Shown in pieces: positions 1-64,000 of a stretch of DNA of 64,000 bases. Below the pieces are notes generated by a model. The model worked only from the letters and a program-made list of their open reading frames with translations. It did no database searches and was not told the origin of the DNA. Source of the stretch: Candidatus Dojkabacteria bacterium (GTDB taxonomy: Bacteria > Patescibacteriota > Dojkabacteria > J137); assembly GCA_030950485.1 (NCBI GenBank), contig JAUZRK010000001.1, positions 103,998 through 167,997 of the forward strand, given 5' to 3'. The position numbers and the translations under genes were made by a program. Within the stretch, counting starts at the first letter, position 1; every line of letters starts with the position of its first letter.

Positions 1-7
1 TTGATTT

Positions 8-37
8 AAAAGGAGATCGTAGTAATACGATCTCCTT
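8..37. terminator. stem-loop (11-bp perfect stem, GTAA loop) at the 3' end of recJ; T-rich on the + side
   Basis: aggagatcgta/gtaa/tacgatctcct, flanked by tttgttatt on + and tttaaa on -. Confidence 0.45.
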
Positions 38-73
38 TGTTATTAAAAATATCTTAAATTTTCAAAATATTAA

Positions 74-1798
74 TCAAGAAAATTCAGTTGCACGTACATC
101 TTTCAATATAAGATTAATCTTCCTATTCCCATTCCATTCATTTATATCTAGATAGCCAGCTAGATCGAGAGTAGAGTAGTCTTTAATTTTAAACTTTTCT
201 TTAAAATTAAAACCAATAGCTTCTATTGGTGAGGACTCTGATTTTACAATAAATTTCAAATGCGTTTTATCCCTACCTATTTCTAATTTATCAATAATCT
301 CACACCCCATAAGAGCTACTGTTGGTTTAGCGTTACCATAGCCAAAAGGTTGTAGTAAATTCAATTTTTCTATTACTCCAAAGTCAAGATTTTTCAATGC
401 TATTACCCCGTCTATGCTTAGAGTTTCTTCAATATCTCCCTGACTTATTTCTTCATCAATATATTTTTTTAGATTCGTTGAAAAAGAATTGAGAGCAGAG
501 TAATCTAAACTAAAGCCAGCTGCGCCTGCATGACCTCCATGTCTAAGTAGGTCACTATCTAGCTCTTTAAGAGTTTCAGCCAAATTAAGATACCCAGGGC
601 TTCTTGCAGAACCCTTTAATATACCTTCATCAGTATTATAAGAACAAACAAATGTAGGTTTATTGTATTTTTGTGAAAGTTTTCCAGCTATTAGACCAAT
701 TATCCCTTCAGGCCAATTTTCTCCATATACAAGAATATGCTTATCCTGTTTATCAAGTTTAGCCTCAGCTTCTTCATAAACCTCTTTTGTAATATTTTGT
801 CTCCTTATATTTAATTCATTTAATTCGCCAGCATATTGCCTAGCGTGTTCTTCAGAACTAGTAGACAATAATCTAACTCCTCCCATAGCAGTTTCTAATC
901 GTCCGGCTGCATTTAATCTTGGGCCAATAATATATCCTAAATGATATGTTGAAGCTTCTTTAATATCTGAGCCTGCAATTTCAAACAGTGCATTAATTCC
1001 TGGATTAGTACTATTTTTCATCTTATCTAATCCAAGCTTTACGATAGCTCGATTTTCATCTATTAACGGCATAACATCACAAACTGTTCCTAAAGCTGCT
1101 AGTTCAAGATAGGAATTAGCATCAAAGTTTTTATCATAAATAATCCCATCTACTGAATTATTAGTTAAATATTTGGATATAGCTTTACAAACTTTCCAAG
1201 AAACTACCGCTCCACAAACCTCCTTGAAAGGGTAATCACCTAATTTCGGATGTACAACTGCTTTAGCGTATTTAGAAATTGCATATTCGCCTTCAATAAT
1301 AACTTTATCTTGTATTTCGTCAGCAACTTCAGAAGCATTTAGCAGAGTATGGTGGTCAGTTATTAAAAAATCAATTTTTTCTTTATACTTTTCAACTAGT
1401 AATACATCTTTAACTCCGCAATCAACAGTTATTATTAGCTCCCCTCCAGCTTCGATTATATTGCCTATTGATTCATCAGATAATCCGTATCCTTCATCAA
1501 ATCTACTTGGTATGTAGGGTACAACGTCAGCTCCCAATCTTCTGTATAAAAAGTCCCACATTATGCTAGTAGCTGTTATTCCATCGGCATCAAAATCTCC
1601 ATGTATAAGGATCTTTTTCTTATCCCTAACAGCACCTAGAATAGTATCTATAGCCTTATCAATATTAAGTAATAGAGTAGGGGAGTGAATCTGATCGAGA
1701 GTGGGATTTAAAAACCCATCTATATCATTTATATTTCTCTTAGATAACAAAAAGCTAAAGAAGTTATCCGAAGATTCTTCCGGTAATATCCATTTCAT
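74..1798 (-). CDS. recJ: single-stranded-DNA-specific exonuclease RecJ (DHH/DHHA1 family)
   Basis: 574 aa; DHH motifs HGDFDADGITA and ITDHH; length and overall architecture typical of RecJ. Confidence 0.8.
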   Translation of the reverse strand: MKWILPEESSDNFFSFLLSKRNINDIDGFLNPTLDQIHSPTLLLNIDKAIDTILGAVRDKKKILIHGDFDADGITATSIMWDFLYRRLGADVVPYIPSRFDEGYGLSDESIGNIIEAGGELIITVDCGVKDVLLVEKYKEKIDFLITDHHTLLNASEVADEIQDKVIIEGEYAISKYAKAVVHPKLGDYPFKEVCGAVVSWKVCKAISKYLTNNSVDGIIYDKNFDANSYLELAALGTVCDVMPLIDENRAIVKLGLDKMKNSTNPGINALFEIAGSDIKEASTYHLGYIIGPRLNAAGRLETAMGGVRLLSTSSEEHARQYAGELNELNIRRQNITKEVYEEAEAKLDKQDKHILVYGENWPEGIIGLIAGKLSQKYNKPTFVCSYNTDEGILKGSARSPGYLNLAETLKELDSDLLRHGGHAGAAGFSLDYSALNSFSTNLKKYIDEEISQGDIEETLSIDGVIALKNLDFGVIEKLNLLQPFGYGNAKPTVALMGCEIIDKLEIGRDKTHLKFIVKSESSPIEAIGFNFKEKFKIKDYSTLDLAGYLDINEWNGNRKINLILKDVRATEFS

Positions 1799-1852
1799 TG
1801 TAATAATTTTAAAATTACTTATAACAACTCGATATTATAAGAGATTTTAAAA

Positions 1853-2548
1853 CTAACTATTTTTAACTACATTACCCCCTTCAGAAACAAATCTATCTTC
1901 TTTATTTTCTTCAAATGCTTTAACTTCGTCCCTATCATACCATTTTAAGAATTTTTTTAGTCCATAAGTTGCAAATACAGCAGCTATTATTAACGTTACT
2001 GCAACTATACCTACAGTCCTAATTAAATTAGTAGTCTTTGCAGATTTATATTCATCAGTAATTGGAAGAATTTCCCCATCAATATTTGAGGCGTAATTTT
2101 TTCTTACAGTAACTACAAATGAATTATTTAATTCAAATGATTCAATTTTACCTATTAGTTCTGTAATACCTTGCCCAGTTGGTATAATTGTAATAGGGAG
2201 AATGTATTCACCTCCATCCTCTATACTTGTTACGCTTACTGAAGATTGTGGATATTTAAAGGCGCTCTTACCATCTAAAGTCCAAGTAACCCTAACTTTA
2301 TCTGAAGTCACTCTTGATGTCAGTTTTATTCCAAATTCTATTTCCTTACTTTTAGGGTCCTGTGTTTTTTGAAAAAATTCAGCTCTTAGTCCTGGTATGT
2401 CATCAATTACCGCATCAATATTCTCTTCACGCAGTATTTCTTCTGTTGGTTGCGAGTCTACTTGTGCTAAAAGTGGGGTAGCTAAGGAAAAACTTAGTAT
2501 GAACATTAGTAGCAGTGAAGTAGAAAATTTTTGAATATTTTTCGTCAT
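1853..2548 (-). CDS. hypothetical secreted protein with N-terminal signal peptide and C-terminal TM anchor
   Basis: hydrophobic N-terminus LLLMFILSFSLATPLLA, C-terminal TM helix IVAVTLIIAAVFATYGL. Confidence 0.5.
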   Translation of the reverse strand: MTKNIQKFSTSLLLMFILSFSLATPLLAQVDSQPTEEILREENIDAVIDDIPGLRAEFFQKTQDPKSKEIEFGIKLTSRVTSDKVRVTWTLDGKSAFKYPQSSVSVTSIEDGGEYILPITIIPTGQGITELIGKIESFELNNSFVVTVRKNYASNIDGEILPITDEYKSAKTTNLIRTVGIVAVTLIIAAVFATYGLKKFLKWYDRDEVKAFEENKEDRFVSEGGNVVKNS

Positions 2549-2921
2549 AGTTCATTCTAATGCTTAATGATTCATTTTTCTACAAATTTCTTATCACGTG
2601 AAATATTCTCGAAAGAATTCCTTGAAAACTTTAGCTTGTTTAGGATATAATCAACTAACGCTTTGAAGGAGAATACGTCGCTCCGGAGCACCAGAAAGAA
2701 AAGAGATAAGCAATAAGATAAAAGATTTAAGACAAAAATGTTCTTACTTCTTAGTTCTTATACCTTATTTCTTATTAGAAATTGGCGGGTAAGCCCGAGA
2801 AAGCTGTAATTAAGTGCCCATCTAAACAAAGTTTAGGTTGGGAAAAGGGGTGGTAACACCGTGACTTCATAGGTCCCCTAAAAGTTGAATTAAGATTTAA
2901 GTAATAAGATCTAAGACTTTT

Positions 2922-3284
2922 ATGGTGGACTTTACAAAACTAAACATCTGGATTCGTGCTAAGAATTTATCCGTTGAGATATATAGACTTACAGATGATT
3001 ATCCTAAAATAGAACAATTTGGCATCTCAAATCAAATGAGGCGAGCAGCGACTTCAGTTCCAGCAAATATATCTGAAGGGTGTAGCCGGGATTCTAAAAA
3101 AGATTTTTCTTATTTTTTAAGCATAAGCATTGGTTCACTAAATGAGATCTATACTTTTCTAGAAATCTTCTCAGATCTGAAATATCTACAATTAAGCAAG
3201 AAGAATACACTTATTAAAGAAATTAATGAACTTAAAAGCATGATCTATTCTTATAAAAAAAAACTTAAGACTAAGGAGTCTTAG
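2922..3284 (+). CDS. four-helix-bundle protein (23S rRNA intervening-sequence protein family)
   Basis: 120 aa, residues typical of TIGR02436-like proteins (..GSLNEIYTFLEI..); paralog at 43322-43687. Confidence 0.6.
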   Translation: MVDFTKLNIWIRAKNLSVEIYRLTDDYPKIEQFGISNQMRRAATSVPANISEGCSRDSKKDFSYFLSISIGSLNEIYTFLEIFSDLKYLQLSKKNTLIKEINELKSMIYSYKKKLKTKES

Positions 3285-3324
3285 ATCTTATGTCTTAAAT
3301 CTTATATCTTATATCTTTAAATAA

Positions 3325-6189
3325 ATGGCATTACCAAAAGGAGCTTACAATCCAAAAGAAAATGAACAAACTATACTTGATAGGTGGTTAGAAGCTTGTG
3401 CTTACAAACCCGAATATGATCCAAAGGAGAGCAGAGTAGTTAGTTTTGAGGAAATGAAAAATGATTCAAGAGAGGCGTGGAGTTTAATCTGTCCACCTCC
3501 AAATGCTTACGGAAGACCTCATATTGGAAATATTTCTGGATATGCATATATGGACGTAATGGCGAGATTTCAGAGAATGAATGGGAAAAAAGTTTTAGTT
3601 TTGCCAGGTAAAGACCATGCTGGTCTCGAAGGAGAGGGAGTATTCGTTAGAGAAGTACTTGAAAAGCAAAAAAGAGACAAATTCGACATGAAAAGAGAAG
3701 AGTTCTATTCAGAAATGATGGATTTCTTTGAAAACAATATGGATATTGCTATGAAAGATGAGAAAGAAATTGGACTTTCTGCAGATTTTGATAGAGATAC
3801 TTTTACACTTGACCCTGATATTGTAGAGACTGTTTTAGATACATTTGTTGAAATGTATAACGCAGGAATGATTTATAAGGGGGTTAGATTAATCAACTGG
3901 GATCCAAAGGCCAGAACTGCAGTTGCAGACAATCAAATACTTTATAAGGAATCAAAGACGCCTTTCTTTTATTTTAAGTATATTTATAAAACTGGAGACG
4001 AGAAAAGGGCCATTGAGCTGAAAAATGAATTTGAAGGAAAAGAGCTTGAATGGAACTATGAAAGAAATATGACAAAAGACGGGAAAGAGGATTTAACTTT
4101 TTCATATGGTCATTTGGATAATCTTGAGATTATGGGATATGGATACAGTAACGTCCAATCAGGAGACAAAATCAGGGGTAGAGTAGTGGGCATACAAATG
4201 AGGTTGGATAGTAAATACCGATTAGTGGTTATCCATCCTGACTATTCAGGAGACATCAAAAATGATATTGCTCAAACATTTTTATTCGAAGCAAAGTACT
4301 ACGCTGGAGCACACATTCTTTTATTCGAAGAGAATTCAAATGATTCAGATTATACAAATGGATTTGTAATTGGAACAGTACGACCTGAAACTGTATTTTC
4401 AGACACGGCAATAGCTTGTGATCCAAAAGATGAAAGATACAAAGAATTTGTTGGAAAAGAGGTTGAAGTAGAGTTCTTAGGAGAGAAGAAAAAATTAAAC
4501 TTCATTGCAGATTTTGCAGTTGATAAAGATTTTGGAACAGGTTTACTTAAGGTAACTCCAGCCCATGCAAAAGAAGACTGGGAGATTGCAAGCAGACATC
4601 CTGAAGAATGTTTACCTGCTATTCAGTGTATTAATTATGATTTAACAATGAATCATATATCTGGAGAGAAATATTCTGGTAAAAAGGCAAAACTTGTTAG
4701 AACTGAAATGAGAGAGGATATGTTAAAGAAGGGAAATCTTGTTTACGTTAATGATGAATACGAGAATAAAATACAGGTTGCAGAAAGAACTGAAGCCCCA
4801 ATCGAGCCTTTATTGTCTTCTCAGTGGTATTTAAGATACGACGGTATAAAGGAAGCTACAATTTTAATGGCGTTTAATGAGCATAATGATGATACAAATT
4901 TGGAACAGAGCAGAGAAGAACTGGAAGAGATATTGGAGAAATTCAATTCCGTAGGGGCAAATAATTATTTGCCCCTACGGAACGATTTACCCTTACAGAA
5001 GAGTTTACCTGAACAGAATGAAGATATTGAAACGAGAACAGATTCAAAGGCAACGAACCCGCAACCAGAGACCCATAACTCAGTTCACATACACCCCGAA
5101 ACAATGGTTCCAAAGTTTAATCATTGGATGAATAATTTAAGGGATTGGGCAATTTCAAGAAGTTTATGGTGGGGGTATAGATTGCCGGTTTGGTATTCAG
5201 GAGAGGTTAAGGAGGTTATTGATGAGAATGGACAGGTAAAGGAGTTGATTATGCAAAATGGTACATTTGTTGAATTAGAATATGCTAATCCAGAGCATAT
5301 TAAAGTACAGAAAGAATCACCTGGAGAAAGCTGGATCCAAGACGAAAACGTACTCGACACTTGGTTTAGTTCTGGGCAATGGGTTTATGCGACATTAAGA
5401 AAACATAATTTAATGGATGAATTTTTCCCATCAGACGTTATGGTTTCAGGTTTTGACATAATGGAGAATTGGATTAGTAGGATGATGATGTTTACTTATT
5501 TTAAAGAGAAGTCTATTCCGTTTAAGGATGTATATCTAACAGGATTGGTAAAAGGTACAGATGGACAGAAAATGAGTAAGTCAAAAGGTAACTTAATAAA
5601 CATTGACGAGGTTAGAGAAAAATACGGAACTGACGCGGTTAGAATGGTTTATTATTACCAAAATACTGCTGGTGCTGATTATGCAATGACTTATGAGAAG
5701 CTTGATACATTTAAGAAGTTTGTAAATAAGATTTGGAATGCGAGTAAATTCGTAGAGATGAATGTTGATGGCTCCGAAGGCGTAGGGACAAATAATAATT
5801 TGTCCTTACAAGATTTTCAATTGCCAGAGACAAAAGCCTTATTTAATCACATTCAAGAAATTAAAGAACAGATTACAAAGAATATTGAATCATTCGAGTT
5901 AGGTCATGCAACCTACAACCTTTATCATGGGTTCTGGCATGAATTTGCAGATGTCCATATTGAGGCTGTAAAGAAATATACTTATACTCAAAGAGATAAA
6001 GAAACAGGAGAGATAATTAGTGAGCCAAAGGCTGAAGAAAAAATTGAGGTGGGTAGAGTGTTGCTGTATGCTTTAAAGAATTACCTAAAAATGCTACATC
6101 CATTTATGCCATTTGTAACTCAAAGAATTTGGGATGAGTTAGAAAAGGAAGAGGGGGAGCATGAGTTTTTGATGTATTGCAAGTGGTAA
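3325..6189 (+). CDS. valS: valyl-tRNA synthetase (class I aaRS)
   Basis: 954 aa; HIGN-type motif PHIGNISGYAYMD, KMSKS motif GQKMSKSKGN, editing-domain-sized insert; carries an in-frame palindromic insertion at 4947-4983. Confidence 0.8.
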   Translation: MALPKGAYNPKENEQTILDRWLEACAYKPEYDPKESRVVSFEEMKNDSREAWSLICPPPNAYGRPHIGNISGYAYMDVMARFQRMNGKKVLVLPGKDHAGLEGEGVFVREVLEKQKRDKFDMKREEFYSEMMDFFENNMDIAMKDEKEIGLSADFDRDTFTLDPDIVETVLDTFVEMYNAGMIYKGVRLINWDPKARTAVADNQILYKESKTPFFYFKYIYKTGDEKRAIELKNEFEGKELEWNYERNMTKDGKEDLTFSYGHLDNLEIMGYGYSNVQSGDKIRGRVVGIQMRLDSKYRLVVIHPDYSGDIKNDIAQTFLFEAKYYAGAHILLFEENSNDSDYTNGFVIGTVRPETVFSDTAIACDPKDERYKEFVGKEVEVEFLGEKKKLNFIADFAVDKDFGTGLLKVTPAHAKEDWEIASRHPEECLPAIQCINYDLTMNHISGEKYSGKKAKLVRTEMREDMLKKGNLVYVNDEYENKIQVAERTEAPIEPLLSSQWYLRYDGIKEATILMAFNEHNDDTNLEQSREELEEILEKFNSVGANNYLPLRNDLPLQKSLPEQNEDIETRTDSKATNPQPETHNSVHIHPETMVPKFNHWMNNLRDWAISRSLWWGYRLPVWYSGEVKEVIDENGQVKELIMQNGTFVELEYANPEHIKVQKESPGESWIQDENVLDTWFSSGQWVYATLRKHNLMDEFFPSDVMVSGFDIMENWISRMMMFTYFKEKSIPFKDVYLTGLVKGTDGQKMSKSKGNLINIDEVREKYGTDAVRMVYYYQNTAGADYAMTYEKLDTFKKFVNKIWNASKFVEMNVDGSEGVGTNNNLSLQDFQLPETKALFNHIQEIKEQITKNIESFELGHATYNLYHGFWHEFADVHIEAVKKYTYTQRDKETGEIISEPKAEEKIEVGRVLLYALKNYLKMLHPFMPFVTQRIWDELEKEEGEHEFLMYCKW
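4947..4983. repeat. GC-rich perfect palindrome ttccgtaggggcaaataattatttgcccctacggaa embedded in-frame in valS (encodes SVGANNYLPLRN)
   Basis: perfect inverted repeat; same element recurs in two other genes. Confidence 0.8.
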
Positions 6190-6218
6190 AGTCGAAGATT
6201 TAAGTTTTAAGATATAAG

Positions 6219-6243
6219 AAGGTGCCAAATTTCTTGGCACCTT
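6219..6243. terminator. 10-bp perfect hairpin aaggtgccaa/atttc/ttggcacctt downstream of valS
   Basis: stem-loop directly after the valS stop; weak U-tract. Confidence 0.4.
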
Positions 6244-6289
6244 AGCTAAAAGAAATGGGATTACAAAACATGAACAAAAACAACTTCTT

Positions 6290-6754
6290 TTGCGACTAAA
6301 TAAACTAGAGCCGGGATTTTTTCCATTAGATATATTTCACGAATTTTGTAGACTAACTACTACTTCAGTTATTGAGTTAGTTCCATTTTATAAAGATAAT
6401 AAAGGAGAATTATTTGTTCATCTTGTAAAAAGACAGACAACCGATCCATTTTGGCCAAATATGTGGCATAACGTTGGTTCTGTAATTAGAGCTAGTGATA
6501 ATTTCGAAAGTGTAATAAAGAGATTAATTACTGAAGAGATCGGATTAAAGCAGAGTAGTACTGTAAAACCTACTTATTATGATCACTTCATAGAAAATAG
6601 TTTAAGAGGTAATACTTCGGCATTAATCTATTACATCCTACTTAATGAGGTCCCAGTAAATGGCAAGCTTTTCAATATTGCTAAGTTACCAAATGATCTT
6701 ATTGAATACCAAAAGAGATATATATTAAGGTGTTCAGATCATATTTTTTCCTAA
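6290..6754 (+). CDS. Nudix hydrolase family protein (TTG start as given; true start uncertain)
   Basis: Nudix-box-like segment VIKRLITEEIGL; Nudix-typical N-terminal beta strands. Confidence 0.5.
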   Translation: MRLNKLEPGFFPLDIFHEFCRLTTTSVIELVPFYKDNKGELFVHLVKRQTTDPFWPNMWHNVGSVIRASDNFESVIKRLITEEIGLKQSSTVKPTYYDHFIENSLRGNTSALIYYILLNEVPVNGKLFNIAKLPNDLIEYQKRYILRCSDHIFS

Positions 6755-6896
6755 AAAAAATAATATTGATATCATCAAAAGATAAACAATAGATATTTTA
6801 CAAGTTCACCTAAAACCCCCAGCTCAGAGTATATGAAAACATTCGACTACTGATGATATATATTGGTAACATATAGTAAAAATGCTATAATAATAT

Positions 6897-7691
6897 ATGG
6901 CAGAAAATACTATTGAATTACATATAACCAACGATCCATCAATAAAGGAGAGTGAAATACTTACTGAAGAGGGCTTACTAGACTTTTGGGCTGAAGATAT
7001 AAATTTTTCTTGGGATATATTATCGGAATTCTTTGAATATATAGGTAATAACCAATTGGATCCTCTTCAAACACTTAAAGCAAATTCAAATTCGTTCTTA
7101 CCTATGGTATTAGCAATAGATCACCTACCTAAAGATACGATGTACTTTGGGATTTGGCAGAGACCTTCGAAATACCTTGGCGAGGGAGATCATGAGCTCA
7201 TACTACAGGATAGACGCGTGCTTTTTAATTCTCTTATTAAATCTCAAGCAAGAAACAGCACTCCTCATCTATCTGATGTAAATAATATAATAAATAGCCC
7301 AAACATAGGCAAAACACTAGTTGAAAAACTGTCCCAAGATGGTATCGATCTATACACTAGATACCTTAGCTTTATGTCTGATAAATATCAGGTAGCACAG
7401 CTATCAGACAATGTAATAAATAACAAATTTTTTTGTGGGGCAAATTATGCAACATTCATCTTGACACAGGGTATACATATGGTATACGTTCTACATGATG
7501 ATCCATTCTCTAGGGATAATTTTGATTCGATATCAAGTTGTGAACTACTCACTCTAATATTTATATTATTAAACGACGAATATAAGGAACTTCATCAGTA
7601 TATAAATATCACTTATGGGATTGATAAAATGGTTGTCAAAAATGAAGATGCTAACTATATCCCTACAAGACAAAGTCAACAGTCTACCTAG
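6897..7691 (+). CDS. hypothetical protein
   Basis: 264-aa ORF, no recognisable motif. Confidence 0.4.
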   Translation: MAENTIELHITNDPSIKESEILTEEGLLDFWAEDINFSWDILSEFFEYIGNNQLDPLQTLKANSNSFLPMVLAIDHLPKDTMYFGIWQRPSKYLGEGDHELILQDRRVLFNSLIKSQARNSTPHLSDVNNIINSPNIGKTLVEKLSQDGIDLYTRYLSFMSDKYQVAQLSDNVINNKFFCGANYATFILTQGIHMVYVLHDDPFSRDNFDSISSCELLTLIFILLNDEYKELHQYINITYGIDKMVVKNEDANYIPTRQSQQST

Positions 7692-7700
7692 TTAATCTTT

Positions 7701-8911
7701 CTACAGATTAACCAGTCTTATTTTCTCACTCCCATAATACTCCAAATCATACTTAGGTGTTTTATAACCAGGCAATCTCCACTCCTCCAATTTCTCTAGA
7801 TCTGCTTTACTAAGCTTAAAATTAACCGCATCAATGTTTTCTTTAAGATGAGAAATATTAGTTGATTTTACAATCGGCAATACCCCTTTATTTACTAAGT
7901 AATTGATTGCAATTTGAGTTGTCGTCATCTTGTATTTATCAGCAAGCTTATTTAGAACTTTGTCTTCTGTTCCTGCAAAGTAACCCATTCTTAATGGCCT
8001 ATATGCTATTACTAAGATATTATTTTTGTTACAAAAATCTACAACACCGCTTTCTTCTGAGGTTCTTACCACTAAATTATAATGAGTCTCATTTGCAACA
8101 ATTCCATGTTTAGTATATTTCAAAGCTTCTTTCATATGATTAACTGAGAAGTTACTTACAGTTATAGATTTGATTTTCCTGAGTCAACTAATCTATCTAA
8201 TTCTTTAAACATTTCTTCAAAACCCATTTCTTTCGCTAGAGCAGGGCTATGGATCATGAACGAATCTAAATAGTGTGTATCTAGAATTTCTAAGTATTCA
8301 TCAACTTGTCTTTCTAATTCTTTAACATCTTTAATATTTCTAGCCTTATGCATATTTGTAAATTTCCCATTTATAAATAGTGATTCTCTAGGATAGTCTT
8401 TAATAGCTTTTGCTGTAGTTTTAATTGATTCACCTTGCGAATAATCTAAACAGAAATCAATATAGTTTAATCCCTGACCAATTGAGTATCTTAAAGCGTC
8501 AATTTCCTGAAATTCGCTAGTATATTTATTTTTAAACATATATCCTCCAACGCCCCAAGTACCTATCCCCATGGCTGATATATCTTGTCCATTCAACTTC
8601 AACCTTGGAAACTTATTATTTGGACCATAGTACGTAGAGCTTCTTTCCCAAATAAAGTCGTACATACTTTTTAAAAGTTCTACAAAGAACTTATTTTTTA
8701 TTGTAATAACAGTGTAATCTCTAAATCCGTTATCTTTTGTTATTATTATTGTATTGTCAAAGATCATCAATTCTACACCAGTAAAAATATTGTGAGGTGG
8801 GACTCGCACTTCTTTAAATAAAGATTCAGAAGTATGTGCAATATCTGACGCACCATAAGGTTTAGCCATAGGAATCAATTGATGTAGGTATACCTTTTTA
8901 TCTAACCTCAT
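7701..8911 (-). pseudogene. aldo/keto reductase disrupted by a 1-nt frameshift in an A-run (ORFs 8162-8911 and 7701-8135)
   Basis: N-part has IGTWGVGG and ends VDSGKSNL*; in the -1 frame the text continues KIKSITVSNFSVNHMKEAL.. (AKR SNFS motif) into the C-part ORF; shift at ggaaaatcaaa (+ coords about 8171-8180). Confidence 0.7.
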
Positions 8912-8980
8912 CTTTAAGTATCCTTTTAAATATTTATAATGAGATTCATCATCATAAACTCTAGATTTTGTATTAATTAT

Positions 8981-9403
8981 TTACCTAACCGGTAGTTCTT
9001 TTGCAGATAGTTGAGCTTCCATAGCATTTCTTTGCGCATCAACCCCTTTCTCAACTTTCATCCATGCTAGATTCTCATTGTTTTCTACAGCAAATCCTTG
9101 AAGATCTTCAACAACCTCTGCGATATTTCTAGCTTTCATATCTGCAGCTTGCTTTTCTTTATTTGCTAAGATATTTAATACTTCAGGGTCAGTTGCTTTA
9201 TAAGTAGAACCTCTTTTCTTTGGAATCTTAACTAGTAAACCTAATTCCTCTAGTTCATCTACTGATCTATATACTGTAGATTTATCATAATTTAGTTTAC
9301 CTGCAAGTTCCGCAGGGTTTTGTTCTCCGTTCTTTAAGAAATCTTCGTAGATTTTTATTTGGTAAATTGTAAGTCCTAGACTTGCTAGAGTAGAATAGTT
9401 CAT
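8981..9403 (-). CDS. TrmB-family winged-helix transcriptional regulator
   Basis: N-terminal HTH LTIYQIKIYEDFLKNGEQNPAELAGKLNYDKSTVYRSVDELEELGLLVK typical of TrmB. Confidence 0.6.
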   Translation of the reverse strand: MNYSTLASLGLTIYQIKIYEDFLKNGEQNPAELAGKLNYDKSTVYRSVDELEELGLLVKIPKKRGSTYKATDPEVLNILANKEKQAADMKARNIAEVVEDLQGFAVENNENLAWMKVEKGVDAQRNAMEAQLSAKELPVR

Positions 9404-9543
9404 AGTTTTTATTTATTACTAGAAGCAGTATAACACCATTAGCTATGGCATAGGTAGTTGCAATACAATACTACTAATTCACCAGTCGCTTAAATTGCAA
9501 CATACCTTACAATAGTGTATAATATGCTATACATAATATACAT

Positions 9544-10344
9544 ATGAGTACTAACTTTGACAAAATTGGAATCAGTTCAGAAGAATATTCTATATATGAA
9601 CTTCTTCTCAAACAACCTACATTAAATATCTCCGAACTCGCAAGAGAGAGCGGAATAACCCGAGTAACGGTTTATTCAGTCCTAGATTCATTACAAGAAA
9701 AAAATTTAATAAAGAGAGTCGATAATAAAAAAACAAAGGTTAAGTACTTTGCACAAAGTCCTGATGTGTTAAATGATTTTATAGTTAATTTCAAAAATGA
9801 TTCAGAAAAAGAGCTTAAAGAGTTAGAGAGTAGAATAAGTACATTAAAAGCTATAGCTGGCGATACAAAAGATCTAGATAGCTCAAACTTAAATGTAATA
9901 AGAGGAGCTGATGCACTAGATATTCTTGATCAGCTAATCTTAGACTGCGGGGAAAGCCTCTGCGGTATTTCATACGATTACCATGTCGACGCATGCTTTG
10001 AGTTCGATATAGACTATAGATTAAAAGATAACAAATACTTAGAACTAGTAATGAAACTTGGAGATAAATTTGCTTTTACTGGAACGAGCGAATCAATCAA
10101 ATCTTGTCAGAAATTAGCAAAAATGAATCCATTTTTAGAAGGTAAATGGGAGCCAAGGTGGATCGATAATAAAAAATTCAAGTTCAATATAAATCTTTAT
10201 TGCTACGGGGACAATACAGCTTTTTCATTAGGATCTAAAAAGCAGAAAGATTATCTAGTTTACATAATTCAAGATAAAAATATAACAGAGTCTATGCGGA
10301 ATTTAAGCCTATATTTATGGGATACAGCTAATTCTATTAACTAA
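9544..10344 (+). CDS. TrmB-family transcriptional regulator (HTH plus C-terminal domain)
   Basis: N-terminal HTH SIYELLLKQPTLNISELARESGITRVTVYSVLDSLQEKNLIKR; divergent from 8981-9403. Confidence 0.6.
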   Translation: MSTNFDKIGISSEEYSIYELLLKQPTLNISELARESGITRVTVYSVLDSLQEKNLIKRVDNKKTKVKYFAQSPDVLNDFIVNFKNDSEKELKELESRISTLKAIAGDTKDLDSSNLNVIRGADALDILDQLILDCGESLCGISYDYHVDACFEFDIDYRLKDNKYLELVMKLGDKFAFTGTSESIKSCQKLAKMNPFLEGKWEPRWIDNKKFKFNINLYCYGDNTAFSLGSKKQKDYLVYIIQDKNITESMRNLSLYLWDTANSIN

Positions 10345-10365
10345 TAAATTTATTATTCAAACATT

Positions 10366-10758
10366 ATGAAATTAAAAAAAATTGATTCAATAGCAATTTG
10401 GTAAGAAAACTGGAGAGAGCTTGCTGATTGGTATAAAGACATTTTTAGCCTAGAAGAAAACATGACTTTAGATCTTGCTGATGATACTGGTACAAATTTA
10501 ATTATTGGATATGGGAGCGTATTATTCTGGATTGGCTATCATGACCAAATTAAAGGCAAAAGCAAAGATCCGTTAAGAGTGATGCCTCCATTTGAAATAG
10601 ATGATGTTTTTGAAACTGAGAAAGAGCTTAAAGAAAAGGGAGTTCAGATTATCGCAAATGCTCAGTTATCTCCTACTAAAGATTTCTATTATTTAACTAT
10701 TCAAGATTTAGATGATAATACTATTAACTTATATAGCTTTAACTTAAAAAATGACTAA
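10366..10758 (+). pseudogene. VOC/glyoxalase-family protein with an in-frame TAA at 10402-10404 (paralog of 56708-57109)
   Basis: ATG 10366: MKLKKIDSIAIW*ENWRELADWYKDIFSLEENMTLD.. aligns with the paralog ..ILFWSENPDELAKSYTDVLELE..; WIGYHDQIKGKSKDPLRVM vs WIGHHDSIKGVTKDPLRRM. Confidence 0.7.
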
Positions 10759-11944
10759 TAATTTAGAGTTATTAAAACTAGAAGTTAACAAACTTGATGA
10801 GCCGATTGAAAAAATCAAGAATCGAATTACAGGAGCAGATGTCTCTAGCTTGATCGAGAAAGAGTTTCTTTCCGAATACAAGCGTTTAATCAATGTAATC
10901 ATTGAGTTCGAAAAACCTACTGGAGAAAAGATAGAGAAAATTCTAAGCTTAGTCAAAAGCATTCAAAATCTTGCTAAAATTGATGTAAGTGAGTTTAAAA
11001 AAAGTGCAAAGGATATTCGAAGTTATATAACTAAAGCGCTTGATGATGTAGCAGCAGGAAACTACAGTATTTGGGCTCCGACTTATAATAAGCTTTTCTT
11101 CTATTCAGAAGTTGAGGCGTGGAAACTTGAAATCAAAACCATTAGAAAATTTGTAGAAAACAATACCGATATCAATAAGTCCTTTGAGATACTTGATGTT
11201 GGAACGGGAACTGGCTTCCCCTCTTTATTACTTTCCAGACTTTATCCAAACTCTCAGGTTAATGCTTTTGATAATTCAGATAAGATGCTTGAAATGGCTC
11301 AGGAGTTTGAAAAAGATGAAATACTTGATTCTAAAGAATTGAGTTTAACAAAGTTGATTCAAGAATATTTAGATCTTAATTACAAAGACTCTAAAAAACC
11401 AAAAAAAAAAAATTTTGTTCATTCACCAATTGTAACCTTAGATAATGAATCCGTCGACATAGGCGTCATGGCAACGGCTATACCTAGTTATACACCTTTT
11501 ACTAAACAGTTAGTTGAAAGTATTTACAGCTCACTTAAACCTGGATCGAGCGCCATGATAAATTTTTCATACATGAGCCTTCCTAGATTTATACTTCTTT
11601 GGAGAGATTATGGATTTACAAAAGCTAGAGAAGAATATAGAAAAAATGCTATTACAGATATTATTTTAGAACCGACAGAAGGAGGAAAGAGTGTTTTTAG
11701 TTTTAAAATTAGTTTTAAAAAATCAATTTGTGAAAAAATTCTTACAGAAACTGGATTTAAAATTAAAAAGAAACATTCTGTTTTTCCATTGTTATATCTA
11801 ATTCTTTCTCTTGGGAAGAAATCTATGCGACAAGATGACAAAAGAATTAGAGCGCCTTATATGTATTTTGAGTTTCCTAAAAATAGACTTCAAAAAGTAT
11901 TGTTTGGAACTTTAACTAAAATTGATTCGTTTCTGTCTAGATGA
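10751..11944 (+). CDS. class I SAM-dependent methyltransferase
   Basis: motif I ILDVGTGTGFPSLLLS. Confidence 0.6.
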   Translation: MTNNLELLKLEVNKLDEPIEKIKNRITGADVSSLIEKEFLSEYKRLINVIIEFEKPTGEKIEKILSLVKSIQNLAKIDVSEFKKSAKDIRSYITKALDDVAAGNYSIWAPTYNKLFFYSEVEAWKLEIKTIRKFVENNTDINKSFEILDVGTGTGFPSLLLSRLYPNSQVNAFDNSDKMLEMAQEFEKDEILDSKELSLTKLIQEYLDLNYKDSKKPKKKNFVHSPIVTLDNESVDIGVMATAIPSYTPFTKQLVESIYSSLKPGSSAMINFSYMSLPRFILLWRDYGFTKAREEYRKNAITDIILEPTEGGKSVFSFKISFKKSICEKILTETGFKIKKKHSVFPLLYLILSLGKKSMRQDDKRIRAPYMYFEFPKNRLQKVLFGTLTKIDSFLSR

Positions 11945-11994
11945 GCTTTATTTACTGCGTATGAGTTACATTATGAGGTAGAAAAACCTAACAT

Positions 11995-12912
11995 TTAAAT
12001 ACTCCCTGGATTCAAAATTACAAACCCAACTAAAATCACAACAATAAAAAATGATTTATGAAGCAAAGTTCCCTTATCAATCCGCTCCGAAATAAGCCTA
12101 GGAAGAAACGTAGTAAGCAAAATACCCGCAATAAACATAAACACTGGATGAGTACCGTTTATTAACCACGCGATACTTAGAGGAGCAGCTAGAGCCGCTG
12201 CGTGAAAAGTTAGCCACGCTACTAAATTTACTACTTCATTAAAAATATTTATACCGATTAGATTTCTATCTGAACTAGAAGAGAAACTAAAAACCTTTTC
12301 TCTAGTTTCTCTAGATATAAACAAAACTCCTAAAGCAAATATCAAATAGCCTATATATTCCCAAAAAGTTGTCTTCCAAAGATCTTCTTCAAGAGCAACA
12401 TATTTAAAAGCTGTTGTATGTGCAGCAGCTAAGAAAGTAGCAAAAAGCATTAGTAGCACTCCTTTAATTGGAGCCCTGAAAGATCTTTCTCTAAAATCTA
12501 TAGCAAAAGATAGAGTTCCAATAAGAATAATTATTCCACCAAAAATCTGACGCGGGCTTAAAGTCTCACCTAAGAATATATAGGCTAAGAAAAATGAATA
12601 TATTGGTAAACTTTGAGTCATTACAATAAGTATTGAAGTTTCTCCATAGCTTAAAGACTTAAAGTAAGGGATTAATTGAAAGATAGAAATCATTCCAAAC
12701 AATATCAGTAGAATTGCGTTTTTAAATTCCACATCAAATGGATCTGCAAAAAATAATAAAAAGGGTAGTCCGAGAGTTGCGGATAAACCCGAAATAACAA
12801 CCAAAGAATTTAATCCCAGTTCTTTATTAAACTTAGTTACTAAAATTTTGTCTAAGTAGGCAACTATCGTCCAGCAAAACGGTGCGAGTAGAGCGTAAAA
12901 TAACCAGGTCAT
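11995..12912 (-). CDS. EamA/DMT-superfamily membrane transporter
   Basis: about 10 predicted TM helices in a two-half duplicated arrangement. Confidence 0.5.
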   Translation of the reverse strand: MTWLFYALLAPFCWTIVAYLDKILVTKFNKELGLNSLVVISGLSATLGLPFLLFFADPFDVEFKNAILLILFGMISIFQLIPYFKSLSYGETSILIVMTQSLPIYSFFLAYIFLGETLSPRQIFGGIIILIGTLSFAIDFRERSFRAPIKGVLLMLFATFLAAAHTTAFKYVALEEDLWKTTFWEYIGYLIFALGVLFISRETREKVFSFSSSSDRNLIGINIFNEVVNLVAWLTFHAAALAAPLSIAWLINGTHPVFMFIAGILLTTFLPRLISERIDKGTLLHKSFFIVVILVGFVILNPGSI

Positions 12913-13126
12913 GTTTAATTTTTATTTTGTTGAATTATAGCGCAGGTAAGTAATATTTACTCAGTTCGATTAAGTAAAATACATACATAAAGCAATATTA
13001 ACATATGTAAAATGGTAAACTAAACTTACTATTAATCAATTTAAAATGGAAGATAAAGAAATTACAAAAAAGAAGAAATCTTGGTGGTAATTAAAATTCT
13101 GCCTACTGATAATACTATTACTTTTA

Positions 13127-13840
13127 ATGATAATTGGAGTTGGAATACTTTATATATACTTTGATAAAGATACTGTCTGCGAAGAAGTTGAGAGAGTAGA
13201 AATCCCTTTACTTTCAGAGCTTCCAAATGAAGTTAACATCAAAATTAACGAAGGAGAGTCTCTTTACTATGAAGTTGATTTAGATTCTGATAGCTCAGTA
13301 AAATATTCATTAATTATTTATTCTGATAAAGCTAGCGTACAAGATAATGTAATTTTATGGCAAAAGCCACCTACTGGAGAATACGTAATCTCTGTAGAAG
13401 CATCTACTTCTGAAGATCTGGATTTATTTAAAATTAATCTTACTGTAAAAGAGGCTAGTTCAAATAATAAAACAGAAGAAGGTATTACAGAGGAAGCTAT
13501 ACCTGGTCCCTTAGTTGATCCAGTACCAGTAAAATTACCAGAACAACAGGCAGAAGTTATTGAAGAACCAGTTGTTGTAACAGATAATTGTACTCCTGAA
13601 CTTACAAGGTCTTACTGGGAAAGCAAATATCCGGGAACTATATGGTATACAGCTAATACTTCTATTACCCCAACAATGATTAGTACTACAGGCGCAGCTG
13701 GTGGATGTCATGTAAAAATAGATACTCCAGAAGGATGTTTGTTTTCAGGTTGGAAAGTGAATAGCAATACTGTTAGCTTAGCTAATTCTACAAAAACAGC
13801 TGTTAGCTCAGCATGCCCAGGCGTTACTATAGTTGAATAG
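13127..13840 (+). CDS. hypothetical secreted protein
   Basis: N-terminal hydrophobic segment, Cys-rich C-terminus. Confidence 0.4.
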   Translation: MIIGVGILYIYFDKDTVCEEVERVEIPLLSELPNEVNIKINEGESLYYEVDLDSDSSVKYSLIIYSDKASVQDNVILWQKPPTGEYVISVEASTSEDLDLFKINLTVKEASSNNKTEEGITEEAIPGPLVDPVPVKLPEQQAEVIEEPVVVTDNCTPELTRSYWESKYPGTIWYTANTSITPTMISTTGAAGGCHVKIDTPEGCLFSGWKVNSNTVSLANSTKTAVSSACPGVTIVE

Positions 13841-13865
13841 AACTTATTAATGGGAAGTGATTAAG

Positions 13866-15593
13866 CTAGTGCTTACTCGCCTCCCACAATCTTTGATAAA
13901 CTTCATTATTCTTAATCAGCTCATCGTGATGTCCAGTACCAATAATCTCCCCTTTATCCATTACAACAATCCTATCAAAAAATGGTCCAGAGGAAATACG
14001 ATGAGTAATTGCAATCATCGCTGTGCTATGAAGTTCAGATAATGATTTGTAAATATTCTTCTCCGTAACTGTATCTAAACTTGCAGTAGCTTCATCTAAA
14101 ATTAGAATCTCCGGCTTAGTAACCAGAGCTCTAGCAATACAAATTCTTTGTGTTTCACCACCGGAGAGTTGTTTCCCTTTACTTCCTATAAGCTGATGGA
14201 TTCCGTCTTCGTACATTGAAATAAAATTCATTGCATCAGAGAGCTCCAACGCATCAACAACTTCTTTATCTGAAAGATCAATGTCACTAACTAATTGCAG
14301 ATTATCCTTAATGCTCCTACTTAATAGCTCATTTGCTTGAGGTACTACTTTTATATTCCCAAGTAATGAATCATTCTTAATATCTAATACATTTAAATCA
14401 TTTATATTTATCACTCCATCGTCTGGAAGATATAATTTCATTAAAAGCTTTGTTAGGGTAGATTTACCAGACCCAGAAGCTCCAACTATAGCGAGTTTCT
14501 CATTCTTATATATGTCTAGATTTATATTATTAAGTATTTTAGTACCTTCTAAATATGAAAAGTTAATTTTATTAAAGTTAACTTTTGTCCATTAACTGGG
14601 AAAATCTTTATCTCCTTCAGGAATCTTCCTCCCTATTTTAAAGATAGAAGATATTCTTTGTAATCCAGTTACGTTCTCTACTAAGTTTTCATAATCAGTC
14701 CAAACATTTGATGCTCTTGAGGTAATCTTTGTATAGTAAGCATATAATGTTACAGCAACATCAATATTCATATTCCCCTCAATAGCCATATATGCAACAA
14801 AAGCAAGTACTATAACTTCTGAAAGATCCAGCATTAAACTTTGAGATGCAGATGTAATTCTCTCAAACCTCCTTAATACTCTAGTACTATCAATGACTTT
14901 TTCATAAGCACTATCTAGATTTTTAAGTAACTTTGAAGTGATATTTAAAAACCTTACAGTTTTAATTTTTGAAGTAAACTCAAAAAGACTAGAATAGTTA
15001 TTTTCTTCCTCTTTTTGTAGTTCTAAATTAAGTTCTTGGTATTTTCTTGCATTTCTATTTACTGATAGAAAAAAGAAGATTAATATTATTATCGACCAAA
15101 TCCCAACTCTAACATCGAATAGCATTAATAAAATTATTGAGAAAAATAATTCTGCTACTCTTTGAAAAGTTGCAGTAAACATAATTTTCAAAATCATCCT
15201 AACTGCTTTAGATCCCAAGGATATTCTTTCTAGATAGCCTCCCTGAGCTTCATTTTCATGAAAGTCATAATCTAAAGTAAATAAATACTGTAGTGCAAGA
15301 ATTCTAGATCTATTTCTAATATATTCTGAAAGTACTTTTGTTTTATAAGCAACTATATTTCTTATTACTGTGACCAATACTAAGCTAATAGCTGTCAAAG
15401 CTATCATCTGGTAAATATTATCAAAATTCTCATTTGCAAAACTTCCAACAATCTTACCGTATAAAAAAGGTGGGATCATTGCAATTAAAGACACTACTAT
15501 AGTAACGCCAAAGTAAAACAATAATTTCCTTTTATATCCTTCTGTAAAAAAGGACATGTCTTTTAAAACATTTTTAATAGGGTAGTGCTGCAT
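13866..15593 (-). pseudogene. ABC exporter (TMD-NBD fusion, MsbA-like) interrupted by an in-frame TAA at 14592-14594
   Basis: TMD ORF (14592-15593) and NBD ORF (13866-14441) are in one frame. The 150 nt between them read WTKVNFNKINFSYLEGTKILNNINLDIYKNEKLAIVGASGSGKSTLTKLL (Walker A). LSGGETQRICIARAL signature and DEATASLD Walker B lie downstream. Confidence 0.8.
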
Positions 15594-15603
15594 TTATTTT
15601 TAA

Positions 15604-16095
15604 CTAAATATATTCATTTAAATCATTAATCTCTATACTATGTTTGATTATCTCATCTTGAAAGCTCTTATAGAAATTAAAATTCAAGCTATCATTCTCA
15701 AACTCAAGGTATTTCCCAGATTCGTCATAGTTTAACTTAAGCACAGTCTTGTTATCAATATTCCAGAAATCTATTTTTGGTAAATCTAATTGATTAAATT
15801 CGCTATCCATTATAATTTTTATATCATCTCCGTATTTCTTCGCTACTTTAAAAACTTCGATTTCAAATTTTGTATAGTCATTAATTGGGAGTGTAACTAA
15901 TCTAACTCTTTTTGTAGAAACTCCACCTTTATTCTTTGATTTTAAGAAATCGAACCATTCAGCATTATCAGTCATATCTACTTTACCAGTCTTAAGATAT
16001 TTATCTAAACTTTCTTTATCTTCAGATAAGTATTGTAAGCTCTCAAATCTAAAAAGAGATTTCTGTGAATTTTTTAAATATTCAAATAGTTCCAT
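15604..16095 (-). CDS. hypothetical protein
   Basis: 163-aa ORF, no motif. Confidence 0.4.
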   Translation of the reverse strand: MELFEYLKNSQKSLFRFESLQYLSEDKESLDKYLKTGKVDMTDNAEWFDFLKSKNKGGVSTKRVRLVTLPINDYTKFEIEVFKVAKKYGDDIKIIMDSEFNQLDLPKIDFWNIDNKTVLKLNYDESGKYLEFENDSLNFNFYKSFQDEIIKHSIEINDLNEYI

Positions 16096-16117
16096 TATCT
16101 AACTTTAATTTAATATT

Positions 16118-17194
16118 CTATAAATATTCATCCATTCCCCTTTTCTTTAACTCATCTAAGATTTTCTTAATATTTCCCACCCTATCTTTAGTTGTAACTA
16201 AAAGAGCATCTTCAGTATCAACAATAACAATATCCTTAAGCCCTAAAGTTGCAATCAACTTCTTTTTCTTTCCCTTTATGAGAACATCTTTAGAATCAAT
16301 ATTAATAATATCTCCATCTAAATAATTCCCATCATCAGCGGAAAAGAACTCAGAAATACTTCCCCAAGCTCCAATATCTTTCCATTTAAACGGAGTCAAA
16401 ATAACATAACCTTCCTTCATGGAATGACTAATAACTTCTCCTGTCATTCCTGGCTCCATTTCTGAATAAACTTTATCTGTTAACTCATCTTCATTCTCCA
16501 ATCCAAATGTAGCCTCAATCTTCATTAAATCTTCATACCAATTAGGTTTATATTTCTTATAATCATTTAATAGCAAGCTTGGATACCAGCACGTGTGGTT
16601 ACAGTGTGTAGAAACTCTATATTTTTCTACAAGTTCTTTAGTTTGCTTATAATCTCCGAGCCTATTTATAAATCTATTTACTTTAAAAACCTCAATATTA
16701 TTTTCATTCATAATCGAATCGCCGAGTTCCATATAATCACTTCCCATATCCGGATAAATCGCTTTCTGACCAGCAGTTTTAAATTTCTTATCTCTTCTTA
16801 CAAGTTTTTCTGCAAGAGCTATCATATCTAAAAATCTTTCTTCAGGTACCCTAAAATCATCAGATTGAACAAGCATAAATGGTTCGTCGTCTGTAAGATG
16901 CATCAATTTCAGAAAAGCAAAACCTTCTCCTGGACCTCTATTTTTCTGATAATCAGGTTCATAAATAATATTTTCCTTTGGGATCTCGTTAGCTTGTTCA
17001 TCAATAAAGTTTTTATATCTTTTTTTAGTTGATATAAAAATATCAGCTGGTGAATAAGCTTTAAGTAAAGTTTTAATTTGATATTGGAATAATGATTCGT
17101 TACCTATTATTTTCTAAAACTGCTTTGGAGCTGAGACTCTACTGTAAGGCCAGAGTTTGGTTCCTTGTCCTTCCGCTACTATTAATAATTTCAT
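16118..17194 (-). pseudogene. mannose-1-phosphate guanylyltransferase-like sugar nucleotidyltransferase with an in-frame TAG at 17114-17116
   Basis: Upstream of ORF 16118-16906, the same frame reads MKLLIVAEGQGTKLWPYSRVSAPKQF*KIIGNESLFQYQIKTLLKAY.. (GxGTRLWP nucleotidyl-transferase motif). The C-terminus has the ManC-like KDIGAWGS. Confidence 0.75.
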
Positions 17195-17254
17195 CTAGTA
17201 AGTGTATAAATGAATTAAGTTTTCTTATAGAATACTATAAGTACGCCATTTTAC

Positions 17255-18457
17255 ATGAAAAACAAAGAATCATTACAAAGATTAGAAATTGCCCAGCAGC
17301 AAGTGCTTTTTCGAGTACTTTATCAAATCGGATCGCTAATATTTTTTCCTTATTATTATATACGCTTATATAAAACCACTGGATCTCTTTCGATAATATT
17401 CTTAGAATCATTAGTGTTTTTTATATCACTTTGGGCAGCATTTACAATTTTCACATTTATAATTGATAAGAATGGCTACCTTAAATCGTATAGACTCTCT
17501 TTTATAATTCAAGCAATAGCATTTGGAGCAGTCTTTATATTTCTTGACCAAATTGAAGAGCTATATATTATTTTCGCCATATTAGTTGGTTTTGGAAGAG
17601 GTACATTCTGGCCAATTTATCATGGAGCTAGCCTTAAGGAATTCCAAGGAATAAGAAGAGGGAAGCTTATTGATATAAATGAATCTATAATACAAATTCT
17701 ATCTATTCTTCTTCCGATTATGGCAGGAGCTGTAATAGGTTTTAGCAATCAAGGGTTAAGAATAATTATTTTAATTTATATTTCAATAATATTGACGGCT
17801 GTTCTATATCCTTGGAAGTACAATAAAAAGCCTAGAAATAAAATTCGCTCATCTGAAATAACAGCGATATTTAAAAAGAAGCATTTTAAAAGATATTTTT
17901 GGATAATGTTCTTTGAAGCTGGAGTATCTAGGTTTATGGGATCGTTATTTTTGGTTATCCCATATATTTTAATTGGAAATGAATTCGGAGTAGGAGGATT
18001 AGCAACTTTAACAGGTATTGTTGCTGCGGTTGGTTCTTTCTCAGAAAGAAATCTAGATATAAAATATAAAACCCCAATAGCTTATTTCGTTTATATTCTC
18101 TCTGGAATAGGAACATTACTATTAGGAATAATCTGGACAGTTCCAATGCTAGCTATCAGAAGTTTAATAGTAAATTTAAGATCATCACTTGGAAGTACTC
18201 TTTATGCAGAATTGAACTACAAAGTAAAAGAAAAGCTACTTGGTGACTTTAAAGATGAATCTGCGCTCGAAATGAATTTAATTGATGAAACTATTGCAAT
18301 GCTTGGTAGAGTTTTTGCTTTAATACTCTCATATTTTTTCATAACTGAAGTTAAAGATATTGAGATCGTCTTAAAAAGTGGCTTAATAATATTTGCTTTC
18401 TACCCTCTATTATCATTCACTCTTAGCAAAAAGCTTAACGATAAATTAAAAAAGTAG
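17255..18457 (+). CDS. MFS-like multi-pass membrane transporter
   Basis: about 12 hydrophobic helices. Confidence 0.5.
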   Translation: MKNKESLQRLEIAQQQVLFRVLYQIGSLIFFPYYYIRLYKTTGSLSIIFLESLVFFISLWAAFTIFTFIIDKNGYLKSYRLSFIIQAIAFGAVFIFLDQIEELYIIFAILVGFGRGTFWPIYHGASLKEFQGIRRGKLIDINESIIQILSILLPIMAGAVIGFSNQGLRIIILIYISIILTAVLYPWKYNKKPRNKIRSSEITAIFKKKHFKRYFWIMFFEAGVSRFMGSLFLVIPYILIGNEFGVGGLATLTGIVAAVGSFSERNLDIKYKTPIAYFVYILSGIGTLLLGIIWTVPMLAIRSLIVNLRSSLGSTLYAELNYKVKEKLLGDFKDESALEMNLIDETIAMLGRVFALILSYFFITEVKDIEIVLKSGLIIFAFYPLLSFTLSKKLNDKLKK

Positions 18458-18458
18458 A

Positions 18459-18818
18459 TTAAACTCCGGCAGCGGTTTTAGCTGCATCTAATGAAATTGA
18501 AGCGCATTTTAATCTTGAAGAAGTAAGCTCTATACCTATAAGCTCTAAAAGACTGTCTAGATTAAATTTAGAAAGTTCACTAATTTTCATACCAATAATC
18601 TTTTCATAAAGTAGGGAAGCTGAACCTATACAAATAGAACAACCTTCTCCATTGAAAGAAACATCTACAATTACGTCATTTTTTATATCTAGCTGAATTG
18701 TAACTCTATCTCCACAAGATAAATTCTTAGAAGTAGCCTTGTTTGTATATTCGATTTGTTTATCGAAATTCTGGGGATTTTTATAATGATCTAGGAGTTG
18801 TTCTTGGTATTCATTCAT
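18459..18818 (-). CDS. SufU/IscU-type Fe-S cluster scaffold
   Basis: LSCGDRVTIQL and GEGCSICIGSASLL conserved Cys ligand motifs. Confidence 0.7.
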   Translation of the reverse strand: MNEYQEQLLDHYKNPQNFDKQIEYTNKATSKNLSCGDRVTIQLDIKNDVIVDVSFNGEGCSICIGSASLLYEKIIGMKISELSKFNLDSLLELIGIELTSSRLKCASISLDAAKTAAGV

Positions 18819-18913
18819 AATAAATTATACTATAAGTAATTGTGTTTATATTAGTTTATTACTAGTATTTTATTCAAAAATGTTAAATAATATATCAGAT
18901 AACTCAATCCCAA

Positions 18914-20206
18914 GTGAACGACAAAAATAATAGTGAATTAAAAGTAATAGGAATCTCTGGAACTAGAGGTAAAACTATAGTCGCCCATATACTTTATGAT
19001 CTTCTATACTCTTCTGGTATAAGAGTTTCTTTATTATCAACAAACGGGATAGTTATAAATGGAGTTAGTCAAAATGATGCAGCAAATTCTTACAATATTA
19101 ATAAGAAAACATTAAAGAACTTTTTCAGAGATTCAAATAAAGAAGAATGTCAGTATGCAATAGTTGAAATTTCTTCACAAAAAATTAAAGATGGAACATT
19201 TAATGGAGTTGAACTTTCTCATGCAATACTTACAAATATCCATGAAGATTCGCTAGAGATTCATGGAACACTAAATGAATATATCCATACAAAAATCGAA
19301 TTTGTAAAACTTATTAAAGATGGAGGTGCATTAATAGTTGACTCAAGTGATAAAAATTCAAAGAGTATAATAAGAGAAAATAAAGATAAGATTGAAAATA
19401 ATATCTATGTAATTAATGCAAATAGAAGCATCATTGCTAGAGAAGAGCACTTTATAGATGGTACAAGATTCTATATTGACGAGCTCGGAGAGGTTATTAC
19501 TAGGCTTTCTGGTGACTTTAACATCGGCAATATTATTCTTGCAGTAATGTTAGCGAGATTTTTAACAAATCCAAAAACTTTAATACCTAGTCTTAGAAAA
19601 GCAGAGCCGATTTTAGGTAGGTTACACTTGTATAGAAAAACACCAGCTAATATTTTTGTAGATTATGCAAAGAAACCTGGAACACTTAAGGCATCTCTTG
19701 AGCATCTAACCAAAGTAAAAAGTCCAAAATCACGAATAATTAGTGTGTTCGGAGCTTCAGGGGACAAAGATAAACTAGGAAGAGAATCTGGAAATGTTTT
19801 AAAAGACTTATCGGATTATGTAATATTAACCTCCCAAGATCCTAATTTTGAAGATGTGTCAAAAATAAATTCAGAAATACATACCTCTTCTGGTGATTAT
19901 GGTAGTGTCTTAATAGAGAGAATTGGATCGGAACAAGAGTACGAACTAATTAAATATGATAATTTGGCCAATAAAATTGAAAGAGTATATTTAACAGGAG
20001 ACGTTCCGTTTATTGCTTTTGACGAAAATGCATATACAAGTAGGCTAAATGCAATAGACTTAGCGTTAAAAATATCTAGACCTGGAGATATTATTTATAT
20101 AACAGGAAAAGGTCACGAAAAGTCTTCAATTTATAACAATATTGAATATGAGTGGTCTGATTATGAGGCTATTAATCTTTTATTAAGCCAATATGGATAC
20201 CAATAA
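18914..20206 (+). CDS. Mur ligase family protein (MurE/MurF-like)
   Basis: GISGTRGKT P-loop of Mur ligases; C-terminal ligase domain. Confidence 0.65.
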   Translation: MNDKNNSELKVIGISGTRGKTIVAHILYDLLYSSGIRVSLLSTNGIVINGVSQNDAANSYNINKKTLKNFFRDSNKEECQYAIVEISSQKIKDGTFNGVELSHAILTNIHEDSLEIHGTLNEYIHTKIEFVKLIKDGGALIVDSSDKNSKSIIRENKDKIENNIYVINANRSIIAREEHFIDGTRFYIDELGEVITRLSGDFNIGNIILAVMLARFLTNPKTLIPSLRKAEPILGRLHLYRKTPANIFVDYAKKPGTLKASLEHLTKVKSPKSRIISVFGASGDKDKLGRESGNVLKDLSDYVILTSQDPNFEDVSKINSEIHTSSGDYGSVLIERIGSEQEYELIKYDNLANKIERVYLTGDVPFIAFDENAYTSRLNAIDLALKISRPGDIIYITGKGHEKSSIYNNIEYEWSDYEAINLLLSQYGYQ

Positions 20207-20756
20207 AAAATTAATATTAGTAGAAAGAGTTGAAACATTCTTTATATTACAAGCAATTGTATTAGTTATAATGGCTAGTCTTTTGTTCTTAGTTATAGTT
20301 TCACCAAAACCTCTATCTGAAAAAAGTAGTTTAAATCCAAGCGTCCAAGGTATTAGTGATACTATTAGCAACTTAGAATTCAAAAATGAATACAGTTATA
20401 TAAGTCATAATACGAATGAATACAGTGAATTTGACAAAAATATTTACCATATAAACATTACTCCAAACCAATTATTACAATCTCAATATATTTCAGATCT
20501 TGTTGAAATAACTAATTTAAATACATCAGAAGCAAAGATAAATTTAAATTTAGCTATAAAAGGAAATCTGGGCTACGATTTAGACTTATTTATAATTGAT
20601 AGAGGTATTGAAAAACTTTTATTCGATTCGATTTCGGGTCCAAGAAATGTAGAATTATTACTAAAACCTTCAGAAATTCGAAATATAAAAATAAAAATAA
20701 TTTCTCATGATAAGATCAATTACCCTATTACACTAGGCTTAGAGTTTAAATACTAA
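20193..20756 (+). CDS. hypothetical membrane protein
   Basis: single TM helix near the N-terminus. Confidence 0.4.
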   Translation: MDTNKKLILVERVETFFILQAIVLVIMASLLFLVIVSPKPLSEKSSLNPSVQGISDTISNLEFKNEYSYISHNTNEYSEFDKNIYHINITPNQLLQSQYISDLVEITNLNTSEAKINLNLAIKGNLGYDLDLFIIDRGIEKLLFDSISGPRNVELLLKPSEIRNIKIKIISHDKINYPITLGLEFKY

Positions 20757-20856
20757 TTCTTTCAAAATCCTTACAGTACAATTTGTTTCATTCTTGATTT
20801 GACTATATATAAAGGGCTAATGTAATATATTATTTGTATAATTATTAACATCATTT

Positions 20857-21876
20857 ATGGCTAAAACTAAAAAAGAACCTGAAGATAAAAACGAGTCTGG
20901 TAAGCAAAAAGCAATCAACGTAGCAATCGAACAAATTACAAAACAATTTGGAGAAGGATCAATAATGACCCTTAAAGAAGGTAAGGTTAAAAAAATGGAT
21001 GTCATTCCAACAGGTGCTGTCTCTTTAGATATTGCGTTAGGAGTAGGAGGTGTACCAAGAGGAAGAATTGTAGAGATTTATGGACCTGAATCATCAGGTA
21101 AAACTACTTTAGCTCTACATATAATTGCTGAAGCACAAAAAATTGGAGGAGTATGTGCATTTATAGATGCTGAGCATGCATTTGATCCAGTATATGGAGA
21201 GGCATTAGGTATTAAAACAGAAGATCTTCTAGTTTCTCAACCAGATTATGGAGAACAAGCACTAGAAATATTAGAAACTTTAGTTAGATCTGGTGGAATT
21301 GATTTAATAGTTGTAGATTCAGTAGCAGCGCTAACACCTAAAGCTGAGATCGATGGCGAAATGGGAGATTCTCATATGGGTCTTCAAGCAAGATTAATGA
21401 GTCAGGCCTTAAGAAAAATAACTGGTATTACTGGAAAAACAAATACTACTGTAATTTTCATCAATCAGCTTAGAATGAAAATCGGTGTAATGTTTGGAAG
21501 TCCAGAAACAACAACCGGTGGAAATGCTTTAAAGTTCTATTCTTCTATTAGAATGGATGTGAGACAAAAAGAAAAAATTAAAAACGGAGATGAAATTATA
21601 GGTGCTATTACAAGAGTGAAGATTGTAAAAAACAAATTAGCTCCTCCTTTTAGAGAAGCATTTTATGAATCAAGACATGGAACAGGTATCGATAAAATCT
21701 CTAGTCTAATTGATGCTGCAGTAAAATTCGAAGTAATTGAGCAAGCGGGAGCATGGTTCAAATACAATGGAGGAAATTTAGGACAAGGTAGAGAAACAGT
21801 TAAAGAAGTTCTTAAGACAGATCAAAAACTTCTGAAAGAAGTATGGGCAGCAGTTAAAGAAAAAGTTGGTTTATAA
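20857..21876 (+). CDS. recA: recombinase RecA
   Basis: [13 protein letters not shown] Walker A and the full bacterial RecA architecture, 339 aa. Confidence 0.9.
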
Positions 21877-21890
21877 TTTAATCGAATCTA

Positions 21891-22484
21891 ATGTCTATAA
21901 ACGAAAAAACTCTAGAACAACTCTTTGTTTCAAAGGTTAGAATTAAAGCGCTTAGATACTTTATGACTAATCCTACAATATCTATTCATCTTAGAGGAGC
22001 TGTTAGGGAGTTTGATGAAGAGATTAATGCTGTAAGAAGAGAACTAATGAGATTAGAGACTGTTGGACTAATAAAAGTAGAAACTAAGGGTAATAGAAAA
22101 TATTTTAAGTTAAATATAAATCATTCTTTAGTAGATGAATTAAGTAATTTAATTCATAAAACTTTTGGTTTAGGAGGAGAGATTACATCCCAAGCAAGTA
22201 AACTTGGTGATATTAAATTTGCATTCTTAACTCCATCTTTTACAAAAGGTTTTCAGTATGGAAACCAAATTATTGACCTTGTTCTTATAGGTACAGTAAA
22301 TATGAACGATTTAAACAAAATAGTAAAAGTACAAGAAGATGCTACCGGTAAAGAAATACACTATACTGTAATTAGTAATACTGAATTTGATCTAAGAAAA
22401 AGAAGAAAAGATAACTTTTACACAGATTTAATTGAGCAAAGTCTTGTAATGTTAGTAGGAAAACAAGAAGACCTTATCTCATAA
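21891..22484 (+). CDS. hypothetical winged-helix protein downstream of recA
   Basis: N-terminal HTH-like IKALRYFMTNPTISIHLRGAVREFDEEINAVRRELMRLETVGLIK. Confidence 0.4.
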   Translation: MSINEKTLEQLFVSKVRIKALRYFMTNPTISIHLRGAVREFDEEINAVRRELMRLETVGLIKVETKGNRKYFKLNINHSLVDELSNLIHKTFGLGGEITSQASKLGDIKFAFLTPSFTKGFQYGNQIIDLVLIGTVNMNDLNKIVKVQEDATGKEIHYTVISNTEFDLRKRRKDNFYTDLIEQSLVMLVGKQEDLIS

Positions 22485-22487
22485 AAT

Positions 22488-23765
22488 ATGAATAAATTAT
22501 TAACTAAAGCTCTTATTATATTGTTAGCATTTAGCTTTCTAACTACTATCATTCCTAATTTTACGAGCATTGATAATACTATTGAAGCTGATGATACTGA
22601 TACAGCAGATTTAGAGCAAGAGTTGAGAGATATAGAAGCACAAAGAAGAGCACTTCAGTTAGAGCAAGAAGAAATTCAAAATAAGATCAACGAAAATAAT
22701 TATCTTATAGAAGGATATAACGACCAGGCGTCTTCTTTATGGGGAGAAATTCAGATTTTTCAAAAAGATATAGATATTTTAGCTTTAGAAATTAATGAAA
22801 TAGAAATTAGTATTGAAGCTTTAAATGGACAAATAGAAAAAAAACTAGCTAAAATTGAAGTTAGTGAAGGTAATATTTCAGAAATGGAAACAGAATCTGA
22901 TAAGAGAATAGTAAGTAGTTATAAAAATTTTAGAGTTTATGGACACGATTTAGGGTCTGGATCTAGCTTTCTTAATGTAGACGAGGTTAATGATTATTTT
23001 AAAGATACAAAATATAGAGATATTATCCAATCTGATGCAAATCAGATTATTAATGATTTACATGATTTAAGAGAAGAATTAAGAGTAAAAAAAGCTGATT
23101 TAGAAGAGAATTTAATTGAAGTAAAAAAAGAAAGAGAAAATATTGAATCTAGAAAATTAGATTTAGATACTAAAAAGGCAGAGATACAAGCTAAATGGAG
23201 TACTTATGAATCAGAGATAAATAATATAGCGAATAGAAATGCAGAAAACCAAAACCTACTATTTGTTATTTCACAAGAAGATATTGATTTAAATACAAGA
23301 GCTGAACGAATTAGAGAAGAGATATTTAATACTTTTACTCCACCTAGTGATGGGGAATATGTAACTGCAGGAAGACCCATAGGTACACAAGGTTGTACAG
23401 GTCTTTGTACTGGAGCTCACTTACATTTTATAGTCTGGGATTATGGTAACTATCAAGATCCTTGCGGATATCTTCCTTCTGGTAATGTCGCAGGATGTGG
23501 TTGGGGAAATAGTCTTGATTGGCCTATAGGTAGCGCTGTATTTACTAGTGGATATGGAAGCAGATGTTTTAACTGGGGAGGTCAACAATACTGTGATTGG
23601 CATAATGGTGCTGACTTTGCTGGACCTGCTGGAAGTACAATATTCTCAGCTCATGATGGATGGTTATATTATGGATGGGATCCATATGGAGCTCACTATG
23701 CAATAATTTGTCAAAATGCAGATTGTAATACTGGTATTAAAACTGGGTATTGGCATATGCAGTAG
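22488..23765 (+). CDS. EnvC-like coiled-coil protein with C-terminal M23 (LytM) metallopeptidase domain
   Basis: signal/TM N-terminus, long coiled coil, HLHF and WHNGADF M23 zinc-ligand motifs. Confidence 0.6.
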   Translation: MNKLLTKALIILLAFSFLTTIIPNFTSIDNTIEADDTDTADLEQELRDIEAQRRALQLEQEEIQNKINENNYLIEGYNDQASSLWGEIQIFQKDIDILALEINEIEISIEALNGQIEKKLAKIEVSEGNISEMETESDKRIVSSYKNFRVYGHDLGSGSSFLNVDEVNDYFKDTKYRDIIQSDANQIINDLHDLREELRVKKADLEENLIEVKKERENIESRKLDLDTKKAEIQAKWSTYESEINNIANRNAENQNLLFVISQEDIDLNTRAERIREEIFNTFTPPSDGEYVTAGRPIGTQGCTGLCTGAHLHFIVWDYGNYQDPCGYLPSGNVAGCGWGNSLDWPIGSAVFTSGYGSRCFNWGGQQYCDWHNGADFAGPAGSTIFSAHDGWLYYGWDPYGAHYAIICQNADCNTGIKTGYWHMQ

Positions 23766-23774
23766 GAACTATAT

Positions 23775-24350
23775 CTATGAAGCTTGATCCTCAGCTACCA
23801 TTTTAAAAATCACAGGTTTAAAGTCTGCTTTAATCTGGTACATTTGATTACCAAGTGCTTGTGAAATTTTATCTGAGTCTTCTGATCTCGCTTTCTCAAG
23901 CTCCCTTGCAATATCATATAAGAAATAAAGCCCAAGGAAATCTGGGATTTTCGGATCTTGCTCTAGACGTTTTCTTTCGTCTTCAATTATTTTATCTAAT
24001 TCAATATTTTCATCCCGGTTAACATTTTCTATCGCATTTGCAATTCTTTTAAAGCTATCCTGATATGCATTTATTTCATATGGGAATAATCTAGGATCTC
24101 TATTCTCTATAAATATTGAAATTCTATTAACTCGCCAATCATATCCCTGATCATGTAGATATTCTTCTCCTTCATTGTCAGATATGATGTTATTTGTACC
24201 TCTTTTAGCCTGCCTCCAGTTACTGTAAATATTTATTAATAAATTACGAAGAGGAAGTGAATTCGGATTAATAGCAGGATCCCCATCAACTCCACCAATA
24301 ATTTGAACTATACTTCTAACTGTTGTGGCTGATTTTAATTCTTTAATCAC
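23775..24350 (-). CDS. hypothetical protein (reading frame stays open upstream to about 24590 without an ATG; may be longer or disrupted)
   Basis: ORF from the track; the upstream extension translates cleanly. Confidence 0.35.
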   Translation of the reverse strand: MIKELKSATTVRSIVQIIGGVDGDPAINPNSLPLRNLLINIYSNWRQAKRGTNNIISDNEGEEYLHDQGYDWRVNRISIFIENRDPRLFPYEINAYQDSFKRIANAIENVNRDENIELDKIIEDERKRLEQDPKIPDFLGLYFLYDIARELEKARSEDSDKISQALGNQMYQIKADFKPVIFKMVAEDQAS

Positions 24351-24971
24351 ATCGCCTAGGCTCTCTATCTGTTCACTTGTAAATCCACTGTCTATAATTA
24401 CCTTTGCAATCTCAGACCACTGCTTATTTCGATTACTCCAATCTTCTCTAATAGCTATAACATAATTTCTTATAAGTACGGGGTTATGAATTAATGCGTC
24501 ATTAATCTCAGCTATTAGTCCATCAATGTCATCTTCCAGTATTTTTTTCTGTCCAGGCTCGAAATTAGATAATTTAGCTCTCTACACTTTCATTACTTTG
24601 ACAATTTTACCCACTATAGTCTCAGCCTCTGTTGGTTTTCATCATCACCAGTACCTATTCCTGCTATTAGTCCTAAGACATATGCAGGGACTTTACCTTG
24701 ACGAGATTCCTTCTCTCCAGAGCTTGGATCTCTAATGTCAATTAACCCCAACTTATAGTTTTTAACATTATCACGGAACCACTCATCATGAGCTTCGTCC
24801 TCAATTCTATTAAATAAATCCTTCTCTTGTGTTTCTATGTTAATTCCACTAACTATTGCTTCTGCTCCCATACCGAATTATAGTACTAAATCTTCATTTA
24901 TAGAAATCGTTTTCTATAGATTCAGGTTATACTCTAAGTGATAATCGGCTATAAACTTTTATAACTCATTA

Positions 24972-25677
24972 ATGGAACTACACTATATTCAAGCAGCAAT
25001 ACTTTTAGAACTAGGCCAGATAAAAGGCCTAACTTTTAGTGGATTCAAAATACCGACTGAGCTTAATATAGAAGCAGATAAATTTAACTACCATCTTAAA
25101 ACGCTAGTAAAACTAAAACTAGTAAATAAAAAAAGAAGGAGAGTACTCATTAAGTTTTGAAGGTAAGAAGATTGTAAGTAATCTAGATTTTATAAATAAA
25201 CAAAAAGAGGAAACACCTAAAATAAGTATTATGGCTAGGATATTCAGAGAGAAAAAAGGTATTAAGCAAATTTTAGTTAGCCAACGACTTAAACATCCTT
25301 ACTTAAACGCACTCGGTTTAGTTACTGGAAAAGTCAAAGTTGGAGAAAAATTTGAAGACGAGATGATTCGAGAATGTATTGAAGAAACGGGGCTTGTTCC
25401 TACTAAGTTTGAAATGGTAGGAGTAGCTAGATGGATTGATTATGATTCGAAGAAGACATTGCTACACGATGCTACTTTTATAATTTTCGATGTTTATGAA
25501 ACTGATGGAGTATTAATAGAGCAGAGTGATGAATCTAAAAATTTCTGGGTAGATTATTCAGAATTAAAAAATATGGACAATTTATTGCCTACTTTAAAAG
25601 AGATGGCTAAGGGGAAGGAGCTCCAGAGTAGAACAATGGTTTTTGAGGAAAGAGTAGCTGTTTTGGATAATTTTTAG
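24972..25677 (+). pseudogene. winged-helix + Nudix hydrolase fusion, split by a +1 frameshift in an A7 run (25128-25134)
   Basis: ORF1 ends ..LVNKKRRRVLIKF*. Dropping one A gives LVNKKEGEYSLSFEGKKIVSNLDFINKQKEETPKISIMARIF.., which joins ORF 25231-25677. Canonical Nudix box GKVKVGEKFEDEMIRECIEETGL. Confidence 0.65.
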
Positions 25678-25689
25678 GGGTTAGTTTGA

Positions 25690-25860
25690 AACGTTTCGGG
25701 ACACGGTTCAACCTTGACCCAGCCAGGGTCACAACCTAGATCATCCGCAAGTGTACATACACTGGCGCATGGTTTGCCATTTTTATGCAGGAGCATGGTT
25801 GTACCATGCTCCGATACGTTTTTATGACAAAGCTAAAAGTTCATGAGAAAGTATATTTAC
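25690..25860. ncRNA. GC-rich structured island in convergent intergenic space (candidate small RNA or 3' element)
   Basis: perfect 9-bp hairpin ggagcatgg/ttgta/ccatgctcc and hairpin ttgaccc/agcca/gggtcaa; GC content well above surroundings. Confidence 0.3.
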
Positions 25861-25869
25861 GAATCAAAT

Positions 25870-26325
25870 CTAAATCGACTCAGTCTTTACAAGCTTCATA
25901 TCATCATCAAAAGTATATTTAGCCTCATAGAAGTCTGGGGAGCTAAGAATTATTGGAGCATACACTTTATCTGCTTGAGGTAAAGCTATTTCGTCTAACT
26001 TAACGATTGATATCCATTGAAGCTTATGACCTTCTACGTCTTTTGTTGTCTCTCCTTTGAAATCCTCTATAAGGTAAATGAATAAATGCCATTGAATATC
26101 TTTTGATACTTCAGTTACTAACCCTTTTAATTTAGTATCAGCTATCTCTAGTCCCGTAGTTAAACAGTTTCTTCGTACATTTTCGAAAGTTGATTCACTA
26201 TCTTTTACTAGATCACCCAGAGGAATATAGATTTCTCCATAGTGTAAATGAGGCTTTTCAACTAATAAAATCTCATTTTTATTATTTCGAATAAATATTA
26301 CAGTTTCCGGTCTTATCTCTCTCAT
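25870..26325 (-). CDS. Nudix-fold protein with degenerate Nudix box
   Basis: VIFIRNNKNEILLVEK.. and ENVRRNCLTTGLEI resemble the Nudix fold but lack the EE pair. Confidence 0.4.
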   Translation of the reverse strand: MREIRPETVIFIRNNKNEILLVEKPHLHYGEIYIPLGDLVKDSESTFENVRRNCLTTGLEIADTKLKGLVTEVSKDIQWHLFIYLIEDFKGETTKDVEGHKLQWISIVKLDEIALPQADKVYAPIILSSPDFYEAKYTFDDDMKLVKTESI

Positions 26326-26326
26326 A

Positions 26327-27520
26327 TTATTTTTTATAGATTTTAATTGCCCCCTTTAAGCCCTCTATAAGCTTAGCAATGTCTTCCTCGTTATTATAAA
26401 CACTAATACTAGCTCTTAAACTTGCAGGAACATTTAGCACGTCTCTATGCAGGATCTGGGTACAGTGATGTCCTGCTCTTACACAAATGTTTTTCTCTCC
26501 TAAGTAAGCAGATATATCATGTGAATGAATTCCTTCAATATTAAAACTAACTACAGCTAGAGCCTCTTTACCTGTAACATTTTTAGGATGATATATTTCT
26601 ATATTCTCAATTTCATCTAATCTTTCTAGTAAATAAAGTCTAAGCCTTTCTTCACTTAGCTTTATTTCTTCAAAACCAATACTGTCAATAAATCTTACAG
26701 CTTCTGCAAGTGCTATCGCTGCTGCTATATTAGGTGTACCAGCTTCAAATTTTGTTGGACCGCTTGCGTAGGTAGAACCGTTCCGTGTTACTTCATCTAT
26801 CATTCCTCCACCTAGCTTAAATGGATTTAGTTCTTTCATAATCTCTTCTTTTATATATAGAACACCTATTCCCGTTGGGGCAAACAGTTTATGTCCCGAG
26901 AAAGTTAAGAAATCTACATCTAAATCTTTGACGTCTATTTTCATATGCGCTATTGATTGAGTCGCATCTATAATTGAGTAGGCATTTTCATTAGAAGTTA
27001 TTATCTCTTTTATCGGTATTATTGTTCCAGTAACGTTACTGGCATGAATACTTGCAAAAATGTCAGAATCTTTGAATATCTTTGTATCATTTATTAAGTA
27101 ATTATCATCTAATCCTAAATATTGAATCATTTCTGGCTGTAAGTCCTGCCATGGTAGGACGTTAGAGTGATGTTCAAGATCTGTTAATGTGATTTTTGGA
27201 GGAACATTGATAAAACCACTTGAATAAAGTGATCTAGAAACTCCGTTAATTGCCTCTGTTGCGCCAGATGTAAAGATTATTTCATTAGGTTCCGCATTTA
27301 TAAATTTAGCAATTGTCTCTCTTACTTTTTCATATTCATCTGTGGCTTTTTCAGAAAGAGGGTAGAGTCCCCTATGAACATTCGAATTATATTCCGTATA
27401 AAATTCTACTAATTTATCAATTACTACTTTTGGTTTTTGAGAAGTAGATGCACTGTCTAGATAGACAAGTCCTTTATTTTTAGAAAAAATTGGGAATTGA
27501 TTTTTTATATTATTATTCAT
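26327..27520 (-). CDS. sufS: cysteine desulfurase SufS/CsdA-type (class V aminotransferase)
   Basis: PLP-lysine motif TFSGHKLFAPTGIGVLYI; C-terminal active-site Cys region HHCTQ. Confidence 0.75.
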   Translation of the reverse strand: MNNNIKNQFPIFSKNKGLVYLDSASTSQKPKVVIDKLVEFYTEYNSNVHRGLYPLSEKATDEYEKVRETIAKFINAEPNEIIFTSGATEAINGVSRSLYSSGFINVPPKITLTDLEHHSNVLPWQDLQPEMIQYLGLDDNYLINDTKIFKDSDIFASIHASNVTGTIIPIKEIITSNENAYSIIDATQSIAHMKIDVKDLDVDFLTFSGHKLFAPTGIGVLYIKEEIMKELNPFKLGGGMIDEVTRNGSTYASGPTKFEAGTPNIAAAIALAEAVRFIDSIGFEEIKLSEERLRLYLLERLDEIENIEIYHPKNVTGKEALAVVSFNIEGIHSHDISAYLGEKNICVRAGHHCTQILHRDVLNVPASLRASISVYNNEEDIAKLIEGLKGAIKIYKK

Positions 27521-27580
27521 GTTTATATTTTACCAGACAAACAGAAGTATAGATGTTTTTAATCATACTAAAGTTACTAT

Positions 27581-29518
27581 CTATATATTGAAGTCGCCGT
27601 TTAAAACAAGCTTATAATTCTGAGGCTTATCTAAATCTAGAATAAACATACCCTTATTTCTTATTAGATAAAATAGGTAGTCTCCCTGGATAAAGAAATT
27701 AGTAATTATATCTGAAGTATTTAAACTTGTAATTTGCTCTTCACTATTTTTATCTATGTTAAACAAAAATATATTACTTCTTCCGTCCTCGTTATTTATA
27801 TATAAGAATTTATTGTTAGATCCATTTAAGAATCTATAATTATTTCCTTCATTTCTAGTAGCTAATGTTCTAAGTTCAGATGTTCTTAAATCATAGACTA
27901 CCAGCTCTACAAATCTTGTATTTTCATCTATTGCTGTTAATAAAACTCTAGTTCCATCTGGCGAGACATCTAAGATACTGATAGCTGGGTTCTCAAGTAC
28001 ATCTCTCCTATCAAGTGTCTGTATATTCATTCTAGTAAGTGTCATTTCAGAATCTTTATTTGGCCTATAAGTATAGTAAAGCCAAGTACTATCATCGCTA
28101 ATTCTTGAGTCTAAAAACTCTCCTTCACTTGCTGAAGTTATATCCTTAAATGTAGATCCGTTAAGATACTTTAAACCTAGTGTTACAAAATTTGATTTTC
28201 TATCAGGATAATAAACTGTGCTAAATAGTTCAGCCTTATAGTTCGGGATTATTCTTCCTGACAAGGAGATATCTTCTTGTAGGTACTGGAACGAATTATT
28301 ATTTAAATCTAATGCGTAGATTGGAGAAATAACTTCTTTCTTAGAATCTTCAAGTTCTTGAAATCCAGATTGAAAGTAAATTTTATCTCTTGTTTCATCT
28401 AAGTACAGATTGATAGGATTAATATTTAGAAAGCCTTTTGTAAGATTTACTAGGTTTTCTCCGTCATAGCTAGACTTATATAGTTGATGTCCTTCATCAA
28501 TCTCTCCAGCATCGTATCCAAAGTAAACAGTCCCTTCCTCTACTAGTCTAAAGTTAAATGGTTTATTTACACCTTGCTTAATGTCTAATTCATATTCCCT
28601 TTCTTCATATCCATCAGCTGATACTCTTACAAGATATTTCTTTCCTATTTCAAGATCTTCTACAACAAAAATCTCCATATCTTTGTCTATAATTACTCTT
28701 TCTTCTTGAACATTATTAATTCTTATCTTTAAGTCTTCAACAAGATCTCCTTTAACATAGCTTATTATTGATCCTTCAAGTCTTCCAGATGGCGCTAGCT
28801 CTAATGATCCAATATTATTAATTCCAGCATTTATTGTAATTGTTTTATTTATCTCGTTAAAATTTGGAGATGTAAATATTAGTGGGTATTCTCCAACTTC
28901 AATTTGTCCTAGGTTAAATGTTCCGTCAAGACTATATGTTATTTTCTTACCATTTATCATTAACTCATCTTTGTTTACGTCTAGTTGATATCCGTCTGGG
29001 GCTATTATTGTTCCTGATACATTAGCTAAGGATTCAGAGTTCAAGAGTATACTTTTCTCATTTTTATAGTTAAACAAGCTTCTCGTAACTTCTATATTTT
29101 CAGTGTAGGTAGCGTATCCATCTTTAGTTACAGTAAGAGTATAAGTTCCTAGGTCTAGATTTTCTAATTTATAAAACCCCTCTATATTTGATACATTTTG
29201 ACTGTATCCATCAATTGAAACTGTTGCTCCAGGGAGAACGTCTTGTTCTAGATCACTTACGATGTAGCCCTCTAGGGTAATGTTTGCAAGGGTTGCGTCT
29301 GTTTTTGTAAAGTATAGTCCTAGTGTTAGGGAAAATATTACAAAAGAGAGTAGTAGTACCGTTAGTAATATCTTTTTTATTGTTTTAAATCCTCCTGATA
29401 AATCGGGCAGGTAGCTTTTCATTTCTATTTTTTGCTTATATGGCTGTGCAACTGGGGTTGCTACCTGTGGATTTGTAACTTGAGTTGTAGTAATTGGTTG
29501 AGCTTGGATTTCTGCCAT
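27581..29518 (-). CDS. large membrane-anchored surface protein with Ig/carboxypeptidase-regulatory-like and TolB-like beta-propeller repeats
   Basis: N-terminal TM helix; repeated beta-rich segments. Confidence 0.45.
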   Translation of the reverse strand: MAEIQAQPITTTQVTNPQVATPVAQPYKQKIEMKSYLPDLSGGFKTIKKILLTVLLLSFVIFSLTLGLYFTKTDATLANITLEGYIVSDLEQDVLPGATVSIDGYSQNVSNIEGFYKLENLDLGTYTLTVTKDGYATYTENIEVTRSLFNYKNEKSILLNSESLANVSGTIIAPDGYQLDVNKDELMINGKKITYSLDGTFNLGQIEVGEYPLIFTSPNFNEINKTITINAGINNIGSLELAPSGRLEGSIISYVKGDLVEDLKIRINNVQEERVIIDKDMEIFVVEDLEIGKKYLVRVSADGYEEREYELDIKQGVNKPFNFRLVEEGTVYFGYDAGEIDEGHQLYKSSYDGENLVNLTKGFLNINPINLYLDETRDKIYFQSGFQELEDSKKEVISPIYALDLNNNSFQYLQEDISLSGRIIPNYKAELFSTVYYPDRKSNFVTLGLKYLNGSTFKDITSASEGEFLDSRISDDSTWLYYTYRPNKDSEMTLTRMNIQTLDRRDVLENPAISILDVSPDGTRVLLTAIDENTRFVELVVYDLRTSELRTLATRNEGNNYRFLNGSNNKFLYINNEDGRSNIFLFNIDKNSEEQITSLNTSDIITNFFIQGDYLFYLIRNKGMFILDLDKPQNYKLVLNGDFNI

Positions 29519-29665
29519 AGGTATATTGTACAGGAAATATCTTAGAGGTTAAATATTAAGCCGCTTCTTCATTATTAACCCAAAGTACGTCTAAATCCTG
29601 TATTTGATAAGACGGTTTATAAGAAAAATCTTTGAACCCTTTTAGCTGATACCTTTCACCTACTT

Positions 29666-29971
29666 CTAGAATTTTGAATTGATAGCCCTCTCAAAAAGTC
29701 CTCCTGTCCTATTAGTTCTAATGGCTCCATTTGTTGACATTGCGACTCTTTTAAAACCATTGGCTTTTGCAAAAGCTACTACCTGATCTAATGCAGCGTA
29801 AAAGAATGCTTCTTCATCTGTTGAGTAAAGAAACGTACTAGATGGATTCATTGAAATTACCAATACTCTTTCACCATCCTGTTCGTAGTGGTGCATCATA
29901 GTTAATCCTACAGATACATCAGACCCTTCAGGTACATAAATCATTTGTATAAAATTTTCTTGATCCCACAT
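29666..29971 (-). CDS. hypothetical protein, last gene of the six-gene operon (C-terminus may continue in another frame)
   Basis: the adjacent frame reads QFKILEVGERYQLKGFKDFSYKPSYQIQDLDVLWVNNEEAA* just downstream. Confidence 0.4.
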   Translation of the reverse strand: MWDQENFIQMIYVPEGSDVSVGLTMMHHYEQDGERVLVISMNPSSTFLYSTDEEAFFYAALDQVVAFAKANGFKRVAMSTNGAIRTNRTGGLFERAINSKF

Positions 29972-30021
29972 GTTTTTTCTGCTATAGATGGATTATCCCC
30001 GGAAACGCATACTCCTCCAGT

Positions 30022-30528
30022 TTACCTTGCATGTGCTGACTCCTTGGTTTTAGTTATTATTCCAAATACTCTTGTTTCTTTGCTATCACTGTTATCAACC
30101 GCTTGAAACTTGTCTATTTCAGTTTTTACTCTATGTGCCTGATCCGAGAAAATATACTGCATTTCACCTGCAATATAATACTTGAATTCGTCTGGATTAA
30201 AATTTATTTCATCTGAAACATCCAATGTAGCATTTTCTAATATTTCATCTAACTCGTCCTGCGTTACAAGCTCATTACTACTGTCAATTCCTAAGATTTC
30301 ATACAGTGCGTCACGGGCAACTACTCTATTTCTTAACTGTCCGAATACTTGTTTACTATCTTTTGAAGCTCCAGAGTCTCCAGTTTGCCTTGAAAATCTT
30401 GAAGCTTTTCTAATAAATCTAATGACAGATTCTTCACTTTTGTATCTGCCATTTGGATATCTCTTTATCAATATTCTCTTTACATTCTTTACTAAGCTAG
30501 GATCTATTCCTATTTTTGATGGGTTCAA
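30022..30528 (-). CDS. hypothetical protein (basic N-terminus, acidic C-terminus)
   Basis: ORF in operon. Confidence 0.4.
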   Translation of the reverse strand: MNPSKIGIDPSLVKNVKRILIKRYPNGRYKSEESVIRFIRKASRFSRQTGDSGASKDSKQVFGQLRNRVVARDALYEILGIDSSNELVTQDELDEILENATLDVSDEINFNPDEFKYYIAGEMQYIFSDQAHRVKTEIDKFQAVDNSDSKETRVFGIITKTKESAHAR

Positions 30529-30540
30529 TTGATTAACTCT

Positions 30541-32664
30541 TTACTCCTTCTCATTAATAAGTAACTGATCAAATACCTCTCGTAATCTTGTATTAAGAGC
30601 ACCATTATTTTCAACTCTCTCAGCTAGATCTTTAATAGCGTCTTTCATTTTACCAGCAAAAAACTCATGCATTTCTAAGAGTAGTGCATATTCTTCATTC
30701 CTAGAATTCTCTACTCTTATACCGGTTGCATTAATATATCTTTGCATATCCTCAAACTCAGTGAACTGATAAAGCATTACTATCTTACTTAGTTCATACA
30801 TTGTTATATCTTCCTCTCCATAGAGGTGCTGAATCGCAATCGCATAAATTTTCTCTTCATCAGAGGCTTCCATATCAATATCTATTTCATATTTCCGTAA
30901 TATGTTATCAACCTCAATAGTCAGAACATTCTGTCTCCCCTCCTCTTTTGGACTATAAATCGCTCTTTCCCTTACCCAAACTATGTCTTGTTGAAGCGAT
31001 TTAGTTCTTAATCTTATTTCCTCAATATCTTCACCTTCCTTCAAAACTATTTCTTTTGCTGCCCTAGAATCAATAACATATCTATCTTCAATTTTGAACC
31101 CAGCAAGGTCTTCAGATCTATCTTTAGCGGAGTCATTAGATTCATGATTAGTCCAGTTACCTACATTATTTGGATAAGTTGCTGCTAAAACCTCAGCGTA
31201 ATAGGGTAGCTCTCTCTCAGTTTGAGAAAGTTGTTCTCTTGAAACCATCTTTGATTGCACACTCTTAACAGATTCTATGAAGATTCTTCTTTCTGTTGTA
31301 GTATTTCTCCTTTTATATTCTTTTATAATTTCTGGGGTTAGTACTCTTATTTCAGTTATAAATTCTAAAACTAATCTTTTGTCTTCTATACTTTGCTCAA
31401 GTACACCTGCCTTTCTTGCATTTAGGTAACCTCCTAGTAAATTTTCTGCACTACCTCCTAAATTAATAATTCTAATAAAAAAATTAATATCATCTTTACT
31501 ACTCAAAAACTCATTCGTATTCATAATTAATATTCTGTTTAAAGCAGGATTGCTTCTTTCAAGAATCTGTAAGCCTGCAGTATGATTTACGAGAGTCATG
31601 ATGGGCTCTGGATTATCAATTAATAGCTCCATTATGTTACTGGAATGATAGAATTCCCTAAAGCTACGTATAGAATTTTCTATTGTAGATGCCAGTTTGT
31701 CTTCTGAATGTTTCCTTAAAATTTCAGCTCGTATTTCGTCTTCTCTTTCCCCCATTCTAATATGAGCAGCTATTACTCTGTCAAGCTTATCTTGCGATTT
31801 CTCTCCCTCTCTTTTAAGAAGCACTATACTAATTAATGTATCATTAGTCATATGCTTTATACCCTTCAAAGTATCTAATATTTCAGCTGCTTCATTTATT
31901 TCTATTTTTGGGTATAGCCTAGAACTAGTTCTTGTATTGACAAGACTATCAAACCATTTCGCTGCTGTGACAATATCAAGCCCCTCCAATTTTGGTAGTA
32001 TTATATCTAAATCATTCAGATTGGGTTGAAATCTTGAAGTAAAAGTAGCTACATGATAAAGCAAATTCGACACATCATCTTTATTCATGTCTTCATCTAT
32101 TCTTAAATCGGATTTCTCTATTATTCCTATTAAGAAGTCTGAACTTGTAAACAAATTTTCTAACCGTATATTATGATTAAATAGTACCCTTACAGCTTCT
32201 ATATAATGTTCGTTAGCGAATCTTTCCAAAAGAATTTCTTTTACTTGAAATACATTTTCTATAAAGTCTGAATCTTGCCCTATTAAAATTCCAATTTTCA
32301 TGGCAAGTTCCTTATCAATGCCAGGATGACTTAAGCTCTTGATCAATAGATTAGATGGTGTAATATATGCTTGAGCTCCTTCTTTTCTTTCTTGAAGTTC
32401 TACATTTAATGGAATGCAAGTGTTTAAATATACTTTAACCCCATCTAAATAATCTAGATTTAGCTCGAAACCAGTATTATTGGTTCGACCTAGGGTAAAA
32501 CTTGATATTTGATATTCTAGCTGCCATATTAACTTACGAGCTATTTCAGCACCGAGTTCATCAATTTCGCCTTCTCTCTTAATAGCTATTTCAATTAGCT
32601 GTATTATTTCATTTAGTTGATAGCCATAGGCCTGAGATGCTTCTGCTGTGTTCCCTGCCAACAT
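30541..32664 (-). CDS. hypothetical 707-aa protein, no recognisable catalytic motif
   Basis: long ORF in operon; no P-loop or nuclease motifs seen. Confidence 0.5.
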   Translation of the reverse strand: MLAGNTAEASQAYGYQLNEIIQLIEIAIKREGEIDELGAEIARKLIWQLEYQISSFTLGRTNNTGFELNLDYLDGVKVYLNTCIPLNVELQERKEGAQAYITPSNLLIKSLSHPGIDKELAMKIGILIGQDSDFIENVFQVKEILLERFANEHYIEAVRVLFNHNIRLENLFTSSDFLIGIIEKSDLRIDEDMNKDDVSNLLYHVATFTSRFQPNLNDLDIILPKLEGLDIVTAAKWFDSLVNTRTSSRLYPKIEINEAAEILDTLKGIKHMTNDTLISIVLLKREGEKSQDKLDRVIAAHIRMGEREDEIRAEILRKHSEDKLASTIENSIRSFREFYHSSNIMELLIDNPEPIMTLVNHTAGLQILERSNPALNRILIMNTNEFLSSKDDINFFIRIINLGGSAENLLGGYLNARKAGVLEQSIEDKRLVLEFITEIRVLTPEIIKEYKRRNTTTERRIFIESVKSVQSKMVSREQLSQTERELPYYAEVLAATYPNNVGNWTNHESNDSAKDRSEDLAGFKIEDRYVIDSRAAKEIVLKEGEDIEEIRLRTKSLQQDIVWVRERAIYSPKEEGRQNVLTIEVDNILRKYEIDIDMEASDEEKIYAIAIQHLYGEEDITMYELSKIVMLYQFTEFEDMQRYINATGIRVENSRNEEYALLLEMHEFFAGKMKDAIKDLAERVENNGALNTRLREVFDQLLINEKE

Positions 32665-32703
32665 ATATGTACTAAGTCGGCTTAGCTCACTTGCACCTTG
32701 TGA

Positions 32704-33231
32704 CTAATGTTTCATTAAGCCCAGAATAGTTTTATCTCCTCTTTCATAAAAACTTTTAACTGTGTCAATTTCTTCACCCTGAATAGATTCCTGTCTATAT
32801 TTATCAAAATATTCATCTTTGTTTATGACTGGAGCATCTTTTATAAACTCTAGAGCTAACAGTACTTCCGCATCTTCAATTGAACCTGAATCAAGTATTT
32901 GATTTGACCAAAACTTAGAAAACTGGCTATTAATCCTACCACTATGACTAGTAAAATCTACAAGCATGTGTGGTATAAAAGTGGCGCCATTCGTGCTACT
33001 TTCTGATAAAACAAATAAAGCTATCATACCAACAATATCTGAATCTTCTGCACCTATTGCAGCTAAAGTCATTAAAGGGTCTAACACATCGTTTCTTCTA
33101 AAATGATGCGCATCACTACCTATTGTTATTCCACGGAGACTATATTCTAATCGAGTTCGTTTAATTACAGTTATAAAATCTCTCAGAGAACCTAGATCTT
33201 CCTGTGAACCAATCTTATCCGCCTTAGACAT
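32704..33231 (-). CDS. hypothetical protein
   Basis: ORF in operon. Confidence 0.4.
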   Translation of the reverse strand: MSKADKIGSQEDLGSLRDFITVIKRTRLEYSLRGITIGSDAHHFRRNDVLDPLMTLAAIGAEDSDIVGMIALFVLSESSTNGATFIPHMLVDFTSHSGRINSQFSKFWSNQILDSGSIEDAEVLLALEFIKDAPVINKDEYFDKYRQESIQGEEIDTVKSFYERGDKTILGLMKH

Positions 33232-33849
33232 CTATAGATAGGGAAACTCGATATCCTCTATAGCCATAGCTTTATGAAAATCATTTTTAATACCATAATT
33301 CCACGATCTTGTTTCTTTAAAAACACTCCTATCCCTGTCTTTTTTACCCTCATATCTATTAGCTATACCAGACATTCGACTAGTAATATAAATTGCTAAG
33401 CTTTGCAATTCTACAAGATCCCCAGCATTTTGAGTAAGTTGAATTTGTCTATGCAGCTGGGCTTCATATCTTTGTGCGAAACCATTTATTACAGCTACTC
33501 CGCTTATAGAGTCAGGGACATCGCCATCAAATAAGTCCCTGACAAATGCCCAATTTATTTCACCGCTTAAATATGCGTCTCGTAATTGTTGCTTTTTATC
33601 TAAAGGTACGTCATTTGCTTCTACCAGAATTGCATCAATCGTACTTTCCTTTACCCATTGATTATTGTCAGAATTCTCCTTGATCGTAGTTAACTCTTTT
33701 AATTTAGTTTCTACCTGTTTTTTTAACCCACTATTATATAAACTCTCAGCTATTACACGCTCTATCTCATTTATTGTTTGGCTTGCTTCTCCCATATTGG
33801 GACTATATTTAGCACCTGAATAATTTTGAACTTTCCCAATTCTTCTCAT
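33232..33849 (-). CDS. hypothetical protein
   Basis: ORF in operon; start abuts the stop of 33853-34434. Confidence 0.4.
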   Translation of the reverse strand: MRRIGKVQNYSGAKYSPNMGEASQTINEIERVIAESLYNSGLKKQVETKLKELTTIKENSDNNQWVKESTIDAILVEANDVPLDKKQQLRDAYLSGEINWAFVRDLFDGDVPDSISGVAVINGFAQRYEAQLHRQIQLTQNAGDLVELQSLAIYITSRMSGIANRYEGKKDRDRSVFKETRSWNYGIKNDFHKAMAIEDIEFPYL

Positions 33850-33852
33850 TTC

Positions 33853-34434
33853 CTATAATTCATTATTCTTTGCCAATTGATCCTTACTGATTTCGTCTCT
33901 TCTGGTAACAAGTTCTTCTCTTTGTTGTCTTAAAGTTTTAACTGTACCCAATGGTTTCAACCATCTAGCTTCAGCTACCTTAATATCATTATCTATCTTT
34001 ATTATCTCGTCATAGAGCTTTTTATCTTCAGTGTATAGAAAAGCCGTTTCTTCCTCAAGTGTACCTGCCCTTGAATCATATAAATTTTTAATTTTGTATT
34101 CATTTGTCTTAAACTGTTTATATAGTGCAATAGCCCTTGTCACATTCCCTTGGTTACCCTCTTTAAGTGCATCTCCAATAATAACAAGCTCTGCAAGTAG
34201 TTCCGAGTTCGCTCCTTTTAAATCTTTTATAACTCTAACAACATCAATATCGCTTCCTTCTAAATTTTCAAACTCCTCATTATAATCCTCATAGTTTATT
34301 TCTATTAAGCCATCTATCTCTTCTAATGAATCTATAAGAAAGTCAAATTCTATTAGTTCTGGAGATTTTTCAGCACCTCCCTCTATATTACTAGTTAAGT
34401 CTAAATTATCTTTACTTTCATCAAAATCTGACAT
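33853..34434 (-). CDS. hypothetical acidic coiled-coil protein (first gene of the operon)
   Basis: ORF; diverges from murB with a 50-bp shared promoter region. Confidence 0.4.
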   Translation of the reverse strand: MSDFDESKDNLDLTSNIEGGAEKSPELIEFDFLIDSLEEIDGLIEINYEDYNEEFENLEGSDIDVVRVIKDLKGANSELLAELVIIGDALKEGNQGNVTRAIALYKQFKTNEYKIKNLYDSRAGTLEEETAFLYTEDKKLYDEIIKIDNDIKVAEARWLKPLGTVKTLRQQREELVTRRDEISKDQLAKNNEL

Positions 34435-34484
34435 CTTTATTCAATTATTTAATTTATTGTATAATGCTGTAAACTAATAAGAGT

Positions 34485-35570
34485 ATGACAAACCTTAAAC
34501 AAAACCTCAATCTTAAAAAATACAACTCTTACAGAGTAGAAGCTTTTGCTAAACACTTTATAGAAATAAATAACGAAAAAGACCTTGAAGAACTAAAAAA
34601 CATATCTGATTTTAAGAGCTTGAGAAAAATGGTCTTAGGTGACGGTTCTAATACTTTATTTGTAAATGATTATGATGGATTAATTATTAAAAATGATCTT
34701 AAAGGTAAAGAAATAGTTAAAGAAACAGATGAATACATATTAGTTAAAATTAATTCAGGAGAGAATTGGCATGAGTTTGTAACTTGGGCAGTAGAAAGCA
34801 ATTACGCAGGAGTTGAAAATATGGCTTTAATACCTGGAAGTATAGGAGCAGCTCCGGCTCAAAACATTGCAGCTTATGGACAGAACCAAAGTGATATTTT
34901 TGTAGAGCTGACAGCTTTCAATCTAGAAACTTTCGAATATGAAGTTTTTAATTCAGATAAATGTGATTTTAAATATAGGAGCAGTGTTTTCAAAAATGAA
35001 TTCAGAGATAAGTATTTTATTACTGACGTAACTTATAAACTTAGTAAGTACACTAAAGAATTAGAAACTAGTTACCACGAAAGAAAGCGAAGATATGGAT
35101 CACTTCAGGACGCTTTAGAAGCAGTTGGAAAAGAGCCTTTTGGGATTGATGATATTTATAATGCAGTTATTTACATGAGGAAAAGAAGATTACCTGATCC
35201 TGATAAAGTAGGAACAGTAGGTAGCTTTTTTATTAATCCTATCGTCTCTAAAGAAAAATTTGAAGAACTTTCGAAAATGGTTTCAGAACTTCAACATTAT
35301 CCTTTTGATAAACTAATGTATACAGAAAAAGAGTGGGATGTCATTAAGGATGACTATGTTAAAGTACCTGCTGCTAGATTTATTGACGAGAGAGGCTGGA
35401 AAGATAGATGGATAAATAATGTTGCAAGCTCCCCATCTCATGGGCTTTGTATAATTTCAAACTGGAGAGCTTCAGGTCAAGATATTCTAGACTATGCAAA
35501 CTTAGTTAAAAAAGATATTTTTGATACCTATGGAATTGAACTAGAGAGCGAGGTAAATATTATTCAGTAA
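34485..35570 (+). CDS. murB: UDP-N-acetylenolpyruvoylglucosamine reductase
   Basis: FAD-binding domain with VLGDGSNTLF, C-terminal MurB domain. Confidence 0.7.
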   Translation: MTNLKQNLNLKKYNSYRVEAFAKHFIEINNEKDLEELKNISDFKSLRKMVLGDGSNTLFVNDYDGLIIKNDLKGKEIVKETDEYILVKINSGENWHEFVTWAVESNYAGVENMALIPGSIGAAPAQNIAAYGQNQSDIFVELTAFNLETFEYEVFNSDKCDFKYRSSVFKNEFRDKYFITDVTYKLSKYTKELETSYHERKRRYGSLQDALEAVGKEPFGIDDIYNAVIYMRKRRLPDPDKVGTVGSFFINPIVSKEKFEELSKMVSELQHYPFDKLMYTEKEWDVIKDDYVKVPAARFIDERGWKDRWINNVASSPSHGLCIISNWRASGQDILDYANLVKKDIFDTYGIELESEVNIIQ

Positions 35571-35582
35571 AGTAGTAGTTTA

Positions 35583-35730
35583 AAAGTAAAAAGTTAGAAG
35601 TAAAAAGTATAAGACGCAGTTATTACCTTACTTACTATGCAATACTTCTTATGTCTTAAATCGTATTTCATAAATCTAGCTTCTTGCCACTTTTTTTATT
35701 TGACTTTTTACTTTTAAATTTTAACTTTTC
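35583..35730. repeat. inverted pair of AT-rich promoter-like repeats (aaagtaaaaagt.. and ttgactttttacttttaaattttaactttt) flanking an 80-bp core
   Basis: same motif family at 45352-45438, 53350-53386 and 53685-53715. Confidence 0.5.
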
Positions 35731-35810
35731 CTCTTAACTTATTTCACTAGTCACTCATCACTTATCGCATATTTCTACCTCTCATCTTAACGCTGTAGTA
35801 TAATCTAGTA

Positions 35811-36518
35811 ATGAAACTTACTATTTTAGGAACACCAATAGGAAATCTTGAAGATGTTACTATACGAGGACTAAGAACAATCTTCGAATCAAAAATAATT
35901 CTTGCTGAAGACACACGGTCGTACTCGAGACTCAAAGGGTTAATTAAACAAAGATTTCTAGAAACATTAAAAACATTAGAAATTGCATACGATACTGACC
36001 AAATGGTTACTTCTTATAGAGATCAAAACCATGATAGAGTAATAGAGCGAATACTTGATATTTTAAGATCTGGAGAAGAAGTTACTTTAGTTAGTGATGC
36101 TGGAATGCCTGGGATATCTGACCCTGGGTTTAAATTAATTAGAAGTGTAATAGAAGCTGGGTTTGAAGTTGATGTAATTCCTAGTACAACTGCAATAGCC
36201 CCTGCACTAATATTATCAGGTTTACCTACAGATAGATTTACTTTTCTAGGGTTTTTACCTAAACAGAAAGGAAAAGCTATTAAGCTTATAGAAAAAGATA
36301 TTGAAGAAAGAACGGTAGTATTTTATGAATCTCCATTTAGAATTAAAAAAGTAATTGATAATATATTTGAAAGTTACCCAGAAATAGATGTAGCATTAGT
36401 AGGAGAGATAACTAAAAAATTCCAAAGCACTTATCGAGGGAAAATCGCAGACGTAAAGGCTGCAATAAAAGATAAAAAATTCAAAGGAGAGTGGGTAATT
36501 TGTCTTAGAAAATTATAA
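35811..36518 (+). CDS. rsmI: 16S rRNA (cytidine1402-2'-O)-methyltransferase RsmI
   Basis: MKLTILGTPIGNLEDVTIRGL tetrapyrrole-methylase fold N-terminus typical of RsmI. Confidence 0.7.
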   Translation: MKLTILGTPIGNLEDVTIRGLRTIFESKIILAEDTRSYSRLKGLIKQRFLETLKTLEIAYDTDQMVTSYRDQNHDRVIERILDILRSGEEVTLVSDAGMPGISDPGFKLIRSVIEAGFEVDVIPSTTAIAPALILSGLPTDRFTFLGFLPKQKGKAIKLIEKDIEERTVVFYESPFRIKKVIDNIFESYPEIDVALVGEITKKFQSTYRGKIADVKAAIKDKKFKGEWVICLRKL

Positions 36519-36520
36519 CC

Positions 36521-37234
36521 ATGGAAATACAAAAATCAATAAATAAAGTTTTTATAGTAACAGCAGTCTATGTTGTTGGAATTTCTGTATTTTTAGCAAA
36601 TGTAACTTCTACAAAAGATAATAATAATGATTTCATTTTTGCAAATGATTCAATTTCTAAAAATAATTTAGATGGTACAAATGAAGAGATAGTCAAAGAA
36701 GAAATCGCTAACCAAGAAGATGTCATTGAAGATGTATTAACAAATGCAGTTGTAGACATAGAGTCTTTAAAGGATTCAAGTTTAAAATTAGAAAAATGCG
36801 GACTTTCATTTAGTAATATTACAAATGAACTAGATTCCAAGATACTAGTTACTCCATATAGAAATTTCTTTGGCAACAGATTAGAAGGCGCAAGAATCTT
36901 CCAAACAAAATCGGACGGAATAGAACTTCAGAGAGAGATTCTAGTTGAATGTGTAAAGACTAAAGATGATCTTGTAAGCTTTTATAAAAAAGTAATCTTA
37001 GAAATTAATAATGGTCAAAGTTATAGCTTTGAAAGCTTAAGTCCTGACACTAGATTCATTCTTACTGATCACATTGCGCTAAAATATACATTAGCTTCTA
37101 ATTCAAATACACCTGAATATTTAATAGTTTTTAAAAATAAAGCTACAGGAATAGGATATGTAATGAGAGTAATAGATAACTCTGATGATAAGAAAATTAT
37201 TGATAATATTATTTCAAGTATTGAGTTTATATAA
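36521..37234 (+). CDS. hypothetical secreted protein
   Basis: N-terminal TM/signal segment. Confidence 0.4.
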   Translation: MEIQKSINKVFIVTAVYVVGISVFLANVTSTKDNNNDFIFANDSISKNNLDGTNEEIVKEEIANQEDVIEDVLTNAVVDIESLKDSSLKLEKCGLSFSNITNELDSKILVTPYRNFFGNRLEGARIFQTKSDGIELQREILVECVKTKDDLVSFYKKVILEINNGQSYSFESLSPDTRFILTDHIALKYTLASNSNTPEYLIVFKNKATGIGYVMRVIDNSDDKKIIDNIISSIEFI

Positions 37235-38570
37235 TGAAGAAGTTTCCGAAAAACTTTCTATGGGGTTCAGCAACTGCAGCTTATCAAGTTGAGAGCAATA
37301 TAGAGAATAATTGGACCGCGTATATTCAGACAAGTGCACAACATAAAGCTAAAAATGCAAAAGAAGATCTTAAAAAACAAACTAACCTTTACGGTGAACT
37401 TAATAAAGTTACTCTAGATAGAATTGAAGATGATATTGATGATGTAGCTAATTATATTCCCAATGTATCAATTTCTCATCAAAAAAATTATAAACAAGAT
37501 ATAGCGCTAGCTAAAAGTTTAAATCATAATTCGTATCGTTTCTCACTTGAATGGGCAAAGATTGAACCTACAGAGGGGAATTACAACCAAGATGCAATAG
37601 AGCATTATCGTAATGTAATTAAAGAGCTTAGAGAAAATGATATAGAGCCTTTAGTTACTTTAGTACATTTCACTCTACCAAAATGGTTTCAAGATAAGGG
37701 AGCGTTTGAAAATAAGGATAATATAAAGTACTACTTAAAATATGTAAAAGAGTAGTTGGAGAGTATAGTGATGTTAATTATTGGATTACTATTAATGAAC
37801 CATTAATTTATACAATGGCGTCCTATCTTGCAGGGGTTTTCCCACCTAATAAATCAGTAGGTCTCTACGGCGCTTTCAAAGTCATTAAGAATCTAGCAAG
37901 AGCACATATTGAAGCTTACAAAGAAATCAAAAGTATTGATAATACAAAGAAGGTCGGAATTTCTAAAAATACAGTGTCTTCTAAAGTAGATAAGAGGTCT
38001 TTTATATTCTGGCCTCTTACTAAATTCCTAGATTATACTTTCAATACTTATTTTGTTAGTAAAACTAAAAAGCATTTAGTTTTCTTAGGTCTTAACTATT
38101 ATTATCTAGTTTACGGTAGGTTTAGTAGATTTATTAACTTAATTAAAATCTTATTCTTTGGAAGCGAGCCCGACCCATTCTCGAGCAGGCATTTAGAAGA
38201 TCCTGATATTATTGGTACTTCGGACATGGGTTGGTATTTGTATCCTAAAGGAATGTATGAAAGAGTAATGTTTTATCATAAAAAATATAAGTTACCTATT
38301 ATGATTACGGAACACGGACTCGCAGACAAGGAGGATCGAATACGATTGGAATATACTAAACAATCTCTTGAATATTTACATCAAGCTATAACTGATGGAG
38401 CTGAGGTTTTAGGATATATGCATTGGTCTTTGTTAGATAATTTTGAATGGGATAAAGGATATTGGCCTAAGTTTGGGTTAGTTGAGGTAGATATAAAAAC
38501 AGGAGAGAGAAGAGTTAGAGAGAGCGCTAAGAAAATTGGAGAAATTTATAAAAATAACTACATAGAATAG
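37234..38570 (+). pseudogene. GH1 beta-glucosidase split by a 1-nt deletion near 37749-37753
   Basis: ORF1 has YRFSLEWAKIEP and ends YYLKYVKE*. The +1 frame continues KRVVGEYSDVNYWITINEP (acid/base NEP), joining ORF 37815-38570, which has the nucleophile ITEHG. Confidence 0.7.
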
Positions 38571-38635
38571 AATTGAAATCAGTTTTATAAGCCAAGAATA
38601 AATTTTTTCTAATTTAACTTATTTATAACTCTAGT

Positions 38636-39262
38636 ATGATTGAAATTGAAAAGAGAAGTCTAATTGATAAAGTTAAATTTAACCAATTTAGATCCGAATT
38701 AAGAAAAATTTCAGACGAATCTGTTCAAAAGAGATTTACAGTAGTTTTCGTCGAAAGAGAGGATTTCGTACCTGATAAAAATGCTACTAATGATTTTAAA
38801 TTACGTACAATTAATGGTACGGGAGAGCTTGTATTAAAACAGGGGAATTGGCACAGTAGTTCTGAGAGAAAAGAATTCACAGTAAAATATGACGTCTCAA
38901 CATTTGGGGACTTATTGCATATGCTAGTTGCTCTTGGCAGAAAATACGGAGTAACTACTTACGTTAATAGATATAAATATATAATCGGAGATCTTACTAT
39001 TACTATTGATTCCTACGATTTAATGAGTGACTACTGGGTTGAGATCGAGAAAGTGGTTATGGATGGTGAAGATACTACGGCTGCTAATTCTGAAATTGAT
39101 GCGTTTATGCAAGAATATAATCTCGACTTTTTAGATTCAAAGGGAACTGTTGATTATATTACTAAAATGAATAATCAAGAAGAAAGAAGAGTTTTATTTG
39201 ATAAAGTAGATATTCAAAAATGGGTAGAGGAGAGAATTGATTATATTAATGGACTAAAATAA
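38636..39262 (+). CDS. CYTH-domain protein (triphosphate tunnel metalloenzyme / CyaB-like)
   Basis: N-terminal ExExK motif MIEIEKR. Confidence 0.55.
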   Translation: MIEIEKRSLIDKVKFNQFRSELRKISDESVQKRFTVVFVEREDFVPDKNATNDFKLRTINGTGELVLKQGNWHSSSERKEFTVKYDVSTFGDLLHMLVALGRKYGVTTYVNRYKYIIGDLTITIDSYDLMSDYWVEIEKVVMDGEDTTAANSEIDAFMQEYNLDFLDSKGTVDYITKMNNQEERRVLFDKVDIQKWVEERIDYINGLK

Positions 39263-39265
39263 GTA

Positions 39266-39886
39266 ATGAAACTAAACATTGCATTAAAAATAAATGATTC
39301 AGATATAGAAAAACTCATTTCTTTTACTGACGGTATTACAGCTAAATATAACCCTGTTTTTAAAATAAACGATACTGACAGAATCCCTCATCTTACTTTA
39401 TTTCAAGGTAACTTTAATGATTCAGAGATAGATGCTTTAAATGATTCTATAAAAAGACTTGCTAGTAATTATTCTCCGTTTAAACTTTACGGACTTCGGC
39501 TTTTAAGTGAACATTTAACTCCTACTTCTATTTGGTATCAATTTGCTAATAGAATTAAATTAATAGCCCTTCATTTTGAAACATTAAGTTTAGTAAGCGA
39601 GTTTGATATTTCTTTAGAAGATAAATTTAAAAAGGGTAGTGAGTTTTTAGATAAGCTTAATCCAATTCAGAAAGAGCAGATTGAAAGATTTAAAAATCCA
39701 TATCTTGGGTATGTTTATGATCCACATATTACTCTTTGTAGATTAGAAAATAATGAAGATGTTCAAAATATAGTAAATGAATTTACACCTGATCTTTGGG
39801 AAATTAGAATTGAGGGTATTTCTATTTTTGAGGGTGGAGAGCACGGGACTTGTAAGAATGTCATTAATGAATTTACTTTTACGTGA
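39266..39886 (+). CDS. 2H phosphoesterase (LigT/ThpR-like RNA 2',3'-cyclic phosphodiesterase)
   Basis: two H-x-T-x motifs, PHLTLF and PHITLC. Confidence 0.65.
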   Translation: MKLNIALKINDSDIEKLISFTDGITAKYNPVFKINDTDRIPHLTLFQGNFNDSEIDALNDSIKRLASNYSPFKLYGLRLLSEHLTPTSIWYQFANRIKLIALHFETLSLVSEFDISLEDKFKKGSEFLDKLNPIQKEQIERFKNPYLGYVYDPHITLCRLENNEDVQNIVNEFTPDLWEIRIEGISIFEGGEHGTCKNVINEFTFT

Positions 39887-40529
39887 TTAAATTCTGGAGT
39901 AGAGTAATAGCTGGGTTTAGGTAACAACTTTGAATTTTTGCTTTTATTATATTATCTGGTATTTCAATCAATAAATCGTCATCGCCAGCAATATCTTTCC
40001 ATTTCTTTAAATCATTCAATTCAACCCATATATATCCATCTCCCTCTGTTAAAACTGGCTGAAAACTATTTCTTACCTGAATTGAATAAAAGTGAAACTT
40101 AATATCATGTCATCCGACTTTCTTACCTAGTTTTGAATTTGCAAATTCGCCTCTTAGAATCCCCAACTCCACATTTGTTTCATCCAACCTATATATTTCT
40201 CCATTCTCTGATTTAATTTTTCTTCTTAGTGTAGTAGCTAGATTAGGTTCTGTACTTTCCATTCTTCCTCCTGGAAAAGCAAAGAAAAGTTGGCCATCAG
40301 CTCCCTTTTCTATAATCATTAATAATTTGTTACTCTCGTTAATGATCATAGCTTTAGCAGCTAACCAACAGTCTTCTATTGGATCAACAACTAGCTCTTG
40401 TTTCTTTCCACTTCGATATTCAACGATTTCAAATGTCATGCCATTTTCTATATGCATCGCTCTAATTTCTTGATTTGTTGTATACTCATGAGTACTTTCG
40501 TTATTTTCTTGTTTATCAGGTTTATCCAA
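39879..40529 (-). pseudogene. Nudix hydrolase with an in-frame TGA at 40110-40112
   Basis: ORF 40110-40529 ends ..GKKVG*. The same frame continues HDIKFHFYSIQVRNSFQPVLTEGDGYIWVELNDLKKWKDIAGDDDLLIEIPDNII.. to a TAA at 39879-39881. Nudix-box-like FPGGRMESTEPNLATTLRRKIKSENGE. Confidence 0.65.
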
Positions 40530-40647
40530 TTATTAAATTATAACTTATCTCAAAGGCTATATATGTTTTCAAAAATATATAAATATTTAGTTGCTATATT
40601 TAGGCACACTAGTACAACATATCTTGTTAATATATTAAAGTAAAGAT

Positions 40648-41004
40648 ATGAGTGATCAATATGAAGATACACAGATAATACCTCATTTAGAAGAAATTGC
40701 AGAGGCAGATCCTGAGTTAGGACTAATACTTAATGAGTTAGATGGAAAAGAGGCTAGTACTGAAGAGCGTAAAAATCTTAGTGGTATTAATACTGAGGCA
40801 AAAGTAAATCTTGCTCAATTAAGGCCAGCGAAAAGAACACGACTAGCATTAGATACAATAGATTTATTACAAACTACGGAGACTGTTTCTGGAGCTATAA
40901 AATATGTTTCCACAACACCTTATGGGGAAGTAAGCACTCCAATGAAATTAATTCAGGGTTTGAATCAGGTAAGTGGCTTACCAAGACATGATGATGAGTC
41001 ATAG
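40648..41004 (+). CDS. hypothetical acidic protein
   Basis: ORF followed by a strong terminator. Confidence 0.4.
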   Translation: MSDQYEDTQIIPHLEEIAEADPELGLILNELDGKEASTEERKNLSGINTEAKVNLAQLRPAKRTRLALDTIDLLQTTETVSGAIKYVSTTPYGEVSTPMKLIQGLNQVSGLPRHDDES

Positions 41005-41024
41005 TATAGAAAAAGAAAGCTAAT

Positions 41025-41053
41025 AAAAAAAAGCCCCTTCGGGGGCTTTTTTT
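41025..41053. terminator. bidirectional rho-independent terminator
   Basis: aaaaaaaagcccc-ttcg-ggggcttttttt between convergent genes. Confidence 0.85.
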
Positions 41054-41058
41054 ATTCA

Positions 41059-41619
41059 TTAGAATTTTAATCTCTTGGTCTTCTCTAAAGCCTCTTCAAA
41101 AGAAAGATTCAACTTATTCGCATAATAATCAGTAACTGAATGATAAACTTTATCATCCCAGTTAAAACCTAATTTTTCTGCAACAGGCTTAATACTTTCT
41201 ACACTTTCGCCTTCAATTTCAACTAAAGGCTCAACTATTGGATAAGTATCAATAACTATCTCACACCCGTCTAACTCCCAGATCTCTCTATATTTTTCTT
41301 GGACATAATCATACTTTAACCCCGCTAATTCTAAAATCTTTACTGCATCTTCAAAATTTGAAACATTAATTTCTGTTTCTTTTTGATCAGAGATTTCATC
41401 ACCTTTTCTAGCGTGAATTTTTGCAGTCATTGTAATCTTATCCCCCTCGTCTCTAACTCTAACGTAATGTACCTTCATTTCTTTATTCTCGGTATTCCCA
41501 AACATAATTATCCTCATTAATGTTTCCGCCTGAATAAGTTCAGCGTTTGACTCTTTTAATGATTTTCTAACATTATCTTTATTTATATCTAAAAATTTTA
41601 CTTCTAATTCTGTATTCAT
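41059..41619 (-). CDS. CYTH-domain protein (second copy)
   Basis: N-terminal ExExK, TELEVKF. Confidence 0.55.
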   Translation of the reverse strand: MNTELEVKFLDINKDNVRKSLKESNAELIQAETLMRIIMFGNTENKEMKVHYVRVRDEGDKITMTAKIHARKGDEISDQKETEINVSNFEDAVKILELAGLKYDYVQEKYREIWELDGCEIVIDTYPIVEPLVEIEGESVESIKPVAEKLGFNWDDKVYHSVTDYYANKLNLSFEEALEKTKRLKF

Positions 41620-42512
41620 TATTCGCCTAATTTAACTAAATTATTTAAAGTAATATATCCAGCCCATTCAATCTTTGCTGCTTCCCATTCTGAATCGTAA
41701 TCACCATACCAGCTCCAACTAGGATACCATCCGCCATCATTTTCTTGTTTTAAAACTAACCATTCTAAATTTTCTTTGTATGAATCATTTAATAATTCAT
41801 AATACTGATCATTTTCAGAATCTATAAAGTTAATAGGCATTGGAACATAATTATCCCAATTACTAGAATCTAAATCTACAGATTTTAATATCAGTTCCCC
41901 CAATTTTTTCGATAGAGATTTATCACCGCTTTCAACTAAAACTTTATTCAATCTTTTATAGCAGAGTAATTCATGGTATTCCATATCTTGTGAATTCAAT
42001 AATCTATCCTTAGCAAAGCCTAATATCCTTTCAAGATTAACCTTATCAAAGTTATTTTTATATTTTAATAAGTACCCAATTATTTCAGCACTAGGATTCC
42101 CCCAGGTCAAATCAAATCCAGTTTTATCATTCTCTAAATCAAAGTTCCACCAAGGAGCATGAGCTGATTTATTAGCCGCCAGAGTTATCGCTCTCCACAT
42201 ATTTCTTTCTTCATCAAATGTATTAATAAAATAATTTAATGAATCATTTAAAAAATCTGGAAGTTTATCTATATTTAATCTTTCAAAATATTGAAAGGCT
42301 AGAGTAGTAGCTATCGCAGAAGAATTGTTAGTTCTCATGTCTGGCTCTAGTGCGTTTCCAAACCCGAAATCAGCATTTTGATAATTCTTTAGTTCATTTA
42401 AAACTCTATCACGTGAACCTCTCTCGAATAAATACTCGTATAAAGTTTTATCTAATTCCCTTGCATTAGATTTAATGAATTCTTTAGCTTTATTTATAAC
42501 TTGTGATTTCAT
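41619..42512 (-). CDS. hypothetical protein co-transcribed with CYTH (start overlaps the downstream gene by 1 nt)
   Basis: 297-aa ORF, Trp-rich, no clear motif. Confidence 0.4.
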   Translation of the reverse strand: MKSQVINKAKEFIKSNARELDKTLYEYLFERGSRDRVLNELKNYQNADFGFGNALEPDMRTNNSSAIATTLAFQYFERLNIDKLPDFLNDSLNYFINTFDEERNMWRAITLAANKSAHAPWWNFDLENDKTGFDLTWGNPSAEIIGYLLKYKNNFDKVNLERILGFAKDRLLNSQDMEYHELLCYKRLNKVLVESGDKSLSKKLGELILKSVDLDSSNWDNYVPMPINFIDSENDQYYELLNDSYKENLEWLVLKQENDGGWYPSWSWYGDYDSEWEAAKIEWAGYITLNNLVKLGE

Positions 42513-42622
42513 ATTTTTTAGATCTGTGTAAATCTGTAAGATCTGTTAAATCAGTGTTCTATTAGATTTGTTAAAAGTGCAAGCAGTTTAGGCGGATTCC
42601 TGCAGATTAACTTTTCTTCGCT

Positions 42623-42952
42623 TTAATCAATTTCTACAGTAATTCTATATGGCCTTCCAATAGCATCTAGAACCTTAGCTAAATATTCAACTGAAATATT
42701 CTGCTGACCTCTTTCTAGCCTAGAAATTGATGCAGGCTTTGTATTAATTCTTTCAGCTACTTCTTTTTGAGTTAAACCTTCTGCGATTCTCGCTTTTTCA
42801 ACTTTCTCTGCTATGTCTAAGCCGTATTTTTTTCTAAGCTCCAACCTGGTCTCTTCTGCTTCTTTATAAAATTTTTCACGATCTTTAAGATCGGGATAGT
42901 ATTTTCTTATTAGTTGCTCATGGCTTATTAATTTTGATTCATCTATTTTCAT
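42623..42952 (-). CDS. XRE-family HTH antitoxin (HigA-like)
   Basis: HTH AEGLTQKEVAERINTKPASISRLERGQQNISVEYLAKV. Confidence 0.6.
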   Translation of the reverse strand: MKIDESKLISHEQLIRKYYPDLKDREKFYKEAEETRLELRKKYGLDIAEKVEKARIAEGLTQKEVAERINTKPASISRLERGQQNISVEYLAKVLDAIGRPYRITVEID

Positions 42953-42959
42953 AGATCTG

Positions 42960-43271
42960 TTACTTAATAAATAAATCTTTATATCTTTTTGAAGCCAAAT
43001 TTAAAACCTGCATTGGTGTTTTCTGTGACTTCTTATGAAATACAAGTAGTACATATATGTTAGGACTTACCTTTACTGTAATAGATCTATAGATATTTCT
43101 ATCAACCCTAATTCTAAATTCGTAAAATCTACTACCTTTTAATTTCTTTAGTGTCTTTATCTTTAGCTGTTCATTAGCTATGAATGAATTAAATACCGCA
43201 AAGAATTTATTCCTTACCTTAGAAGGCAGCTTTTCCAATTCTTTGTCTACTTTATAGTAATGTTTTATCAT
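42960..43271 (-). CDS. RelE/HigB-like toxin (Gp49-like, COG4679-type)
   Basis: FYEFRIRVDRNIYRSITV..IYVLLVFHKKSQKTPMQVLNLASKRYKDL; toxin-first HigBA arrangement with the downstream XRE gene. Confidence 0.55.
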   Translation of the reverse strand: MIKHYYKVDKELEKLPSKVRNKFFAVFNSFIANEQLKIKTLKKLKGSRFYEFRIRVDRNIYRSITVKVSPNIYVLLVFHKKSQKTPMQVLNLASKRYKDLFIK

Positions 43272-43321
43272 AAACTTAACATATATGTTAATACTGAAAT
43301 TGTTCTAATTAACCTAATTGT

Positions 43322-43687
43322 CTAAAGGTTCTTAGACTTAACTTTTCTGTAAATTGAGTTTAGTATTAAGTTCAATTCATTTGCTTCTTTCCATAAGACT
43401 CCTATTTCTTTTTTTATGTATGGAACAGCCGTTGCTAACATCCTGAGGTGATGCTTTGTTTCTCTAGCTTCTTTTTTACTGATACCAATTTTATTTGCAA
43501 AGTCTTTAGAACTAACAGCGTCATCAGCCTCTGCATAATTAGCGCCAACACTTGTAGATGACCTGATTAGTTGAGAGATTATAGGTTTAGAAATAATATC
43601 TACACTAATTCTCTTACACATTAAGATTACATTTTCTCCAAATTTTGCCGTTCTTTCCTCAAGGTTATACTTTTCTTTATTTTGCAT
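43322..43687 (-). CDS. four-helix-bundle protein (23S rRNA IVS family), second copy
   Basis: ISQLIRSSTSVGANYAEADDAVSSKDFANKIGISKKEARETKHHLRML typical of this family. Confidence 0.6.
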   Translation of the reverse strand: MQNKEKYNLEERTAKFGENVILMCKRISVDIISKPIISQLIRSSTSVGANYAEADDAVSSKDFANKIGISKKEARETKHHLRMLATAVPYIKKEIGVLWKEANELNLILNSIYRKVKSKNL

Positions 43688-43763
43688 TCTTTTAGAGTAA
43701 TTAGGTTAATTAGTGCAATTAGAATAATTTTTCAATTTATATTTTTTACTTTTACATTTTTAG

Positions 43764-45281
43764 TCACCCTCCAATCTCAACCCTATAACTCAACGCCTCC
43801 ATTACTTCAGTTTTAGTAATTTCTTTTGAGCCATTTAAATCAGCTATTGTTCTCAATACTTTTAAAAGTCGATAGTAAGATATAGCACTTAAGTTCATTT
43901 TATTAACTGCTAGTTTAAGAATATCTGTGGTTTCTTCATCAAGTTTTATAAATTCCTTAAGTTCTTTTCCATTTAAATCTGAATTAGAAATGATAGAGGG
44001 GTAGTTATTATATCGAGTAATTTGAAGGTTTCTAGCTTTTAGGACTCTCTCTAATTGACTCAGAAGATTCAGAAGAGCTTTGAGAAAAGAGTTTCTCATT
44101 CTCTACTTTCGGAACATTGATCAATAAATCTATTCGGTCCAGAATTGGCCCTGAGAGACGCTTTAAGTACCTAGCAGATTCCATTGGATTACAGCTACAT
44201 TCTCTAACAGGATCTCCTTTATAACCACATTTACAAGGATTCATTGCTGCTACTAATGTAAAGTTCGCAGGAAATGTTAAAGATCCAGAGGCTCTAGAAA
44301 TTGTGACAACTTTATCTTCAAGGGGCTGTCTTAGTGCTTCTAATGATTTAGAAGAAAACTCTGGGAACTCATCAAGGAAAAGTACTCCTCTGTGTGAAAG
44401 AGAGATTTCTCCTGGTTTAATTTGTCCTCCACCTCCGACTAGCGCTACTTGCGACGAAGTATGGTGGGGACTTCTAAATGGTCTGTCTTTAATAAGTGGT
44501 TCTTCTTTTGAAGTAAGGCCACATACGCTATAAATTCTTCTAATTTCTAATGATTCATTCGTGGTTAGTTCAGGAAGTATTGATCAAAAGCATTTAGAAA
44601 GCATAGTCTTTCCAGATCCAGGAACTCCCGACATTAAAACAGACCTCCTGCAGCTGCAATTTCCAAAGCTCTTCTCGCATGTTCCTGGCCTTTTACCTGG
44701 GCGAAATCATAGGCATATTCCTTAATCTTTTGCTTCATGTCTTTCTCTTTTCTTTGATAGACAGGTATTTCAGTTATTCCATCAAAATGATTCAATATTT
44801 CTTTTATAGTATTAACTCCATAAACTTTAATTCCAGAAATTAGGGAAGCTTCATCTGCATTTTCAATAGGAAGATATATCTCCTTATAGCCAAGCTTATG
44901 AATAGCATCAGCAATTGGCAGTATCCCTTTTACTGGTCTTAACCTTCCATCGAGTGCAAGCTCTCCAATAAATAGTTTATCTTTTGTATTAAAGTGAATT
45001 TGTCTTGAAGCTAGTAAGTAACCGAGGGCTAGCGGAAAATCGTAACTTGGACCAGACTTATTTAATTCTGCAGGCGCTAGATTCATAATTATTTTCATTG
45101 GAATAAACTCAGCTCCTGAGTTTATTATAGCCGACGGTATACGATCATTCGCTTCTTGAATAGATTTATCAGCAAGCCCTACAATTGAGATATGTGTATT
45201 TCCTTTCCTATAATCAACCTCAACTTCAACGATTTTACAGTCTAGACCAACAAGAGCTGCGGTATATAGTTTTGCAATCAT
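43764..45281 (-). pseudogene. comM: Mg-chelatase-like ATPase ComM/YifB with multiple frameshifts and an in-frame TGA (44584-44586)
   Basis: N-terminus MIAKLYTAALVGLDCKIVEVEVD..EIAAAGG, then the frame shifts to VLMSGVPGSGKTMLSKCF*SILPELT.. A further shift precedes NPCKCGYKGDPVRECSCNP, and another precedes the C-terminal domain ORF 43764-44099. Confidence 0.8.
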
Positions 45282-45873
45282 TCTTTATTTTAAATCGGAA
45301 AGTAATCTGTGGATTTAGAAAGTAGAGTAGAGTGAAAGAGTTTTGAAAGAATTTCAAAGTAAAAAGTACAAAGTCAAAATGTCTTATACACTGAATTTCA
45401 TGTTAGTTTTATTACTTTTGATTTTTTACTTCTTGATAGTTAATATTGTGCCATGGCGCATTTAATGATATACTTACTCTCGATACATAAGATATTACAA
45501 AATAATATGGAAATGTATTAAAAACGGTAAGGCCGCCTGATGAAGGGCCACAGAAACCTACTGAGAATATCAGTATTTTCGATAAGTTCATTAATGCTTC
45601 ACTAGATCTTCTTCAACATTACATTGACTACAAAATAAAATCAGAACTCTGGGAAATTGGGACAGAGCTAGTATCAGGATTTCTTGAAGGTGTAAACCTG
45701 ACAGATATAAATTTTGATGAGCTACTAGATGGATTTGAAGATCTGGTAAGTGGAGGACTGGAGCAGTAGTTACAGGCTATTTATTAGCTTCCTTGTGTTT
45801 TGTATACTCCTGAAAGAATTTTTATTTAGAATAATTAGTTAAATTAGAGCAATTAGCATAATTCTGTATTGAT

Positions 45874-46494
45874 CTAATAATTTAACTCCTCGAAATCAAC
45901 TAGCTCATTCGCATCATCAAATTTAAGTTTCATAGCTCCTCCCATCGGAATAAAATTTGCTTGCTTATGTAGCGAGACATTTGGATCAATTTCAATACTT
46001 CGTTTTTTCATAGAATAAATCATCATTGGGTCGCCATGAGAGCAAATTATAAATGATTCATTTTTATGCTCTTTCAATTTTGAAGAAATGAATTTATTCA
46101 TTCTTGTATAAACTGAATCTAGAGTTTCACCTCCAGCAGCTATGTGTTCTTCACTAACATACATAGTAGTACCATTATTAAGTTTATAGTACTCATCAAT
46201 TCTTAATCCTTGAAGAGGGGAGTAGGGCTCGATTAAATCAAGGCTAACATCCACTTTTTTCTCATTTCTTTCCTCATCCTCCCAAATCCCATATTGAAGA
46301 ATGTCTACAGTTTCTAAAATTCTATTAATTGGACTTGCGTAAATAGCAGAGATTTCTAGTTCTTTGTAAAAAGGACATAGTTCCTTTATCTGCTTTATTC
46401 CCTGGATAGCAAGACTAATATCTGGCATCCTTAGCGGCATTATATTTCTAGGATTTGAGTAGATCCCATGTCTTTGTAAAAAAATCGTTGTCAA
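45874..46494 (-). CDS. histidine phosphatase superfamily protein (PGM-like)
   Basis: RHG motif LQRHGIY near the N-terminus. Confidence 0.5.
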   Translation of the reverse strand: MTTIFLQRHGIYSNPRNIMPLRMPDISLAIQGIKQIKELCPFYKELEISAIYASPINRILETVDILQYGIWEDEERNEKKVDVSLDLIEPYSPLQGLRIDEYYKLNNGTTMYVSEEHIAAGGETLDSVYTRMNKFISSKLKEHKNESFIICSHGDPMMIYSMKKRSIEIDPNVSLHKQANFIPMGGAMKLKFDDANELVDFEELNY

Positions 46495-46633
46495 TTTAGT
46501 AATTATTAATTTTTAATTATTTTTGCTTATATTTCTTGGCTATTATAAGCAACACCATAAGTCATAGTAACTAAATAACTAATAAGACAAAGCTTACTCT
46601 AAGTTACCTAGTTACTATTTTTTCAATTTGATT

Positions 46634-48091
46634 TTATCTATACAGATCCTTAAAATTCTCCCAAACATTATAATATCCATATTCATTTACATAACCTTTA
46701 TCACTTACATCTAAGCTATCCCATTGATCGTCAGTCATATATTCTTTTAATACATAAAGATTATGATTAGAAGATAGATAATCAAATTGAGCGCTTAACT
46801 CATAATAAGTTCCTTCATTATACTTATAGCTATCATATCTATATGCTTCAGGTTCTGGAAATCTTTTATTTGTATTAATTTCACCATCTTTTATTAAATC
46901 AGCATCCTCTAAGAGTTCAACCAATCTATTGCTCTGGCTTCTTTCAGACACTGAGAACATATTAAAATATGGAACTAGAATAAAAAATGCCAGTAAAAGA
47001 AAGTTGAATATTGGTAAAAACTTCAAAGAAATTTTCTTATGTAGTTGTAGTTGAACAAATGCGAATATCGCTGTTACCCAAATTAATACATAGTTAAATC
47101 TAGATGCAGTTATACCAAATTCATTAATTCTAATCATTAACCCCACTATAAACATTATCAAAGGAATTATTCCAACAATACCTAAAACTCTAATTGATTT
47201 TTTAAACCACTTATTTCCTTCCTCAAACAGAAGTGGATACATTGTATATGCATAAAATAAGTACGCTCCAATAAATGCACTTGATGCTGGAGTCAAAGTA
47301 TTCTCTGGTGTTTCATCAACAATAACTCTTATAGCAAATAGTATTAATATAAAACTATAAATAGATAAAAACGGAAGTGTAATTATCTGATTTAGTTTAA
47401 TTAAGAATCTTTGTGAATGGACATCCGCGTCATGTTCTTGAAAGTTCTCAGGAATCCAATTTAAGAAGAGTGCTGTACCTGTTAGTGTTCCTAATGTTAA
47501 TAAATACATTGAAATCCTAGCTGTAAAATTACCGCTAAAATCAATACCTAATAATCCCAAAGTTAAAGCAAGCAGTAGGAACAATGCTCCTGTTGCTAGT
47601 GCTGCAAAAATATATCCTATAAAGAAGCTTCTAATTAAACTCACTACGTAATACCAATATCTACTGTCCTTTACTTTTATCATTAAGAACGGCCCAGTAA
47701 ATAAACCTACTGAAATTAGATTCGTTAATAATGAGTAGTATGAAAATCGCCTCATACTTTCAGCAGGATACTCTACCTCTCTAAAAAGCCAGAAAGTTAC
47801 TGCAGAGATGAAACCAAATGAAACAAGGTATGAAAATACAGCTAAAGCCGTATCTTTGTTTTTTCTTCTTTCCAAAGTCAAACCAATTGCTAGGAATGCT
47901 ACTGTTGAAACTGCTACAGAAGCAAATAATTTAAACATAAATGTTGCTTGATCAAGATCACCGCTTGTCTCTCCTATTAACTGTGTCTCAATTAATATAT
48001 TAAAGATTAAAGTAGCCGAGACTATTCCTATTAGTACTGCAGGAAATCTCTTAGGTAAATAGGCAATATTTTTTAATGATTCGAAATTCAT
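46634..48091 (-). CDS. polytopic membrane protein of unknown function
   Basis: more than 10 hydrophobic helices. Confidence 0.45.
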   Translation of the reverse strand: MNFESLKNIAYLPKRFPAVLIGIVSATLIFNILIETQLIGETSGDLDQATFMFKLFASVAVSTVAFLAIGLTLERRKNKDTALAVFSYLVSFGFISAVTFWLFREVEYPAESMRRFSYYSLLTNLISVGLFTGPFLMIKVKDSRYWYYVVSLIRSFFIGYIFAALATGALFLLLALTLGLLGIDFSGNFTARISMYLLTLGTLTGTALFLNWIPENFQEHDADVHSQRFLIKLNQIITLPFLSIYSFILILFAIRVIVDETPENTLTPASSAFIGAYLFYAYTMYPLLFEEGNKWFKKSIRVLGIVGIIPLIMFIVGLMIRINEFGITASRFNYVLIWVTAIFAFVQLQLHKKISLKFLPIFNFLLLAFFILVPYFNMFSVSERSQSNRLVELLEDADLIKDGEINTNKRFPEPEAYRYDSYKYNEGTYYELSAQFDYLSSNHNLYVLKEYMTDDQWDSLDVSDKGYVNEYGYYNVWENFKDLYR

Positions 48092-48233
48092 TTTTAATTT
48101 ATTAAGTGTTAGTAATAGTATAGTAGACTAATAGGGGAATATAAAGGGACTATTATTTTGCTATTATTTTAGTATGGTAATAACCACATAATTAATTGTC
48201 AACATCAGTCTGACGCGTTTCATCAAGCACTTG

Positions 48234-48797
48234 CTAGACAACTTTTACATATATTCTAAATTCATACCTAATCTCACACTCTAAAACTCTAGTTACAAAT
48301 TTCTGACTTTTCTCTATCTTCCATATTGAATCATTAATTTCGGGGAAGAAAATATCACCTTCTATTTCATGATCTAAAACAGTTAAATATAACTTATCTG
48401 CTTTATCTATAAATTCATTATAAAGACTCGCACCTCCAAAAATAAAAATCTCTTCAGAACCAGGAGAGTTGTTTGCGATTTCTAAAGCGCTTTCAATATT
48501 ATTAGCTAATTGCCCCTCACCCGTTTCTAAATCACTATTTGAGCTAAGAATTATATTTGTTCTGCCTGGTAGAGTTTTTGGTTTATCTAATTTCTTTCCA
48601 TCTGAACCCTTAAATGATTTAAAACTAGAGATGGACTCGAAGTTCTTTCGCCCCATTATTATCGGATGTCCCATTGTAAGTTTTTTGGTTCGTTGATAGT
48701 CTTCAGTTATATGCCAAGGGATTGTATTACCCTTTCCTATAACATTATTTTTAGACATTGCTGCGATTATTGAAATCATTCTTTTTATTGATACCAA
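48234..48797 (-). CDS. folA: dihydrofolate reductase
   Basis: MISIIAAMSKNNVIGKGNTIPW and GRKNFESI motifs. Confidence 0.75.
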   Translation of the reverse strand: MVSIKRMISIIAAMSKNNVIGKGNTIPWHITEDYQRTKKLTMGHPIIMGRKNFESISSFKSFKGSDGKKLDKPKTLPGRTNIILSSNSDLETGEGQLANNIESALEIANNSPGSEEIFIFGGASLYNEFIDKADKLYLTVLDHEIEGDIFFPEINDSIWKIEKSQKFVTRVLECEIRYEFRIYVKVV

Positions 48798-48849
48798 TTC
48801 TATTTTACATCATGGGAAATATTAAGGCGAGTTTATGGTGTTGGTTCGG

Positions 48850-48905
48850 GCGACGATGAAGGCGACAATCATGATTGTCGCCTTCGGATAATTGCCGCCT
48901 TCATT
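48850..48905. promoter_or_regulatory. perfect 28-bp palindrome gaaggcgacaatcatgattgtcgccttc plus two extra half-sites (ggcgacgat, aattgccgccttc) in the folA / kinase divergent region
   Basis: GC-rich dyad symmetry in an AT-rich spacer; operator-like or hairpin. Confidence 0.45.
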
Positions 48906-48930
48906 AAAAAAGGTTAATGAAATATAATCA

Positions 48931-49962
48931 TTGAAAATGACTGAAAAATTAATAAAAAAAATATTAAAAAAATATGGATATGATGTTGTAAAAATATATC
49001 CAGAGCAATCAGGGTATCGTAATAAATCTTATGCGGTTGATGTGATGCATTTGTATGATTCTGTAAGGGCAAAAAATATTTTGCCCCTACAGAGAAAACG
49101 AAATTTGATCCTTTATAAAAATGAGCAAGGAATTATTAAAAAAATACAAAACGCAAACGCAGTTTCAAATTTCCTCGCAGAACAAGGCATTCCATCAAGA
49201 AAATCTCTTGGGAAAATAATTAGGTTGCATGATGAGAAAATAGAAAGATTCGCATGTTTGTACAACTATCTTCCAGGAGAAACCATTTCATGGGAAGCTT
49301 ACAATAAAGAACATATTAAACTATTAGGGAAGGCAATGAGCGATATGCATTTTTATTTAAAGGATTATTCTAAAAAGGATAAGTTGGAAAGTATTGATGA
49401 AATCATTAAAAACCAGGCGAATAAAATGATTCAATATTTTAAAAAAGAGGGTGTTAGAAATGCGATGGTTAGGAAATTGGGATTGATATGTAATATAAAT
49501 TTTATAAACAAATTCGTAGGGGCCGAAAATCTTCGGCCCCTACAAAACATATATTCAGATCAATCTATTCCCCTCCACATGGACCTCGTCCGTAGCAACG
49601 TTCTATTTGATTTAGATAAAAATAAAGACATATTTATTTCAGGAATCATAGATTTCGAAAAAGTAGCAAAGGGAAATCGAATATTTGATATCGCGAGAAC
49701 CTTGGCGTTTCTTCTTGTAGATTGTAAATATAAAGATCCAGTTAAAATTAGGAAATACTTTTTAATAAGTGGATATAAAAAAAGAGAGCTAGAAGATTTA
49801 CCAGATTTAACTCATTTAAACTATTTAATTTACTATTTTTTAACATACGATTTTTATAAATTCTTAAGACATAATCCTTATGAATCATTAAACTCGAATG
49901 AGCATTTTATTCGTACGAAAAACTTTTTACTAAGTAAAAAAATCCTGATAAGCTGTAGTTAA
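48931..49962 (+). CDS. APH/choline-kinase-like phosphotransferase
   Basis: Brenner motif HMDLVRSNVLFD and IIDFEK; carries two in-frame palindromic insertions. Confidence 0.6.
   Translation: MKMTEKLIKKILKKYGYDVVKIYPEQSGYRNKSYAVDVMHLYDSVRAKNILPLQRKRNLILYKNEQGIIKKIQNANAVSNFLAEQGIPSRKSLGKIIRLHDEKIERFACLYNYLPGETISWEAYNKEHIKLLGKAMSDMHFYLKDYSKKDKLESIDEIIKNQANKMIQYFKKEGVRNAMVRKLGLICNINFINKFVGAENLRPLQNIYSDQSIPLHMDLVRSNVLFDLDKNKDIFISGIIDFEKVAKGNRIFDIARTLAFLLVDCKYKDPVKIRKYFLISGYKKRELEDLPDLTHLNYLIYYFLTYDFYKFLRHNPYESLNSNEHFIRTKNFLLSKKILISCS
49061..49092. repeat. palindrome gtaagggcaaaaaatattttgcccctac embedded in-frame in the kinase gene (SVRAKNILPLQR)
   Basis: family A element, one arm mismatch. Confidence 0.7.
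49515..49546. repeat. palindrome gtaggggccgaaaatcttcggcccctac embedded in-frame in the kinase gene (VGAENLRPLQN)
   Basis: family A variant, perfect 12-bp arms. Confidence 0.7.
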
Positions 49963-50010
49963 CTTAGAACAAAAAAAGACTCTCCATTTTAAATATTTAC
50001 TTCAAAAAAA

Positions 50011-50589
50011 ATGGCTGAAAAAAAGAAGAGAACTAGTTTTAACTGGCGGACCAGACTCGCGGCGCAATCAGATTTAATGGATTTAGGAGAAAGGATTAGA
50101 GCAAAGAAAAAGAAAATAGTTTTTACAGCAGGAAACTGGGATTTACTTCATGTAGGACAAACTAGATATCTTCAAAAAGCTAAGGAATTAGGAGATGTAT
50201 TAGTCGTTGGAGTAGCTAGTGATATTGCTGTTAGAGAGAAGAAGGGAAAGAACAAGCCTATTTTAGGAGAATTAATTAGAGCCGAAATGTTAGCTAATAT
50301 TCGGTGGGTAGATTTTGTTACTATCTTTCCAGAGACAAGTTGCCAGCCATCTTTAGGACTTTTAAAACCAGATGTGTTTCTAACTGTTGTAGAAGATTGG
50401 AATACAGATTTTGAAAATTCCAAGGAGTATAAAACTGTAACTAGCTATGACGGGGAAGTTGTAAAAGCCGATAGGCAATCTCCATTTCTTTCAACAACAA
50501 AAATACTAGATAGAGCAATTGGAGGAAAGCTTAGCGATATGTTTAAAGATTTTATGGACTACAGAAAGGATCCGTTAAGAGAAAAATAA
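50011..50589 (+). CDS. HxGH cytidylyltransferase-like nucleotidyltransferase (RfaE-II/TagD/CCT-like fold)
   Basis: FTAGNWDLLHVGQTRYLQKAKELGDVLVVGVASD. Confidence 0.55.
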   Translation: MAEKKKRTSFNWRTRLAAQSDLMDLGERIRAKKKKIVFTAGNWDLLHVGQTRYLQKAKELGDVLVVGVASDIAVREKKGKNKPILGELIRAEMLANIRWVDFVTIFPETSCQPSLGLLKPDVFLTVVEDWNTDFENSKEYKTVTSYDGEVVKADRQSPFLSTTKILDRAIGGKLSDMFKDFMDYRKDPLREK

Positions 50590-50592
50590 TAT

Positions 50593-51177
50593 ATGGAAAA
50601 GAAATTAAACGAAAAATTACTAGAAGCTATAGCAATTATGTCTAATGTTATGCGAGATGTAGTTTCTAAAGGCTATATTTGGGGCGGGTGTGTAGCTGAT
50701 GTATATTCAGGAGACTTTGTAAGAGAGCATGAAGATATTGAGTACTTAATTGAAGATCTTCATAAAAAATTATTGCTCATTATTAAAACATTTAACGTTT
50801 ACGGTTGGGAGATCGAAAGTTTAACTAATGGAGATCTTAAAGCTAAATCTGGAGATGTTGAAATTTTAATGAGTCATGCAGAATTTCCTGAAGGGAAGGA
50901 GTATGCGAGATGGTATTACAAGCCAGAACTTGGTTATATTGAGTTTCCATATGAATGGTTAAATCAAGAAACTATCCTGTTTAACGGTGTCCCTCTTAAT
51001 GCAGTCAGCCCTGAATTCCAATATGTATTAAGGAAAAATCCTAAGTCATTAAATCCTATTTGGAAGACTAGAGATAAAGATTCTCATGATCTAGCTAGAT
51101 TAAAAGAGATCATTATAAAAAGGGGAGTAGATTTGGAAAGTCTAGATTCAAATATAAAATTAGTAAAAATTATATAG
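50593..51177 (+). CDS. aminoglycoside-2''-adenylyltransferase-like minimal nucleotidyltransferase
   Basis: IWGGCVADVYSGDFVREHEDIEYLIED resembles the ANT(2'')/PF10706 signature. Confidence 0.45.
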   Translation: MEKKLNEKLLEAIAIMSNVMRDVVSKGYIWGGCVADVYSGDFVREHEDIEYLIEDLHKKLLLIIKTFNVYGWEIESLTNGDLKAKSGDVEILMSHAEFPEGKEYARWYYKPELGYIEFPYEWLNQETILFNGVPLNAVSPEFQYVLRKNPKSLNPIWKTRDKDSHDLARLKEIIIKRGVDLESLDSNIKLVKII

Positions 51178-52182
51178 TTGAAAGTAGATAACAAAGTAAC
51201 AGCAAAATTAAATGAACAAGAAAAACAGGAGCTCTATAAAAACGCTAGGGCTAAAGCTTGGTACGATGGGATTTGGCAAACTGTAGGAAAGTGTGTTTTC
51301 TGCGATCTTCGAGATAAATATATTATTCATGAGGAACATGGAATTGTTTTAACTGTAAATATCTACCCGTATATTGACGGTCAAATGCTAGCTGTTCCTA
51401 GAAATCATATTAAATCCCCGAAGGAATTAACTGAAAGACAATGGGAGACAATGAGAAAATTTAGCTATATTGCTAAGAAATTAATAAGAAAGACTCATGG
51501 TCATAAAGGTATGTGGAGCCTACTTAGAGAGGGCGGCATTAATGCTCAGATGAGTGTTTCTGATCATTTACATATGCAATTTATACCCTTCGATAACTCA
51601 GACCTTGCGACATGGAACTACCGTGAGTTAAAGCATACGCCGCTTGAGAATGCTGGACTTTATAAAGAGAACTTTAAGGTTATTCAAAAGAATGCTATTA
51701 AGTTCGATGAGAAATATAGCTCAGGGCAGCTATTAAATTTAATCACGGATTGTATTTTCAAAAATGAAAAAGGTGAAGCGCTTCTAATAAAAAGATGTGA
51801 AGATCATAAAATAGAAGGTTATGATTATTGCTTCCCGGGAGGTCATCTTGATCATGTAGATCAAGGAGTTTTTGGATCACTTTTCGATGAAATGAAAGAA
51901 GAGGTAAATTATTCGATAAAAGAGGAGAGTGTTAAGTTACTCGATTCGAGACTTTCTAAAATCACTTATCTAAATGATTCAAAATATTTAGGAGTCGAGA
52001 TGAAGAATTCTGAAAACGTTTTATGGAATATATACTACTACGATAAAGTAGTTAATTCATCAGAGTTTAAAGCAGGCGATGATGCCGACAGTTTGTATTG
52101 GATAAAAGAAGACGAGGTCGATAAATTCAAAGGTATATCTAAGGAGACTAAAGAAATTTTACATAAGTTTTTTTCACTATGA
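51178..52182 (+). CDS. HIT-superfamily (GalT-like HxHxQ branch) and Nudix-like fusion protein
   Basis: N-terminal CVFCD zinc knuckle and DHLHMQFIP; C-terminal FPGGHLDHVDQGVFGSLFDEMKEEVN Nudix-like box. Confidence 0.5.
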   Translation: MKVDNKVTAKLNEQEKQELYKNARAKAWYDGIWQTVGKCVFCDLRDKYIIHEEHGIVLTVNIYPYIDGQMLAVPRNHIKSPKELTERQWETMRKFSYIAKKLIRKTHGHKGMWSLLREGGINAQMSVSDHLHMQFIPFDNSDLATWNYRELKHTPLENAGLYKENFKVIQKNAIKFDEKYSSGQLLNLITDCIFKNEKGEALLIKRCEDHKIEGYDYCFPGGHLDHVDQGVFGSLFDEMKEEVNYSIKEESVKLLDSRLSKITYLNDSKYLGVEMKNSENVLWNIYYYDKVVNSSEFKAGDDADSLYWIKEDEVDKFKGISKETKEILHKFFSL

Positions 52183-53138
52183 AATTCTTCGACTGGAATG
52201 AATACGCATTTAAAAGTAAGAGTGATATCAAATCATTAAAACCATTGGTGTTTTTAGCCGCTCCGAGGAAATTAAGTGAACAATATGTAGTAAATTTATT
52301 CAAGAGTTATGCTACGAGTTCCAATGTACTTATAGGTATAGCTAAAGAGGACTTTATTAAAGGTTTTGAAGACCAAGAGCAATTTCGTACTTTGAAGCTT
52401 ACTGATATAGAAAATTTTGTCGATAAGGTTCGGAAGTCTAAGGCTAAAGATCGACTGCATTTTATTGAATACTTCCAAGATGATCTAATCCATATTTTAG
52501 AGAAGATACCTTTTAAAAAAGTACTGTTTGTTAACGGGTCATGGAGTAGAGTCTTCCATACAAGGTCTGAATTTTATACTTTGGTAAAAAATAAAATAGA
52601 TTATGAACTAGTCTCTGCGTTTAGTTCGGAAGAAGAGGCGAAAGAGTATTTTAAAAGTATAAAGTCAAAAGTACAAAAAGATACAAAGAAAATTAAAATT
52701 GGACATATATTTAAAGATGATAACGAGGCGTTTGAACTTGTAGATAACATAGCTAAATTCAGTTTTGACAATTCTTTTCAGACCGGAGCAGTCTTAACTA
52801 AGAATAAGAAGTTACTTGCTTATAGTTGGAACAGGGTCGTGCCGTATGAAACGTACGCTTTGTTAAACGGTTATCAAAGAGAAATTCATTTAAGTCCGCC
52901 TAACGATACTAATCATTACGATACTAATCACGCGGAGGTTGAAATGTTAATTAAGGCGAATAAAGAAAATATTGATTTAGCTGGAACGACTCTTTATATA
53001 AATTTATTACCTTGTCCTAGTTGCGCAAGAATGATTTGCAATACTGAAATTTCTGAGATTAAATATAAGATCGATCATAGTGAGGGTTATGCGTTTGATT
53101 TGCTCAAAAAAGCTGGGAAGGAGGTGGAGAGAGTTTAG
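52179..53138 (+). CDS. unknown N-terminal domain fused to a CMP/dCMP-type zinc-dependent cytidine deaminase domain
   Basis: HAEVEML .. PCPSCARMI (H[AC]E..PCxxC) in the C-terminal 140 aa; overlaps the upstream gene by 4 nt. Confidence 0.55.
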   Translation: MKFFDWNEYAFKSKSDIKSLKPLVFLAAPRKLSEQYVVNLFKSYATSSNVLIGIAKEDFIKGFEDQEQFRTLKLTDIENFVDKVRKSKAKDRLHFIEYFQDDLIHILEKIPFKKVLFVNGSWSRVFHTRSEFYTLVKNKIDYELVSAFSSEEEAKEYFKSIKSKVQKDTKKIKIGHIFKDDNEAFELVDNIAKFSFDNSFQTGAVLTKNKKLLAYSWNRVVPYETYALLNGYQREIHLSPPNDTNHYDTNHAEVEMLIKANKENIDLAGTTLYINLLPCPSCARMICNTEISEIKYKIDHSEGYAFDLLKKAGKEVERV

Positions 53139-53469
53139 AGTTATGGGTTTTGGGTTTATAGTGTACTAAAATTTTCGTACATTCTTTAAAAATTTAATCT
53201 GTATTATTCACCTCATAGGGGGATAGAAAACCTAAAGATCTGTATTAATCCGTTTAATCAGTTAAATCTGTGTTCTATTTTCAATGGTCAAATTGAACAC
53301 TGATAAAACTGATCAGTACTGATTCTATTACAATTTGAACAATTTACTTTTGACTTTATATTTTTAACTTTTTACTTTATTTATAGTTAAAGGGATCATT
53401 TAAATGTTTAGTTATAAGCCAACCGGCATACGGGGTTTGATATAGTAAACTAAACAATTCAGCTCTTAA

Positions 53470-53640
53470 AAAAATTAGTGCAATCCCCTCCTACGGAGGG
53501 GTACCCGACAGGGCAGGGAGGGTAGCGAGCATTTAAAAAGCTCTCGAGTCAGGATTTAACATACCCAACCCCTTCCGTATTAGCTACGCTAATCCACCTT
53601 CCCGAAGGGAAGGATTAAAACATAAATACAGAGTGAGACT
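53470..53640. ncRNA. GC-rich structured island upstream of thyA (candidate riboswitch or small RNA), flanked by AT-rich direct repeats
   Basis: hairpins cccctcc/tac/ggagggg, ccttccc/gaa/gggaagg and gtgaga/ctttttt/ctcac; long-range gggagggtagcgagc vs gctacgct..ccaccttccc complementarity. Confidence 0.3.
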
Positions 53641-53719
53641 TTTTTCTCACAACTTTTATTTTAGAATAATTAGGATAATTTGCTTTTGACTTTATACTTT
53701 TAACTTTTTACTTTGCACT

Positions 53720-54673
53720 ATGATCCATCCAGAATACGAATACCTAAAACTTTTAGCGAAGCTTTTAAAAAATGGTAAGGGAAAAAAGACTAGAGGGATA
53801 CATGGAGGGAAATCTCTTTTCGGATATCAAATGCGATTTGATTTTCGACATGGATTTCCAGTTTTAACTACGAAGAAAATGCCTTGGAAGATTATGACGA
53901 GGGAGTTACTTTGGTTCATTTCTGGTTCTTCAAATATTAGGAAGCTACAAGAAAAGGGGATTAAGTATTGGGATGATTTTGCAGATACTGAGGGAAATCT
54001 CGGTCCGGTTTATGGTGTTCAGTGGAGAAAGTGGCCTGCTTTCACGCCTTTAACTCAACCTAAACCTGACTTTTATGCGCACGAGATGAGTGAAACAGAT
54101 TCGTTTAAATCTGATTTTCCTAAGCCTAAATATTGGGTTGATGAGAATGGAGATAAACATGAGTTTGATAATAAAGTTGGTTTGTATCAGAGGACTGAAC
54201 TTGATCAGTTAAAGTGGGCAATTAGTGAGATTAAAAATAATCCCGATTCTAAGGCGATTATTGTTCAAGCTTGGAATACTGCTTACTTAGATTCGATGAG
54301 ATTACCTCCTTGTCATACTATGTTTCAATTCGATGTTACTAAGGGTAAGTTAAGATTACATCTTTATCAAAGAAGCTCTGATGTATTTCTAGGGTTACCG
54401 TTTAATATTACGCAGTACGCTCTTTTATTAGCTATGGTCGCGCACGTTACGGGCTTAGAGGCGAGAGAGTTTGTTGTTAGTATCGGTTCGGCTCTACTTT
54501 ATTATAATCATATTGAGCCTGCGAAGGAGCAGCTTAAAAGAAAACCTTATCCATTCCCAAAACTTTGGTTAAATCCGGAGGTTACGGATATTGATAATTT
54601 TAGCATTAAGGATATAAAGAGGAAGGGGTATGAGGCTCATCCAAGGATTAAGGGGGAGTTGGTAGTGTTATAA
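53720..54673 (+). CDS. thyA: thymidylate synthase ThyA
   Basis: catalytic Cys in LPPCHTMFQF; 317 aa with a typical ThyA insert. Confidence 0.8.
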   Translation: MIHPEYEYLKLLAKLLKNGKGKKTRGIHGGKSLFGYQMRFDFRHGFPVLTTKKMPWKIMTRELLWFISGSSNIRKLQEKGIKYWDDFADTEGNLGPVYGVQWRKWPAFTPLTQPKPDFYAHEMSETDSFKSDFPKPKYWVDENGDKHEFDNKVGLYQRTELDQLKWAISEIKNNPDSKAIIVQAWNTAYLDSMRLPPCHTMFQFDVTKGKLRLHLYQRSSDVFLGLPFNITQYALLLAMVAHVTGLEAREFVVSIGSALLYYNHIEPAKEQLKRKPYPFPKLWLNPEVTDIDNFSIKDIKRKGYEAHPRIKGELVVL

Positions 54674-55046
54674 ATTAAAACGATTAACAACCTAAATTTA
54701 TGAAATACCTTTTGCATCCATAAAATACTGGATTGCATAACTAAAAAGGTGCTACACTTTATATACAACTTAGCTGTTGAACGAATCAAGAGTATTCTTA
54801 CCTCTGCTCTTGTTAATTATCATTTGAATTTTGATCATGTAGTGACTCTGATACTTGATCAGTATTTAAATACTGAATTATTTTATTTATTAATATACTC
54901 TTTATGAAGTATAAAACCAAATCAGAACGAATCCAGCCCTTGGCTCAAAAGCTCTTGCTACTAGCTTATTCAGAGGTTATTCATAAAAATAAAGCTTATA
55001 CAAATACAATTATCCTGAATAAAGCACATCTTACACTCAGTACAGT

Positions 55047-55160
55047 CTCTAGAAATTTACGATTGAAGGGATGTAAAATACAAACCCGGTGCAGTCTCGA
55101 GTGATTTACGACCGAAGGGATGTAAATTGTATCGAGAGGCGGACACCCCCTCCGCTTCGC
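55047..55160. repeat. two tandem copies of a 35-bp unit containing the dyad ATTTAC-N12-GTAAAT, followed by a GC-rich hairpin
   Basis: gtctctagaaatttacgattgaagggatgtaaaat / gtctcgagtgatttacgaccgaagggatgtaaatt. Confidence 0.5.
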
Positions 55161-55175
55161 TCCAGGCACTCGACA

Positions 55176-56615
55176 CTACACTTTTATAATAAGCTTATTA
55201 TAAATATCAATATGCCCCTGGAGCATTTTTCTTAGAGTAAATTTATTCTCAAAGCTATCTCTACAAACGCTCCTATCAACTTGATTAATTTTCTCCATCA
55301 CTTCAACTAACTCATCGACAACCCTAGACTCACCATAATAGAAATCTCTCACCTTCTTCATCTTACTCTCATAATAACTCTTTCTCTTTTCCCGGTCAGA
55401 ATCATTAATAACAAAACCATTTTTCCCATTTTCTATCAGCTCTTTTGTAGCCCCATTATCTAAACCTATAACCGGAGTCCCACATGATAAGGCCTCTATA
55501 GTAACCATTCCAAACGGCTCCTTAAATATAGAAGGTACTAACAACGCCTTAGCATTCCCTAAAAATTTCTGCTTAGCTTTGTCGCCTGAAACGTATCCAA
55601 CGTATTCAACTGTATCATTTAGTTCAGGCGCAATTACAGAATTCCAATATGAATCATTCGACTCATCTGAATAATGCTTTCCTGCAATCTTTAGAGTTAC
55701 GGGTTTCGAGTTTCGGGTTGCGAGTTCCTCATTATATTTTTTTACTGCAGCTATTGCGTAGTGGACCCCTTTTGGTTCAATTATTCTCCCGAGATAAGCA
55801 AAATATTCTGTATCATTTTGGCCAGCAGGAGCAGGACTTGGCTCACCAGCTGGAGATGGGTTGTACCCTGGTCCTAAATATTTTGGCTTAAACCTTTTTT
55901 CATCAATTCCATGATAAACATTCCCAACCCAATTCGTATCATCCGGCATATCTTCTCTTTGAGATAGAGACATTGAGATAAAATTTCTATCTTTATATTT
56001 CGGTAAAATAGTTCGATATTTCGTTAGAAAAGAGTAGGGATCATGATGCGTAAATACAACTGGCTTATTACAAAGCCCGCTCATCTCAAGTGCGATCTGT
56101 TCTTCCAACATGTAAACATGAACAATATCAAACATATCATCATTAGCCATTTCGTAGGCTTTGGCTATTATTTCAGATTGAAAATGTCTAGAGAGAGTAG
56201 TGAACAGTAAGGGATGTTTTTTAAGGAGTTCTTTTAGACCGTAACCCCTAGTTTCCAGTTCTTCTTTCAGTAGGGTTTGGTCTGCGGTGATGTTTTTTAC
56301 GGTAGGGGCAAAATATCTTTTACCTTTACTCTTTTTTGTTGGATCAAAAAATCTTTTGCCCTTACTGTTATCTCGACCAACAACCCCAGGCGAAAACAAC
56401 GTAACCTCAGCTCCTGCCTCGGCAAGACCATTTGCAAGATCAATAGCAAGATCTCCCGGAGAAAATATATTATCAGACATCAATTCATCCGACATAAAAA
56501 TATGCGGACAAACGAATGCAATTCGTATTGGAAAATTAGGGGCTGTCATCTGCTCTCGTAGGGGCAAAATATTTTTTGCCCCTACGGATTCGATTACATT
56601 ATTTTTCTTCCTCAT
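55176..56615 (-). CDS. GT4-family glycosyltransferase with several in-frame repeat insertions
   Basis: EPFGMVTIEALSCGTPVIGLDNG near the C-terminus; family A palindromes at 56293-56368 and 56557-56586; family C repeat at 55694-55726. Confidence 0.6.
   Translation of the reverse strand: MRKKNNVIESVGAKNILPLREQMTAPNFPIRIAFVCPHIFMSDELMSDNIFSPGDLAIDLANGLAEAGAEVTLFSPGVVGRDNSKGKRFFDPTKKSKGKRYFAPTVKNITADQTLLKEELETRGYGLKELLKKHPLLFTTLSRHFQSEIIAKAYEMANDDMFDIVHVYMLEEQIALEMSGLCNKPVVFTHHDPYSFLTKYRTILPKYKDRNFISMSLSQREDMPDDTNWVGNVYHGIDEKRFKPKYLGPGYNPSPAGEPSPAPAGQNDTEYFAYLGRIIEPKGVHYAIAAVKKYNEELATRNSKPVTLKIAGKHYSDESNDSYWNSVIAPELNDTVEYVGYVSGDKAKQKFLGNAKALLVPSIFKEPFGMVTIEALSCGTPVIGLDNGATKELIENGKNGFVINDSDREKRKSYYESKMKKVRDFYYGESRVVDELVEVMEKINQVDRSVCRDSFENKFTLRKMLQGHIDIYNKLIIKV
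56557..56586. repeat. palindrome cgtaggggcaaaatattttttgcccctacgg in-frame in the GT4 gene (ESVGAKNILPLRE)
   Basis: family A element; degenerate copies at 56293-56330 and 56343-56368. Confidence 0.75.
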
Positions 56616-56707
56616 CTAGAAAATCTAGATCTAGTTCATCAGAAAGACCTTCTTCGTTGTAATCGTATGTATCTGTATCAGCCATATTTTTGTTTTAATA
56701 TAAAATA

Positions 56708-57109
56708 TTATAACTTACCCATAAATTGCCAGCAATTTCCTTCAGGATCTTTCCAAGCACAAACATAGACTTGGTTCTCGACAGTAGCAAATGGAGTAAG
56801 TATAGGTTCTTGAATAATTTTACATCCAGTATCTCTAACTTTCTCATACCACTTTTGAACTTCATCTGTATTTAAATTTATCATTCGTCTAAGCGGGTCT
56901 TTAGTCACGCCTTTTATAGAATCATGATGGCCTATCCAAAGAATATTCGTGTCGCTCAGTTTTAAATCATGGCCATAATCTTTTTCTAAACCATCTTTCG
57001 CTGGGATGTCAGTTTTAACTAAATATTCTAGTTCTAAAACATCAGTGTAAGATTTAGCAAGTTCGTCTGGATTCTCGCTCCAGAAAAGAATGTATTTTGA
57101 TTGAAACAT
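56708..57109 (-). CDS. VOC/glyoxalase-family protein (intact paralog of the 10366-10758 pseudogene)
   Basis: 133 aa; WIGHHDSIKGVTKDPLRRM. Confidence 0.5.
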   Translation of the reverse strand: MFQSKYILFWSENPDELAKSYTDVLELEYLVKTDIPAKDGLEKDYGHDLKLSDTNILWIGHHDSIKGVTKDPLRRMINLNTDEVQKWYEKVRDTGCKIIQEPILTPFATVENQVYVCAWKDPEGNCWQFMGKL

Positions 57110-57129
57110 AATTTATTAGCGTAATTAAT

Positions 57130-58611
57130 TTAATCTAACACAATCTCCTCATCAATCTCCGCATTAGGATCTCGATCAACTCGATCAAAGTTATTAAATA
57201 AAACTCCCAGAGACTCTGCTTTATCTTTATTCTCTCTAAGATAATCAAATAGACTTCCCATTTTATTTACCCCGTTTCCTGTTTCTCGACCCAACTCGAT
57301 ACCCGCAACCCGTAACTCACCTCCCGCTACTCCTAACTTAATATTCGCAGCTACTCCAATCATCGCAGCATTATCTCCAGTCAGCTTAGAAGAGTAGGGA
57401 TACTTTAATTTAACATCATTCTTCTTACATAAACTTCTAAATTCTGATCTTAATCTCTTACTTGCAATAACCCCTCCACCAAGCCAAAGTTCACTTGGAT
57501 TATGCTTCTTTATAGCTCTTTCTAATTTAACTTTTAATTGAGTAATTGCCGAAGCTTCAATCATTACGCATAGATCATTTATTTGATCTCCCGATAAGTT
57601 CTTAGTTTCTTTATTAAGTTGATCTTCAATAGTTATCTCATCTTTTACCAATGAATTAGTTAATTCTTTAAAAGCAGTTTTTAAACCTGAAAAACTAAAG
57701 TTAAAATCTCCAGATCTATACATAGGAATTGGAAGAGAGTAGCTAGTGCCACTTTCTTTATTAGTACCTATAACATTTGTGCTTTTATTATTCTTTTTTA
57801 TTTCAATTTTAAATTTCTTTCTTTGATCATCTGCAAACCTACTAACTGTAGGACCTGCAGGATATCCTAATCCAAGCATACGCCCAGCCTTATCGTAATA
57901 TTCTCCACATGAATCATCTAAAGTAACCCCAATTTTTTCGTAATCTCCAATCCCATTTACTTTAATCATTTCCGTATGCCCCCCAGATATAAGAAAGCCC
58001 AGTACTGCTTTTCCTTCCCTTGAGGGAAGGTCCCTGAAAGGGGGATGGGTGATTTGACCATGTTCTTTATCGTGCTTAATTTTTACCTTAGAATTTCTCT
58101 CAACAAAACCAGACAACAAATGCCCTTCCATATGATTAATAATCATCAAAGGCTTATCAAATTTTTCAGCTAAAGCAATGGCCTTTCTAACTCCAACCTC
58201 TAACGCAATAGCTAATCCAGGACCATAAGTAACAGCAACTAAATCGACTTCACTCATATACTTTCTTAAATCACTTTCTTGTGTTTCCCCCTCTCCTGGG
58301 AGAGGGCTGGGCCTGTCCGAAGCTGCTGCATCGTTGCTGGCGGAGTGAGGGATAGCTCTTTTTAAAGCTTCCACCACTACATTATCAATCCTCTCTGTAT
58401 GAGCTAACTTAGCAAGGCTTGGCACAACACCTCCATATTTTTCGTGGTATTTTTGTTGAGAAGGCATTACGCTAGATAGAACAGTAGTACCTCTAACAAT
58501 TGAACAAGATGTTTCATCACAAGATGTATCAATCGCCAAAGTTGTAATTTCGTTTATAGATTTAGAATTCATTAGGTAATTATACCAAATGAAATTAGAT
58601 CGAACCTGCAA
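57130..58611 (-). CDS. tsaD: tRNA N6-threonylcarbamoyladenosine synthase TsaD (Kae1/Gcp), extended by insertions
   Basis: LAIDTSCDETSCSIV and INHMEGHLL motifs; 493 aa vs about 340 typical; contains a family B palindrome (58287-58307) and a family C repeat (57285-57318). Confidence 0.7.
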   Translation of the reverse strand: MQVRSNFIWYNYLMNSKSINEITTLAIDTSCDETSCSIVRGTTVLSSVMPSQQKYHEKYGGVVPSLAKLAHTERIDNVVVEALKRAIPHSASNDAAASDRPSPLPGEGETQESDLRKYMSEVDLVAVTYGPGLAIALEVGVRKAIALAEKFDKPLMIINHMEGHLLSGFVERNSKVKIKHDKEHGQITHPPFRDLPSREGKAVLGFLISGGHTEMIKVNGIGDYEKIGVTLDDSCGEYYDKAGRMLGLGYPAGPTVSRFADDQRKKFKIEIKKNNKSTNVIGTNKESGTSYSLPIPMYRSGDFNFSFSGLKTAFKELTNSLVKDEITIEDQLNKETKNLSGDQINDLCVMIEASAITQLKVKLERAIKKHNPSELWLGGGVIASKRLRSEFRSLCKKNDVKLKYPYSSKLTGDNAAMIGVAANIKLGVAGGELRVAGIELGRETGNGVNKMGSLFDYLRENKDKAESLGVLFNNFDRVDRDPNAEIDEEIVLD

Positions 58612-58639
58612 CTTTTTTATACAAGTTCCAGTATTTATA

Positions 58640-58929
58640 AGCAGTGTTTTGATTTACTCTAACTATTAGTGAGTCATGTGCAATTGGCTCGAAGTCTGAC
58701 TTTTCTGGCTCACCTGTTATACCATTTACTTTTCGATATGTATCAAGTATCTCAAGAATAGAAGTTTCATTTGGCTGAATCGTTATACCTATTAAGTCTA
58801 TCTGTGAGTCCTTTCAAGCTTCTCTCAGAAGGATATTCGTGTCGACCTGAAGGCAATGCACGTGCATAATCCTCTAAACATGTAACCTCATCAATCGTAT
58901 CCTCTCTTTCAAAAATTTTTTTCAGACAT
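58640..58929 (-). pseudogene. decayed small gene (at least two frameshifts, one in an A7 run at 58916-58922)
   Basis: reading across frames gives MSEK|KIFEREDTIDEVTCLEDYARALPSGRHEYPSERSLKGLTDRLNRYNDSAK|PNETSILEILDTYRKVNGITGEPEKSDFEPIAHDSLIVRVNQNTAYKYW.. Confidence 0.4.
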
Positions 58930-59182
58930 ATTACTAATTCTTAAACGCTGAATTATAGCATCAAACTACTATCCCATTGCAAATTCAAACATTAGCGCAG
59001 TATCAAGTGCTTTTCGAGAGAAACGAGAAAAATGTATCGAGATACGGGAACAGAGTTATTCTCTATCCCTACTTCTCATTTCAAGCCTTGTCCAGCACTT
59101 GCCCCTCAACCCTAGTCTCTAGTCTCTAGTCTCTAATCACCAATATTATGATAAAATACACGATCAATATTAAAAAGATCAC

Positions 59183-59644
59183 ATGTCTAAATGCCTAGTC
59201 CTATATGGGACACTAACAATGAATACAGAAATAGTTGCGGAGAAGCTACACGAAGCTGTTGGTGAATTAGGTGTATTTGATGAATTAGAATTGATGAATA
59301 TGATTGAAATAACTGATACCTCTATTCTTGAAAGCTATGATTTTATTATAGTAGGTACTTCTACTTGGGGAGAAGGAGATTATAATCCGGATACAGATGA
59401 ATTTATTTATTTGCTTGAAGAGCAAAATCCCAATTTAGAAGGTAAGCCTTATTCAATTTTTGGACTTGGCGAAATTTCTTATGATGATTATTGCGGTGCT
59501 GCTAAAAATTTAGACAGAATGTTTTCAGATGATTTCAAAATGGTAAAAAAAGGTGAGTTATTTACTATTGATGGATATCCTGAATACGAGATATTAGAAC
59601 TGGTAAGAACCTGGATTAATACTATCTTAGAATCAAATATATAG
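59183..59644 (+). CDS. flavodoxin
   Basis: CLVLYGTLTMNTE flavodoxin signature and IIVGTSTWGEGD. Confidence 0.7.
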   Translation: MSKCLVLYGTLTMNTEIVAEKLHEAVGELGVFDELELMNMIEITDTSILESYDFIIVGTSTWGEGDYNPDTDEFIYLLEEQNPNLEGKPYSIFGLGEISYDDYCGAAKNLDRMFSDDFKMVKKGELFTIDGYPEYEILELVRTWINTILESNI

Positions 59645-59646
59645 AA

Positions 59647-59847
59647 TTATTTAGACCCAAAAATCCTAATTGCTACGTATATTCCAAAAGAAGAAAACAT
59701 TAAGAAGAATGTTGTAAGTAATGCTTTCCCTACTACGTCACCGTCAACTACTCCCCAGATTCCTAGAACTACAATAAATGCACTAATAACTAATACAGAA
59801 ATTATAGTTAAACCCAATGCTTTTCTCATTTTTTGTAATGAAGTCAT
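59647..59847 (-). CDS. small membrane protein
   Basis: 66 aa, two TM helices. Confidence 0.35.
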   Translation of the reverse strand: MTSLQKMRKALGLTIISVLVISAFIVVLGIWGVVDGDVVGKALLTTFFLMFSSFGIYVAIRIFGSK

Positions 59848-59862
59848 ATTTATATTTTTAAA

Positions 59863-60438
59863 CTATAAATTTATTATATCATTTATCAGTTCAGGATAAT
59901 CATATCCATGGTCGAAAGCTTCAGTTTCTATTAATTCAATGTTTTTAAATTCACCAAATTGCTCATTTATAAATTCAAAACTTCCTAATGGATCATTTGA
60001 ATTCTGAATGATAGTTATTTCTAATTTTGTTTTTCCAAGAACCTGCTTATATTTTTCTAACCTCTCATTTTTAGAATCTTCCTCCCAATTCTGAATCGGC
60101 AATCCCATAAAAACAACTTTATCAATCTGTTCTTCATAATCCTCAATCAGATTCAAAGAGAGTAGCGTCCCAATCGACTTAGCAACTATACTGTATTTCT
60201 CCCTCTCTTGGGAGAGGTCCGGGGTGAGGGTTTTCGGCACGATACCAAATTTATCACTCATCTCCTTCTCAATAACCCCCAACTCATAACTCCCTACCCA
60301 AGACTCATAACTCACATCATCCCATTTCCTCCATCTATGTTTAATTACATTATGTCCAGATTCCTCCAAAGCATCAGTAACTGATTTCCATTCTGCTTCG
60401 TTGTATATACCTTGTCCTGGTAGATAGAGTATGTTCAT
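59863..60438 (-). CDS. alpha/beta-hydrolase-like serine esterase with an in-frame family B palindrome insertion
   Basis: nucleophile elbow IVAKSIG; palindrome ccctctcttgggagagg (60199-60218) encodes DLSQERE. Confidence 0.45.
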   Translation of the reverse strand: MNILYLPGQGIYNEAEWKSVTDALEESGHNVIKHRWRKWDDVSYESWVGSYELGVIEKEMSDKFGIVPKTLTPDLSQEREKYSIVAKSIGTLLSLNLIEDYEEQIDKVVFMGLPIQNWEEDSKNERLEKYKQVLGKTKLEITIIQNSNDPLGSFEFINEQFGEFKNIELIETEAFDHGYDYPELINDIINL

Positions 60439-60468
60439 ATTATTTTAATTTATTCCAATATTCATTTT

Positions 60469-60966
60469 TTATATATTTCTGATCTTTGTACTTTGAATCA
60501 GAGATTTTTTTGCAATTAGCTTTGCGTCTTCTAAATACCTTTCTGTATAAACTCCTCTTATAACCGAGAGCATCATTAGCTTTTCCAAACTAATAACCAA
60601 AAAATCTTTTTCATCTAAAGCATTATCTTTTAATTCATCGTATCCAAAAAGCATAATACTATCCCAAAGTTCAAATTCATAAATTAAAATTCCATGATCT
60701 CCAAAAAGATCTGAGAATTGCGATTTTTCTTTAAAACCAGATTTATGTGGCTCTTCTAAAATATCTGCCTCATCAATCAATTTTTTAGAAAGTTCTAAAT
60801 GATCCCTTCTTATAAGAATCATGTCTATATCTTTATCCGATTCTCTAAGCTCATGATACATCATTGCAACTCCTGAAACTAAAAGTGGCTTATCCTTAAA
60901 TTTAAAATCTAATTTTGAAAGATTTATAAACTTCAGTGCTTTTTGTTTAAGATTTTTCTCATTCAT
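60469..60966 (-). CDS. minimal nucleotidyltransferase (pol-beta-like NTase fold)
   Basis: VSGVAMMYHELRESDKDIDMIL (GS..DxD). Confidence 0.45.
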   Translation of the reverse strand: MNEKNLKQKALKFINLSKLDFKFKDKPLLVSGVAMMYHELRESDKDIDMILIRRDHLELSKKLIDEADILEEPHKSGFKEKSQFSDLFGDHGILIYEFELWDSIMLFGYDELKDNALDEKDFLVISLEKLMMLSVIRGVYTERYLEDAKLIAKKSLIQSTKIRNI

Positions 60967-61804
60967 TTTGCTTCATTATACTTCTAACAGCCTTCTCTTG
61001 CATTACCGCGTGACTAGCTCCAAATATTATAAATACCTTATCGTATTCCTGAAGCTTAGCTTGTATATATTCTAAAATATACGTATCCCTGAAAGAACTC
61101 AATTTATTCCCTATCTCATTAACAATGGTCCATTTCTGTCCTCTCGGAATAGGATCTAAAATATCTCTATAATCATTTGTATCATTATAAATACCAGTTC
61201 CTAAATATTTTTTGTGTAAATCTATAAAATTTCTCAAATCATACTTAGCTCACTCATTTCCTAAACAAAATCTCTCTATAGCTGCTTCCAATCGTACTAG
61301 TCTTTCGTCAGAACTTTTATATTTCCAAGTAGGTAAATAATGAATGCAAAAAAAGAAGAATATTTCGTCATTACTAAATCCATTTTCAAATAAATACTTG
61401 ATCTCATCTTGATGATTTATATCAGCAGAGTATGTATCAGCCTTGTTCTCATTTGCTTTTATTAAACTAAATATTGGCTCGCCAAATTCTTCAATAATTG
61501 CAGAAATATTGTTTCTATTTCTATAGATTTTATTCTTTAACTCTTCAGCTAATAGCTCATTAACAAAAGTATGCCCCTCGATAAGTAAGACTTCTGGATT
61601 AAACTCTTTTATAGCACTTTCAATTATATTAAAAATTTCATCTTCAGGATCCCTTGAATGGTAAGTTCCAAAGTAATAAAGCTCTTTATTATTATTTTTA
61701 ATTTCGTAAATATATGGGGTTTTATGAGCTAGAGAAGAGTATTCTTCTGGCGTCATTAACAATTCTTTTAGTTGATTTGAAGATAACATATTAAATTCTA
61801 CCAC
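60959..61804 (-). pseudogene. TraB/GumN-family protein with an in-frame TGA at 61250-61252
   Basis: N-part ORF ends ..ERFCLGNE*. The same frame continues AKYDLRNFIDLHKKYLG.. into ORF 60959-61237, which has VFIIFGASHAV. The N-part has YYFGTYHS and LLIEGHT. Confidence 0.65.
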
Positions 61805-61812
61805 TGAACCTT

Positions 61813-62598
61813 CTACTTATCTTCTATACTAAATGGTCTGCCCCTTAAATTTATTATAGGCCGCTCCGCTTCTACATTTCTTTTAACTTTATCGGTATCT
61901 TCTAGCCATTCGTAGTCAAATACAATCTCTAGGCAGTCATTTCCACATTGGATTTGAAAGTTTGTAGTTTTATCTTTAATCTCAATTCTAGTACTAAATG
62001 ATAGAGCAGTATTTATATCGTCTATTATTCCCGGGTCCATATTATTAGAGCTTATAAAGTCAGAAATTCTGGAATCATAGTCATTAAGCTTTGGATCTCT
62101 ATTCATAAGTCTTCTGAAATTTTCTCTTATTTCCTCAAATTCAATTGTATTACCTTCCGGAAAATCAAAATTCAAAGATACTATTGAACTTCCATAAACT
62201 AAGCTATGACTAAAAGAAAGGCCACTTTCAAGTCTTACAAGAACTGAAGATTCATCCGTATCCTCCCTAAAAGCTATATATCGTATATCACTAGCTAGAT
62301 TACTAATAATCTCACTTTCTAAAGCCAGGAAAGTCATTAGGATATGGCTATCTCCTTCATAGTTAGGAATCCTACCTATATGGAACTTATCGCCATAATT
62401 AAGATTCAAATTCTGCCAAATTGATCGCTCTTTAGTATTTACCTCAAATTTTGAATATTTCTGGAAGTCATTCGAATCATTATAAACTGTTATTGTTTCA
62501 CCTAACTTATCAGCTGCAGCTTGCAAAACATATTCTCTGTAACCCTGTGGCGTTACCTCGTTGATAAATTCTTCTCCAGAAGGCAGATCACTCATCAT
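61813..62598 (-). CDS. hypothetical protein
   Basis: 261-aa ORF. Confidence 0.4.
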   Translation of the reverse strand: MMSDLPSGEEFINEVTPQGYREYVLQAAADKLGETITVYNDSNDFQKYSKFEVNTKERSIWQNLNLNYGDKFHIGRIPNYEGDSHILMTFLALESEIISNLASDIRYIAFREDTDESSVLVRLESGLSFSHSLVYGSSIVSLNFDFPEGNTIEFEEIRENFRRLMNRDPKLNDYDSRISDFISSNNMDPGIIDDINTALSFSTRIEIKDKTTNFQIQCGNDCLEIVFDYEWLEDTDKVKRNVEAERPIINLRGRPFSIEDK

Positions 62599-62684
62599 TT
62601 TTGTTTTAAGTCACGAATTTTATCATATTGTGATTTCATATATCTACAGATAGGTATTACAATGTTTAAAGATTAATTACTAAT

Positions 62685-63137
62685 ATGAACATTTTTCTAG
62701 AATATATAAAACAAAATAATATTAAATTAGAAATTCAAACATTTACTGAAACTACACATACAGCTGAAGAAGCTGCAGCTAGATTAGGTATTGAAGTAGG
62801 GCAAATTGTTAAATCCCTCTTGTTTAAAACTAATGAAACTAACACTCCAATAATGATTCTAACCTCAGGAAAAAACAGAGCAAATTTAGAGGTAATTGAG
62901 AATTTATTAAATGAAAAATTAGATAAGCCCGATGCAGATTACGTTAAAGAAGTAACTGGTTTCTCAATAGGAGCAGTAACTCCTTTCGGACATAAAACAG
63001 AATTAAAGACATTTATAGATTCAGATCTACTTACGTACGATGAAGTTTCCGCTGCAGCAGGCGATAGGTTCTCTGTGTTTATGATAGAACCTGATATACT
63101 AACAGAAATTATAAATGGTGAAGTTGTTAAATTTTAA
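62685..63137 (+). CDS. YbaK/ProX-type aminoacyl-tRNA deacylase (editing domain) protein
   Basis: SIGAVTPFG motif. Confidence 0.6.
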   Translation: MNIFLEYIKQNNIKLEIQTFTETTHTAEEAAARLGIEVGQIVKSLLFKTNETNTPIMILTSGKNRANLEVIENLLNEKLDKPDADYVKEVTGFSIGAVTPFGHKTELKTFIDSDLLTYDEVSAAAGDRFSVFMIEPDILTEIINGEVVKF

Positions 63138-63140
63138 ACT

Positions 63141-63671
63141 ATGGAAATAACAAATATTTTTATTCGATCATTTCTTCAAATCAATAATTATGAAGTTTTG
63201 GAAATGGATGAAGGAAAGAATTGGGGAGGATATTATATTCTTAGATCTGATGAAAAAAGTGATTATAAAATTCTTTGGCTTAAACCTAAACGAGTCAGAG
63301 CATTAAGGTATCATGGACTTACTGGGTCAGCTCATAAAGAAACTTGGAAAGCATTAACTGAAATCAGAGTCATATTAGGGCATACAGATTTAGCAATAAA
63401 CAAAGATCAGTTTGATGAGGAAATCTCCAATTTACAGATACTTGATGTTGACCCAAATGAAACAGTAGAAATTCCAAAAGGTTATTTACACGGATTAGTT
63501 AATCCTTTTGAAACTGATATTTATCTTTTTGAATATAGAGAATCAGATCACGTAGAAACTACTGAAGAAAGGGAGAAAAATACTAAAGTAGTTTACGATC
63601 AAACTGGAGAATTTAATGCACCAAGATGGCCTAGTGAGCTGCTGTTTAGGATTATGGAGAAAAGTGAATAA
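63141..63671 (+). CDS. hypothetical protein (possibly cupin-like)
   Basis: 176-aa ORF. Confidence 0.35.
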   Translation: MEITNIFIRSFLQINNYEVLEMDEGKNWGGYYILRSDEKSDYKILWLKPKRVRALRYHGLTGSAHKETWKALTEIRVILGHTDLAINKDQFDEEISNLQILDVDPNETVEIPKGYLHGLVNPFETDIYLFEYRESDHVETTEEREKNTKVVYDQTGEFNAPRWPSELLFRIMEKSE

Positions 63672-63760
63672 TTTGTGAACTCAGCTTTTAATGGATTATC
63701 CCCTCAATCTTACTATAAGCATCTCTGAACTCGTTTCAGAGTTAGCACCGTCTACTTTTT

Positions 63761-64000
63761 ACCTAAGAACTACTCGCTCTAACACTTAAATTTATTATCG
63801 GCCTTTCACTTTGAGCGCAAAGCATAACTCTTTCGAGATTTCTAAGAAATACCCAATCAAAAGTTACTTGAATGCTAGATTCACCATTCGAAATTAAGTA
63901 CTCTGTAATTTCGTCTACAATAACAAGGCTATGGGTTAATGATAATGCTTCTAAAACGTCATCAACAAAATCATCGCTGAGCCCGACACTATAGGCAAAT
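63761..64000 (-). CDS. partial CDS running off the window end (histidine-phosphatase / SixA-like C-terminus)
   Basis: minus-frame reads ..FAYSVGLSDDFVDDVLEALSLTHSLVIVDEITEYLISNGESSIQVTFDWVFL..SVRASSS*. Confidence 0.35.

What the first reader, a model, noticed from the sequence alone, without database searches (positions are those of the whole stretch)
48234..54673. Unusual module between folA and thyA: kinase + two nucleotidyltransferases + HIT-Nudix fusion + DUF-cytidine deaminase
Divergent from folA lie, in order: an APH/ChoK-like kinase; an HxGH cytidylyltransferase-like enzyme; an ANT(2'')-like minimal NTase; a GalT-branch HIT domain fused to a Nudix-like domain; and a 319-aa protein whose C-terminal half is a CMP/dCMP-type deaminase (HAE..PCPSC) behind an unknown 180-aa domain. 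Three of these genes overlap or abut: 50589/50593, 51177/51178, and 52182/52179 (4-nt overlap). A GC-rich structured island and then thyA follow. The dCMP deaminase, ThyA and DHFR make a thymidylate cycle. The phosphorylate-then-nucleotidylate pair plus HIT/Nudix pyrophosphate chemistry is not part of that cycle. It could be a salvage or activation route for a small molecule (CDP-alcohol head group, for example) or a nucleotide-modification or depletion activity.
Basis: partly seen in the sequence, partly recalled or inferred. Interest (0 to 1): 0.6.

Follow-up and report, generated by a model that had tools for sequence, protein, structure and literature searches.

The report
Conserved CPR thymidylate operon with extras
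In this tiny-genome bacterium (Candidatus Dojkabacteria) and in hundreds of related Saccharibacteria, the three genes that make the DNA building block thymidylate always sit beside a kinase, an unusual cytidylyltransferase, a HIT enzyme and a glycosyltransferase of unknown role, which points to an undescribed step in how these bacteria supply DNA precursors.

Summary
All seven ORFs are at the stated coordinates, and the domain calls are mostly right. The gene linkage is conserved.

- **Linkage.** In about 50 metagenome and genome loci of at least 5 kb, at 26-66% protein identity, kinase-CT-HIT(±Nudix)-deaminase are contiguous and co-directional.
- **Fusions.** HIT::deaminase and HIT::Nudix fusions both occur.
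- **Deaminase N-terminal domain.** The unknown 176-aa domain is a degenerate cytidylyltransferase-like fold. It occurs almost only fused to this deaminase.
- **Cytidylyltransferase.** It carries an invariant HxGQ motif instead of HxGH.
- **194-aa "ANT-like" gene.** It is a lineage-specific ORFan and not part of the module.
- **Defence.** The deaminase is dCMP-deaminase-like, not defensive, and the module is absent from viral contigs.

Best reading, at moderate confidence: this is a Patescibacteria dTMP-supply operon. HIT/Nudix would release dCMP from pyrophosphate-linked cytidine nucleotides for the deaminase. The kinase and CT would make an NDP-linked phospho-alcohol or sugar, possibly used by the GT4.

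No substrates were determined. I rate it a new variant of a known kind, interest about 0.6.

The parts
48234..48797 (-). folA, dihydrofolate reductase. It is divergent from the operon here but co-directional and upstream of the kinase in most related loci.
   Evidence: Pfam DHFR_1 9.8e-47. folA is present in 29 of 35 long loci.
48931..49962 (+). APH-fold small-molecule kinase, substrate unknown. HxDxxRxN catalytic loop and D-F-E motif are conserved. It carries two in-frame 28-nt palindrome insertions.
   Evidence: Pfam APH in 8 of 8 orthologues, best 5e-21. Alignment A4. The nearest PDB match is only amicoumacin kinase, E=0.006. Present in 33 of 35 loci.
50011..50589 (+). HxGH-superfamily nucleotidyltransferase (ECT/CCT/TagD/RfaE-II clade) with an invariant HxGQ variant motif (TAGxWDxxHxGQ) and DRQS..STT. 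It is the most conserved protein of the module.
   Evidence: ECT 3elb 1.3e-23, HldC 8.9e-18. It is 50-66% identical across loci. Present in 32 of 35 loci.
50593..51177 (+). Lineage-specific ORFan inserted in the operon. It has a weak, sub-threshold resemblance to ANT(2'')-type nucleotidyltransferases and is not part of the conserved module.
   Evidence: No Pfam or NCBIfam hit at E<=0.01. PF10706 at E=0.073. Only a self-hit among 5.8e9 proteins. Absent from all related loci.
51178..51720 (+). HIT domain (CVFCDL ... HLHMQFIPFD) of the HIT::Nudix fusion. Its nearest solved relatives are the HIT domain protein 6af2 and the Ap4A phosphorylase 3ano.
   Evidence: It lies directly upstream of the deaminase in every locus with enough flank. 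It is fused to the deaminase in P0014, P0024, P0059, P0242 and L024.
51721..52182 (+). Nudix domain of the HIT::Nudix fusion. The family Nudix box REVxEETG is conserved, but the window copy has D in place of R. The domain is present in only some lineages.
   Evidence: Pfam NUDIX 3.9e-06. Alignment A2. Presence and absence per locus.
52179..52706 (+). N-terminal domain of the deaminase protein. It is a degenerate cytidylyltransferase-like (HUP Rossmann) fold in which the HxGH loop is replaced by FIAAPRExS. Predicted to be a ligand-binding or docking domain.
   Evidence: No Pfam or PDB sequence hit. AF2 pLDDT 92. Foldseek best matches are HldC 5xf2, Fom1 CyTase and PPAT and viral TagD/ECT-like cytidylyltransferases. 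Only 70 clusters among 1.84e9 representatives, almost all fused to the deaminase.
52707..53138 (+). dCMP-deaminase-type zinc deaminase domain (HAE ... PCPSC). The canonical allosteric G[YW]NG motif is altered to SWNR/FNKV.
   Evidence: 4p9c 1.4e-09; T4 Cd, S-TIM5, S. mutans and human dCMP deaminases.
53139..53719 (.). Window-specific spacer. A 57-nt direct repeat (53322-53378 and 53658-53714) flanks about 280 nt with GC-rich perfect hairpins. It is not part of the conserved module.
   Evidence: no Rfam family; z=-3.7. Orthologous loci have thyA directly after the deaminase.
53720..54673 (+). thyA, canonical folate-dependent thymidylate synthase (PCH and PFN motifs). It is about 45 aa longer than the orthologues.
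   Evidence: Pfam 1.7e-99. NCBIfam equivalogs pass: 331 bits against a cutoff of 327, and 312 against 108. Present in 30 of 35 loci.
55176..56615 (-). GT4 glycosyltransferase, convergent with thyA. It is an orthologous neighbour in 29 of 35 loci through three different gene arrangements. It carries two in-frame palindrome insertions.
   Evidence: (33-45% identity, full length). For the orthologue, the best PDB matches are glucosylsucrose synthase 7fg9/8x3q at 3e-42 and pteridine glucosyltransferase at 1e-20.

Best explanation
This is the Dojkabacteria copy of a conserved Patescibacteria "thymidylate operon". The ancestral-looking order is folA-kinase-CT-HIT(±Nudix)-[CT-like::dCMP deaminase]-thyA, with a convergent GT4.

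**Steps supported by homology**
- The deaminase domain converts dCMP to dUMP.
- ThyA methylates dUMP to dTMP.
- DHFR regenerates tetrahydrofolate.

**Steps inferred from fusions and gene order**
- The HIT enzyme, and the Nudix domain where present, cleave pyrophosphate-linked cytidine deoxynucleotides to dCMP. Candidate substrates are dCTP, dCDP-X and dinucleoside polyphosphates.
- They hand that dCMP to the deaminase.

**Steps inferred more weakly**
- The APH-fold kinase phosphorylates a small alcohol or sugar.
- The HxGQ cytidylyltransferase joins the phosphorylated product to an NTP, giving an NDP-X.
- That NDP-X is the HIT/Nudix substrate, the donor for the GT4, or both.
- The deaminase's N-terminal domain is a catalytically dead paralogue of such a cytidylyltransferase. 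It either senses a nucleotide, taking over the dCTP/dTTP allostery of classical dCMP deaminases, or docks the deaminase onto the CT, much as the two tandem CT domains of ECT pair.

The 194-aa ORF and the GC-rich spacer are local insertions.
For: **Conserved linkage**
- The four genes are contiguous and co-directional in all of the roughly 50 loci of at least 5 kb.
- All seven genes are present in at least 29 of the 35 longest loci.
- The linkage survives three different rearrangements.
- Distant members outside the Saccharibacteria ribosomal-protein context keep kinase-CT-HIT-deaminase (L009) or HIT-deaminase with GT4, folA and thyA (L008).
- Stop/start codons overlap: 4 nt between HIT::Nudix and the deaminase here, and 4 nt and 1 nt at the corresponding L004 junctions.

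**Fusions**
- HIT::deaminase proteins of 497-531 aa occur in several 90%-identity clusters.
- The HIT::Nudix family has 205 hits at E<=0.001. All but five of the 120 listed carry both HIT-type and Nudix Pfam domains.

**Enzyme identities**
-.

**N-terminal domain**
- Two structure libraries give cytidylyltransferase folds as the best matches.
- Its invariant residues (R30, S33, Y98, Q100, S121, W122, H127) sit where the CT nucleotide-binding motifs lie.
- The domain is almost never found apart from the deaminase.
- The canonical allosteric GYNG motif is altered.
Against: - No substrate was determined for the kinase, CT, HIT, Nudix or GT4.
- The CT resembles ATP-using RfaE-II as much as it resembles CTP-using ECT/CCT, so a cytidine nucleotide is not shown.
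- A kinase+CT+HIT cycle whose net effect is dCTP to dCMP is biochemically roundabout.
- Fusion of adjacent overlapping genes can arise by simple stop-codon loss.
- GT4 is always on the opposite strand to thyA, so it is not co-transcribed.
- hhalign does not support sequence homology between the N-domain and the CT (probability 4%).
- The window's own Nudix box is degenerate.
Confidence: 0.4

Rival explanations
1. Two unrelated pathways share one growth-coupled operon. Kinase + CT + GT4, with HIT/Nudix as proof-reading or recycling enzymes, would form a salvage-type NDP-sugar or NDP-alcohol route. That route would be Leloir-, Kennedy-, HldE- or AmgK/MurU-like and would glycosylate an envelope component or a soluble small molecule. 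The deaminase, ThyA and DHFR would make dTMP independently.
For: - The pairing of an APH-fold kinase with an ECT/HldC-like nucleotidyltransferase is the classic two-step activation pattern.
- The GT4 orthologue is closest to small-molecule glucosyltransferases: TeGSS at 3e-42 and pteridine GT at 1e-20.
- GalT-type and ADP-glucose-phosphorylase-type HIT enzymes and Nudix enzymes act on NDP-sugars (established knowledge).
- Unrelated genes are tolerated between kinase and CT in several loci.
Against: - The three unknown genes are sandwiched between folA and deaminase-thyA in the commonest order, and they stay with them through three rearrangements and in distant lineages.
- The HIT::deaminase fusions argue for a direct functional link.
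- The deaminase itself carries a CT-like domain.
Confidence: 0.27
2. A deoxynucleoside and thymidine-nucleotide economy. The kinase would be a novel APH-fold deoxynucleoside (dC/dU/dT) kinase feeding dCMP, dUMP or dTMP. CT, HIT and Nudix would handle thymidine or deoxycytidine nucleotide conjugates, for example making and recycling dTDP- or dCDP-sugars used by the GT4. The N-domain would sense dTTP or a dTDP-sugar for feedback.
For: - Every gene would then concern one nucleotide pool, which explains the clustering with thyA and folA and, in 16 of 35 loci, with a long Tmk-like protein.
- dTTP is the classical inhibitor of dCMP deaminase (established knowledge).
Against: - No APH-fold deoxynucleoside kinase or HxGH-type thymidylyltransferase is known.
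- The kinase gives no hit to nucleoside kinases.
- Nucleotide specificity could not be tested here.
Confidence: 0.15
3. A tailoring pathway for a modified pyrimidine nucleotide or DNA base, or for a glycosylated pterin/folate-type cofactor, in a cellular organism. It would be analogous to phage hypermodification clusters or to cyanobacterial pteridine glycosides.
For: - The gene set mirrors the phage RB69/DLP3 clusters for arabinosyl-5-hydroxycytosine. Those hold a ThyA homologue, GT4-like GTs, an APH-like kinase fused to an NDP-sugar pyrophosphorylase, a dCTPase and a Tmk-like kinase (PMC13326640).
- The GT4 is related to UDP-glucose:tetrahydrobiopterin glucosyltransferase, and it sits next to two folate enzymes.
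Against: - ThyA is canonical. It passes the equivalog cutoffs, has the dUMP-specifying Asn in PFN, and is accompanied by DHFR, so no hydroxylated base is made.
- The Ndeam and CT searches found nothing in viral contigs.
- No pterin-biosynthesis genes were seen in the cluster.
Confidence: 0.08
4. An anti-phage nucleotide-depletion (dCTP deaminase-type) defence island.
For: Weak hits of the deaminase to NF041025 anti-phage dCTP deaminase (33 bits) and PADLOC dCTPase (34.9 bits).
Against: - Those hits cover only about 46 residues around the zinc motif.
- Full-domain sequence and fold similarity is to dCMP deaminases.
- No other PADLOC hit was found.
- The locus is a conserved core-genome locus beside ribosomal protein genes.
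- It is co-operonic with thyA and folA.
Confidence: 0.02

Closest known systems
Bacterial and phage thymidylate-cycle gene sets: dCMP deaminase (ComEB, T4 Cd), ThyA and DHFR, for example thyA-folA operons and the T4 frd-td genes
   Same: The same three activities are predicted. The deaminase has HAE/PCxxC and a dCMP-deaminase fold. ThyA and DHFR are canonical.
   Different: Here the deaminase carries a family-specific cytidylyltransferase-like N-domain and an altered allosteric motif. A kinase, a CT and a HIT gene are inserted inside the operon.
Two-step activation pairs: choline/ethanolamine kinase + CCT/ECT (Kennedy pathway), HldE (heptose kinase + RfaE-II adenylyltransferase), and AmgK/MurU
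   Same: An APH-fold kinase lies next to an HxGH-superfamily nucleotidyltransferase whose best solved relatives are ECT, HldC, CCT and TagD.
   Different: The second His of HxGH is invariantly Gln. The kinase matches no characterised subfamily. No CDP-alcohol transferase is present, and the context is thymidylate synthesis.
Ap4A phosphorylase 3ano and the HIT domain protein 6af2. From memory and not tested here: 3ano is Mycobacterium tuberculosis Rv2613c, whose operon also holds the GT4 PimA and a Nudix hydrolase.
   Same: These are the closest solved HIT relatives. A HIT enzyme co-occurs with a Nudix and a GT4.
   Different: Sequence similarity is low (E about 1e-4). The third His is H or Q depending on lineage. 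There are no PI/PIM genes here. The HIT is fused to Nudix or to the deaminase.
Phage DNA-hypermodification clusters (RB69/DLP3 arabosyl-5-hydroxycytosine; PMC13326640)
   Same: The parts list overlaps: a ThyA-family enzyme, GT4-like glycosyltransferases, an APH-like kinase plus a nucleotidyltransferase, a dCTP-cleaving enzyme and a Tmk-like kinase.
   Different: This module is cellular and core-genomic and was not found in viral contigs. ThyA is canonical and comes with DHFR. The nucleotidyltransferase is of HxGH type, not MurU type. A dCMP deaminase is present.
Glucosylsucrose synthase TeGSS and UDP-glucose:tetrahydrobiopterin glucosyltransferase (small-molecule GT4 enzymes)
   Same: These are the best solved relatives of the module's GT4 (3e-42 and 1e-20).
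   Different: The acceptor and donor are unknown here. There is no sucrose or biopterin context.

Membership tests
dCMP deaminase (ComEB/T4 Cd type, CDA superfamily) | Zinc-binding H-A-E and P-C-x-x-C motifs | tested here: met
   H251-A252-E253 and C279-P280-x-C282 are invariant in 41 sequences. Pfam PF00383 at 5.4e-13.
dCMP deaminase (ComEB/T4 Cd type, CDA superfamily) | Full-domain sequence and fold similarity to characterised dCMP deaminases rather than tRNA, cytosine or dCTP deaminases | tested here: met
   The best PDB sequence hits are 4p9c, 2hvv, 1vq2 and 2w4l. The top 14 Foldseek hits are all dCMP or dCMP/dCTP deaminases. ComEB TIGR02571 covers positions 24-138 of 151, but at 39 bits it is below its cutoff of 219.
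dCMP deaminase (ComEB/T4 Cd type, CDA superfamily) | Allosteric dCTP/dTTP site motif G-[YW]-N-G | tested here: not met
   The motif is replaced by S-W-N-R in the window and F-N-K-V in the consensus. Only the Asn is kept. The motif definition is from my own knowledge.
dCMP deaminase (ComEB/T4 Cd type, CDA superfamily) | Catalytic activity on dCMP | not testable with these tools
   An enzyme assay is needed.
HxGH nucleotidyltransferase (CTP_transf_like, PF01467) | Pfam or profile match over the whole domain | tested here: met
   PF01467 at 1.8e-12 over positions 2-131 of 133. A profile of 8 orthologues hits ECT at 1.3e-23.
HxGH nucleotidyltransferase (CTP_transf_like, PF01467) | H-x-G-H signature after strand 1 | tested here: not met
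   H-V-G-Q. The Gln is invariant in 8 of 8 orthologues.
HxGH nucleotidyltransferase (CTP_transf_like, PF01467) | C-terminal R-T-x-G-I-S-T-T-type motif | tested here: met
   D-R-Q-S-x-x-x-S-T-T-x-I is invariant.
RfaE domain II / HldC (heptose-1-phosphate adenylyltransferase) | Score at or above the NCBIfam equivalog cutoff | tested here: not met
   112 bits (118 for the L004 orthologue) against a cutoff of 181.5.
HIT superfamily | Histidine triad H-phi-H-phi-H-phi-phi | tested here: inconclusive
   The window has H-L-H-M-Q-F-I. Orthologues have either HxHxH or HxHxQ. Pfam DcpS_C passes at 30.6 bits against a cutoff of 24. Pfam HIT, at 18.3 bits, is below its cutoff of 21.5.
GalT branch of HIT (GalT, Apa1/2, ADP-glucose phosphorylase) | Homology to GalT or ATP-adenylyltransferase families, not only the HxHxQ motif | tested here: not met
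   No GalT or Apa Pfam family appears at E<=0.01. The nearest structures are single-domain HIT proteins, 6af2 and 3ano.
Nudix hydrolase | Nudix box GX5EX7REUXEEXGU | tested here: inconclusive
   The family consensus is PGGxVD..LAREVxEETG, with one extra residue in the spacer, and the invariant residues are E238, E241 and E242. The window copy reads FDEMKEEVNY, with R changed to D and G changed to N. Pfam NUDIX passes at 27.3 bits against a cutoff of 21.1.
APH / eukaryotic-like kinase fold phosphotransferases | Catalytic loop HxDxxxxN and a downstream metal-binding Asp | tested here: met
   H216, D218, N223 and D241 (in D-F-E) are invariant in 8 orthologues. Pfam APH matches 8 of 8.
Choline/ethanolamine kinase or homoserine kinase II | Family-level score | tested here: not met
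   Choline_kinase matches 1 of 8 at 3e-4. ThrB2 models score 50-73 bits against cutoffs of 256-271.
ANT(2'')-type minimal nucleotidyltransferase (the 194-aa ORF) | Significant match to PF10706 or to any NTase family | tested here: not met
   E=0.073, 13.6 bits against a cutoff of 21. No PDB hit below E=0.68.
Anti-phage dCTP deaminase defence | Full-length match to the defence deaminase, and a defence-island context | tested here: not met
   Only about 46 residues match. The locus is a core-genome operon with thyA and folA.

The most novel reading that the evidence does not exclude
The module may encode a previously unknown pathway in which an NDP-activated small molecule is mechanistically coupled to thymidylate chemistry. 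The APH-fold kinase and the HxGQ cytidylyltransferase would make that molecule. A GT4 related to glucosylsucrose synthase and to tetrahydrobiopterin glucosyltransferase would use it. The end product could be a glycosylated pterin/folate-type one-carbon cofactor, or a modified pyrimidine nucleotide or DNA base made by a cellular organism rather than a phage. In that pathway the CT-like::deaminase protein would act on a cytidine-nucleotide conjugate rather than on free dCMP.
Probability: 0.1. Interest if true: 0.85.

Novelty: new variant of a known kind. Interest (0 to 1): 0.6.

Why it matters
Saccharibacteria, Dojkabacteria and their relatives cannot make nucleotides de novo and live on what they take from hosts. 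How they balance their DNA precursor pools is largely inferred from annotation.

This operon shows that, in hundreds of such genomes, thymidylate synthesis is tied to three or four enzymes with no assigned pathway. It also involves a dCMP deaminase architecture found almost nowhere else (70 clusters among 1.84 billion representative proteins).

Working out the chemistry would close a gap in the metabolic models of these bacteria. It could reveal a new way of regulating or feeding dCMP deaminase. It would also give a lineage-specific, probably essential target in organisms that are now genetically tractable. The HxGQ cytidylyltransferase and its dead paralogue are a clean case of an enzyme being turned into a regulatory or docking domain.

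Tried and rejected
**Negative searches**
- Rfam and tRNA scans of the window found nothing. A permissive Rfam scan of the GC-rich spacer gave only chance-level hits.
- PADLOC and PHROGs gave no defence or phage family apart from generic dCMP-deaminase hits.
- Sequence searches for the N-domain against Pfam and PDB found nothing significant.
- hhalign of the N-domain against the neighbouring CT gave a probability of only 4%, so paralogy rests on fold alone.
- The kinase alone had no PDB hit. A profile of 8 orthologues gave only amicoumacin kinase at E=0.006. Pfam scans of the orthologues did not single out a subfamily.
- IMG/VR scans for the deaminase and the CT found no viral copy. The single CT hit, L090, is an ordinary HxGH TagD-like gene in a phage glycosylation cluster.
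- The 194-aa ORF has no homologues.
- Five of the literature searches found nothing on this operon. Two more each returned one unrelated paper.
- The GC-rich spacer has no copy elsewhere in the window and none in phage records.
- A Tmk-like long protein that is common near the module in Saccharibacteria is absent from this window.

**Readings rejected**
- Defence by dCTP depletion.
- The CT as an NMN, FMN or pantetheine adenylyltransferase. NCBIfam gave no NadD, NadM or RibL hits and only weak PPAT hits.
- GalT-branch membership of the HIT domain.
- ThyA as a hydroxymethylase or hydroxylase.

Full report
**Observation**

The junctions are as described: a 3-nt gap, abutting ends and a 4-nt overlap.

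Pfam and NCBIfam confirm DHFR, APH, CTP_transf_like, DcpS_C/HIT plus NUDIX, and thymidylate synthase above equivalog cutoffs. The dCMP/cytidine deaminase domain is confined to residues 181-296. Three window proteins are 100% identical to proteins of a Candidatus Dojkabacteria MAG contig of 179,567 bp.

**Corrections of detail**

- The CT has H-V-G-Q where the superfamily has H-x-G-H. TAGxWDxxHxGQ is invariant in eight orthologues.
- The 194-aa "ANT(2'')-like" ORF reaches only E=0.073 against PF10706. It has no homologue but itself among 5.8 billion proteins and is missing from every related locus. It is a local ORFan insertion.
- The HIT motif is HLHMQ here but HxHxH in many orthologues. No GalT or Apa family is hit. 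The nearest solved proteins are single-domain HITs, 6af2 and the Ap4A phosphorylase 3ano.
- The 580-nt spacer before thyA is window-specific. A 57-nt direct repeat (53322-53378 and 53658-53714, 84% identity) brackets about 280 nt with GC-rich perfect hairpins. The RNA fold z-score is -3.7, there is no Rfam family and there is no other copy. In orthologous loci thyA follows the deaminase directly.

**Is the linkage conserved?**

Yes, strongly.

- A genome scan with the HIT::Nudix protein, exact-protein look-ups and a metagenome scan with the deaminase alignment together gave 89 loci.
- In all of the roughly 50 loci of at least 5 kb, kinase, CT, HIT(±Nudix) and deaminase are contiguous on one strand.
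- Clustering all ORFs of the 35 longest loci, window included, gives Ndeam/HIT 35, kinase 33, CT 32, thyA 30, a GT4 glycosyltransferase 29 and folA 29. The next families are only ribosomal-protein neighbours, with 21 or fewer.
- The commonest order is folA-kinase-CT-HIT-deaminase-thyA on one strand, with the GT4 convergent.
- Two other arrangements keep the same genes together: GT4 ... thyA(-) | kinase-CT-HIT::Nudix-deaminase-folA, and CT-HIT::Nudix-deaminase-kinase-GT4-thyA(-).
- Distant members outside the Saccharibacteria rplA/rplJ context keep kinase-CT-HIT-deaminase (L009) or HIT-deaminase with GT4, folA and thyA (L008).
- The window's GT4 (55176-56615, minus strand) is the orthologue, at 33-45% identity over its full length.

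**Fusions**

- The HIT::Nudix family has 205 hits at E<=0.001. All but five of the 120 listed carry both HIT-type and Nudix Pfam domains.
- HIT-only genes occur where the Nudix domain is absent.
- HIT::deaminase fusions of 497-531 aa occur in several clusters: P0014, P0024, P0059, P0242 and L024.

**The unknown N-terminal domain**

- It has no Pfam or PDB sequence match, even with a 23-sequence profile.
- A profile search of 1.84 billion representative proteins finds only 70 clusters. Almost all are about 320-aa N-domain+deaminase proteins, fragments of them, or HIT fusions.
- AlphaFold models are confident: pLDDT 91.6 for the full protein and 92.3 for the domain alone.
- The C-terminal half superposes on the T4, S-TIM5, S. 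mutans and human dCMP deaminases.
- The N-domain's best matches in PDB are HldC (5xf2, E 7e-4, TM 0.54-0.61), the Fom1 cytidylyltransferase domain, PPAT and 3glv. In the viral structure library they are TagD-, CT-like and ECT-type cytidylyltransferases.
- It is therefore a cytidylyltransferase-like Rossmann fold whose HxGH loop has become FIAAPRExS.
- Its invariant residues sit at the positions of the CT nucleotide-binding motifs. The only stretch hhalign aligns with the neighbouring CT is the topologically equivalent one, but that result is not significant (probability 4%).
- The classical allosteric G[YW]NG motif of dCMP deaminases is changed to SWNR/FNKV.

**Other proteins**

- *CT.* It is the most conserved protein of the module, at 50-66% identity. 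A profile hits ECT (1.3e-23), HldC, CCT and TagD. NCBIfam ranks RfaE domain II first, but below its cutoff. The nucleotide and the acceptor cannot be read from sequence.
- *Kinase.* It keeps the catalytic HxDxxRxN and D-F-E motifs but falls into no characterised subfamily.
- *GT4.* The orthologue's best solved relatives are glucosylsucrose synthase (7fg9/8x3q, 3e-42; identified through PMC9909042), UDP-glucose:tetrahydrobiopterin glucosyltransferase (1e-20) and maltose-1-phosphate synthase. All three act on small soluble acceptors.

**Interpretation**

- The deaminase-ThyA-DHFR part is a thymidylate cycle by homology.
- Gene order and the HIT::deaminase and HIT::Nudix fusions suggest that HIT and Nudix deliver the deaminase's substrate. 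HIT enzymes release an NMP from NMP-X. Nudix enzymes release an NMP from NDP-X or NTP (established knowledge). The simplest reading is dCMP release from dCTP, dCDP-X or dinucleoside polyphosphates.
- The kinase and CT look like a two-step activation pair that makes an NDP-X. The GT4 may use that NDP-X.
- The N-domain is most economically a dead CT paralogue used as a nucleotide sensor or as a dock onto the CT.
- I give this integrated model about 0.4. Every substrate assignment for kinase, CT, HIT, Nudix and GT4 is inference.

**Rivals**

- *Two unrelated pathways in one operon, about 0.27.* Against it are the sandwiching of the unknown genes between thymidylate genes, the persistence of the cluster through rearrangements, and the fusions.
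- *A deoxynucleoside or thymidine-nucleotide economy, including dTDP- or dCDP-sugars, about 0.15.* It makes sense of the whole cluster but has no enzymological precedent.
- *A tailoring pathway for a modified pyrimidine or a glycosylated pterin, about 0.08.* It is prompted by the striking overlap with the phage RB69/DLP3 clusters: a ThyA homologue, GT4-like GTs, an APH-like kinase fused to an NDP-sugar pyrophosphorylase, a dCTPase and a Tmk-like kinase (PMC13326640). The GT4's pteridine-GT relatives also point this way. Against it, ThyA here is canonical and is paired with DHFR.
- *Defence by dCTP depletion, effectively excluded.* The match covers only 46 residues, the context is core-genomic, and the Ndeam and CT searches found no viral copies.

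**Novelty and score**

Five literature searches returned nothing and two more returned only an unrelated paper each, so none found a description of this operon, the N-domain or the HxGQ CT. That is absence in the searched library, not proof of absence.

The thymidylate cycle itself is ordinary. What is new is its obligatory coupling to an uncharacterised kinase/CT/HIT branch, the new deaminase architecture, and the restriction of both to a slice of Patescibacteria. I rate it a new variant of a known kind, with interest 0.6.

Noticed in passing
window 4951-4978, 49063-49090, 49516-49543, 56302-56329, 56558-56585: A 28-nt perfect or near-perfect palindrome, GTAGGGGC-N12-GCCCCTAC, occurs five times where none is expected by chance. 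All five copies lie inside ORFs and in frame: one in the 954-aa ORF 3325-6189, two in the kinase and two in the GT4. They encode peptides such as RAKNILPL, GAENLRPL and GKRYFAPT. Those in the kinase and the GT4 lie in window-specific insertions or extensions relative to orthologues. The pattern resembles the in-frame palindromic elements of Rickettsia.
   Followed up: partly
window 53139-53719: A window-specific spacer lies between the deaminase and thyA. A 57-nt direct repeat (84% identity), which duplicates the thyA upstream region, brackets about 280 nt with several GC-rich perfect hairpins, for example CCTTCCCGAAGGGAAGG. The RNA fold z-score is -3.7. There is no Rfam family and no other copy in the window. 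It could be a small mobile element or an unknown small RNA.
   Followed up: partly
window 55101-55190 and 58271-58360: Two further short islands exceed 55% GC in a genome of about 32% GC. One lies in the thyA/GT4 intergenic region. The other is inside the tsaD-like ORF 57130-58611, where it encodes a ...PSPLPGEGETQ... insert. Neither is similar in sequence to the 53.5-kb island.
   Followed up: no
L004 12840-14633, L006 16371-18527, L007 13937-16357 and 13 other loci: Long thymidylate-kinase-like proteins of 557-809 aa lie near the module in 16 of 35 loci. They have a Tmk domain at the N-terminus and a large unannotated remainder. In L007 the protein also carries a ThyX (Thy1) domain. No such gene is in this window.
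   Followed up: partly
window 53720-54673: The window's ThyA is 317 aa, against 265-285 aa for most orthologues in the related loci. The extra segment, roughly residues 100-157, interrupts the Pfam and NCBIfam matches.
   Followed up: no
L001, L006, L013, L003, L089 (between kinase and CT, or between CT and HIT): The junctions around the CT gene repeatedly hold unrelated singleton ORFs in different lineages, for example 342 aa and 155 aa in L006, and 238 aa and 447 aa in L001. The window's 194-aa ORFan is one more. These junctions look like a hot spot for gene insertion inside an otherwise rigid operon.
   Followed up: no
L002, L003: Two genome records that carry the module are titled "uncultured Pseudomonadales bacterium". 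Their gene content and their similarity to CPR loci suggest mis-binned or mislabelled Patescibacteria contigs.
   Followed up: no

Follow-up and report, generated by a model that had tools for sequence, protein, structure and literature searches.

Double-foot REP elements have the ends 5' GT[AG]G ... C[TC]AC 3' and go together with transposases of the TnpA_REP (RAYT) subclass 2.4 (Quentin, Siguier, Chandler and Fichant 2018, BMC Genomics 19:475, PMC6006769). The same authors found non-IS tnpA_Y1 genes mostly in large genomes, a preference that contrasts with the small genomes of the candidate phyla radiation (CPR). GTAG REPs located inside genes have also been catalogued, including copies in tRNA synthetase genes and two copies in one ORF, and it was pointed out that REPs at annotated N-termini may in fact be extragenic (Di Nocera, De Gregorio and Rocco 2013, BMC Genomics 14:522, PMC3733652). 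The transposition of REPs by RAYTs is worded in the literature as something that 'might' occur or is 'hypothesized', and it is not known to have been demonstrated directly.

Palindromes are also known from Rickettsia, where elements lying in frame within protein genes and adding surface peptides were reportedly described by Ogata et al. in 2000. RPE-1 elements are roughly 100–150 bp long. RPE-4 and RPE-6 are REPs of the CGTC type, and CGTC repeats occur without an associated transposase gene (Di Nocera et al. 2013, PMC3733652).

We analyzed a 64-kb stretch of DNA (the window) from a Dojkabacteria genome and detected a family of six palindromic copies (A to F), two each at the genes for valyl-tRNA synthetase (ValRS), a kinase and a GT4 glycosyltransferase. 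The window, with a GC content of 32%, contains the octamer GCCCCTAC 8 times against 0.20 occurrences expected, and none of 100 shuffles reached 8. The five simple copies have stems of 12–18 bp, 4-nt loops and folding energies of -18.9 to -27.7 kcal/mol (z = -6.2 to -8.2), and for the hairpins overall z was -3.9 to -8.2. GGGC/GCCC adjoins the foot in the base of the stem, placing G-C pairs at the bottom, and in the centroid structures the feet are themselves base-paired, with GTAG opposite CTAC throughout the family. In A, C and E the palindrome is perfect and the GTAG...CTAC feet are intact. One foot is mutated in B and D (GTAA) and in F (TTAC), in each case through one G->A or C->T substitution. 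All departures from the consensus in these three copies are in fact G->A or C->T, which fits the decay expected in a host genome of 32% GC.

Judged by their sequence and predicted fold, the palindromes are 'double-foot' GTAG REPs of the TnpA_REP (RAYT) subclass 2.4 type. They share with the elements of Quentin et al. the GT[AG]G/C[TC]AC ends, a long GC-based stem that begins directly at the foot, dispersed copies and insertions that leave reading frames open; furthermore, the same 28-mers flank and interrupt genes of ~190 aa with NH[IFV]H, WQ and YIxNNP-like motifs. They differ in that the host belongs to the CPR (Dojkabacteria), a group we did not find in that survey, that no cognate tnpA_REP is present on the 70.8-kb contig, and that at least five of the six copies lie in ordinary housekeeping genes instead of at or in a transposase gene. 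The GTAG superfamily of Di Nocera et al. likewise has the GTAG tag beside a stem of 5–13 bp with a short loop, subfamilies with compensatory stem changes and intragenic in-frame copies. However, the tag in that superfamily is unpaired and present at one end, whereas here it is mirrored at both ends and paired; the feet therefore do not agree with the unpaired-tag type, and the double-foot variant fits. Intragenic copies are a minority in that superfamily, whose families are large and for the most part extragenic, whereas none of ours is clearly intergenic except copy E, which is probably in a leader. With five copies inside ORFs the elements are not extragenic palindromes in the literal sense, but intragenic REPs are documented (PMC3733652).

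Like the Rickettsia elements, these are in-frame palindromes of a small AT-rich genome that do not destroy the protein, but the two groups have no sequence relationship. The absence of a CGTC tag, together with the 28-nt length and the GTAG/CTAC feet, rules out RPE-4 and RPE-6, and the resemblance is behavioural only. The elements also resemble the REPIN-RAYT systems of Bertels and Rainey in being non-autonomous hairpins that would need a single-copy RAYT and in having two inverted GTAG-bearing halves as the mobile unit. However, REPINs as described there consist of two REPs and a spacer, are extragenic and are inherited mostly vertically, whereas the 28-mers found here are identical across many phyla, fitting the horizontally spread subclass 2.4.

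The kinase gene (48937..49962, plus strand) encodes an APH-family phosphotransferase of 341 aa (Pfam PF01636, E = 1.4e-10) that is 100% identical to a protein of Candidatus Dojkabacteria named phosphotransferase by NCBI, the next best homolog being 52% identical. The original prediction, which placed two palindromes of one family in frame inside this gene, was borne out: both are real and fold strongly (-19 and -24 kcal/mol), and both peptides read as first noted. Copy B (GTAAGGGCAAAAAATATTTTGCCCCTAC, 49063..49090) is read in the V-R-A..L-P-L frame as SVRAKNILPLQR, residues 42–53. Its palindrome extends over 49060–49093, its stem has one A.C mismatch, its mutated foot is the 5' one (GTAG to GTAA), and its fold of -18.9 kcal/mol (z = -6.2) was equalled by none of 200 dinucleotide shuffles. 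Copy C (GTAGGGGCCGAAAATCTTCGGCCCCTAC, 49516..49543) is read in the V-G-A..R-P-L frame as VGAENLRPLQN, residues 194–204; it has a perfect 12-bp stem, a 4-nt loop and both feet intact, and folds at -24.3 kcal/mol (z = -7.7, again 0/200 dinucleotide shuffles). Its stem is a CG-for-AA variant in which both arms are changed, AA->CG paired with TT->CG, and these compensatory changes indicate that the hairpin itself is what is conserved. The C-type stem (GTAGGGGCCGAA..TTCGGCCCCTAC) was also found in four unrelated metagenome contigs of 42–74% GC. The different stem had suggested a family evolving within the kinase gene, which is not the simplest reading: the stem types exist in many phyla or metagenome contigs, and the wide occurrence of the A, C, D and E types marks them as pre-existing types of a described element and not a local invention. 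The kinase pair is not special in the window, and the members at the ValRS and glycosyltransferase genes had been overlooked.

Comparison with homologs went in favor of the original prediction, for which the same peptides in all homologs would have been damaging: neither peptide was present in any of 119 kinase homologs. Copy B corresponds to a 13-residue insertion that is missing in 24/24 aligned homologs. Copy C sits where the family is least conserved; relative to homologs there is a net gain of 3 to 6 residues, which is not delimitable as an insertion. In an AlphaFold2 model of the kinase (mean pLDDT 89.3), residues 42–53 form the tip of the beta2-beta3 hairpin, in a 10-residue block of pLDDT 60, and residues 194–204 directly precede the catalytic HMDLVRSN (214–221), in blocks of pLDDT 73 and 66. 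It had been asked whether the sites flank the catalytic core. The N-lobe strand with the invariant K61 runs between them, and both are upstream of the catalytic HxD loop. The model shows the two sites as apparently permissive, and we read the insertions as tolerated and the modeled positions as no evidence of function.

The ValRS gene (3325..6189, plus strand; match to 1GAX, E = 1e-96) contains copies A and F. Copy A (GTAGGGGCAAATAATTATTTGCCCCTAC, 4951..4978; peptide SVGANNYLPLR) is part of a perfect 36-nt palindrome over 4947–4982 that folds at -27.7 kcal/mol. It lies within query residues 511–598, which correspond to only chain residues 369–390 of T. thermophilus 1GAX, and the segment holding it has ~66 extra residues. 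Copy F (GTAGGGACAAATAATAATTTGTCCTTAC, 5782..5809; peptide VGTNNNLSLQ) is a decayed relative of A with one compensated G:C->A:T stem pair in addition to the mutated foot, and at its position the alignment opens gaps of 2 and of 6 residues in the 1GAX chain.

The glycosyltransferase gene (55176..56615, minus strand) contains copy D and also copy E, the latter at the 5' end as annotated. Copy D (56299..56368, ~70 nt) is rearranged, with a duplicated left arm, and reads GTAAGGGCAAAAGATTTTTT, 16 nt, GTAAAGGTAAAAGATATTTTGCCCCTAC on the gene strand; it is translated as NSKGKRFFDPTKKSKGKRYFAPT, in the other open frame than the remaining five copies. It is a clean 23-residue insertion, missing in 21/21 aligned homologs. 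Thus, insertion relative to homologs is clear from the alignments for B and D. An empty site in a close relative was not found in the databases, where the best homologs are 50–52% identical. Copy E (GTAGGGGCAAAATATTTTTTGCCCCTAC, 56558..56585; -23.0 kcal/mol) falls within the 5' end of the ORF as annotated. In the alignment, Met23 (MTAPNFPIRIAF) matches a conserved R[VI]A[LF]VVPHIF, and most of the 21 homologs begin ~0–10 residues before this motif. The end of the hairpin is 6 nt upstream of the Met23 ATG and ~15 nt past the stop of a 28-codon ORF, and from this alignment copy E is probably in the 5' leader and not coding. The other five copies are within homology-confirmed ORFs. A location of all copies inside ORFs would not be significant at a coding density of ~86% (P = 0.39). 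The pairing of copies in three genes is non-random (simulation, P = 0.003–0.006), and copies are clustered in other genomes as well, where 18/37 adjacent gaps were <=850 bp against 9.8 expected (P = 0.0045).

Among GTDB species representatives, 28-mers of the pattern GTAGGGGCAAANNNNNNTTTGCCCCTAC, identical over 22 fixed bases, were found at at least 119 loci in many phyla, compared with a chance expectation that we roughly estimate at ~0.03. The A and E types are identical, and the D type is closely similar, to 28-mers in many phyla, and this identity holds despite genome GC contents of 33–70%; the interior of the copy A 28-mer is the commonest (26 copies) among the loci listed from other phyla. 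Among the loci listed, eight encode a Y1 transposase, recognizable by NH[IFV]H, WQRNYY and YIxxNP (YIQTNP/YIENNP) motifs. One RAYT-like ORF that was tested against NCBIfam matched NF047646, 'REP-associated tyrosine transposase' (E = 1e-18). A Pfam scan of two such ORFs, including the one recognized by NCBIfam, reported no family, and a domain split by the REP insert in frame is the probable reason. At three loci (L030, L041 from Nitrotoga, and L103) the palindrome is found on both sides of the TnpA_REP gene and in frame inside it; the REPtron arrangement, with the repeat flanking and within a subclass 2.4 tnpA_REP, is therefore seen in other genomes and not here. Neither the window nor the 70.8-kb contig that was the part of the genome covered (JAUZSD010000008.1, 70,790 bp, assembly GCA_030949735.1) contains a tnpA_REP gene; tblastn of the window with nine RAYT-like ORFs returned palindrome peptides only, and the extra 6.7 kb of this contig hold no further REP copies. 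No Patescibacteria are among the 119 loci listed. The flanks of 123 non-redundant copies usually lacked extended complementarity and gave a weak purine preference after CTAC, but no target site motif or duplication. Literature searches with the octamers returned only primer and promoter noise.

We propose that double-foot REPs were inserted into CPR genes and persist there as passengers where frame and structure allow, and we give this reading a probability of about 0.8. In other bacteria, double-foot REPs accompany the domesticated HUH/Y1 transposase TnpA_REP (RAYT) of subclass 2.4. The 28-nt DNA hairpin has complementary ends, and a GTAG tag would be presented by each strand; enzymes of the TnpA_REP family bind and cleave single-stranded REP hairpins and are believed to copy them to other sites. 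In the Dojkabacteria genome, copies would have landed in coding sequences, where they may survive only if the frame stays open and the 8–23 extra residues fall in permissive surface segments. They would be passengers and not functional parts of the kinase, and after landing would decay by G/C to A/T changes. We infer past or continuing activity of a RAYT in this genome. The insertions would be neutral, and the presence of two copies per gene would reflect new copies arising close to old ones. It is conceivable, if unlikely, that REPs are active in a small-genome CPR bacterium that may lack its own RAYT, for instance by mobilization in trans or by acquisition of the REPs from a host bacterium. 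They may then spread mainly over short ranges within genes, and housekeeping proteins would gain new surface peptides in pairs, time and again.

A possible, though doubtful, alternative is that the copies are relics, mobilized in an ancestor or brought in on transferred DNA, in a lineage that now has no RAYT and in which nothing is active. The lack of a RAYT on the 70.8-kb contig, the mutated foot or rearrangement of three of the six copies and the usual absence of non-IS tnpA_Y1 genes from small genomes (Quentin et al. 2018, PMC6006769) are consistent with it. However, A, C and E have remained perfect palindromes with intact feet despite strong AT pressure, suggesting that they arose recently or have been maintained. 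The relic reading is a variant of the passenger reading and does not change the identity of the element. That the palindromes are products of chance composition or of assembly and sequencing is barely conceivable even for a metagenome-assembled source, given the 40-fold enrichment over shuffles, the in-frame position of copies in conserved genes and the identical elements in cultured isolates (Capnocytophaga canis CcD38, Sphingobacterium wenxiniae DSM 22789 and Nodosilinea strains).

Two further explanations assign a function to the copies. The hairpins could be intragenic mRNA elements that pause ribosomes and so help folding during translation, block RNases or terminate antisense transcription and are kept by selection. 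As RNA they form very stable hairpins (-19 to -28 kcal/mol), copy C in antisense matches a terminator-like consensus of a hairpin followed by TTTGTTTATA, copy E is close enough to the probable glycosyltransferase start that it could affect initiation, and many REPs have been argued to act as RNA elements (Di Nocera et al. 2013, PMC3733652). We nevertheless consider this quite unlikely, as none of the 238 kinase and glycosyltransferase homologs has the hairpin or a REP-type peptide at these positions, 28-mers identical to these are spread over unrelated genes and intergenic DNA of different phyla, half of the copies (B, D and F) are decaying, and there is neither an Rfam match nor a sense-strand copy with a terminator-type T run. 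Selection on the peptide V-G-A-x-N-x-L-P-L-Q/R as a repeatedly acquired functional module, for instance a targeting signal or a short linear motif, would agree with the use of one frame by 5/6 copies in the window and with the peptide turning up again in other phyla, in HsdR and RAYT proteins. However, the frame reading through G-TAG contains a stop, which leaves only V-G-A..L-P-L and R-G-K..A-P-T open, and with two open frames the 5/6 bias is not significant (binomial P ~0.11). Both open frames are used at other loci (47 vs 33), copy D itself uses the second one, conservation is seen in the complementarity of the DNA stem, the peptide being different where C and F have compensatory changes, no pattern of conserved amino acids with synonymously broken stems is seen, and the pLDDT at the kinase sites is below that of the rest of the model. 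A peptide function is very unlikely.

The locus is a clean example of a known mechanism, and not a new one, in a host group for which we found no earlier report; our literature search returned no REP/RAYT system in the CPR. The host range of double-foot REPs appears to extend to this radiation, which is unexpected in small genomes. GC-rich perfect palindromes translated within essential genes of an AT-rich minimal genome would be explained as a described class of mobile element, and annotators can mask or flag double-foot REPs instead of reading them as motifs. The copies also offer natural tolerated insertions, of 13 residues in an APH-type kinase (B) and 23 in a GT4 glycosyltransferase (D); those in the kinase (C) and in ValRS (A and F) are smaller or have less certain limits. 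For studies of the RAYT mechanism, the statistically supported two-per-gene clustering, here and in other genomes, and the 28-mers shared by phyla of very different GC content may be useful. If the short-range spread in the CPR were true, double-foot REPs would be a general source of in-frame protein insertions in many phyla, rather than only extragenic clutter.

Several other kinds of element were considered. Irregular spacings and the lack of an array rule out CRISPR repeats, and different core sites rule out integron attC sites. With Rfam 15, no match in the whole window reached the gathering score and none in 48800–49700 had E <= 1, and no sense-strand intrinsic terminator was predicted in 48700–50100. 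The intergenic palindrome at 48858–48902 occurs once in the window and does not form a second repeat family. Next to copy A, a partial degenerate duplicate of its right arm (ATTTACCCTTAC, 4985..4996, plus strand) encodes NDLPLQK, and comparable partial arm duplications adjoin copies in other genomes (e.g. at loci L041, L045, L051 and L043).

The product of the kinase gene (48937–49962, + strand) is an APH-family phosphotransferase of 341 residues (Pfam PF01636). Its sequence matches, at 100% identity, a protein listed by NCBI as a phosphotransferase of Candidatus Dojkabacteria. The original prediction placed two in-frame palindromes within this gene, and sequence, reading frame, folding and octamer counts all bore it out. 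Copy B (49063–49090, GTAAGGGCAAAAAATATTTTGCCCCTAC) has one stem mismatch and is translated in the kinase frame as SVRAKNILPLQR (residues 42–53). Copy C (49516–49543, GTAGGGGCCGAAAATCTTCGGCCCCTAC) is a stem variant with CG in place of AA and is translated as VGAENLRPLQN (residues 194–204). The single-strand folds have energies of -18.9 kcal/mol for copy B (z = -6.2) and -24.3 kcal/mol for copy C (z = -7.7). In the window, whose GC content is 32%, the octamer GCCCCTAC occurs 8 times versus 0.20 expected, a count reached by 0 shuffles. The palindromes are real and non-random, and had been read correctly. On the - strand (49513–49546), antisense copy C followed by TTTGTTTATA fits a simple intrinsic-terminator consensus, the sole such site in 48700–50100.

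Repeat and pattern searches of the window revealed six members of this family. Two lie in the valyl-tRNA synthetase (ValRS) gene: copy A (4951–4978), a perfect palindrome that extends to 36 nt and encodes SVGANNYLPLR, with its right arm repeated in degenerate form at 4985–4996, and copy F (5782–5809), a decayed relative of A with the peptide VGTNNNLSLQ. A GT4 glycosyltransferase gene (55176–56615) carries copy D (56299–56368), which is ~70 nt long, has a duplicated left arm and is read in the other open frame as NSKGKRFFDPTKKSKGKRYFAPT, and, at its annotated 5' end, copy E (56558–56585), a perfect palindrome. One of the three frames is closed, as G-TAG provides a stop codon; V-G-A..L-P-L is the frame of five copies and R-G-K..A-P-T that of one, a split that is not significant among six copies. 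All departures from the consensus in copies B, D and F are G->A or C->T, the direction of decay expected for an AT-rich genome. Changes in copies C and F are compensated on the opposite arm, and thus the hairpin is conserved rather than the peptide. Three window genes have two copies each; in a simulation on the real ORF map, P was 0.006 for three same-gene pairs and 0.003 for three neighbor gaps of <=850 bp. The location of all six copies in ORFs was not significant at ~86% coding density (P = 0.39).

Alignments with homologs show that the palindromes are insertions, clearly so for copies B and D. Copy B corresponds to 13 residues missing from 24 of 24 aligned kinase homologs (47–54% identity), and copy D shows as a clean insertion of 23 residues when the glycosyltransferase is aligned with 21 homologs. 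Copy C lies in the least conserved stretch of the kinase alignment, with a net gain of 3–6 residues and no definable insertion boundaries. With respect to T. thermophilus ValRS (structure 1GAX), copy A is in a segment with ~66 extra residues, and copy F is located at gaps of 2 and 6 residues in the 1GAX chain. That the same peptides might occur in all homologs, which would have spoken against the original prediction, was not the case: a peptide of this type was found in 0 of the 238 other kinase and glycosyltransferase homologs fetched. The glycosyltransferase also has a second permissive site, without a palindrome, at residues ~247–268, where the proline-rich GPGYNPSPAGEPSPAPAGQND is missing from most homologs and two of them (P0122 and P0197) carry unrelated inserts.

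The kinase was modeled with AlphaFold2 on a 25-sequence alignment (mean pLDDT 89.3, pTM 0.88). In this model, the copy B peptide forms the tip between strands 29–38 and 54–61, the latter bearing the invariant K61, and the 10-residue block 41–50 has the model minimum pLDDT of 60. The copy C peptide lies in two short helices (block pLDDT 73 and 66) directly before the catalytic HMDLVRSN (214–221). Both insertions are in lower-confidence segments, which we read as peripheral, and the sites are predicted by the model to be permissive.

An exact scan for GTAGGGGCAAANNNNNNTTTGCCCCTAC (22 fixed bases) in one genome per GTDB species yielded at least 119 loci, versus a chance expectation of ~0.03 by a rough estimate. 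Hosts among the matches listed include many cyanobacteria, Bacteroidales, Fibrobacteria (60–70% GC), Desulfarculales, Geobacter, Nitrotoga, Nitrosomonas, Moraxellaceae, Chlorobium, Chloroflexi-type lineages and Marinamargulisbacteria, as well as cultured isolates, e.g., Capnocytophaga canis and Sphingobacterium wenxiniae. The commonest interior among these matches, AAATAATTATTT (at least 26 copies), is identical to that of copy A; AAATGGCCATTT, AAACGGCCGTTT and AAAAGATTTTTT (the copy D type) are also among the most frequent, and the copy C stem type was found in four metagenome contigs (42–74% GC). Close pairing was again observed in other genomes (18 of 37 adjacent gaps <=850 bp versus 9.8 expected, P = 0.0045), and the flanks of 123 copies yielded no target motif. 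Identical 28-mers such as GTAGGGGCAAATAATTATTTGCCCCTAC occur across many phyla in genomes of 33–70% GC (loci L001–L119). Frequent among the matches listed were a partial one-arm duplicate adjoining the 28-mer (L041, L045, L051, L043, L087) and a larger inverted repeat flanking the 28-mer, which occupies its tip (L005, L045/L083, L081, L110, L111). In Nodosilinea, Leptolyngbya and relatives (L012, L015, L019, L037, L049, L055, L072, L102, L104–L106), the element with interior AAACGGCCGTTT forms the center of a longer conserved repeat, a composite element flanked on either side by sequence such as ...GGTATGAATCAAGC... The pattern is also present in five IMG/VR viral contigs (L123–L127), among them L125, in which long open frames hold three copies with the peptide VGAKDLLPL. 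Hosts could exchange the element via phages or prophage regions.

Short palindromic hairpin repeats (REPs) with such ends are known. The GTAG superfamily was defined by Di Nocera et al. 2013 (PMC3733652), who catalogued intragenic REPs, among them copies in tRNA synthetase genes and cases of two in a single ORF, and equated Rickettsia RPE-4 and RPE-6 with short intragenic CGTC-type REPs. TnpA_Y1 subclass 2.4 (motifs NH[IFV]H, WQ and YIxNNP; median 194 aa) is associated with 'double foot' REPs (5' GT[AG]G and 3' C[TC]AC), and it alone has in-frame REPs within the tnpA_REP gene; it occurs in Cyanobacteria, Bacteroidetes and scattered phyla, a patchiness ascribed to horizontal transfer (Quentin et al. 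2018, PMC6006769). When ORFs of the 119 listed loci were clustered, a ~190-residue protein was common to eight of them, with the motifs MPNH[IVF]H, WQRNYYEH and YIQTNP/YIENNP; one representative matches NCBIfam NF047646, 'REP-associated tyrosine transposase' (RAYT; E = 1e-18). In three loci (L030, L041, L103), the 28-mer is present on either side of the RAYT-like gene and also in frame within it, between the HuH and Tyr motifs. Other RAYT-like genes (L077, 218–997, and L085, 3397–4119, both from Nitrosomonas; L050; L101) have other palindrome-type peptides (VGARCTRP..., GVCNTPL...) at the same internal position, which suggests that each transposase gene bears its own REP type inside. Adjoining the L030 REPtron (a tnpA_REP gene with its REPs) of a Geobacter MAG is another multi-copy gene, an ORF for the type I restriction enzyme HsdR (658–3981, - strand), in which double-foot REPs are inserted in frame three times (VGAKNLLPLQ twice and VGANDYLPLR once).

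In structure, the window elements fit double-foot REPs, and their 28-mers are identical to REPtron-associated REPs of other genomes. The element class itself has been described before; the novelty lies in the host clade, in the almost exclusively coding placement on this contig and in the pattern of two copies per gene. We found no literature report of REP/RAYT systems in Patescibacteria/CPR. In the best-supported account, a subclass 2.4 RAYT would recognize the single-stranded hairpin by its GTAG foot, which here is present on both strands, cleave it and copy the element; in-gene insertions would survive only with an open frame and a permissive loop, and would later decay under AT pressure. 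We infer that this lineage has seen RAYT activity, that the insertions are neutral and that the two-per-gene pairing reflects short-range spread. It should be noted that REP transposition is a hypothesis in the literature that has never been directly demonstrated (including in PMC6006769).

Chance or artefact is excluded by the octamer excess in the window, the at least 119 matched loci and the occurrence in cultured isolates. The encoded peptide is unlikely to be a protein motif, as both open frames are in use (47 versus 33 among listed loci of other genomes) and the peptide is altered by stem changes that preserve pairing. An mRNA function (pausing, stability or antisense termination) is an improbable rival: apart from the stability of the hairpins and a single terminator-like match on the antisense strand, nothing supports it, and no other lineage has these sites. 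A plausible variant of RAYT-mediated insertion is that these are relic copies with no living RAYT; by tblastn, no tnpA_REP gene was detected in the window, which represents nearly all of JAUZSD010000008.1 (70,790 bp, GCA_030949735.1).

In the glycosyltransferase, Met23 (MTAPNFPIRIAF) lies downstream of copy E and aligns with the start region of most of the 21 homologs. The alignment favors a start at ATG 56551 over the annotated one, and the annotated N-terminal 22 residues are therefore probably untranslated. A 28-codon acidic mini-ORF, MADTDTYDYNEEGLSDELDLDFLDEEEK (56600–56686, - strand), has its stop just upstream of copy E and is overlapped in another frame by the annotated start (56615; region 56549–56615). 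Since copy E ends 6 nt upstream of the Met23 ATG and follows this stop, it is probably part of the 5' leader. Di Nocera et al. had cautioned about REPs at mis-annotated gene starts (PMC3733652).

The DHFR and kinase genes are divergent, and a perfect 28-nt palindrome, GAAGGCGACAATCA|TGATTGTCGCCTTC, lies between them (48858–48902) with a third, slightly divergent half-site, GAAGGCGGCAATTA. This arrangement occurs once in the window, is unrelated to the GTAG family and may be an operator. The gene directly upstream of ValRS, at 2922–3284, encodes a member of the 23S rRNA-intervening-sequence protein family (PF05635; gene table of L120).

Follow-up and report, generated by a model that had tools for sequence, protein, structure and literature searches.

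Leaderless mRNAs occur as a genome-wide mode in Actinobacteria, Deinococcus, and archaea. In AT-rich genomes, orphan small RNA genes were reportedly sought as GC-rich islands (Klein, Misulovin and Eddy, in 2002). A third kind of system is made up of heptanucleotides: intergenic direct repeats of TAACTGA have been described in Beggiatoaceae, Cyanobacteria, and Bacteroidetes (MacGregor 2015, PMC4679880), and, among the long simple-sequence repeats of prokaryotes, those with 7-nt units are, as cited in that paper, the most frequent (Mrazek et al. 2007, cited in PMC4679880).

The locus analyzed here, upstream of thyA in a 64-kb stretch of Candidatus Dojkabacteria DNA ("the window," 32% GC), can be set beside each of these. 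Like the GC-island small RNAs, it comprises an ORF-free, hairpin-rich intergenic island with promoter-like and terminator-like flanks; those RNAs were reportedly confirmed by expression or conservation, whereas the thyA island is a candidate from sequence. The reading that we favor, tentatively and at somewhat below even confidence, is that the deaminase-thyA operon was split by an insertion specific to this lineage, that the insertion carries an orphan plus-strand RNA of ~275 nt, and that a duplicated hairpin-plus-array module restarts thyA.

The thyA locus and its repeats

The thymidylate synthase gene thyA (53720 to 54673, plus strand) encodes a 317-aa protein (Pfam PF00303, E = 1.7e-99) that is 100% identical to one NCBI Candidatus Dojkabacteria protein. 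Its ATG is at 53720, with no Shine-Dalgarno (SD)-like sequence 5′ of it. The gap to the deaminase gene measures 581 nt, against a median intergenic gap of 54 nt in the window, and this interval (53139 to 53719) has no ORF of at least 30 aa. The locus looks different in five syntenic relatives. L059 and L060 share the gene order DHFR-APH-cytidylyltransferase-HIT-deaminase-thyA-GT(-), with a deaminase-thyA spacer of 7 nt; the spacer is 105 nt in L003, and in L001 and L056 the two genes are separated by a 137-aa ORF. A GC-rich island upstream of thyA was absent from all five, and the conservation that the first-pass annotation had proposed to look for at this position was not seen. Since the nearest ThyA and the nearest deaminase among 5.8 billion proteins are 61% and 53% identical, respectively, there is no alignable intergenic DNA. 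A decayed gene was considered and rejected: when the 137-aa ORF of the relatives and DHFR were used as tblastn queries, no trace of either was seen in 53139 to 53719 or 54674 to 55176. Elsewhere in the neighborhood, folA (DHFR) is intact at 48234 to 48797, inverted and 5 kb from thyA, and a second noncoding stretch of 502 nt, bearing its own 49-nt tandem duplication, lies 3′ of thyA.

The duplicated repeat reported by the first-pass annotation (at 53350 to 53386 and 53685 to 53715) was confirmed, its exact limits being 53350 to 53378 and 53686 to 53714. These delimit a 29-nt core identical at 28/29 positions, for which 100 dinucleotide shuffles of the window gave an expectation of 0 matches. 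The similarity reaches 57 nt at 84% (copy 1, 53322 to 53378; copy 2, 53658 to 53714; both plus strand), and the 57-nt repeats are in direct orientation, 336 nt apart. Each copy is made of four to five TTNACTT units, head to tail with a 7-nt period; the core of copy 1 consists of five heptads at 53343 to 53377 (TTTACTT, TTGACTT, TATATTT, TTAACTT, and TTTACTT). Between the end of copy 2 (53714) and the thyA ATG lie 5 nt, the distance first annotated.

Both copies follow a hairpin. An AT-rich hairpin with 24-nt arms of 83% complementarity (53257 to 53313, plus strand; fold energy −16.5 kcal/mol, z = −3.4) ends 8 nt 5′ of copy 1. It holds a 20-nt motif also present at 42541 to 42560; the motif ATCWGTTAAATCWGTGTTCT has 3 matches versus 0.04 expected. 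Copy 2 begins 8 nt after a second hairpin (53633 to 53650; see below). An inverted partial heptad array (52651 to 52673, minus strand; A rich on the plus strand) is located in the variable linker of the dCMP-deaminase-like ORF. It is 100% complementary to 53683 to 53703 over 21 nt and 96% complementary to 53345 to 53367 over 23 nt, and it provides an 18/18 exact match to the 5′ end of the repeat; by our own estimate, an 18-mer of this kind would arise by chance in the window with a probability of ~5e-5. Related arrays in the window are found 65 to 110 nt upstream of other starts or within a coding region.

The window differs from an independent NCBI assembly by one indel and one SNP, both outside the island. 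An assembly artifact arising from the repeats was rejected because the longest exact shared words are only 13 and 17 nt and the two assemblies agree. The segment also lacks the makeup of a MITE or insertion sequence, its flanking repeats being direct and 57 nt long and the island being single copy in the window. The AT-rich repeats had suggested oriC as well, an idea dropped when no DnaA-box cluster was seen.

Promoter-like signals and translation starts

The pattern TTGACT-N17-TACTTT, proposed as a −35/−10 pair by the first-pass annotation, is present in both copies, i.e., at 53350 to 53355 and 53373 to 53378 in copy 1 and at 53686 to 53691 and 53709 to 53714 in copy 2. Copy 1 can also be parsed as TTGAAC (53335 to 53340) and TATATT (53357 to 53362), and copy 2 has an alternative −10, TATACT, at 53693 to 53698. 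Scored against the sigma-70 type, TTGACT-17-TACTTT gives 5/6 plus 3/6, with T1, A2, and T6 of the −10 retained, and TTGAAC-16-TATATT gives 9/12. This AT-rich region shows no excess of promoter-like matches (6, versus 8.4 expected from shuffles). Furthermore, although the pattern as such stands, the heptad array type that contains it is not private to thyA, being found in 47 loci in either orientation.

Across the genome, the arrangement encountered most often places a −10-like box 5 to 8 nt ahead of the start codon: a TAnnnT box lies at that distance in 28/70 genes versus 9.4 expected, and an SD-like motif in 1/70 versus 5.4 expected. Judging from these motifs, the genome appears to start translation without SD sequences and often without leaders. 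The thyA gene has this configuration (a −10-like box with a 5-nt gap and no SD). The leaderless thyA mRNA first suggested for TTGACT-N17-TACTTT-N5-ATG is plausible but, in this genome, nothing special. The sequence pattern, with its −10-like box 5 to 8 nt before the start and no SD, resembles that of genomes in which leaderless mRNAs are a genome-wide mode. Unlike a plain leaderless case, thyA has a second −10 candidate: with the parse TTGAAC/TTAGGA-16-TATAYT, whose alternative −10 (TATACT) is separated from the ATG by 21 nt, the mRNA would have a leader of ~15 nt. The geometry TTGACT-17-TACTTT-5-ATG was also encountered at three other loci (L028, L033, and L052), the same arrangement being represented in Bacteroidota, Acidobacteriota, and Bdellovibrionota loci; the L052 ORF, with the N terminus MPELPEV, we take to be Fpg/MutM.

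Structure and strand of the GC-rich island

GC content is 48 to 60% at 53450 to 53610, against 32% in the window. The candidate structured RNA (~275 nt; 53385 to 53660, plus strand) has both ends deduced, its start from copy 1 and its end from the T-rich stretch 3′ of the final hairpin; the predicted minimum free energy (MFE) is −76.4 kcal/mol (z = −3.3). Within it, a GC-rich core (53485 to 53613) is predicted to form helices with outer-pair probabilities of 0.77 to 0.98. These include the hairpins CCCCUCC/GGAGGGG (53485 to 53501, −12.3 kcal/mol) and CCUUCCC/GGGAAGG (53597 to 53613, −9.9 kcal/mol), two further predicted hairpins at 53504 to 53513 and 53579 to 53593, and a long-range helix (53516 to 53522 with 53570 to 53576) enclosing hairpin 53527 to 53543; the fold also predicts a helix at 53405 to 53456. 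All were predicted for the plus strand. The 7-bp G/C stems in the island are perfect, and its hairpins look internally duplicated (AATCC-CCTCC...GGAGGGG versus AATCCACCTTCCC...GGGAAGG). The likeness of CUCCUACGGAGG to 16S helix 14 was judged coincidental; the loop here is a 3-nt UAC closed by C-G. GC content, predicted helices, and z scores all bear out the structured island with hairpins and long-range pairing that was described in the first-pass annotation.

On the 3′ side, a terminator scan detected a weak terminator-like element (53633 to 53662, plus strand) composed of a GUGAGA/UCUCAC hairpin, then AAC, then UUUUAUUUU. The hairpin itself (53633 to 53650) has three G-C pairs and −6.0 kcal/mol, and the T run is offset 3 nt by the AAC.

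Both strands fold better than their shuffles (plus strand, z = −3.3 to −3.9; minus strand, z = −2.8 to −3.8); hence, the structure is moderately significant and folding does not settle the strand. A minus-strand transcript of ~145 nt, running from about 53612 to hairpin 53501 to 53485 and ending at the T7 run at 53474 to 53468, could take advantage of this similar folding. It would finish with the strongest hairpin followed 10 nt later by UUUUUUU, the hairpin/U-run site gives a weak Rfam match of the two-hairpins-plus-U-run type (anti-hemB, E = 0.16), and at another terminator-like site in this genome (25790 to 25830), stem and T run are likewise set apart by a spacer. The promoter scan, however, returned no acceptable site on that strand, the best candidate by eye (TTGTGA-18-TATTTA) lacking the final T of the −10. 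Moreover, the predicted helices 53415 to 53420/53434 to 53439 and 53516 to 53522/53570 to 53576 contain G-U pairs, which favor the plus strand and would become A-C mismatches on the minus strand. We regard the minus-strand RNA as very unlikely.

The location of both the promoter-like and the terminator-like signals on the plus strand, together with the G-U pairs, hints at this strand. An independent small RNA transcribed from copy 1, as initially suggested, would fit the promoter-like copy upstream and the hairpin and T stretch downstream. Against it are the near-equal folding of the minus strand, the weakness of the terminator, promoter matches that are unenriched relative to shuffles, and the lack of a homologue in the collections searched, which leaves no covariation to support the helices.

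Searches for relatives of the island

The covariance-model (Rfam) scan that the first-pass annotation had proposed assigned the island to no family: there was no match to it at the gathering threshold in the scan of the window, and with permissive filters 53100 to 53800 gave only noise at E ≤ 10, with no riboswitch (folate, ZTP, and nucleotide classes included; the leader families considered were THF, THF-II, ZTP, 2′-dG, T-box, and others). Housekeeping RNAs (RNase P RNA, SRP RNA, tmRNA, 6S RNA, and tRNA) were not matched by Rfam or ARAGORN, the latter detecting neither tRNA nor tmRNA in the island. Short-word blastn and a covariance model recovered the island alone in the 64-kb window, as did a single-sequence covariance model across 57 sources (457 kb of loci). 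Blastn gave no match to the island in plasmids and only chance matches of 25 to 41 nt in phages. A 20-mer scan had no match in IMG/VR and three chance matches in JGI metagenomes, all in GC-rich coding sequence of unrelated contigs.

These results, together with the island's absence from the syntenic relatives, count against the folate- or nucleotide-sensing riboswitch, or cis-acting leader, that had been put forward as an alternative. On that account, the island would be a thyA 5′ riboswitch or attenuator transcribed from copy 1, in which 53633 to 53650 would terminate conditionally and copy 2 would provide a second, proximal promoter. It would explain why a structured region and a terminator-like hairpin lie upstream of a metabolic gene on the same strand, and a weak terminator would permit read-through. 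The genome also appears to use leader RNAs, the sole match in the Rfam scan of the whole window at E ≤ 1 being T-box-like (2654 to 2881, E = 1.4e-5). In the relatives, however, thyA follows the deaminase gene in direct coupling, without a leader; inspection of sequence and fold revealed no convincing antiterminator that would pair with the arms of the terminator; and a full promoter-like element stands between the terminator and the ATG. We consider this account improbable.

Heptad arrays across phyla

TTNACTT arrays were found at 47 GTDB loci from many phyla plus one IMG/VR contig, some with 9 to 16 units. They occur in both orientations relative to genes, some between divergent genes, and are next to start codons no more often than next to the stop codons of convergent genes. 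About 40% belong to a palindrome of the form A-arm/loop/T-arm, in which the array is the T-rich, 3′ arm and the A-rich arm lies 5′, often with a GC hairpin between the arms (e.g., L010, L041, and the window palindrome at 35575 to 35724). A sequence-word search of the literature for the heptad array returned no relevant paper.

The arrays share with the TAACTGA repeats (PMC4679880) the 7-nt period, the intergenic location, the frequent position a few nucleotides upstream of an SD-less start codon, and the scattered distribution across phyla, including Bacteroidota and Cyanobacteria. They differ from these perfect copies in that the TTNACTT unit has one free position, as well as in the ~40% that form palindrome T arms and in adjoining stop codons equally often. 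In their A-5′/T-3′ polarity and the GC hairpin often placed between, they also resemble bidirectional intrinsic terminators (A tract, hairpin, T tract), as does each array copy of the thyA locus in its spacing of 8 nt from a hairpin. The likeness is one of sequence only: bidirectional terminators have short A/T runs, while the arms here are arrays of 25 to 60 nt, and some lie between divergent genes. Judged by such features, the TTNACTT array is a type of intergenic filler in many bacterial phyla. Because it has no fixed orientation and the window arrays lie 65 to 110 nt upstream of starts or in coding sequence, an array alone is not promoter evidence, and the two copies at thyA are by themselves no evidence of a shared promoter.

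Arrays that behave in this way are also what the main rival to the orphan-RNA reading builds upon, namely, that the island is a nonfunctional relic of foreign or rearranged DNA trapped between recombination- or slippage-prone arrays. It could have arisen by insertion or by tandem duplication of the hairpin-plus-array module; any transcription of it would be incidental, and there might be none. The 57-nt direct repeats bracketing the island, its restriction to one lineage, and its seemingly duplicated hairpins are all in keeping with such an origin, as are the third, inverted array fragment within the deaminase ORF and a rearranged neighborhood (the inverted folA and the duplication-bearing 502-nt stretch after thyA). 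However, GC-rich DNA that is not under selection would be expected to erode in a genome of 32% GC, and the G/C stems are perfect. There is also neither a transposase nor terminal inverted repeats, and the island occurs only once in the window and lacks similarity to plasmids or phages. A relic of this kind is possible but less likely than not.

Discussion

According to the orphan-RNA reading, a noncoding segment of ~580 nt would have entered, in this Dojkabacteria lineage, a deaminase-thyA operon that is otherwise tightly packed. It may be regarded as two tandem junction modules, each comprising a hairpin, 8 nt, and a 57-nt T-rich heptad array, with the GC-rich insert between them encoding an independent orphan plus-strand RNA of ~275 nt. 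Transcription of the deaminase operon would end near the first hairpin and array; array copy 1, through TTGACT-17-TACTTT or the overlapping TTGAAC-16-TATATT, would start the RNA near 53385; the RNA would end at the weak hairpin and T-rich stretch at 53633 to 53662; and array copy 2 would restart thyA transcription, leaderless or with a ~15-nt leader, two arrangements that are both common in this genome. We infer all transcription starts and ends of this scheme, as well as its strand; the sequence features and their statistics, the lack of homologues, and the absence of the segment from relatives are observations.

Two broader readings can be proposed, at a low probability. One is that the island founds a new class of structured RNA restricted to a poorly sampled Dojkabacteria lineage, the other that TTNACTT arrays constitute a portable cross-phylum intergenic module. 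In such a module, the array with its A-rich arm would end the upstream transcript, and the TTGACT...TACTTT phase would be a promoter placing the next gene as a leaderless mRNA.

On present evidence, the island is a single-genome orphan that cannot be validated by comparison. It is located in what is otherwise a tightly packed deoxynucleotide-synthesis operon, and, if a real RNA, it would be among the very few candidate nonhousekeeping RNAs described in candidate-phyla-radiation bacteria. The TTNACTT family, which adjoins gene boundaries across phyla, is relevant to the prediction of promoters, terminators, and small RNAs in such genomes.

Duplicated repeats and a GC-rich island at the deaminase-thyA junction

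In the window (32% GC), thyA (53720-54673) follows a dCMP-deaminase-like ORF (52179-53138) in the order DHFR (minus strand), APH-like kinase, cytidylyltransferase, unknown, HIT-NUDIX, deaminase, thyA, and convergent glycosyltransferase. ThyA and the deaminase each have a 100% identical counterpart in a Candidatus Dojkabacteria MAG (GCA_030949735.1, contig JAUZSD010000008.1). Over 7 kb, the window and that MAG's NCBI record are identical except for one single-base indel and one SNP (at 51101 and 52145), neither near the thyA island. The spacers flanking thyA, 581 nt before and 502 nt after, are long compared to the window median of 54 nt.

The first-pass annotation had described two direct repeats bracketing a GC-rich structured island, the second ending 5 nt before the thyA ATG, and each of these observations was confirmed. 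The 29-nt repeat core is found at 53350-53378 and 53686-53714 (28/29 identical; 0 matches expected in shuffles), and the likeness reaches 57 nt at 84% (copy 1, 53322-53378; copy 2, 53658-53714). The copies are true duplicates of each other, as both the free positions and the flanks match. Each starts 8 nt after a hairpin, at 53257-53313 for copy 1 (-16.5 kcal/mol, z = -3.4) and at 53633-53650 for copy 2, so that the deaminase stop codon is followed in turn by a hairpin plus array, the island, a second hairpin plus array, and thyA. The arrangement has the look of a junction module duplicated around a GC-rich insert.

The hairpin 5' of copy 1 and the spacer that follows an XRE-family HTH gene (42623-42952) share a 20-nt motif, ATCWGTTAAATCWGTGTTCT (53257-53276, 53294-53313, and 42541-42560). 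ATCTGT/ATCAGT words recur at ~10-nt spacing in both regions, and the motif may represent an operator or belong to a further family of repeats.

The island is absent from relatives

Conservation of the island upstream of thyA was not borne out, the syntenic relatives lacking it. The source lineage has no sequenced close relative; among 5.8 billion proteins, the nearest ThyA is 61% identical and the nearest deaminase 53%. More distant relatives retain the deaminase-thyA operon. Two loci, L059 and L060, match the window in gene order (DHFR-APH-cytidylyltransferase-HIT-deaminase-thyA-glycosyltransferase, the last on the minus strand) with a deaminase-thyA gap of 7 nt, and L057 and L058 likewise have 7 nt up to the next gene. 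The intervening sequence comprises 105 AT-rich nt in L003 and a 137-aa ORF in L001 and L056. Given the relatives' short spacers, the long spacers of the window, and a folA that is inverted and 5 kb distant, the comparison identifies the island as a lineage-specific insertion within a rearranged neighborhood.

Lineage specificity is evidence against a conserved thyA riboswitch, and the folate- or nucleotide-sensing riboswitch proposed earlier is unsupported, an Rfam scan of the island having returned no family with either the gathering threshold or E ≤ 10 as cutoff. The position of the island upstream of thyA would suit a cis-acting leader or attenuator of that gene; with the island missing from the syntenic relatives, we consider such a role improbable.

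No match to tRNA or tmRNA was obtained in the island, and there is no ORF of ≥30 aa between the repeat copies. Decay of the relatives' 137-aa ORF or of a DHFR gene was ruled out, no such remnant being present. The 64-kb window holds no second copy of the island, and no likeness to it was found in phage records, plasmid records, IMG/VR contigs, or JGI metagenome contigs; three JGI metagenome matches to one island 20-mer all lie in unrelated GC-rich coding sequence.

The repeats belong to a widespread heptad array

The repeat core consists of the heptads TTGACTT, TATAYTT, TTAACTT, and TTTACTT, i.e., TTNACTT units. Related arrays lie at 35700-35728 (plus strand), 35580-35611 (minus strand), and 45353-45377 (minus strand). 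The first two fall in a TTNACTT array region (35575-35745) that includes, directly after murB, an A-arm/loop/T-arm palindrome (35575-35724; -33.6 kcal/mol, z = -4.7). Inside the deaminase ORF, in a linker variable across relatives, an inverted copy (52651-52673) is a perfect complement of copy 2 over 21 nt and in a read-through transcript could form a 21- to 23-bp duplex with either array copy.

A pattern of 25 fixed bases, run against the 596-Gb GTDB collection without the source Dojkabacteria genome, matched near-identical sequence at 47 loci (estimated chance matches, <0.2, even were the whole collection AT-rich). These fall in Bacteroidota, Planctomycetota, Acidobacteriota (including genomes of 61-64% GC), Omnitrophota, several Patescibacteria groups, Cyanobacteria, Bdellovibrionales, and others; one IMG/VR contig also matched, its array adjoining a long inverse array. 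Counted over 48 sites in the 47 GTDB loci, 41 are intergenic. The T-rich arm pairs with an upstream A-rich arm in 18/48 sites and with downstream sequence in only 1/47, yielding A-arm/loop/T-arm palindromes whose loop often contains a GC hairpin. About 15 loci have the array adjoining a convergent gene's stop codon. At eight, 4-13 nt separate the end of the array from a start codon on the same strand, and three of these (L028, L033, and L052) carry TTGACT-17-TACTTT-5-ATG exactly; the L052 ORF starts MPELPEV, which we take to be the Fpg/MutM N terminus.

A sequence-word search of the literature for the TTNACTT unit gave nothing relevant, and no description of the array family was found in the papers searched. 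The nearest description is of TAACTGA heptamer repeats just 5' of start codons in Beggiatoaceae, Cyanobacteria, and Bacteroidetes, for which S1, Csp, or CsrA were put forward as binders (PMC4679880). Although the two thyA copies are genuine duplicates, the array type is generic, and its presence at thyA does not by itself indicate a promoter.

Start codon geometry

The 15-nt stretch that stops 4 nt short of the start codon holds a Shine-Dalgarno-like motif in one of the 70 window ORFs of ≥100 aa (5.4 expected). In 28 of these ORFs (40%; 9.4 expected), a gap of 5-8 nt separates the end of a TAnnnT box from the start codon; gaps near 21 nt form a second, smaller peak. Shine-Dalgarno scarcity and -10-like boxes together suggest widespread leaderless mRNAs across the genome. 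thyA fits both classes, since TACTTT ends 5 nt and TATACT 21 nt before its ATG. A leaderless thyA mRNA, as suggested in the first-pass annotation, is therefore plausible but would be a genome property rather than a trait of thyA, and a leader of ~15 nt is equally allowed.

Other features of the window

The spacer separating the minus-strand folA from the APH-like kinase gene carries a GC-rich element (48800-48930; z = -3.3 plus strand, -4.7 minus strand) with a perfect 12- to 13-bp palindrome, GAAGGCGACAAT CATG ATTGTCGCCTTC, in which ATGAAGGCG could instead pair with a second CGCCTTCAT. Downstream of thyA (55035-55176) are a 49-nt tandem duplication (81% over 43 nt), each unit of which contains hairpin ATTTACGAYYGAAGGGATGTAAAT, and then a GC-rich hairpin, GAGGCGGACACCCCCTCCGCTTC; as a whole, this stretch folds no more stably than shuffles (z = -1.0 and -0.4). 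Upstream of a class I aminoacyl-tRNA synthetase gene (3325-6189) is a sub-threshold match to the T-box leader (2654-2881; 40.7 bits, E = 1.4e-5), and a 23S-rRNA-IVP family gene (2922-3284) is inserted between the two. Within 44100-45281, the ChlI/ComM-like ORF is only 215 aa, and the adjacent 534-nt "intergenic" stretch resembles the remaining gene (minus strand; Walker-A-like GSGKT), so this gene may be frameshifted or split. Positions 58258-58382, inside a TsaD-like ORF, have 68% GC, far above the genome average. A GC-rich stretch between convergent genes (25671-25830) has a 10-bp hairpin, GGAGCATGGTTGTACCATGCTCC, probably a terminator, with a T run 6 nt later, indicating that stem and T run can stand apart in this genome.

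Folding and interpretation of the island

The island (48-60% GC) folds on the plus strand at -76.4 kcal/mol (z about -3.3 to -3.5) with well-supported helices at 53405-53456, 53485-53501 (-12.3 kcal/mol), 53504-53513, 53516-53522/53570-53576, 53527-53543, 53579-53593, 53597-53613 (-9.9 kcal/mol), and 53633-53650 (-6.0 kcal/mol). The minus-strand fold is nearly equal (z = -2.8 to -3.8), and predicted folding by itself does not fix the strand. Two G-U pairs, the promoter-like copy, and a hairpin with a T-rich stretch favor the plus strand; we give a minus-strand RNA very little credence.

Recombination-prone arrays on both sides could also have left an insertion or duplication stranded between them, a nonfunctional relic, which we hold possible though somewhat unlikely. 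We tentatively prefer an independent, orphan plus-strand RNA of ~275 nt because perfect G/C stems persist at 32% GC and the signals point the right way: copy 1 would start the RNA, a weak terminator would end it, and copy 2 would restart transcription for thyA. Overall, the finding is real but modest, an orphan candidate RNA beside a repeat that is no private promoter but a heptad array of wide distribution.

Follow-up and report, generated by a model that had tools for sequence, protein, structure and literature searches.

Palindromic elements in bacterial genomes

Selfish hairpins of the REP type are known mainly from Proteobacteria. GTAG-tagged REPs and RAYT/RayT transposases were reportedly brought to light by Nunvar in 2010 and by Ton-Hoang in 2012. 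Two inverted REPs and a spacer make up the REPINs that Bertels and Rainey are said to have described in 2011, which fold into a single long hairpin and are replicated together. The palindromic elements of Rickettsia (RPE), reported by Ogata and co-workers in 2000, are said to be selfish and to occupy the reading frames of numerous unrelated genes, often essential ones; RPE-1 is about 100–150 bp long, the hosts have reduced AT-rich genomes, and the extra peptides are tolerated in loops. Small dispersed repeats of 21–27 nt, credited to Elhai and co-workers in 2008, are reportedly mobile in Nostoc and may insert even where the sequence is conserved, genes included; they are not known to be linked to a transposase.

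GTAG REPs are palindromes of 20–40 bp, with a stem of 5–13 bp and a short loop, whose subfamilies differ by complementary changes in the stem; GTAG lies at one end, is not base-paired, and the elements are predominantly extragenic (PMC3733652). Intragenic GTAG REPs were described by Di Nocera et al. (2013; PMC3733652): dimers encode 20–30 amino acids, some genes carry two insertions, the hosts include aminoacyl-tRNA synthetases, and apparent N-terminal copies prove to be extragenic, the true start lying downstream of them. RPE-4 and RPE-6 have been re-classified as CGTC REPs (PMC3733652).

Here we consider a 64-kb stretch of DNA from a member of the Dojkabacteria (the window, below, is this whole stretch), in a compact genome that is about 91% coding. 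It holds a family of hairpins, family A: events of this kind are known, and here one is met in a lineage that is new for it, its form being slightly new as well. Three features are novel with respect to described REPs: GTAG is base-paired, so that both ends are involved, the host belongs to the CPR, and six of the seven copies are intragenic. The first-pass annotation of this DNA had not recognised the element as a hairpin of the REP type, a type with links to RayT-like transposases in other genomes. A literature search combining REP or RAYT with CPR or Patescibacteria found no paper linking them, another for palindromic in-frame elements in CPR returned nothing relevant, and a third, using 8-mers and 12-mers of the hairpin sequence, retrieved unrelated primers only.

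A family of symmetric hairpins in the window

Family A is the palindrome GTAGGGGCAAAA-N4-TTTTGCCCCTAC, 28 nt long, with a 12-bp stem and a 4-nt loop. It starts with GTAG (in five of seven copies; GTAA and GTTG in the remaining two) and finishes with CTAC, the palindrome being sometimes extended to 36 nt. Because GTAG base-pairs with the terminal CTAC, the element is symmetric, unlike the GTAG REPs with their single unpaired tag. At one mismatch or fewer, GTAGGGGCAAAA occurs eight times in the window, as arms of five elements, against 0.18 occurrences expected from shuffles: the repeated GC-rich palindrome of the first-pass annotation, with three copies at the locus of a GT4 glycosyltransferase gene, is real. 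A repeat search together with a covariance model run at every position gives exactly seven elements, each with E <= 2e-6; over the whole window the model finds none besides these with E < 0.01, and it yields zero further copies in an extra 6.7 kb of the contig. Outside the GT4 locus the copies are the following.

4951–4978, unstranded: family A copy in the ValRS gene (VGANNYLPL), −27.7 kcal/mol; the palindrome reaches 36 nt, TTCC...GGAA
5782–5809, unstranded: family A copy in the ValRS gene (VGTNNNLSL), with compensatory stem changes
49063–49090, unstranded: family A copy in an APH-like kinase gene (VRAKNILPL), a clean 13-aa insertion
49516–49543, unstranded: second family A copy in that kinase gene (VGAENLRPL), its stem changed in a compensatory way (GCCGAA/TTCGGC), −24.3 kcal/mol
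48858–48885, unstranded: related perfect palindrome of 28 nt with GAAG...CTTC ends, E ~0.01

The last of these shares the 12-bp stem and 4-nt loop of family A, and lies between genes, immediately ahead of the APH-like one.

Intact family A copies fold with z values of −5.7 to −8.7. In the stem, 94% of cells are paired, four pairs have changed on both sides, and none of 500 shuffles reaches the covariation score; the changes, compensatory or to G-U, keep the pairing and not the peptide. The element is met in two reading phases, GTA-GGG-GCx, translated as VGAxxxLPL, and xGT-AGG-GGC, translated as xRGKxxFAPT; the third reads TAG, a stop, and only the two stop-free phases are seen. Since the same DNA is read in two phases, what is conserved is a DNA or RNA hairpin rather than a peptide. 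The peptides do recur in three proteins, which might bring to mind a functional motif (VGAKNILPL or GKRYFAPT), but this reading is effectively refuted by the two phases, by compensatory changes that preserve base pairs and not residues, and by AlphaFold confidence below 50 in these segments. The same verdict holds for chance low-complexity sequence, given eight matches where 0.18 were expected, and for an assembly artefact, as two independent contigs encode identical proteins. All three strike us as extremely improbable. A different candidate, the MITE, is defined by terminal inverted repeats and a direct target-site duplication; it was rejected, the flanks of family A being inverted-complementary (TTCC/GGAA, TCT/AGA) or unrelated, and not direct duplications.

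The seven copies fall in three loci, a clustering matched by 6 of 200,000 random placements (p ~3e-5), and six of them are intragenic, at variance with the predominantly extragenic GTAG REPs. The idea that GT4 is a preferred landing pad survives in part. Copies do cluster, yet GT4 is nothing special, because the ValRS and APH-like genes hold two copies each; it is the clustering in three loci that is significant.

The nearest orthologs of the host genes are 50–65% identical, and the net gain with respect to orthologs is uneven: 13 aa, about 5–6 aa, about 0–3 aa, and 23 aa for a dimer in GT4. Thus the ValRS copy at 4951–4978 lies in a segment missing from orthologs of 65% identity, that at 5782–5809 brings no net gain in length, the APH-like insertion at 49063–49090 is missing from 16 of 16 homologs, and its neighbour at 49516–49543 adds some 5–6 aa. 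Nor is the length of the core, 28 nt, divisible by three, and simple precise insertion fails for some copies. A rival account is that recombination, and not a transposase, spreads and maintains the hairpins, short-patch gene conversion or template switching between nearby copies pasting the palindrome over existing sequence. The copies at 5782–5809 and 49516–49543, with little or no net gain, look like such replacements; clustering in three loci is strong, and no RayT gene was found within the 64-kb window. We nevertheless deem this account unlikely: the APH-like copy at 49063–49090 and the GT4 dimer are clean insertions, cluster mates, 220–830 nt apart, are not the most similar pairs, and an identical 28-mer in unrelated genomes and inside RayT-like genes needs a mechanism of transfer and insertion. 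The account that we favour, and hold to be reasonably probable, is that family A represents a miniature palindrome of the REP type, tolerated in frame, with a decaying dimer in GT4 and a third copy in the leader of that gene.

The GT4 glycosyltransferase locus

The features of this locus that matter here are listed below.

55176–56549, minus strand: GT4 glycosyltransferase coding sequence from its ortholog-supported start (MTAPNFPIRIAFVCPHIF); Glycos_transf_1, 6.5e-26
56599–56685, minus strand: small acidic ORF (MADTDTYDYNEEGLSDELDLDFLDEEEK), conserved upstream of GT4 in another Dojkabacteria
56558–56585, unstranded: intact family A hairpin GTAGGGGCAAAATATTTTTTGCCCCTAC, 52 bits; the palindrome extends to 56553–56588
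56338–56365, unstranded: decayed family A copy, 5' unit on the coding strand (GTAAGGGCAAAAGATTTTTTGATCCAAC), encoding SKGKRFFDPT
56302–56329, unstranded: decayed family A copy, 3' unit on the coding strand (GTAAAGGTAAAAGATATTTTGCCCCTAC), encoding SKGKRYFAPT
56301–56378, minus strand: lineage-specific in-frame insert in GT4, residues 80–105 of the annotated protein, GRDNSKGKRFFDPTKKSKGKRYFAPT

In the public annotation the GT4 protein has 479 aa and starts at 56615, within the small acidic ORF. This start is probably wrong: the one backed by orthologs is M23 (ATG 56549–56547), and in another Dojkabacteria the small acidic ORF stops 4 nt ahead of the GT4 start. The intact hairpin, with its perfect 12-bp stem (−23 kcal/mol, z = −7.4), is placed 8 nt upstream of the likely start codon, inside a 49-nt spacer, and is most likely non-coding, lying between the small ORF and GT4. 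Since it would then be intergenic, ahead of the real start, its peptide ESVGAKNILPLRE is probably never translated. It had been counted within the N-terminal 110 codons of GT4, from which M23 removes it. Of the three copies that the gene was said to host, there remain the two internal ones, the intact third belonging most likely to the 5' leader; the peptides quoted at the time are correct for the annotated 479-aa minus-strand ORF, with the reservation just made for the first of them.

An intrinsic terminator combines a GC-rich hairpin with a following U-tract on the transcribed strand. This candidate was rejected too: a terminator scan reports none on the minus (coding) strand, where the hairpin at 56558–56585 is followed by GAGAGCAGATG, without a U-tract.

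The hairpins could also be functional RNA structures selected by the host, having arisen or been kept for a role and not as selfish repeats: as mRNA stabilisers, translation-pausing elements or attenuators, or, in the spacer between the small ORF and GT4, for regulation. The stem is kept via compensatory and G-U changes, the leader copy is near enough to the start codon (8 nt) that it could block the ribosome-binding region, and REPs that separate unidirectional genes are believed to work through RNA (PMC3733652). We find this explanation improbable all the same, because most of the stability is lost in two of the three GT4 copies, the orthologs work without hairpins, the coding strand has no U-tract terminator, no Rfam family matches, and one and the same 28-mer turns up in genes and phyla that are unrelated. 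Against Rfam, the whole window gives no match at the gathering score, and positions 54600–56700 searched at E <= 1 give only chance-level matches (E = 0.6–0.9); a tRNA scan found zero.

To return to the REP-type element, the insert at 56301–56378 consists of two decayed family A copies, and the peptide encoded by the dimer includes SKGKRFFDPTKKSKGKRYFAPT. Alignment to GT4 orthologs, advocated by the first-pass annotation, establishes that this insert is lineage-specific: it is missing from 16 of 16, which have about 3 residues there as against 26 here (about 23 added). AlphaFold pLDDT falls below 50 in GT4 only at residues 1–24, 82–98 and 247–268, and the dimer residues are thus predicted to be disordered, in a loop. 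Both units are degenerate, as had been claimed. That at 56338–56365 (32 bits, E = 1.8e-6, −4.7 kcal/mol) matches the consensus at 22–23 of 28 bases and has a nearly intact outer arm, and that at 56302–56329 (41 bits, −7.8 kcal/mol) matches at 23–24 of 28 and has an intact one, the inner arm being decayed in each. The perfect upstream stem and the two weakened internal copies do represent different stages of decay, another point that was rightly seen.

The units are 36 nt apart, and this spacing, together with intact outer arms and decayed inner ones, makes the two copies look like one REP-dimer insert and not like two separate landings. We speak of a REP dimer rather than of a proven tandem duplication because Tandem Repeats Finder reports no tandem array on the doublet, the 36-nt units are identical at only 26 of 36 positions, and the flanks are not clearly duplicated. 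As in a REPIN, a longer hairpin can form when the outer arms pair, at −19.3 kcal/mol (z = −4.3), in what is a sole doublet, already decayed, no further ones having been found. Unlike a REPIN, each unit is a full palindrome, and the doublet is decaying within a coding sequence.

Two other segments of the gene had been singled out.

55818–55859, minus strand: GC-rich insert encoding PSPAGEPSPAPAGQ, 56% G+C inside a 38% G+C gene
55694–55726, minus strand: 'family C' segment (EELATRNSKPV), weakly repeated in the window

The first is indeed a GC-rich addition, missing from 14 of 16 GT4 orthologs and situated in the region of low pLDDT at residues 247–268. At the same site the ortholog P0002 carries an intact CCCTCTCC-TTTA-GGAGAAGG hairpin (PSPLGEGG), which makes the site an insertion hot spot. 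P0002 also suggests that the PSPAGE segment may be a decayed member of the CCTCTCC..GGAGAGG family, to which it has no match at one mismatch or fewer per arm. 'Family C' is weak as a repeat family: elsewhere in the window it has just 12–17-nt matches, and it is partly common to P0002, the closest GT4 ortholog (RTRNSK).

A class of hairpins found in many phyla, and a transposase gene linked to it

Family A is an AT-adapted variant of the class GTAGGGGC-N12-GCCCCTAC, present in many bacterial phyla. A scan with GTAGGGGC-N8-16-GCCCCTAC gives matches in Cyanobacteria, Chloroflexota, Acidobacteriota, Bacteroidota, Patescibacteria and others, 88 out of 128 being exactly 28 nt long, with an inner part that is palindromic or near-palindromic in nearly all. 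The outer stem GTAGGGGC is therefore common to many phyla, in contrast with GTAG REPs, which are specific to a species or a genus. Metagenome contigs of 30–67% GC contain the ValRS 28-mer unchanged, in many cases within ORFs of 400–1750 codons. Elsewhere the class is mostly extragenic, with about 28% of copies in ORFs of at least 200 codons as compared with about 70% of random positions; the copies in ORFs are split 30 to 8 between two phases, with zero in the TAG phase. Viral contigs hold only 6 matches, so that phages are no obvious vector.

Among 240 hairpin-centred loci, 10 carry the gene of a Y1/HUH protein, with the hairpin both just upstream and inside, right after the HUH motif; such a location within the coding sequence of RayT-like genes themselves is unlike published GTAG REPs. 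Publicly annotated as 'REP element-mobilizing transposase RayT', these proteins match NF047646 (REP-associated tyrosine transposase) with E = 1e-17 to 4e-18, at 64–66 bits, below the 80-bit equivalog cut-off. Their best PDB match is 4ER8, TnpArep (E = 4.6e-4), and a Pfam search of them gave zero matches. Peptides encoded by the hairpin follow HUH in at least 50 of 120 members of the family. Unlike REP-RAYT systems, family A has no RayT in the DNA covered, about 71 kb: tblastn with nine RayT-like proteins against the 64-kb window matched hairpin peptides and no RayT-like gene, and genes called in the additional 6.7 kb have no transposase Pfam match.

A bolder proposal, which we regard as doubtful though worth stating, is that GTAGGGGC-N12-GCCCCTAC hairpins form an as yet undescribed, pan-bacterial super-family of symmetric 'double-tagged' REPs, embedded in RayT-like genes, that spread horizontally as verbatim 28-mers and survive in ultra-compact CPR genomes as clustered in-frame inserts, perhaps without a resident transposase. 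In RayT-like genes, copies both intact and decayed would stand in arrays directly behind the HUH motif. CPR copies would be almost only in-frame inserts, with two or three to a gene, and would either be copied locally or be mobilised in trans, for example from the bacterium on which the episymbiont lives. That the same few 28-mers occur verbatim across phyla would then imply frequent horizontal spread.

How a REP-type element may have settled in this genome

On the favoured account, that of a REP-type element tolerated in frame, a RayT-like enzyme would cut and join single-stranded hairpin DNA (such as GTAGGGGCAAATAATTATTTGCCCCTAC) and so mobilise it. In this compact Dojkabacteria genome, family A copies have ended up inside genes; those in coding sequences would survive selection only in permissive loops, and the clustering might reflect local re-insertion or local copying. 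In GT4, a two-unit dimer would have entered the N-terminal Rossmann domain, at a loop that joins two of its beta strands; it is now decaying, with less stable hairpins, and encodes some 23 disordered residues. The third, intact copy would have been inserted in the short spacer between the small acidic ORF and GT4, where transcription would make of it a 5'-leader or inter-cistronic hairpin, and where it lures gene callers into a longer ORF.

Much of this recalls the GTAG REPs: a short palindrome starting with GTAG, a 12-bp stem, compensatory subfamilies, singles and dimers, linkage to a Y1/HUH transposase gene (seen, for the family A class, in other genomes), and also in-frame dimers, genes hit twice, an aminoacyl-tRNA synthetase host and pseudo-N-terminal copies. 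With the RPE, family A shares insertion in frame into ORFs that stay open, inserts missing from orthologs, and low-confidence loops; it is set apart from them, by description, by its 28–36 nt, its GTAG/CTAC ends in place of CGTC (RPE-4/6), and its phylum. It resembles the Nostoc small dispersed repeats, again by description, in tiny size and in landing within genes.

Consequences for CPR genomes and beyond

If this account holds, REP-type selfish hairpins also inhabit the CPR/Patescibacteria. With almost no intergenic space at their disposal, they would persist there as in-frame additions to an essential ValRS and to a glycosyltransferase, a natural experiment in which proteins gain, then erode, new loop sequence. 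For annotation there is a practical side to this. It is most likely that the 479-aa GT4 model in public records begins in the neighbouring small ORF and runs through an untranslated hairpin, and the same trap is to be expected wherever such hairpins adjoin start codons. Finally, GTAGGGGC-stem hairpins embedded in their own RayT-like genes would offer a tractable system for understanding Y1/HUH recognition and the spread of minimal hairpins.

A conserved hairpin in three genes

What the copies conserve is a hairpin rather than a peptide. A covariance model made from the family A copies (REP-type 28-nt hairpins with GTAG...CTAC ends) and scanned with filters off over all 64 kb found seven elements and none beyond.

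Family A copies in the window, as found by the covariance model
4951-4978: copy in ValRS
5782-5809: copy in ValRS
49063-49090: copy in the APH-like kinase gene
49516-49543: copy in the APH-like kinase gene
56302-56329: decayed copy inside GT4
56338-56365: decayed copy inside GT4
56558-56585: GTAGGGGCAAAATATTTTTTGCCCCTAC, perfect palindrome, at GT4

The host genome is a MAG of Candidatus Dojkabacteria (CPR/Patescibacteria); NCBI entries of that taxon match the GT4 and ValRS proteins with 100% identity, and the contig is JAUZSD010000008.1 of GCA_030949735.1. At 32% G+C the window is AT-rich. It contains eight occurrences of the 12-mer arm, allowing one mismatch, against 0.18 expected. Intact copies have a 12-16-bp stem and a 4-nt loop, folding at -15 to -28 kcal/mol (z = -5.7 to -8.7). 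Taking the seven copies together, 94% of stem cells are paired, four pairs have changed on both sides (e.g. GGGACAAA/TTTGTCC and GCCGAA/TTCGGC), and the covariation score was reached by none of 500 shuffles. This one DNA element is read in two phases, giving VGAxNxLPL in five copies and SKGKR(F/Y)F(D/A)PT in the two internal GT4 copies; the third phase holds TAG. The first-pass annotation had quoted three sequences at GT4, all present there, and had seen in them different stages of decay. Indeed, compared with the perfect palindrome the two internal copies are decayed: they retain 22-24 of the 28 consensus bases and fold at only -7.8 and -4.7 kcal/mol. Its picture of GT4 as a landing pad singled out from the rest does not hold: the gene is one of three clustered hosts.

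Inserts differ between hosts. In the APH-like gene VRAKNILPL belongs to a clean 13-aa insertion missing in 16/16 homologs, and VGAENLRPL brings about 5-6 residues to a variable loop. In ValRS, VGANNYLPL lies within a stretch of roughly 35 aa that orthologs of 65% identity lack, while VGTNNNLSL, in a variable loop, has essentially zero net length gain. Directly after the ValRS hairpin at 4951-4978, 4979-5090 is another lineage-specific segment, NDLPLQKSLPEQNEDIETRTDSKATNPQPETHNS, whose GC-rich piece 5049-5075 resembles family C, a segment of GT4 (GGTTGCGGGTTCG on the other strand).

The next-ranked match of the model (E about 0.01) falls at 48858-48885 on another perfect palindrome of 28 nt, GAAGGCGACAATCATGATTGTCGCCTTC, with the 12-bp stem and 4-nt loop of family A but GAAG/CTTC ends. 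It sits in the spacer that separates the divergent DHFR and APH-like genes, just upstream of the latter, so that the APH locus resembles GT4: one upstream hairpin and two internal ones.

The GT4 gene and its inserts

GT4 was aligned with 16 orthologs of about 380-430 aa (45-50% BLAST identity), as the first-pass annotation had proposed.

The GT4 gene and its inserts
55176-56615, minus strand: 479-aa ORF with Glycos_transf_1 and GT4 domains
56301-56378: lineage-specific in-frame insert of about 23 residues, with the two decayed copies
55818-55859: PSPAGEPSPAPAGQ, 56% G+C, without counterpart in 14/16 orthologs

Where the window protein has the 26 residues GRDNSKGKRFFDPTKKSKGKRYFAPT, every ortholog (16/16) has about 3, which makes the two decayed copies an in-frame insert specific to this lineage. 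The units lie 36 nt apart and are identical at 26 of 36 positions, with outer arms nearly intact, inner arms decayed and flanks without clear duplication. This fits the intragenic 'REP dimer encoding 20-30 amino acids' that has been described (PMC3733652). In an AlphaFold model made from the ortholog alignment (mean pLDDT 77.9), only three stretches have pLDDT below 50: the N-terminal extension (residues 1-24), the hairpin dimer (82-98) and the PSPAGE insert (247-268), a drop that owes in part to alignment gaps. The low value of the dimer region agrees with a predicted loop between the confident strands E70-75 and E107-110.

At the site of PSPAGEPSPAPAGQ, the closest ortholog, P0002, carries an intact hairpin, CCCTCTCC-TTTA-GGAGAAGG, with the peptide PSPLGEGG. 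This hairpin (near 10700 of locus L241) is a copy of CCTCTCC-N-GGAGAGG, the second family of GC-rich palindromes, with encoded peptides like PSPLPGEGE. The family occurs three times in the window against 0.13 expected (58290-58305, 60202-60217 and 53485-53501). One of the three sites is within TsaD, one within ORF 59863-60444 and one in the intergenic region upstream of thyA.

Further repeats surround these genes. Between the convergent genes thyA and GT4, a spacer of 500 nt holds a 43-nt direct repeat (55035-55077 and 55084-55126; 81% identical, 49-nt period), followed by a GC-rich stretch at 55127-55182; the repeat region had no Rfam match. Dispersed repeats rich in A+T (families D3, D5-D7, I1, I7 and I22, of the TCTTATGTCTTAAATCTTATATCTTA and AGTAAAAAGT types) form intergenic clusters at 2700-3320, 35570-35730 and 53320-53715, one of which adjoins a 23S_rRNA_IVP-like gene upstream of ValRS.

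The start of GT4 and the leader copy

The first-pass annotation placed the intact copy among the N-terminal codons of GT4. Judged from sequence comparison, it most likely lies outside the coding sequence. In half of the orthologs (8/16) the start aligns to within three positions of M23 in the annotated protein, and in another four it lies further downstream; the proteins of the two closest relatives open with MRVALVVPHIF and MRLALLCPHIF, where the window has MTAPNFPIRIAFVCPHIF. In another Dojkabacteria genome (L242) an acidic ORF of 55 aa, whose last residues are ...DLDLSFLDEDDELEQD, terminates 4 nt ahead of the GT4 start. Its homolog in the window, 56685-56599 on the minus strand, ends ...DELDLDFLDEEEK; then come 13 nt, the 28-nt hairpin, GAGAGCAG (8 nt) and ATG 56549, a spacer of 49 nt, while the annotated start, 56615, falls within the small ORF. 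The intact copy is thus best explained as having been inserted in a very short spacer between genes, the very case against which Di Nocera et al. warn for REPs at annotated N-termini (PMC3733652). The earlier observation as a whole was largely right, and its reading as insertion and decay stands; the coding status given to the intact copy is most likely wrong.

The small ORF, very acidic and ending DLDL(D/S)FLDE(E/D), is kept directly upstream of GT4 in two Dojkabacteria (3106-3273 in L242), and is uncalled in the window's public annotation.

A terminator scan found no U-tract after the leader hairpin on the coding strand, so that a canonical terminator was rejected. That the leader copy has a host-selected RNA function is a lesser rival to its reading as a mobile insertion.

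A wider class linked to RayT-like transposases

An exact-pattern scan for GTAGGGGC-N8-16-GCCCCTAC in reference genomes, one per species, gave at least 120 loci. By our own estimate chance would yield about 2,500 in 596 Gb; the observed reference-genome matches are not due to chance. Those listed come from Cyanobacteria, Chloroflexota, Acidobacteriota, Gemmatimonadota, Bacteroidota, Firmicutes, Proteobacteria, Planctomycetota and several CPR lineages. Among them, 88/128 are exactly 28 nt long, the inner 12 nt are palindromic or nearly so in almost all, and a few inner variants recur verbatim across unrelated phyla. A few identical 28-mers (e.g. GTAGGGGCGTATTGCAATACGCCCCTAC and GTAGGGGCGCACGGCCGTGCGCCCCTAC; L001-L120) are found in lineages that include Salinibacteraceae, Planctomycetales, Atribacterota, Kuenenbacteria and Chloroflexota. 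In a Kuenenbacteria genome one copy lies in frame within an ORF of 328 codons, and the relative carrying P0002 has a 28-nt GTAGTGGCCAAGCATGCTTGGCCACTAC palindrome between convergent genes.

Metagenomes were scanned with the AAA variant of the pattern. Among the matches listed, contigs ranging from 30 to 67% G+C carry the exact ValRS 28-mer GTAGGGGCAAATAATTATTTGCCCCTAC, and ORFs of 200 codons or more (the longest 1,753 codons) hold about 28% of the hairpins; for random positions the figure is about 70%. This makes the class chiefly extragenic, yet regularly intragenic. In long ORFs the two reading phases stand at 30 versus 8 among these matches, the TAG phase being excluded by its stop.

All-against-all clustering of the ORFs of 240 hairpin-centred loci, among the matches listed, left a sole non-housekeeping family, present in 9 loci (10 by tblastn). 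Its proteins, of 170-240 aa, read MPNHVHGII ... WQRNYYEHIIR ... YIxxNP. They match NCBIfam NF047646, 'REP-associated tyrosine transposase' (E = 1e-17 to 4e-18), at 64-66 bits, below the 80-bit equivalog cut-off, which makes them relatives rather than certified equivalogs; a Pfam search gave no match. Their top PDB match is 4ER8, E. coli TnpArep, and JGI annotates homologs as 'REP element-mobilizing transposase RayT'. In these loci the gene has one hairpin a short way upstream and at least one inside, directly after the HUH motif, in either phase. Hairpin-encoded peptides follow HUH in at least 50 of the best 120 database homologs, often several and partly decayed.

RayT-like genes of many bacteria carry one or several GTAGGGGC hairpins, intact or decayed, in their own CDS directly after HUH, and one more close upstream of the start codon (loci L028, L046, L183, L195, L200, L208, L213, L227, L231 and L234; proteins P0391-P0510).

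These observations establish the hairpin class as REP-like and RayT-associated in general, and family A belongs to it; the presence of RayT in this Dojkabacteria genome is not thereby established. No RayT gene was found by tblastn in the 64-kb window, and no transposase domain is on record among the called genes of a further 6.7 kb of contig, a stretch scanned with the hairpin model, which gave no additional copy there.

Origin and fate of the copies

Family A is a structured palindromic repeat, with lineage-specific in-frame loop inserts, a leader insertion and graded decay. Its copies may arise through the action of a Y1/HUH enzyme on hairpin DNA in single-stranded form. In a genome about 91% coding, most landings would fall in genes; survivors would be confined to the two stop-free phases, a net length of 3n and permissive loops, and would then erode through point mutation, as at GT4. 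Several facts speak against simple insertion of every copy: the 28-nt core is not 3n, net gains are uneven, and two copies look like replacements. Together with the clustering of all seven copies in three loci, equalled in 6/200,000 random placements (92/200,000 with the GT4 dimer counted once), they make recombination or gene conversion the main rival to copying by such an enzyme.

Intragenic RPEs are an established phenomenon, reported by Ogata in 2000. Intragenic copies are likewise established for REPs, where dimers, genes hit twice, tRNA synthetase hosts and wrongly annotated N-termini are all on record (PMC3733652). In the literature searched we found no paper linking REP/RAYT with CPR, and no literal family A sequences. 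The published GTAG REP super-family differs from family A in its host and, as the defining difference, in that the family A tag is paired, at both ends; the class to which family A belongs is further set apart by a sequence conserved across phyla and by hairpins embedded in RayT-like genes. What the window holds is an instance of the intragenic REP/RPE phenomenon.
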